Below, piece after piece: positions 1-24,926 of a stretch of 24,926 nt of DNA. Position 1 is the stretch's first letter. Each line of letters begins with the position of its first letter. Source of the DNA: Octopus sinensis (Eukaryota); NCBI RefSeq assembly GCF_006345805.1, contig NW_021836224.1:1-24926 (forward strand), written 5' to 3'. Made by a program: the position numbers and the translations under genes. The notes beneath the pieces are model-generated. The model was given only the letters and a program-made list of their open reading frames with translations. It was not told the origin of the DNA and did not search any database.

Positions 1-89
1 CTCTATGTATATATATATGTGAGTGTGTGAGTGTGCGCACTCGCGTGTGTGAGTAATCGTCCCTACAGGTTCTACGACTCGAGGTAGTA

Positions 90-141
<52 letters not shown>

Positions 142-229
142 CGATGATGATGATGATGATGATAATGATGACAATGATGATGATGATGACGACAATGATG
201 ATGATGTTTATGATGATGATGATGATGAT
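90..229 (+). repeat. (ATG)n microsatellite
   Basis: Near-perfect ATG run with a few ACG/ACA/GTG variants; explains the poly-M and poly-H ORFs. Confidence 0.95.
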
Positions 230-995
230 AAGGAGGCGGAGGAGGAGGTGGTGGAACTGTACTCAGAGGAATATTCATTAGCCATGGCAACTTATGTCAG
301 ATTAATTTGCATCGTAGCAGATGAAGCACTTTTAGATTTTCCATTTAGATATTTTGAACATAAACGACGCCAAGAAGCTGCTGGCTGGAATAACGGTACG
401 TTTCTGATTTATTCTACGACTTGGTTTCCACTAAATCTCGAAGACATTTTTACCTTCCTCTACGCAATTAATGCCCTTAGGAAAACATAATCGCCTTAAC
501 TCATGCTTAATCCAGTTCTTACCTGATGAAAGCAACTGAAAAATCTGTTATCTTCGTTGGTATCCTGTAACGGTGCTACATCGTACGTAACTGGATAAGA
601 GGGTTTAATGAGAGAAAGAAAAAAATGCAGATCTCAACGAGTGCAATTTCTTAATCAACTCAAAGTAATTAGTTACGTTTACATCAAAATATATTTCGAT
701 ACAAATATACGAAGATGTGTCTATATTCGCATTATACGGTATTAACAACAGACAAATTCGTTAATGTAATGGAGATATTTATTATTAAAATAACATAACT
801 TTTTCATTTTTGTTTTCCTTGCGTGCTAGTCAAATGCACTTCGAAGCCATAACGATAAGTTTAGACGTATGAACGAGTACATGTCTTAAGAACTATTGCA
901 ATATCAGATATGGCAAGGTGTCAACTTTAGTGTGTTTAATTCTATTTCGTTTTTCGTTGAACAGAGAAGTCTGTAAATTAATGCCTACATTCCGT

Positions 996-1180
996 CCATC
1001 CATCCATCCATCCATCCATCCATCCATCCATCCATCCATCCAACCATTCATCCATCCATCCATACATTCATCCATCCATCTATACATTCATACATACATA
1101 CATGCATACATACATATATACATACATACAAATATACATACATACATACATACATACATACATACATACATACATACATA
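996..1180 (+). repeat. compound (CATC)n-(CATA)n microsatellite
   Basis: Directly visible tetranucleotide runs. Confidence 0.95.
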
Positions 1181-1503
1181 AACCTGATATAATATTTGGG
1201 ATAGAGAAGAAAAACTGTCCATAGTTGTAAAAATTAGTTGCCCTTAACATAAGGCTGAAGATCAGTGAAAAAGGGAACATCTATGCTGAACTATTGAGAA
1301 ATCTGCAGTTACTCTATCCAGATTACAAGTTCATGTTTTTACCTGTAATTATTGGGGCACTGGGATATGTAGCCCACTGCCTAAATACCAATCTTGAGAA
1401 ATTAGGCTTTTCAAAACTAGAAAGGAGAAAGCCGATTCGAAGACTACAGATCCAGTCCATCACTGGAACTGTAAAAATCTGTAAACAGAAGTTTATCATT
1501 TAA
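1180..1503 (+). pseudogene. decayed RLE endonuclease domain fragment
   Basis: Includes ORF 1294..1503; upstream part frameshifted; the expected acidic residue in VV(E/D)ISCP reads K. Confidence 0.75.
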
Positions 1504-1724
1504 GTATATATGAGCATGTCAGGATATGCAAATATATGCATGAGAATACATACATAAAACATACAAATCTGGACATACATACATATATACATACATACGT
1601 ACATACATACATACAAAAATACTCTGTTGTTAATGTTGAAATTCCAATGAAGGAGCCTTGGGTCTTGGTTAGAAACCGGTACTTTCCCTATTGGCAAGAA
1701 ATCTTGAAATAAATTGAATAATGG
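1180..1724 (+). mobile_element. 5'-truncated RLE-type non-LTR retrotransposon (R4/Dong-like; NeSL not excluded): endonuclease C-terminus plus 3' UTR
   Basis: Translation across two frameshifts gives KPDII/WDREEKLSIVVKISCP/NIRLKISEKGNIYAELLRNLQLLYPDYKFMFLPVIIGALGYV...LQIQSITGTVKICK, matching the PD-(D/E)xK restriction-like endonuclease tail of R2-group elements (R/KPD, K..EK..Y, P(I/V)(V/I)IGALG). Stop at 1503, AATAAA at 1708-1713, (CATA)n on both sides. Confidence 0.8.
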
Positions 1725-1830
1725 CATACATACATGCATACATTCATACATACAAACATTCATACATGCATATTGTACATACATACATTCATACATACAC
1801 ATATGCATACAGACAGACATACATACATAC
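1725..1830 (+). repeat. degenerate (CATA)n microsatellite
   Basis: Directly visible. Confidence 0.9.
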
Positions 1831-2009
1831 TTGCACTTTCTGCTTTTTCCTATTGTCGTTCGTTCCTACTCTGGTTGTTCTTACTGTTTTTTCTAATCCG
1901 CACCTGTTATCTCCCCTTCCCCCTAGCTCTCCTTTGTGACCCTTCTGTCCGGCATTCGCCATGATAGATCGCCAGCCACTACACAATCTTTATTTTCTCT
2001 TCTTTTTTT

Positions 2010-2122
2010 TCTGTGTTCCTTTGTGTGGAAGAGCGTAGGCTCGAAACGTTAAAAATATTCAACTAATACATGTTTTTTTATCTACACCACCTGTCTTCGT
2101 CTTCTGTTTTTTTTGCGAATTC
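2010..2122 (+). mobile_element. dispersed repeat fragment, homologous to 19620-19760 and inverted 20180-20330
   Basis: Shared GAAGAGCGTAGGCTCGAAACG / GAACAGCGTCGGCTCGAAAC, AACTAATACA and CTTCGT blocks in the same order. Confidence 0.65.
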
Positions 2123-2204
2123 TCCCCATAAATATATATATATATATATTATATATATATGTAGTTGACATAACAACAACAGCAACAACGACAACAACAA
2201 TAAT

Positions 2205-2430
2205 GGTTTCAAATTTTGGCACAAGGCCAGCAATTCTGGAGCAAGAGGCAAATCGATTACATGGTATTTATTTTATCGATCCTAGAGCAAATCGATTACT
2301 GGTATTTATTTTATCGATCCGAGAGCATGAAAAGCAAGTCGACATGGGCAGTATTAGAATTCAGGACGTAAAAACGGATGAAATGGCGCTAAGTATTTTT
2401 TCCGGTATGCTAAATATTCTGCCAGCTCTC
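2205..2430 (-). mobile_element. degenerate tRNA-derived SINE (family B, MetaSINE-like core) with internal ~37-bp duplication
   Basis: Similar to 14329-14467 (AAGTCGAC...GAA.TCAG.ACGTAAA.AC.GA); GCAAATCGATTAC(A)TGGTATTTATTTTATCGATCC occurs twice (2245-2282, 2285-2320). Superfamily assignment is from recall. Confidence 0.6.
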
Positions 2431-2437
2431 CCATCCC

Positions 2438-2439
<2 letters not shown>

Positions 2440-2486
<47 letters not shown>

Positions 2487-2552
2487 CACTACTACTACTA
2501 CTACCACCACCACCACCACCACCACCATCACCACCACCACCACCACCACCAT
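2440..2552 (+). repeat. compound (CTA)n-(CCA)n microsatellite
   Basis: Directly visible. Confidence 0.95.
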
Positions 2553-2618
2553 CAGCATCGGTTGTCAAGCGTTGTTGGGGTTCAAACACAGAAACATATA
2601 CACACATACACACATACA

Positions 2619-2663
<45 letters not shown>

Positions 2664-2946
2664 GTATATACATATATATATGACGGGCTTCTTTCAGTTT
2701 CCGTCTACCAAATCCACTCACAAGGCTTTGGTCGGCCCAAGGCTTTGGTCGGCCCAAGGCTTTGGTCGGCCCAAGGCTTTGGTCGGCCCAAGGCTTTGGT
2801 CGGCCCAAGGCTTTGGTCGGCCCAAGGCTTTGGTCGGCCCAAGGCTATAGTAGAAGACACTTGCCCAAGGTGCCACGCAGTTGGACTGAACCTGGAACCA
2901 TGTGGTTCGTTAGCAAGCTACTTACCACACAGCCACTCCTACGCCT
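2553..2946 (-). mobile_element. tRNA-derived CORE-like SINE (family A, octopus OR-like), 3' truncated
   Basis: Minus strand: A-box-like TGGCTGTGTGG (2935-2925), B-box-like GGTTCAGTCC (2892-2883), CORE-like GGCACCTTGGGCAAGTGTCTT (2874-2854), internal (TA)n(TG)n. Homologous to copies at 4787 and 5953. Confidence 0.85.
2721..2846 (+). repeat. perfect 17-bp minisatellite CAAGGCTTTGGTCGGCC x7.4 inside the SINE
   Basis: Units start at 2721, 2738, 2755, 2772, 2789, 2806, 2823; partial unit at 2840. Confidence 0.95.
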
Positions 2947-2983
2947 AATAATGATAATAATAATAGTAATAATAACAATAATG

Positions 2984-3024
<41 letters not shown>

Positions 3025-3115
3025 TGAATAATAATATAATAATGGTAATAATAATAATAAAAATAATAATAATGATAATAATAATAGTAATAAGAATGGT
3101 AAGAATAATAATATA
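2947..3115 (+). repeat. degenerate (AAT)n microsatellite
   Basis: Directly visible; abuts the SINE head. Confidence 0.9.
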
Positions 3116-3304
3116 GATACTAAGTGTTTTTATATTTTGCTTCCTTTTGATCTCAGGTGCAACAGTACCTGTTAAAATAAATAACAAAAAAATCCAAAAT
3201 ACTCTTGTTTATAGTACAATCTGTGAACGTCAAACAATACAAGGAGCAAACACGAACACATACAGACATACACTCAGACAGAAAGACAAATACACACACA
3301 CTCA

Positions 3305-3485
3305 CACACACACACATGCAGACTAATACACACACATACGCACACATACAGACTTACATACAGACAGACAGAGAAATACACACACACACACATGCAGACT
3401 AATACACACACATACGCACACATACAGACTTACATATAGACAGACAGAGAAATACACACACACACATACATATACAGTCTAATAC
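3305..3485 (+). repeat. 76-bp tandem duplication in CA-rich sequence
   Basis: CATGCAGACTAATACAC at 3315 and 3391, third degenerate copy near 3465. Confidence 0.8.
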
Positions 3486-3492
3486 ACGCACA

Positions 3493-3534
<42 letters not shown>

Positions 3535-3907
3535 CTCAGTGTTGTAACAGTGTCACACAGCTTCAGTTGAGGACAAGCAATGAAAATTGTGTACTAAAAT
3601 GTTCTGCTTAAAATGGCTTCATGGCCATACATCAAAGTTCCTTTGCGGTTTATACTTTACATTTTCATTTCTTTATTATTTTTATTCTCGTCCATCAGAT
3701 TTCCTTCGCGTTAAGCTTTTGTCCACTGTAAAAAAAACGACATCGACTCTCTGCCTTTTTGACACCGTAATTGTCCATCATCACCACTCGCCACCCCCAC
3801 TGCCCTTCTGTCTGTATCCTTCTTGCAAGCAATGTAAAAAGGTCCTGAGGAGATAATGGCTCCTTCTTCTTACCCACTTTCTCTCTCTCTCTTTCTCTCT
3901 CTCTCAC

Positions 3908-3950
<43 letters not shown>

Positions 3951-4004
3951 GATACGTAGACATGTGTTTTTATAAGTGGTGTGTGTATATATATATACAT
4001 TTAT

Positions 4005-4076
<72 letters not shown>

Positions 4077-4153
4077 ACAAAGGGTCAAATTAATTAATTA
4101 AGAAGTAATTAGTAATTTCACAAGTAGATTGCGTGGATTGTTTTCAAGTACTT

Positions 4154-4255
4154 TGGTTTTTCTGGGAGCCTCTTTTAAAGTAGAAGGAAAGGCTAAGATT
4201 TTTTTGACTGCTATTTCTAAACTTCGGTATGTGACGAAGCAAATCTTGCTGAACC

Positions 4256-4256
<1 letters not shown>
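4154..4256 (+). repeat. diverged dispersed relative of part of the hammerhead array unit
   Basis: AGTAGAAG...TTTGACTGCTATTTCTAAA(C)TTCGGTATGTG...TTGCTGAACCC aligns by eye to the unit segment at about 9955-10060. Confidence 0.75.
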
Positions 4257-4299
<43 letters not shown>

Positions 4300-4327
4300 T
4301 ATATATACATGTGTATTCGTGTATTTT

Positions 4328-4410
4328 TTCCAGTCATTTGATTGCGGCCATGATGGAGCACTGACTTTAGTCGAAGAAATCGACCCCAGGACTTTTTCTT
4401 TAAAAGCCTT
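4328..4410 (-). mobile_element. SINE family A 3' fragment
   Basis: CAGTCATTTGATTGCGGCCATG.TGGAGCAC...AATCGACCCCAGGACTT matches 5953-6030. Confidence 0.75.
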
Positions 4411-4448
4411 ACGAGATCAGTGACAGTGTGTCGTTTTAAAGGTATATA

Positions 4449-4587
4449 CTGTGAGCAAGGTCGTATGGCTGCCATCTCTAGCCTGCGGGTTGTCCTGTCC
4501 CGAGGAAGAGAAATAACACAAGAACCATTGGTCTACAGGTATCGCTAAGGCTAGAAAGGGAACAACAATAAACTCCCTTGCTCACAG
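4449..4587. mobile_element. candidate TA-flanked MITE
   Basis: TA-CTGTGAGCAAGG (4447-4460) and CCTTGCTCACAG-TA (4576-4589) are perfect inverted repeats; inner IR TCTAGCCT/AGGCTAGA. Confidence 0.5.
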
Positions 4588-4786
4588 TAGACGGGCACAG
4601 ACCATGTGTCGGTAGCCAGCTGGAAAAGATACTTTCCTGGGCCTAAAAAAGTAGTAACATCGTCCTGCGTAGGACCGGCACATTGTGTTGGCAAATATAC
4701 TTTACAATAATTAATTCGTCTCTATGAAATTTTGTTGGATGAAAGGAAATTAAACATTATAAAAAAGATCATTGACATCGTTAACT

Positions 4787-5165
4787 ATGGGTGAAGCCGT
4801 AATCTTATAGTAAGAAGTTTGGTTTCAAATGACATGGTTGCGTGGCATCTTGGGCAAATGTCTTCTACTGTAGCCTCGGGCTGACCAAAGTTCGGGAATG
4901 GATTTGGTATAAGGAAACTGAAAGAAGCCCCTTGTATGTGTGTGTGAGGGTGCGTCTTTGAGTTTGCGTTTGTCTCCCACCACTGCTTCACCACCGGTGT
5001 TGTTGATGTCCCTATAACTTAGCGGTTCGCTAAAATGAGGATGTTAGAATGAATATCAGAATTAAGGAGAAAATATAAGTACTGAGATCGATTTACTTGA
5101 CTAAACGTTTTTCAAAATGGTGCACCAGCATGGCCGCAGCCCAATTGCTGGAACAAGAGAAAAAA
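4787..5165 (+). mobile_element. diverged near-full-length SINE family A
   Basis: Head, CORE-like GGCATCTTGGGCAAATGTCTT, internal TG run, TAACTTAGCGGTTCG, 3' CCAGCATGGCCGCAG and an A-rich tail in order. Confidence 0.75.
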
Positions 5166-5952
5166 TAAGCAAATAAACTTCTTAAAAAAAAGTATTACTT
5201 TCGTTAACTATAAAAGGAGATACAAATTTTAACAAACCAGTTGACAGGCGATACACATGGTATGTCAGAGACAAAGGCAAGGGTTTTTTTTAAGAAAAGT
5301 AACGGAACAGTGTGTTAGAAATCTTATGAACGAGCTGTAAAAGCCTGGGGAAAACTACTGGTGTTTCCTTGAACCCGCATTTAGATAATGACAAATGGAC
5401 AAGTTTGGGGTTCCTGTTTACGTATTGCGGGTAGGTGGAGAGAAGGATGTAGAATCCAATAGACTAAGAAAGGGGTTAGAATAGGGTGTGGGTGGGTATG
5501 AGGTATGTATACTGCGAATCAAAGACAGCTGTTTAGTGGAGAGACAGAAAGACAAGCAGCAGACAGGAAAATAGAGTGGGGAGGAAGGAGAGCGGTATGG
5601 GGGAAAGAACTGAACACAGCATAGTTCAGGTCAGGTCAAGATTCATCAATCCAACAAAAGATATGTCAGAACACGACATGTTTATGTTGGAGAGACGGCA
5701 TGTAGTCATGATCCATCCGTTTATCTATCCGCACACGAACACACACACACACATACACACACAAACACACAAACACACACACATCATCATCATCTATCTC
5801 TTTCTACCTTTCTCTCTCTTTCGCTGTCTCTCTCTCTCTCTCTCTCTCTGTATATATATATGTAAATTATAATTTAAAAAAAAGAAATCGAGTTAGAGAA
5901 GGTACAGTAGTATATTTTAGAGAGAATACTCTTTTTAATTTTTTTTCCTTAT

Positions 5953-6312
5953 TTTAGTCATTTGATTGTGGCCATGCTGGAGCACCGCCATTTTAGTCGA
6001 GCAAATCGACCCCAGGACTTATTATTTGTAAGCCTAGTACTTATTCGATCGGTCTCTCTTGCCCAACCGCTAAGTTACGGGGACGTAACACCTAGCATCG
6101 GTTGTCAAGCGGTGTTGGGGGAACAAACACAGACACACAAACATACACAGACACACACACACACACACACACATACACACATATATACATATACATATAT
6201 ACGACGGGCTTCTTTCAATTTCCGTCTACTAAATCCACTCTCAAGGCTTTGGTCGGCTGGAGGTTATAGTAGAATACACTTGCCCAAGGTGACACGCAGT
6301 GGGATTGAACCC
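5953..6312 (-). mobile_element. SINE family A, 5' truncated within the tRNA-like head
   Basis: Contains the 3' body, internal CA/TA microsatellite, ACGGGCTTCTTTCA.TTTCCGTCTAC, CORE-like segment and B-box-like GGTTCAATCCC. Confidence 0.85.
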
Positions 6313-6379
6313 ATACATATATTGTATTTCGGGATGGTCAATTTTTTGCCGAATAAAATTGGTAAACGTCTATACATAC

Positions 6380-6421
<42 letters not shown>

Positions 6422-6889
6422 ACGACATCCTAAGAATCTAGCAACTACAAAGTTTCTAAAATGGCTAAAGCAATTCGAAGAATTACTTTGGCCGGAGATG
6501 TGTGTTAATGTCCAGCGAGTAGCATTTATCTGGGTTTTTTTCTATCCAACGTGTTTCTAATATAATATGTACAGGCTATTATTCATAGCTATTTTTTTGC
6601 TTCGAGATTCACCGTTTCTAAAAGGAATTATGCATATGTCGAACGTTTTATTGAAGTTCTAGACAGGTTATCAATTAGGTGATAACCTCGAATCTAGCAG
6701 GAAGTGAATCCGGGGTCTAATTAAAACTTCAGAAAGCATTTACTCAGGTGCTGTACTGACTTGCCTCCTTTCAGTGACGGTGAAATATTTATTAAATAAC
6801 AGAGTATAATAAATTTTTCGATATTCGAAATATTAAATAAAGTATTATCAAAAACTGGACACAAAAATTTCATCTAAATAGTAATTCTA

Positions 6890-7500
6890 TCCTTCGTTTC
6901 TTCTTTCTCGTTTCTTTCGTTTTTCTCATTATCTTTCTTTCCATCTTTCTCTTTCACTTCCCCTCGTTCTTTCATTCTTTCCTTCATTTTTCTTTATTCT
7001 CCTTTTTCTTTTATTTTAACACCTTTCATTCACCTGTAGTTCTTCGTTTATCTATTTCTGTTTCTTCCATTCTTTTTTACTTTTCTTTCTCTTCCTTCTT
7101 TCCCTTTAAAATTTTTCTTTCTTTCTTCCGTTCTTTCACTCTCTCTTTCTACCTTTATTTCTACCTTCCATTGCTTTTGTATTTCTATCCTTCTTTCATT
7201 CACTCCTTTATATATATATATATTATATATATATATATATTATATATATATATATATACATATATATGTATGTATGTATGTATGTATATATATTGTATAT
7301 TTATTTATTTAGTATTTCACCATTCTCTCTTTATTTCTTAATTTCGCTGTCTTTAACTTTTCGCTTTCTGTCCTCCTTCCTTCTTTCTTTCTTTCCTTTG
7401 TTCTATCTCTCGCTCTTCCCCCTTTCTCGTTCTCTTTCCCGTCTTGTCTTTTCTTCCACTTTCCTTCACATTCATTCTTCTTTACTCTCATTCGTTTAAA
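6890..7500 (+). repeat. pyrimidine-rich low-complexity tract interrupted by (TA)n
   Basis: Strong C/T strand bias. Confidence 0.8.
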
Positions 7501-7977
7501 CACAACGCATCCCAAACTTCATTCACAAGTAGCACAAAAGTTACAAAATGGGAAGGCGTGGCATTCATGCCTTTTTTTTTATTTATATATTCCCCCCTCG
7601 GCAAATATGTCAATATTTATTACAGCAACAATATGTCTCCCACACTGTACTCTTTTGTTCGCTATTGATCATCCCAAAAGCTTTCGATGTTCGCTCAACG
7701 CGATTTGAACTTTCGATTCATTGGTCCTCCTCTATTGCACACCTTCTTAAAACCTATGCAATCTGCTCTTCTCTATGTAATAGGAATTTCCACCATTTCT
7801 ATTTATTTATTTATTTATTTATTTATTTATCCTAGTTATTTATTTGTCTAATGTATGGAGAAAACTATATGGGCGAAGATAAATATCGCGTCACAGGCTG
7901 TGAGATATAACCAGATGGTTCACATCAAAGAATAAGGGGCGTGTGCATGTGTATCTTTGCTTGTGTGTGTGGTGTGT

Positions 7978-8012
<35 letters not shown>

Positions 8013-8818
8013 AGATAGAAAGACAGAGAGATAGAAAGAGAGTGACAGATGGAGAGAGGAACAGAGAGAGGGAGAGCAATATCTGATATGTTCGTCCCTG
8101 TATTTCTTCTATGCCTCGGTATTGTCTGTAGGTACAGGAAGAAAATTAGGACAAGCGTTGTGTTGATACGAGGTAATACACACTAACACAAACGCACACA
8201 TTTGGATATACATGCACAATAGCAGACAGAAGCAAACAAACGAACACACACACATACACGTACACACAAAATTACTCACATCACACAACTATAGTAATAT
8301 AATATATATATATTATATATAATATATATATATATATATAATAAACACATATATAGTCATACGTACAACAGACACAGGCACATATATATATATATATATG
8401 TATGTATATGGGTGGGTGTATATAATTGTGTGTGTAGTTATAAGTGTGCATTTATTGCAGGAAAGTGTATTTGGGGCAGGGAGCTGCTTGTGGCACTATA
8501 TGTTGTGGCAGAGGTGGGGTGGTGGTGGTGGTAGTCGCGGTGGCGGTGGTATCAATCACACCGTTCTAGAACCTTCATAATTATTCTTCGTTGTTCTTTA
8601 CCCTGATTAAGAAACGAAAGGAAGAAATATATACATGTGTGTGTCTGAGGGTGTGTGTATGTGTGTGTGTTGTTGTGTGTATGCATGCATATAAATATAT
8701 AGTTATATATACACATAGATTGATAGATATACATACGCACACTCAAACACATAACACACACACGCACACACACGCACACACACATGTAAATCACAAAAAT
8801 CTAAGCGGAGAGTTGATA

Positions 8819-8820
<2 letters not shown>

Positions 8821-8902
<82 letters not shown>

Positions 8903-8942
8903 GTCATCATCATCGTCATCATCATCATCATCATCATCGTCG

Positions 8943-8987
<45 letters not shown>

Positions 8988-9018
8988 CCATCATCATTAT
9001 CATCATCATCATCATCAT
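8821..9018. repeat. (GAT)14 switching to (CAT)n, with an 82-bp perfect palindrome at 8821-8902
   Basis: Centre GA|TC at 8860-8863; the arms are exact reverse complements. Confidence 0.9.
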
Positions 9019-9350
9019 GCTTATGATAATTATAGGAAAGACCGTGATGTTAATAGTAAAGAATAAGATATGATTACGAAGTTTCTTCTATGTATGAATG
9101 GATGCAAGTATGTATGTATTTGGCTATGTATGTTTGCGTGTATTAATGTACGTATGTATGAATGTAAATATGTATGGATGAATGGATCTCTGTGTGCGAG
9201 TGAGCGTGTGTGAGTATGCCTGTCATATGTATGCATACGTACTTATCATTTGGGTCCTCCTGTTTTCAAGGCGAATTCCTAGGCAATTCGGCAATATTGT
9301 GCTTACACAAACAAACTTAGATATATATATATATATCTGAATTATGTATT

Positions 9351-9386
<36 letters not shown>

Positions 9387-9388
9387 CA

Positions 9389-9423
<35 letters not shown>

Positions 9424-9776
9424 TACATATTATATATAATAATATATATATATATATATGTAAGCACTTATGTATAATGGATGGATGGATGGAGGAATAT
9501 AGGGTGGTATACACACGCGCGCACCCACAATCTCAATTAAAACAATTTAAGCTTTTGAGATTGTTTCCCTCTAAGAGAGATATTTGAAAAATGAAAGAAT
9601 TATTTATACATACAATATGTGTATAATATATATATTATATTATATATATATTATATATATATATATATTTGAATTCGGTGATACTAGTTGAGGATTCTAG
9701 CTCGCTCTGATACTGAGTTGAGTTGGTACCTCCTAGTATCTCAAAATTCAATATATAATCATTATGATTATAGTAT

Positions 9777-9883
9777 TCCACGCTGAAGAGAAAAGAAGTT
9801 TCGGTAAGATAGAATTATTTAATATTTAATATTTTAATTCTTATGCTTTCCTAAAACTTGATTTCGAAACGTACGTCCGTGGA
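9777..9883 (+). ncRNA. type I hammerhead ribozyme, unit 1 (intact core; predicted cleavage after C9877)
   Basis: Helix I TCCACG 9777-9782 / CGTGGA 9878-9883; CTGAAGA 9783-9789; helix II closed by G9790-C9865 (GAAA/TTTC); GAAAC 9866-9870; GTAC; GTC 9875-9877. Confidence 0.85.
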
Positions 9884-10373
9884 TAACTTTTAAAAATGTG
9901 TTTGATAGATTGCGGTTAATTCATTCTCTCTTACTGTTTGTGTCAGCCTTCCCATTGCTGTTTTTACTGAGATCTCCCTTTCTAGTAGAAGAAATAGCTA
10001 TAACCCTTTGACTGCTATTTCTAAATTCGGTATGTGGTAAGGCAACTCGTTGCTGAACCTTATTGCTTAGTATTACTTAAATTTTCCTCAAATGAGGCTT
10101 TTACATGCCGAAGACTACTTGGTGTAATTGATAATTATTCCAATTTAATTAATTTCACCCTTCATTATTACGGATAACCATATTTATCTCAGTAGATGAC
10201 TACAGCATCTTGTTTTGGCTACACGCGGGTGGGAAGGGGCTGTTGACACAATCGTTTTCATTCACAAATTTTGAATTCGGTGATACTAGTTGAGGATTCT
10301 AGCTCGCTCTGATACTGAGTTGAGTTGGTACCTCAGTATCTCAAAATTCAATATATCATTATGATTATAGTAT

Positions 10374-10478
10374 TCCACGCTGAAAGAAAAGAAGTTTCGG
10401 TAAGATAGAATTATTTATATTTAATATTTTAATTCTTATGCTTTCCTAAAACTTGATTTCGAAACGTACGTCCGTGGA
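10374..10478 (+). ncRNA. type I hammerhead ribozyme, unit 2 (core G8 missing as assembled; site after C10472)
   Basis: Reads CTGAAAGAAAAG versus consensus CTGAAGAGAAAAG; the rest of the fold is intact. Confidence 0.65.
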
Positions 10479-10965
10479 TAACTTTTAAAAATGTTTGATA
10501 GATTGCGGTTAATTCATTCTCTCTACCTGTTTTGTGTCAGCCTTCCAATTGCTGTTTTTACTGAGATCTCCCTTTCTAGTAGAAGAAATAGCTATAACCC
10601 TTGACTGCTATTTCTAAATTCGGTATGTGGTAGGCAACTCGTTGCTGAACCCTTATTGCTTAGTATTACTTAATTTCCTCAAATGAGGCTTTTACAGCCG
10701 AAGACTACTGGTGTAATTGATAATTATTCCAAATTAATTAATTTCACCCTTCATTATTACGGATAACCATATTTTATCTCAGTATATGACTACAGCATCT
10801 TGTTTTGGCTACACGCGGGTGGGAAGGGGCTGTTGACACAACGTTTCATTCACAAATTTGAATTCGGTGATACTAGTTGAGGATCTAGCTCGCTCTGATA
10901 CTGAGTTGAGTTGGTACCTCCTAGTATCTCAAAATTCAATATAAATCATGTTATGATTATAGTAT

Positions 10966-11069
10966 TCCACGCTGAAGAAAAAGAAGTTCGGTAAGATAGA
11001 TTATTTAATATTTAATATTTTTAATCTTATGCTTTCCTAAAACTTGATTTCGAAACGTACGTCCGTGGA
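10966..11069 (+). ncRNA. type I hammerhead ribozyme, unit 3 (helix II closing G missing as assembled; site after C11063)
   Basis: CTGAAGA 10972-10978 intact, next G absent; GAAACGTACGTC 11052-11063. Confidence 0.7.
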
Positions 11070-11551
11070 TAACTTTTAAAAATGTTGATAGATTGCGGTT
11101 AATTCATTCTCTCTACTTACTGTTTGTGTCACCTTCCAATTGCTGTTTTTACTGAGATCTCCCTTCTAGTAGAAGAAATAGCTATAACCCTTTGACTGCT
11201 ATTCTAATTCGGTATGTGGTAAGGCAACTCGTTGCTGAACCCTTATTGCTTAGTATTACTTAAATTTCCTCAAATGAGGCTTTACATGCCGAAGACTACT
11301 GGTGTAATGATAATTATTCCAAATTAATTAATTTCACCCTTCATTATTACGGATAACCATATTTTATCTCAGTAGATGACTACAGCATCTTGTTTGGCTC
11401 ACGCGGTGGGAAGGGGCTGTTGACACAATCGTTTCATTCACAAATTTGAATTCGGTGATACTAGTTGAGGATTCTAGCTCGCTCTGATACTGAGTTGAGT
11501 TTGGTACCTCCTAGTATCTCAAATTCATATATAATCAGTATTATTATATAT

Positions 11552-11656
11552 TCCACGCTGAAGAGAAGAAGTTTCGGTAAGATAGAATTATTTAATATTT
11601 AATATTTTAATTCTTATGCTTTCCTAAAACTTGATTTCGAAACGTACGTCCGTGGA
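11552..11656 (+). ncRNA. type I hammerhead ribozyme, unit 4 (intact core; site after C11650)
   Basis: CTGAAGA 11558-11564, G11565, GAAACGTACGTC 11639-11650, CGTGGA. Confidence 0.8.
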
Positions 11657-12140
11657 TAATTTTAAAAATGTTTGATAGATTGCGTTAATTCATTCCTCTT
11701 ACCTGTTTTGTCAGCCTTCCAATTGCTGTTTTTACTGAGATCTCCCTTTCTAGTAGAAGAAATAGCTATAACCCTTTGACTGCTATTTCTAAATTCGGTA
11801 TGTGGTAAGGCAACTCGTTGCTGAACCCTTATTGCTTAGTTTACTAAATTTTTCCTCAAATGGGCTTTACATGCCGAAGACTACTTGGTGTAATTGATAA
11901 TTTATTCCAATTAATAATTTCACCCTTCATTATTACGCGATAACCATATTTATCTCAGTAGATGACTACAGCATCTTGTTTGGCTACACGCGGGTGGGAA
12001 GGGGCTGTTGACACAATCGTTTCATTCACAAATTTGAATTCGGTGATACTAGTTGAGGATTCTAGCTCGCTCTGATACTGAGTTGATTGGTACCTCCTAG
12101 TATCTCAAAATTCAATATATAATCATTTATGATTATAGTA

Positions 12141-12248
12141 TCCACGCTGAAGAGAAAAGAAGTTTCGGTAAGATAGAATGATTTTAATATTTAATATTTT
12201 AATTCTTATGCTTTCCTAAAACTTGATTTCGAAACGTACGTCCGTGGA
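12141..12248 (+). ncRNA. type I hammerhead ribozyme, unit 5 (intact core; site after C12242)
   Basis: CTGAAGA 12147-12153, G12154, GAAACGTACGTC 12231-12242, CGTGGA. Confidence 0.85.
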
Positions 12249-12435
12249 TAACTTTTAAAAATGTTTGATAGATGCGCGTTAATTCATTCTCTCTTACCTG
12301 TTTGTGTCAGCCTTCCAATTGCTGTTTTTACTGATCTCCCTTTCTAGTAGAAGAAATAGCTATAACCCTTTGACTGCTATTTCTAAATTCGGTATGTGGT
12401 AAGGCAACTCGTTGCTGAACCTTATTGCTTAGTAT

Positions 12436-12885
12436 AATATATATATATATATATAATTATATATATATATATACATATACATATACATATATATATACAT
12501 ATATATATATATATGTATATTTATATATATATACATATGTACATACAAAGACACATATATATATATATGAATACATGCATATATGCACACAAACACACAC
12601 ACACACACACTTATATATATACATGCACACATGCCAACATACGTGCATACAAACGCGCATACACGTACGTACACAGACATGCATTGAAATACATACATAC
12701 AACCACATATACATACTGACATATACATACATGCATATATACATACAGAAACACGATACATTCACACATACATGCACAGATTCATACATACATGCATACA
12801 TGCATACAACATGCATACATACATTCATAGAAACATATTTATATGCATACATACATATATAAACGTACATGTGTACATACATCGC
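12436..12885 (+). repeat. TA/CA-rich degenerate microsatellite tract
   Basis: Directly visible. Confidence 0.9.
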
Positions 12886-13274
12886 ACAAAGTGTTTAATC
12901 GACTCTATATAACAGTGTATGAGAGAGGGGGTAGAGCGAGAAAGAGAGAAAGTGAGAAAGATAGATAGTGGGCGAGAGAGAGAGAAAGAGATTGGTGGGA
13001 GCTAGTATATTACATTAAGTAATTACCTCCATGCTGATTATAACCACTTATCTGTAGCCACACCCAGTTTCCAGGAGATTCCTGCTTTGATGCCTCATTA
13101 TGGATATATATATTCGGGGCTATTCCAAGCTCCTTTCATCCACAAATTGTAAATAACGCTAGAAATAGGCAAAACTGTATCAAATACGGATTGTGTTGTT
13201 CACAAACTTTTATCTCTGACGTGTGCTACCTTCAGGTTTTCTTCACGTATGTCCGTACACATACGCGTATACAT

Positions 13275-13400
13275 ATATGTGTGTGTGTATGTATGTATGT
13301 ATTTATGTATGTATGTATGTATGTATGTATGTATGTATGGATGGATGGATGGATGGATGGATGATGGATGGATGGATGCATGCATGCATGCATACATATA
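13275..13400 (+). repeat. compound (TATG)n-(GATG)n-(CATG)n microsatellite
   Basis: Directly visible. Confidence 0.9.
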
Positions 13401-14328
13401 CAAGTGGGTGCTAGCTTAAGTGTATCGCAAATTTTACAGGACCCAGAAAAACCGAAGGACCGTTGTAATTCGTGTATGAATCTGAGAAGGGGAATATGTT
13501 GAATAAAATCATAATTATATGATCCTCCTGTATTTTCTTTTACTCAAAGACAGGGACATTTCAGCACCCCCTCGTGTGTATGTGTGTGTGTTTAAGAGAG
13601 AAAGTGAAAGAGACAGTGAGTGGTGACGGCGTTCGTTTTGTTTTTAAATGTTTATCACATCACAAGACAAGTAGATACATAGGTACATATACACATTTTT
13701 AAATCCAAAGTAGGAGAGAAGAGGGACACAAAGGAAATGAAAGTGAAAGAAAGTGAGAGAGGCAGTAAAAACATAAATCCAAAGAAAAGTTGTCAAGCAA
13801 TGGTGGTGGTACATACACAAAGCAAATATTGGATGTAAGTTTCTCTTTTCGTTACCGCACGAGGATAAAATTTACTCACACACACTTGAGTATTCCACAG
13901 ACATGCATAACACTAACGTAGTTCCCATGGAGATTCAGCCTCTCACAGAATATGGAAAGGCTGGCCCCTTTGAATTACAGCTACAACTCGAGACATATAT
14001 ATATATATAATATATTATATATTATATATTACTATATGAACGTATTTGTGTGTGTGTATAGTTTAGGTTAGTTAAAACATGTTTACAATAAGTGTCGCGT
14101 GGTGGAAATAAACGCAATTATCATACTTTCATTCATAAATTCATTTATTATTTCATTCCTTTGCATTTCAATTTGTACATTAAGATTCTTTGAATATGTA
14201 CGATATATTTTAAAGTTAAATAGTAAGTCCGTTTACGTTTGTGTAACTGAGATATTTTGATTGGATTACATAGTCATTGGTATTACATTACTTTCTGTAT
14301 TCTGTAACTGTCACAATATACTTTTTGG

Positions 14329-14467
14329 GGCCTGAAATTTTTGTCGAGAGGGGGCCAGTTGATTAGACTGACCCCAGTAAACAACTGATACTTAATTTTC
14401 AACCCCGAAAGGACGAAATGCAAAGTCGACCTCGGCAGAATTTGAACTCAGAACGTAAAGACAGACG
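14329..14467 (-). mobile_element. tRNA-derived SINE family B fragment (MetaSINE-like core)
   Basis: Minus strand reads CGTTCTGAGTTCAAATTCTGCCGAGGTCGACTTTGCATTTCGTCCTTTCGGGGTTGAAAATTAAGTATCAG, containing a B-box GTTCAAAT. Confidence 0.75.
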
Positions 14468-14695
14468 GTCATAATATACAAGCATTTCTCATGGCACCAG
14501 TACACTGTTTACAGATGCTTACATTTTTTATGTTTTCCATAAATTTTTCACGGGTCCAGCTAGTTAAATATTACTATGACTCTACAAGCCTTATTTAGAT
14601 CTTCCATTCAGTACATGTTTAGCCTGTTTAACAAGCAGTTATACTTACATGAATGTGCATGTATATATAAATAAAGACACGCATATATGTATATA

Positions 14696-15254
14696 TTGGG
14701 TTGTCCGGAAAGTTTATACCGATTTATAGTAGCTCCATTTATTTTAGAACATGGTTGAGTCCATAAAATAGGATTTGACTACACTTCCATTTAGAACACA
14801 GTTTAAGCTATCTTTTCGTGGAAAAAGATTTATGTTCCTACAAACTGTGTTAATTCTGTAACCCTTTAAAATGGAAGATAAGAAAGTTCATTTTCGGCAC
14901 TTGATGCTTTAGGAACCAGACGAAAAGTGCTGCAGCTTGGCTGGGATGTGTTATCCCACTTTCCATATTCATTAGATATTGCTCCTTCGGATTTCTACTT
15001 ATTCAGGTCTCTGCAGAATAGTCTTAATGGTAAAAATTTCAATTCCTTGGATGACGTAAAAAGATACCTTGATGAATTATTTGCTATGAAACAGTCTCAA
15101 TTCTGTGAAGAGGGTATTTTCAAGTTAAAGGAAAGATGGAGACGTATTGTGCAACAAAATGTTTAATATTTGGTTGATTAAAAATGTAATGGCAAGTATT
15201 TATTGACCATTTTCTTTCCTTTAAAAATCGGCACGAACTTCCCGGACAACCCAA
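14696..15254 (+). mobile_element. internally deleted mariner (D,D34D-type) DNA transposon with intact ends
   Basis: 30-bp TIRs, 26/30 identical (14696-14725, 15225-15254), TA on both sides; N-terminal MEDKKVHFRHLML from ATG 14871 joined near 14910-14915 to the C-terminal transposase. Confidence 0.92.
14927..15166 (+). pseudogene. mariner transposase C-terminal fragment
   Basis: LGWDVLSHFPYSLDIAPSDFYLFRSLQNSLNGKNF matches the mariner HPPYSPDLAPSDYHLF motif that holds the third catalytic Asp. Confidence 0.9.
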
Positions 15255-15804
15255 TACATATATATGATATTATATCTATCTATCGCACACTCATATATGT
15301 ATACACGAGCAGAAAATGGACATTCTTTGCCGATGACCAACCAATTCGTCCCGTTTATTTTTAAAAGCGTAAATTCATTTCACCATAATCGGTAATTTGC
15401 AAAAGATTAAGCTCACAAATGTCATTAAGAAGGTGAATTTTTCTCCTGTATTTTAATTAGAGGCCGTAGAAAAGACGAGTCTTAATTTTGTTTGCTAATT
15501 ATCCTAATTTGCTTCAACGTGACCTGTAATTATATTCGTGCACGAATTGTTCATCCTATTTTTCATGCAAGAAAAATGTTGCTTGTGATTGGCGGACGTA
15601 TATATTTTTTGTGTCGATTTTGGTTGGGTATGCTCATTAGTTAAAAAAGTATCTGAAATAAAAAGAAAAAAAAGGGTAAAGGAAGTAAGAGATTATGGAA
15701 ACTATTTTCTTGTTCATCCGACAAATTCGCCTGGAGCGAATGCGAGTGATTGTTAATACTTTTTTAAGCGGCTGGAATGCTTTGCATGGCTGAGACTTGT
15801 AATG

Positions 15805-15880
15805 TTGCATTGTTAAGACGTTCGCTTTGCTACTATGTAAATGCAGGTTCAATCCCATTAAACGGCACTTTGTACGAGTA
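15805..15880 (+). mobile_element. degenerate SINE tRNA-like head
   Basis: GTTAAGACGTTCGCTTT...GGTTCAATCCCA...GGCACTTTG resembles the family A head. Confidence 0.45.
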
Positions 15881-15883
15881 TGC

Positions 15884-15960
15884 CAGAGGTTCTCAACCAT
15901 TTTTTAAACCTGTGGACTCCTTTGATTCCTATTTGACGCGGGGCTGGCGATCCTCAAAGC
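15884..15960 (+). mobile_element. possible hAT/Charlie-like terminal fragment
   Basis: Begins CAGAGGTTCTCAACC, similar to CAG(T/G)GGTTCTCAACC hAT termini; no partner end seen. Confidence 0.3.
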
Positions 15961-15989
15961 CAATCGAGCTTTAAAGACTTCTGATATAT

Positions 15990-16143
15990 TCTTTTATTTC
16001 TTTTATTTGTTTCAGTCATTTGATTGCGGCCATACTGGAGCACCACCTCAAGTCGAACAAATGAACCCCAGGTCTTATTCTTTGTAAGCCTAGTACTTAT
16101 TTCATCGTTCTCTTTTGCGATGATGGGAGAACAAACACACACA

Positions 16144-16145
<2 letters not shown>
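15990..16145 (-). mobile_element. SINE family A 3' fragment with internal deletion
   Basis: TTCAGTCATTTGATTGCGGCCATACTGGAGCACC...TTTGTAAGCCTAGTACTTATT matches 5953-6050. Confidence 0.8.
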
Positions 16146-16217
<72 letters not shown>

Positions 16218-16699
16218 AATAAAATAATATAGCGTAGCGAATTTTTAGAAATTTCACTACCAGTGGCCTAGCATGTATAAAAAGTCATTAGACAACATAT
16301 TTTCCATATAGCCTTACATGCTAGAAGGAGCAGTCAAGGCGTCTAAAACCACATTTAAGAGCAATTTTGAAGGGAATGCTCATAACAGCAAAGATTTCCC
16401 TCATTGTCATAAAGTAAAAATCTTCTTAAAATCTTTTATTTGTTCATCAAAAATCCTGTTTTTATCAATTGAATAATTTTTCCTCCTTTTCTTCCTCTCT
16501 GGACTGTTTCCTGTTTCCAACGCAGAGCCATGCCCGAATCTTCAATCCCACTTCTATCTTTCCATCTAAAAACTTCCACTGAGCATCATTGTAATATATT
16601 CCTCGTGTACGTTCCTCGTGTTTATATATGAAACCAAAAGGAAGATTTACACATCCTTGAAATTTATTTAATTCAAATCATTGTTTTGCATATGTTTGC

Positions 16700-16792
16700 G
16701 ATAATAGAAGACGCACGCCCAAGGTGCCACGCAATGGGACCGATCCTGGAGCCATGCGATTGGGAAGTAAACTTCTTACCACTCAGCTACGC
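16700..16792 (-). mobile_element. SINE family A head/CORE fragment
   Basis: TAGAAGAC.C..GCCCAAGGTGCCACGCA...CTTCTTACCAC.CAGC matches 2851-2933. Confidence 0.7.
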
Positions 16793-16867
16793 TTTTTGCC
16801 TGTATCTATATTATATAACTACACATACATACTTACATGCATATATATATATTTCTATTCACACACG

Positions 16868-16901
<34 letters not shown>

Positions 16902-17309
16902 TATATATAATACATATATAACTATATATATATCACGTGTTTACATAAATATATGCATAAGTATATGCCAAGTCCACTTAGGTTAGTCACCCTATTTAAT
17001 TTGAACCTCTTCCCTAAAATATATGTAATAAAACTAAGCATATATATCTCTATTATTTCTTCCATAAACTTTTTTGTATGTTTGATTTATTGAAAATGTT
17101 TCATAAATTTTACTCATATAATAATATTTTACGATCGTTACCCTCTTCTAAACTGAAAAAAAAATTGAATAACAAACGACGTTGTAAAACCTTAAGTAGG
17201 AAACTAAATCTTCGTCTGTAGTATTGCAGGCACTAATAATACTTTAATAATGCTGTTTAATAGTAATAAAACGTTTATGAGATGGAAATTTCAATGTGGG
17301 GCATATAGA

Positions 17310-17542
17310 TACTGCATATATATATTGTATATATGTATATATGTATATATATATATATAATAATATATATATATGTATAATATAATATATGTATATGTAT
17401 ATGTATATGTATATATATACAAATATATAGGTATGTATATATATATATATAAATGTATATAAATATATATATGTATATGTATATAATAGTATAACATACA
17501 TATATATGTATATATTATATATGTATATATATATGTATGTAT

Positions 17543-17607
<65 letters not shown>

Positions 17608-17610
17608 TGT
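17310..17610 (+). repeat. (TA)n/(TATG)n tract
   Basis: Directly visible. Confidence 0.9.
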
Positions 17611-18239
17611 GAATTTACAGATAAATCTTAGAGACGTCATCTGGAGCATGGACCATTGCGCAGCTATTTATTCAGCTAGGATAACTCTTAAATAGTTTAA
17701 TATATCAATATTTATTCAGTCAAGCAAAAAATAAAAAAAAGCTAAAATAGTAGGGAAAAGAAGGGAAAAAAATAAAAAAACGAAAAAAAAAAGGAATTGT
17801 ATGCTTTGTGTGCATATCCAGTAGTAATGGGGGAACGTTCCCTCATAAACTTCATGGATCCAAACACAAATGCTATGTAGATATAGAAATGACGGGTCGA
17901 GTCAGAAGCCAGGGGTCATCTTGCTTGAAGAGAAGCTCATTTATACATACATACATACCTACATTTATATATATAGGCATATATGTATATATATGCCTAT
18001 ATATATGCTTTTATATATATGCATTTATATATATGCATATATCTGCGTACATGCATATATATATACATATACATACATATATATATATATAATGTGTGTG
18101 TGTGTGTACATACTATATCATACATACATACATATATATATAATATATATATATGTGTATGTCTTATATATTATATATATATTATATATATATATTGTAT
18201 GTATATATATATATATATATATATAGATATATACATATA

Positions 18240-18813
18240 CAGGGTGTTTCAAATGTCTGATATCATTTGAGATGTAAATCTCACAGAAGCTACATAGTCG
18301 AAGCAAATGAAACTAAACAGACTTCATGTTGAGTAACATAACATTTATTCCTCCAAATGTGAATGAGAAATTCAAAGGTATGTGAATTCCATGAACGATT
18401 TCGCATTGTCTGCGCTTTCAGCTGTCGTCTGCTGTTATGACCTGAACGGGCTGCAGCTTGTAGGTTTTCATTAGCAAGCGTTTGCTCAGGGCACGCCAAA
18501 TTGTCTTTGGAGGAATCTGAGTTTCAAGACCTGTTCTTCTTATGGACTTCTTGGGGCTTCGCAAGAGTTTTTGATGAACCCACCCGACCGTCTCTTCTAA
18601 TGCTAGTGGTCGTCCAGATCCTCTTTCCTTGCACAAACAGCCTTCCTTTTGGATATTTTGTGCCATGTCCAAATCTGCATTGCCGTTGGTGAATTTTTAG
18701 AGAAATCTCTCACAAATGCACGCTGCACATATAAACATATTTAGAAACATATAAAATATTAAACTTTAAAATTTTACCTGTTTCTACACATGCTGTGAAA
18801 ATTTGAAGCCATT
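18240..18813 (-). mobile_element. internally deleted Tc1/mariner-superfamily element, transposase N-terminal HTH (DUF4817-like) remnant
   Basis: TA-CAGGGTGTTTCAAATG end at 18238-18255; partial partner CATTTGAACA near 18804-18813. Minus-strand translation across a frameshift: VQRAFVRDFSKNSPTAMQIWTWHKI/QKEGCLCKERGSGRP...RSPKKSIRRTGLETQIPPKTIWRALSKRLLMKTYKLQ. Confidence 0.8.
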
Positions 18814-19161
18814 TGAACAAGAACTTGCAAAGTTAATAATTGCAAAATGGGGAATGGCCAGGTTGCAATCGTGCCTGATGGAAAGTGGCCCCCTGCGCAT
18901 TAGAATACATATTTGGGTGCACATGTTAGTATCTAAGGGGCCCATCATTTCAAGTTTGAGAATTTTTTATTCACTCCTGGAAGAATGCATGAATTATTTC
19001 AGCCTGGGTGTGTTTGTAGACAATTGAAAAGAATACTTTTAACAAAAGAAAAAAAAAACTAATTAAAAGTATTGTAGTTGCGGGTGGGCCCCCTTGTAAT
19101 AGCATCCTGGCAACCAATAGTTTTAGGCCAGTCTGCCACTGTATATATGTATATATATATA

Positions 19162-19204
<43 letters not shown>

Positions 19205-19205
<1 letters not shown>

Positions 19206-19356
19206 AAATAATATGTTACGTTACTCGATAGTCAAGATAAAACTCTGAGTTTCAGATGCCGAAGTGGGAATCCACGCCACCATCTCTTCGGTTTATCTGG
19301 CTATTTGAAACTCAGAGTTTTATCTTGACTATCGAGTAATGTTAACATATTATTTT
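19205..19356. mobile_element. ~150-bp MITE-like foldback element
   Basis: Perfect 34-bp IR 19221-19254 / 19306-19339 plus an outer 14-bp IR 19205-19218 / 19343-19356. Confidence 0.75.
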
Positions 19357-19544
19357 ATAGATAAATTTCCTCTATTTACACAATATTGCGGTCTCTTTCT
19401 TTCTTTTGTTATCTTACCGCTTTACCAATATAATATATATATATATATATTATATATATATAATATAATATATATATATATATGTAATGTGGTATTATAT
19501 ATATATGTATGTATTATAATAAATGTTTTTGTATATATATATAG

Positions 19545-20410
19545 TGTGTGTGTGTATATATATACTTATATATATATGTGGTGTGCGTGCACGGAAGTTT
19601 ATTTTTCATTCTCTCTCTGTATATTTTCTCTTGTTTGTTTCTGTTGAACAGCGTCGGCTCGAAACATGGCAGACTTTTTCTTATTCCTGAGCGTCAAACT
19701 AATACACTTGCTTGTTGTTCATATACCTTTCTTCGTTTTTTTGCTTTTCTATAAATTTCAATTATATTATATGAAGAGAGAAAGAGAGAGAGAGAGAGAG
19801 AAATACATAAGTAGAGAAAGAGAGAGAGAAAATGAATGTGCGTATATGCATATACCATATTATACCAGTGTAGATATACATGGGTCTGCTATCGTTAGTC
19901 TTAAACAAAAATAAAAAACTAAACACAATGCAGGAACGTTATGAAGGGAACGGGTATATATATATATATATATATATATAATGCAGGAACGTTATGAAGG
20001 GAACGGGTATATATATATATATATAATATATATATAATATATATACCCGTTCCCTCATAACGTTCCTGCATTGTGTTTAGTGTTTTTATTTTTGTTTAAG
20101 ACTAACGATAGCAGACCCATGTATATCTCTCACTCTTTCTCTACTTATGTATTTCTCTCTCTCTCTCTTTCTCTCTTCATATAATATAATTGAAATTTAT
20201 AGAAAAGCAAAAAAACGAAGAAAGGTATATGAACAACAAGCAAGTGTATTAGTTTGACGCTCGGGAATAAGAAAAAGTCTGCCACGTTTCGAGCCGACGC
20301 TGTTCAACAGAAACAAACAAGAGAAAATATACAGAGAGAGAATGAAAAATAAACTTCCGTGCACGCACACACATATATATATATATGTATATATATACAC
20401 ACACACACAT
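19545..20410. repeat. long inverted duplication (palindrome) centred on (TA)n
   Basis: 19580-19954 is the reverse complement of about 20046-20375, except for a ~45-bp segment missing from the right arm and a few substitutions; a 27-bp direct copy of 19928-19954 lies at 19981-20007 in the spacer. Confidence 0.92.
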
Positions 20411-20666
20411 ATATATATATACAAACATTTATATATATACATACATATATATATAAATACACACATATATGTATATATAACAACATATATATGTACATAT
20501 GTATATTATTTATTTATGTATACGAGTGTGAGTGTGTCTGTGTTTATTACTGTGTTTGTGTTTGTACGTCTGTGTGTATGTGTGTGTCGGATACTGTCCC
20601 AGGATGGCCACACTCCGTGGTTGAACCAATATATATATATATATATAGAAAGAGAGAGAGAGAGAT

Positions 20667-20716
<50 letters not shown>

Positions 20717-21380
20717 ATATATACATGTGTGTATGTACATGTATATATATTCTATATTATGTGTATGTATATGTTATATGTGGCGTATGTACATTATCAC
20801 AAGATTAGGATTATTAATTATTAAGTACAATCCTCCTAAAATCACAAACATATTTCCTAGTGCATTATTTCCCTTTCCAATTATTAATACCTTTCTATTT
20901 CCAATATACTTCTAGCTGTTCCTACCAGCTTCTGTACCCCTCTATCACATGTCTTGATATCATATCAAATCACCTTACGTTATAATAACATTATCATAAC
21001 TTATTTCACACCATCCTCTCATATTATCTCACACCACGAAAATACTTTTCGCTTATCCTGCTTTATTCTGTTGTCTATAAAACTTATTTTGTTGTCTTGT
21101 ATTTTACCATGAGGAATGTTACTAGATTTTACTCTGGCTACTAATATTTTCTTGACGTATTGTGTATCATTTCGCACCATCTCATGCCTGGGTTTATATA
21201 GCTTTGGACAGCATATTTGATTATCTCACTTCATCTTTATTCCATTCCGTAATCTACACTGTTAATCCAGTTGGGATTATACCCTCGCAATCCAATCACG
21301 TTGGAAATCAAGACTATATTTCGGGGTACTTTTGGTCCGTTTCTTTCTTTCTCCTACATAGGAATCGTTTATTTTATGCA

Positions 21381-21415
<35 letters not shown>

Positions 21416-21635
21416 GCACACACACACACACACACGCACGCACACACACACACACACACACTTGTATATATAAATAAATATGTAAAGACATACAGGCATA
21501 TATCTCATGTATACATACATATATATATACACACACACACATATACATACATATACATACATAAGCGTACAAACATGCATATATATATATATATATATAT
21601 ACATTTACATATATGCATACATACATACATACTAA

Positions 21636-21704
<69 letters not shown>

Positions 21705-21974
21705 GTGTCTCTCTGCACTGACATAGACATACACAAAGACAGGCAAACACACATATACATGCACATATATATTGTTGCTTTTATGTTAACATGTCGTATA
21801 TCCAAATTTGGCCAAATGCGGTTTTTTTCCCAATATTTATTTTTGTTTGCAATAGCCGATATTGCAAGCAAAAATATACCTAACATTCCAGAAACAGCTG
21901 TAAGACTAACCCTCTGCTTATAAATGTCCTGAAAATTCCACACAGCCTTGGCTTTGTTGTCCCATTTAATTAAC

Positions 21975-22390
<416 letters not shown>

Positions 22391-23039
22391 GGAGAGAAGG
22401 AGAGATAAATGAGCCAAGAGAAGTGGCCAGTGGCAAGTATTTGAAGGACGTAGACAAATATAGGAATATGAAATATTATACAGCATCTAGATGTGTCACA
22501 ATGACTAAATGGTATTTAAGAACAGCTTTCTCGGAAGAAGGGGAGGTAATCTCAGGAATGAAGATTTCTCCAAACTTGACATGACACGTAGGAAAAAGAC
22601 AGGTTTAATGATATTTGTTGGCACGTATTTCTGTCCCTATGGTCATCATCAGCACGAAAAGATTACTACAATATCTTCAGTAGCCAAACCAAAGATATAG
22701 ATAAATGTATAAATATAAATAACCCATTAAAAGCGAAACTTGAAGTCTTAGTCAAACTTATATTACCAATGAAATTTACTCTACTAAATGTTCAGACAAA
22801 CGATAAGAGGCATAAGGAACGTATGTACGTGAAAAGTTGCGAATAAAATTTTTTCATGATGAATTAAGTCATATCTTAACAGCTGTTTCGAATAGACGAT
22901 GACTGTTTGATATAACAATGCAGCCCGTGAAATACTGAGACAATATTGGAAGTGTCTATGAAAGCAATATATCACCTGGTATGTACTTTGATAGCTCCAT
23001 CCAGGAGATTTACGACATTCTCTTCAGGGGATCTTCCGT

Positions 23040-23920
23040 GTCTCACTCGCTCTCTCACTCACTTATGTGCTCACTCACCCAATCACTCATGTCACTTACT
23101 GTCATATCTCACTCACTAACTGCACTCCACTTACCTTACTCATTCCACCAGCACTTCCAGCACTTCCCATTACTACGAAACACCATGTTCTCTCTCTTTC
23201 TCTCTTTCTTTCTCTCTCTATCTCTCAATTTTCCCTTCTATCTCTCCTCCGCACACTTCCTACCTCACTCCTTCACTGCCTTTCGCTCTATCTTTTCTCC
23301 ACAAACTCCCCTCTCTCTTTTTTCTACATCTCTTTTCCAGCTCCTCTTCGTCCTATGCTCTCCATATTTCTCGTCTCCTTTACATATCACCATTTGACAC
23401 TCATACCTACTCATTAACAGTATTACCATTTCTTACTCATACCCACCCATTCTTTTTAACCCTTACTACTCCTAACAAATCTACCATATTTACCCTCAAA
23501 TTCCCTCTTCCCCTCCGCCCCTCCTCTCCCTTGTTAATTATTTCTCCTTTACTTCTCTCCAAATAGCATGATTTTTTCTTCATTTTCTTTCCCTTAAAAA
23601 CCCTTATATATATTCCCCCCTCCAGTCTTGCTCTCCCGTTGCTTCTATCTTCCTTTTCCTCTTTCTTTCCCTTTTCTCTCCTTCTTGTTCATTTTTTATT
23701 TTCCTCTTTATTTTCCTTGTTATCACATTTATCTTCTCTCTCAATATCATTCTCTTTTTTTGCCATTAATTATTTATGTCTCCCCATTTTGTTATGCATA
23801 CGTCTCTCCTTCATTCTCTCCCTCTCTTTCCAATTCTCCCCATTCCTCCTCTCTCCCTACGAATGTACTCTTACGCACGTTTTACCCCTGTCGCCATTTG
23901 TCACTCTTTTTCTCTCCACA
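23040..23920 (+). repeat. pyrimidine-rich low-complexity tract
   Basis: Strong C/T strand bias. Confidence 0.75.
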
Positions 23921-24277
23921 AAAACGCTAATGCCTAAGGTCTGTGTCTGGGTAAACAGACATCTGTGCTATCAATTTGTGACGTATCAACACAACAACAG
24001 GGAAATTATCGACGTCTGTGTATAGCATCTGAAACTGGCAGCAGAACTATCAAAGACATGTTCGAAATGCAAGCGAAGTTGAAGATTTATGACGGTGGAT
24101 GTGTAGGAGGGAGGAAATTGTATCAGGGTGGTATATGGAATGGAAAGTTGGAGGTATGGCATGAACCACCCTCGATTAACTAGTTACTATAGTTCGACAT
24201 CTGTTTGTAGTTTTACTAAAAAGTGTTTGAATAGAAACGCAAAAGAAAAAAGACAAAGGAACTGAGAAAAATAGGTA

Positions 24278-24309
<32 letters not shown>

Positions 24310-24600
24310 TATATATAATATATAAATATGTGTTCAAATTGGTTTGCCTGCCTAATCTGAGTAATTCGTATTATTTTTTATACCTGTCTAACATCTCAGG
24401 TTCGGCTTCAGCACTTCTAAGCAATATATATATTTTGTAAGAAAAACGTAACTATATATATATATACATACACACACACACACACACACGCACGCACACA
24501 CACACACACACACCACACACACACACACACATGTATGTATGTATGTATGTATGTATGTATGTATCCATTAGATTTCTCTGTTTTCTAACTATATATATAT

Positions 24601-24714
24601 GTGATCACGTGACCGACCAGTCCATATGATGTAGTTACACATCGCTGGTCACAATGCGTTCGCATTGTTTTTTAGCCTTCGAATGACGCCACCCGCCTGC
24701 TAAGCGAGCAGGCC
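24601..24714. mobile_element. short GC-rich multi-hairpin insert in (TA)n, unclassified repeat
   Basis: Three stem-loops in 114 bp, with TA repeats on both sides. Confidence 0.45.
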
Positions 24715-24772
24715 ATATATATATGTATATGTATGGATATATATATATATACATACATACACACACACATAG

Positions 24773-24833
<61 letters not shown>

Positions 24834-24926
24834 TGTACATATGTAATAAATTATACATTTGACATTCGTCATCATCGTCATAATCATATTTATCATCATC
24901 ATCATCATCTTCGTCGTCGTCGTCGT

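What the first reader, a model, noticed from the sequence alone, without database searches (positions are those of the whole stretch)
9668..12435. Tandem array of ~590-nt units, each with a type I hammerhead ribozyme: candidate cephalopod retrozyme / circular RNA system
Seen: 4.7 head-to-tail units, each with [TCCACG]-CTGAAGA-[helix II]-GAAAC-GTAC-GTC-[CGTGGA] on the + strand. Predicted cleavage after 9877, 10472, 11063, 11650 and 12242 gives monomers of 595, 591, 587 and 592 nt, with no long ORF. Established: tandem type I hammerheads define metazoan non-LTR retrozymes and Penelope-like-element pseudo-LTRs. Read-through transcripts self-cleave to unit-length RNAs with 5'-OH and 2',3'-cyclic-phosphate ends, which RtcB-type ligases can circularise; the animal retrozyme monomers I recall are shorter (~170-400 nt). 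Inference: this is a large, non-coding, self-processing retroelement family, probably mobilised in trans by a Penelope or LINE reverse transcriptase, that may make ~590-nt circRNAs in this animal.
Basis: partly seen in the sequence, partly recalled or inferred. Interest (0 to 1): 0.92.

Follow-up and report, generated by a model that had tools for sequence, protein, structure and literature searches.

The report
Tandem hammerhead-ribozyme retroelement (retrozyme) array
A 2.8-kb block of about 4.7 head-to-tail copies of a ~599-base non-coding unit, each carrying a type I hammerhead self-cleaving RNA motif, fits the known animal "retrozyme" class of Penelope-related parasitic repeats, so it is a new example of a known kind and not a new system.

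Summary
The array is real. It spans 9667-12435 and holds 4.67 units spaced 595/591/587/592 nt; the majority consensus is 599 nt. Every unit has the 3' half of a type I hammerhead (GAAACGTACGTC) and both helix I strands. As assembled, only 3 of 5 copies have an intact core and helix II base; copy 2 lost a core base and copy 3 lost G10.1. Intact copies align end to end with Rfam Hammerhead_1 at 21.6-21.8 bits. That is below the 34-bit threshold, most likely because helix II carries a 70-72-nt insert. A lenient descriptor finds 0.01 such motifs per shuffled window. The architecture is the published canonical metazoan one: 6-bp helix I, a 4-bp helix II base, and a 2-bp helix III with a palindromic tetraloop that can form a dimer. 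The monomer is non-coding, has 35% GC and is strongly self-paired (z -5.95). The array sits inside a (TA)n microsatellite, and no reverse-transcriptase ORF lies in the window. A degraded relative at 4072-4256 also lies between (AT)n tracts. Best reading: a non-LTR retrozyme, that is, a non-autonomous Penelope-type element. Its size is inside the published 51-972 bp range. Cleavage, circles, copy number and the cephalopod host are untested.

The parts
9667..12435 (+). Tandem array of 4.67 units. The majority consensus is 599 nt and the assembled units are 595, 591, 587 and 592 nt. It starts at consensus position 389 and ends at 196.
9777..9883 (+). Hammerhead copy 1, intact. TCCACG-CUGAAGA-helix II (76 nt)-GAAA-C-GUAC-G-UC|CGUGGA, with cleavage predicted after 9877.
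   Evidence: RF00163 21.6 bits, model 1-45
10374..10478 (+). Hammerhead copy 2, defective as assembled. The core reads CUGAA-AGA, one base short. The site after 10472 is probably not cut.
10966..11069 (+). Hammerhead copy 3, defective as assembled. G10.1 at the base of helix II is missing. The distal stem lost one A and the opposing T, so it stays paired.
11552..11656 (+). Hammerhead copy 4, intact core. Two A residues are missing from the 5' strand of helix II. Cleavage is predicted after 11650.
   Evidence: (RF00163 21.8 bits)
12141..12248 (+). Hammerhead copy 5, intact. Cleavage is predicted after 12242.
9622..9668 (.). (TA)n tract abutting the 5' end of the array. The junction has AT(TT) microhomology.
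12433..12568 (.). (TA)n tract abutting the 3' end of the array (TAGTAT|AATATATA).
4072..4256 (+). Degraded relative of the unit, without the ribozyme. Positions 4155-4256 match consensus 81-182 (+) and 4072-4127 match consensus 235-291 inverted. It lies between (AC)n(AT)n and (AT)n tracts. Its 3' end is at consensus 182, against 196 for the array.

Best explanation
This is a genomic insertion of a non-LTR retrozyme: a non-coding, non-autonomous retroelement of the Penelope-like-element sphere made of head-to-tail ~599-nt units, each with a canonical metazoan type I hammerhead.

Inferred mechanism: read-through transcription of the + strand gives a multimer. Helix III is only A-U and C-G closed by GUAC, so a single motif is weak. 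ACGUACGU is a perfect 8-nt palindrome, so two hammerheads, either neighbours in the transcript or in trans, form a double hammerhead and cut after the GUC. [quoted passage not shown] A reverse transcriptase supplied in trans, most likely from a Penelope-like element, copies it more than once round and inserts the tandem cDNA at a nick in a (TA)n microsatellite.

Shown here: the array, the motif, its architecture, the predicted folding, the lack of coding capacity and the (TA)n flanks. Inferred from the family: transcription, cleavage, circularisation and the identity of the mobilising enzyme.
For: The array and its period are confirmed. Intact copies align to all 45 positions of Rfam Hammerhead_1 with every core base matching. 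The lenient descriptor expects 0.01 motifs per shuffled window.

Helix I has 6 bp. Helix II has a 4-bp base starting with G10.1-C11.1. Helix III has 2 bp plus a 4-nt palindromic loop. This is the canonical metazoan architecture as described in PMC4209133 and is 'similar to invertebrate HHRs' in PMC7229834.

The predicted dimer contains the 8-bp intermolecular helix III, at -52.2 kcal/mol against 2 x -19.9. The same helix forms between neighbouring hammerheads in a 750-nt transcript. The monomer folds at -164.5 kcal/mol, z -5.95, with 0 of 100 shuffles as stable. GC is 34.7%. No ORF in the unit exceeds 76 codons and the longest has no homologue. No long ORF and no Pfam RT/GIY-YIG hit lie in the 9.6 kb upstream or 12.5 kb downstream.

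Both this array and the relic at 4072-4256 lie inside (TA)n tracts, which cover about 8-9% of the window. (TA)n is a published preferred target of Penelope-like elements (PMC8557442). A preprint finds animal retrozymes to be sister to Penelope pLTRs, with consensus lengths of 51-972 bp.
Against: The Rfam score of 21.6-21.8 bits is below the 34-bit gathering threshold, and no match is reported at gathering. Two of five copies are broken as assembled.

The five copies differ almost only by single-base indels, so there is no real covariation support for any helix. The hammerhead region alone is no more stable than shuffles (z -1.3).

No related sequence was found in any searchable collection, so copy number, expression and linkage to Penelope elements elsewhere in the genome are unknown. 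Some LINE clades also target microsatellites (my own knowledge), so the (TA)n flanks do not single out a Penelope enzyme.
Confidence: 0.72

Rival explanations
1. It is a decayed remnant. The family once carried a working hammerhead, but this array, and perhaps the whole family, is now an inert tandem repeat that is neither cut nor circularised.
For: Two of five cores are damaged as assembled. The only other copy in the window is a ribozyme-less relic. There is no expression evidence of any kind.
Against: Units are 96-100% identical to their consensus. The differences are mostly homopolymer indels: 48 indel events, 31 in homopolymer context and 37 of them deletions, against few isolated substitutions. 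That pattern looks more like long-read assembly noise than age. Three copies keep a perfect core and all helices.
Confidence: 0.15
2. It is the pseudo-LTR array of an autonomous Penelope-like element whose ORF lies next to it.
For: Penelope pLTRs carry type I hammerheads, occur as head-to-tail partial tandems and insert into (TA)n.
Against: No stop-free stretch longer than about 145 codons of non-repetitive sequence occurs anywhere in the window, and no RT or GIY-YIG domain was found. Pfam missed even the mariner fragment, so short relics could escape. The motif has the canonical architecture. It is not the minimal Penelope variant, which has 0-1 bp in helix III, 4-5 bp in helix I, 7-8 bp in helix II and a bulge before 10.1.
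Confidence: 0.06
3. It is an ordinary tandem repeat in which a hammerhead-like string arose by chance.
For: The Rfam score is sub-threshold. There is no covariation. The five copies amount to one independent observation.
Against: All 11 fixed core bases are present: CUGA, GA and GAAA plus U16.1, with C17 at the H position. The motif also has a 6-bp helix I, a G10.1-C11.1 pair and a palindromic helix III, in the one arrangement (one per unit of a low-GC, self-paired, non-coding tandem) that defines a known class. The lenient descriptor expects 0.01 per window.
Confidence: 0.04

Closest known systems
Metazoan non-LTR retrozymes (Cervera & de la Pena 2020, PMC7229834; for example the Mytilus galloprovincialis 350-390-bp repeats, Acropora 220-240-bp repeats and axolotl Rtz_331/353)
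   Same: Head-to-tail repeats with one type I hammerhead per unit. Low GC. No LTR and no coding capacity. A highly self-paired monomer. A short helix III with a palindromic loop that favours dimeric cleavage. No linked RT.
   Different: The unit is ~599 nt, against the ~170-400 nt reported there. Helix II is not a 4-bp stem with a hairpin loop: it has a 4-bp base, a 2x2 internal loop and a ~60-nt AU-rich arm, 76 nt in all between A9 and G12. Expression and circles were shown for those families and are untested here.
Vertebrate non-LTR retrozyme families of Li, Clavereau & Pollet 2026 (bioRxiv 10.64898/2026.07.22.740005)
   Same: Consensus lengths of 51-972 bp include 599. Most families have at most seven repeat units, and this array has 4.7. 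They are interpreted as non-autonomous derivatives of Penelope pLTRs.
   Different: The host is different and unverified, probably an invertebrate. Homology to a Penelope pLTR could not be tested here.
Penelope-like element pLTR hammerheads (Cervera & de la Pena 2014, PMC4209133)
   Same: Type I topology, a palindromic helix III, dimer-dependent activity and tandem context. The (TA)n insertion preference comes from PMC8557442.
   Different: Those are mostly minimal variants with little or no helix III, a shorter helix I and a bulged base before 10.1, and they flank an RT/GIY-YIG ORF. Here the motif is canonical and no ORF is present.
Newt satellite 2 / Schistosoma Sm-alpha hammerhead repeats (my own knowledge, also cited in PMC7229834)
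   Same: Transcribed tandem or SINE-like repeats with type I hammerheads and a weak helix III that act as double hammerheads.
   Different: Those units are ~330 nt with a short helix II, and there is no sequence similarity to this unit.

Membership tests
Hammerhead ribozyme, type I (Rfam RF00163) | Conserved core C3-U4-G5-A6-N7-G8-A9 ... G12-A13-A14 ... A15.1-U16.1, H17 | tested here: met
   All core positions are present in copies 1, 4 and 5. Copy 2 lacks one base of CUGANGA.
Hammerhead ribozyme, type I (Rfam RF00163) | Three helices with helix I open-ended, plus a G10.1-C11.1 pair | tested here: met
   Helix I has 6 Watson-Crick bp. The helix II base is GAAA/UUUC. Helix III is AC/GU plus GUAC. 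G10.1 is missing in copy 3.
Hammerhead ribozyme, type I (Rfam RF00163) | Score at or above Rfam's gathering threshold (34 bits) | tested here: not met
   21.6 and 21.8 bits with full-length model alignment. A 70-72-nt insert sits where the model expects about 10.
Hammerhead ribozyme, type I (Rfam RF00163) | Helices supported by compensatory changes | tested here: inconclusive
   The five copies are near-identical. The only case is a paired loss of an A and its partner U in the distal helix II of copy 3.
Hammerhead ribozyme, type I (Rfam RF00163) | Site-specific self-cleavage 3' of H17 | not testable with these tools
   Needs in vitro transcription.
Metazoan non-LTR retrozyme | Head-to-tail tandem repeat with one type I hammerhead per unit | tested here: met
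   4.67 units and five motifs at a 587-595-nt spacing
Metazoan non-LTR retrozyme | Low GC (<45-50%), non-coding, no LTRs | tested here: met
   GC is 34.7%. The longest stop-free stretch is 76 codons and has no homologue. There are no terminal repeats other than the units themselves. PBS and PPT were not searched for.
Metazoan non-LTR retrozyme | Monomer RNA highly self-paired | tested here: met
   MFE is -164.5 kcal/mol with z -5.95. The circular fold is -157.6 kcal/mol with z -5.3 and 62% of bases paired.
Metazoan non-LTR retrozyme | Unit size within the reported range | tested here: met
   599 nt is outside the 150-450 bp of PMC7229834 but inside the 51-972 bp of the 2026 preprint.
Metazoan non-LTR retrozyme | Dispersed multi-copy family in the genome | tested here: inconclusive
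   One degraded relative lies 5.4 kb away. The genome was not available, and the public collections searched gave no hits.
Metazoan non-LTR retrozyme | Expressed as unit-length linear and circular RNA | not testable with these tools
   No transcriptome access.
Penelope-like element pLTR | Flanks an RT plus GIY-YIG ORF | tested here: not met
   No such ORF or domain lies within 9.6 kb upstream or 12.5 kb downstream. Sensitivity for short relics is low.
Penelope-like element pLTR | Minimal hammerhead variant (helix III absent or 1 bp, helix I 4-5 bp, bulge before 10.1) | tested here: not met
   Canonical 6/4/2-bp architecture with no bulge between A9 and G10.1
Penelope-like element pLTR | Insertion bias for (TA)n microsatellites | tested here: met
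   Both the array and the relic are bounded by (TA)n on both sides. (TA)n covers about 8-9% of the window.

The most novel reading that the evidence does not exclude
The family may be a retrozyme with two unusual properties. First, its hammerhead may tolerate or use a ~60-nt AU-rich arm grafted onto helix II past an internal loop that stands in for loop 2. Second, its genomic insertions may share a fixed 3' end about 182-196 nt downstream of the cleavage site; the array ends at consensus 196 and the relic at 182. If that boundary recurs genome-wide, reverse transcription starts at a defined site on the circle or on a permuted linear RNA, primed from a (TA)n nick. That would give a direct sequence read-out of how a Penelope-type enzyme primes on a retrozyme RNA.
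Probability: 0.15. Interest if true: 0.55.

Novelty: new member of a known kind. Interest (0 to 1): 0.35.

Why it matters
If the host is a cephalopod, this would extend hammerhead retrozymes to a clade where I found no report. Two full-text searches returned only a Penelope survey that mentions cephalopods in another context. It would also add a family near 600 nt with an extended helix II.

Practically, it is a clean candidate for an abundant ~600-nt ribozyme-made circular RNA in that animal. Its (TA)n-embedded junctions could inform how these elements are primed. None of this changes the current picture of retrozymes.

Tried and rejected
- Rfam at gathering thresholds found nothing. Only the E-value mode recovers Hammerhead_1.
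- TRF cannot see the array because its longest period is 500.
- I looked for a second ribozyme on the minus strand. GAAAC...GTC strings recur there with the unit period, but no CUGANGA partner exists, the descriptor gives no hit and Rfam gives no hit. Rejected.
- Pattern scans for the hammerhead with a variable helix II, and for a GC-rich unit segment, found no matches in metagenome or viral contigs.
- A protein search with the longest unit ORF found nothing.
- Attempts to name the host failed. The mariner fragment gave only ~66%-identical PF01359 fragments from unrelated sources. A SINE-derived peptide gave nothing. Literal sequence strings were found in no paper. My recollection that the window's SINE-like repeat resembles an octopus SINE is memory only.
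- A Pfam scan of 102 non-repetitive stop-free segments gave no family. The control showed that Pfam also misses the mariner and LINE-like fragments when scanned alone, so this negative excludes intact or moderately decayed RT ORFs only.
- ARAGORN found no tRNA-like head in the unit or the window.
- I tested whether the relic's 5' end coincides with the cleavage site (CGTGGAT at 4133). The alignment is no better than shuffles. Rejected as unsupported.
Full report
**Observation**

The region 9667-12435 is a head-to-tail array. Direct-repeat families recur with start-to-start spacings of 595, 591, 587 and 592 nt. The string GAAACGTACGTC occurs exactly five times, ending at 9877, 10472, 11063, 11650 and 12242. 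A majority consensus of the units is 599 nt. It aligns to the four full units at 96.4-96.8% identity, to the 5' partial unit (9667-9877, consensus 389-599) at 100%, and to the 3' partial unit (12243-12435, consensus 1-196) at 96.4%. That makes 4.67 units. TRF missed the array only because its longest period is 500.

**How the units differ**

I counted 48 indel events: 37 deletions and 11 insertions, with 31 in a homopolymer context. Most of the 63 mismatched columns are runs of adjacent columns beside an indel, so they are alignment shifts. Only a handful are isolated substitutions. This pattern suggests noise in a long-read assembly of a tandem repeat and not evolutionary divergence. Short tandem repeats elsewhere in the window are clean, however; for example, the 17-nt unit at 2721-2846 is repeated 7.4 times at 100% identity. 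I therefore cannot settle the question and describe the copies "as assembled".

**The ribozyme motif**

On the + strand each unit carries, in order:
- TCCACG
- CUGAAGA
- a 76-nt helix II region
- GAAA
- C-GUAC-G
- UC|CGUGGA

In the intact copies every fixed core base of the hammerhead is present. Helix I has six Watson-Crick pairs. Helix II begins with G10.1-C11.1. Helix III is A15.1-U16.1 and C15.2-G16.2, closed by GUAC.

Rfam at gathering thresholds reports nothing. In E-value mode, copies 4 and 1 align to all 45 positions of Hammerhead_1 (RF00163). Copy 4 scores 21.8 bits (E 0.054 over 2.9 kb) and copy 1 scores 21.6 bits (E 0.0028 over 131 nt). Both have a 70-72-nt insert where the model expects about 10. 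The threshold is 34 bits, so formal Rfam membership is not met, and the long insert is the likely reason.

A lenient descriptor of my own required helix I of at least 5 bp, helix II of at least 3 bp and helix III of at least 2 bp. It found copies 1, 4 and 5, nothing on the minus strand, and 3 hits in 300 dinucleotide shuffles of the window.

Copies 2 and 3 fail. Copy 2 reads CUGAA-AGA, so a core base is lost. Copy 3 lacks G10.1. Rfam finds no hammerhead in either at E<=10. As assembled, this locus would be cut after 9877, 11650 and 12242, giving one 1773-nt piece and one 592-nt monomer.

**Architecture compared with the literature**

Cervera and de la Pena describe the canonical metazoan type I hammerhead as having a helix I of 6 bp, a helix II of 4 bp, and a helix III of 1-2 bp capped by a 2-4-nt palindromic loop. 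It is poorly active alone and active as a dimer in tandem repeats (PMC4209133). The present motif matches on all three helices.

One difference is that after its 4-bp base, helix II opens into a 2x2 internal loop. It then continues as a ~60-nt AU-rich arm that the MFE and centroid folds both predict. Helix I likewise continues after a 2x2 internal loop. The two internal loops sit where loops 1 and 2 make their tertiary contact in canonical motifs. That is my inference and not a test.

ACGUACGU is a perfect palindrome. Co-folding two motifs gives -52.2 kcal/mol against 2 x -19.9, with the 8-bp intermolecular helix III of a double hammerhead. The same helix forms between adjacent motifs in a 750-nt two-ribozyme transcript.

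There is no covariation evidence because the copies are near-identical. The one exception is copy 3, which lost an A in one strand and the opposing T in the other strand of the distal helix II stem and so stays fully paired. I estimate about a 0.15 chance of such a coincidence, so it is only an anecdote.

**The unit as a whole**

- GC content is 34.7%.
- The longest stop-free stretches are 76 codons (minus strand) and 50 codons (plus strand).
- The 76-residue translation has no relative among 5.8 billion proteins and no Pfam match.
- The linear monomer, from cleavage site to cleavage site, folds at -164.5 kcal/mol. Dinucleotide shuffles average -124.4 +/- 6.7, giving z -5.95 with 0 of 100 shuffles as stable.
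- The circular fold gives z -5.3 with 62% of bases paired.
- No tRNA-like segment is present.

**Surroundings**

The array is bounded on both sides by (TA)n tracts, at 9622-9668 and 12433-12568. Both junctions show short microhomology, so no target-site duplication can be read.

No intact or moderately decayed reverse-transcriptase or GIY-YIG ORF lies in the 9.6 kb upstream or 12.5 kb downstream. The Pfam scan is insensitive to short relics.

A second, degraded member of the family lies at 4072-4256. Positions 4155-4256 match consensus 81-182 (nhmmer E 3e-9; local score 78 against a maximum of 25 for shuffles). Positions 4072-4127 match consensus 235-291 in inverted orientation. It has no ribozyme. 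It too lies between (AT)n tracts, and its 3' end (consensus 182) is within 14 nt of the array's 3' end (consensus 196).

(TA)n arrays cover about 8-9% of the window (summed). Perfect (TA) runs of at least six units cover 4.4%. Two of two insertions landing inside (TA)n is therefore unlikely by chance, at about 0.01. (TA)n is a published preferred target of Penelope-like elements (PMC8557442). From my own knowledge, some LINE clades also target microsatellites.

**Interpretation**

All the testable defining features of animal non-LTR retrozymes are met (PMC7229834): a tandem arrangement, one type I hammerhead per unit, low GC, no LTRs or coding capacity, and a highly self-paired monomer.

The unit is longer than the ~170-400 nt of that paper. 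It is inside the 51-972 bp range reported for 57-plus families in a 2026 preprint. That preprint also reports that most families have at most seven units per array and are sister to Penelope pLTRs.

I therefore read the array as a new member of this known class. Its life cycle is inferred from the family:
1. The array is transcribed as a multimer.
2. Double-hammerhead cleavage cuts after the GUC.
3. The ~599-nt RNA is ligated into a circle.
4. A Penelope-type enzyme supplied in trans copies it more than once round and inserts the cDNA at a (TA)n nick.

None of these steps is shown here.

**Rivals**

- An inert, decayed remnant (0.15).
- A pLTR of an autonomous element (0.06). This is disfavoured by the missing ORF and by the canonical, non-minimal motif.
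- A chance motif (0.04).

**What could not be done**

No related DNA or protein was found in any searchable collection. Family size, expression and homology to Penelope pLTRs therefore remain open.

The host could not be identified. The window is AT-rich, rich in microsatellites, and carries a mariner relic and SINE-like repeats. That fits an invertebrate animal, but "cephalopod" rests only on memory.

Two full-text searches found no report of hammerhead retrozymes in cephalopods. A confirmed cephalopod origin would thus be a modest taxonomic extension.

**Verdict**

Interest is 0.35, and the novelty rating is a new member of a known kind.

Noticed in passing
window 4072-4256: A degraded, ribozyme-less relative of the unit lies between (AC)n(AT)n and (AT)n tracts. 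It matches consensus 81-182 directly and 235-291 inverted. Its 3' end is within 14 nt of the array's 3' end in unit coordinates, which hints at a preferred 3' boundary or priming site.
   Followed up: partly
window 10966-11069: Hammerhead copy 3 lost an A in one strand (GAATTA to GATTA) and the opposing T in the other strand (TAATTC to TAATC) of the distal helix II stem. The stem stays fully paired but is one pair shorter. This is the only hint of structure-preserving change.
   Followed up: partly
window 9667-12435: Differences between units are dominated by single-base, deletion-biased, homopolymer indels (48 events) with few isolated substitutions. This looks like long-read assembly noise confined to the tandem repeat. 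The first 210-nt partial unit is identical to the consensus.
   Followed up: partly
window 19428-20517: A palindrome of about 1.1 kb. The arms 19428-19829 and 20126-20517 are 92% complementary, and the centre 19872-20128 is self-complementary. It is rich in (TA)n and (GA)n. It could be a foldback element or an assembly artefact.
   Followed up: no
window 14882-15163 (+) and 18421-18696 (-): At 14882-15163 is a relic of a mariner-type transposase C-terminus, 66% identical to PF01359-bearing fragments. At 18421-18696 is a stop-free stretch that resembles a Tc1/mariner N-terminal HTH region by eye only; it had no Pfam hit.
   Followed up: partly
window 2610-2933, 6127-6311, 16698-16787; also 4316-4409, 5926-6062, 15986-16118: Two dispersed short repeat families (SINE-like, 79-89% identity), usually next to microsatellites. 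At 2721-2846 a 17-nt piece of the first family (CAAGGCTTTGGTCGGCC) is amplified 7.4 times at 100% identity.
   Followed up: no
window 1231-1500 (+): A 90-codon stop-free stretch (…FLPVIIGALGYV…LEKLGF…). From memory it resembles the C-terminal tail of invertebrate LINE ORF2 proteins. It had no Pfam hit.
   Followed up: no
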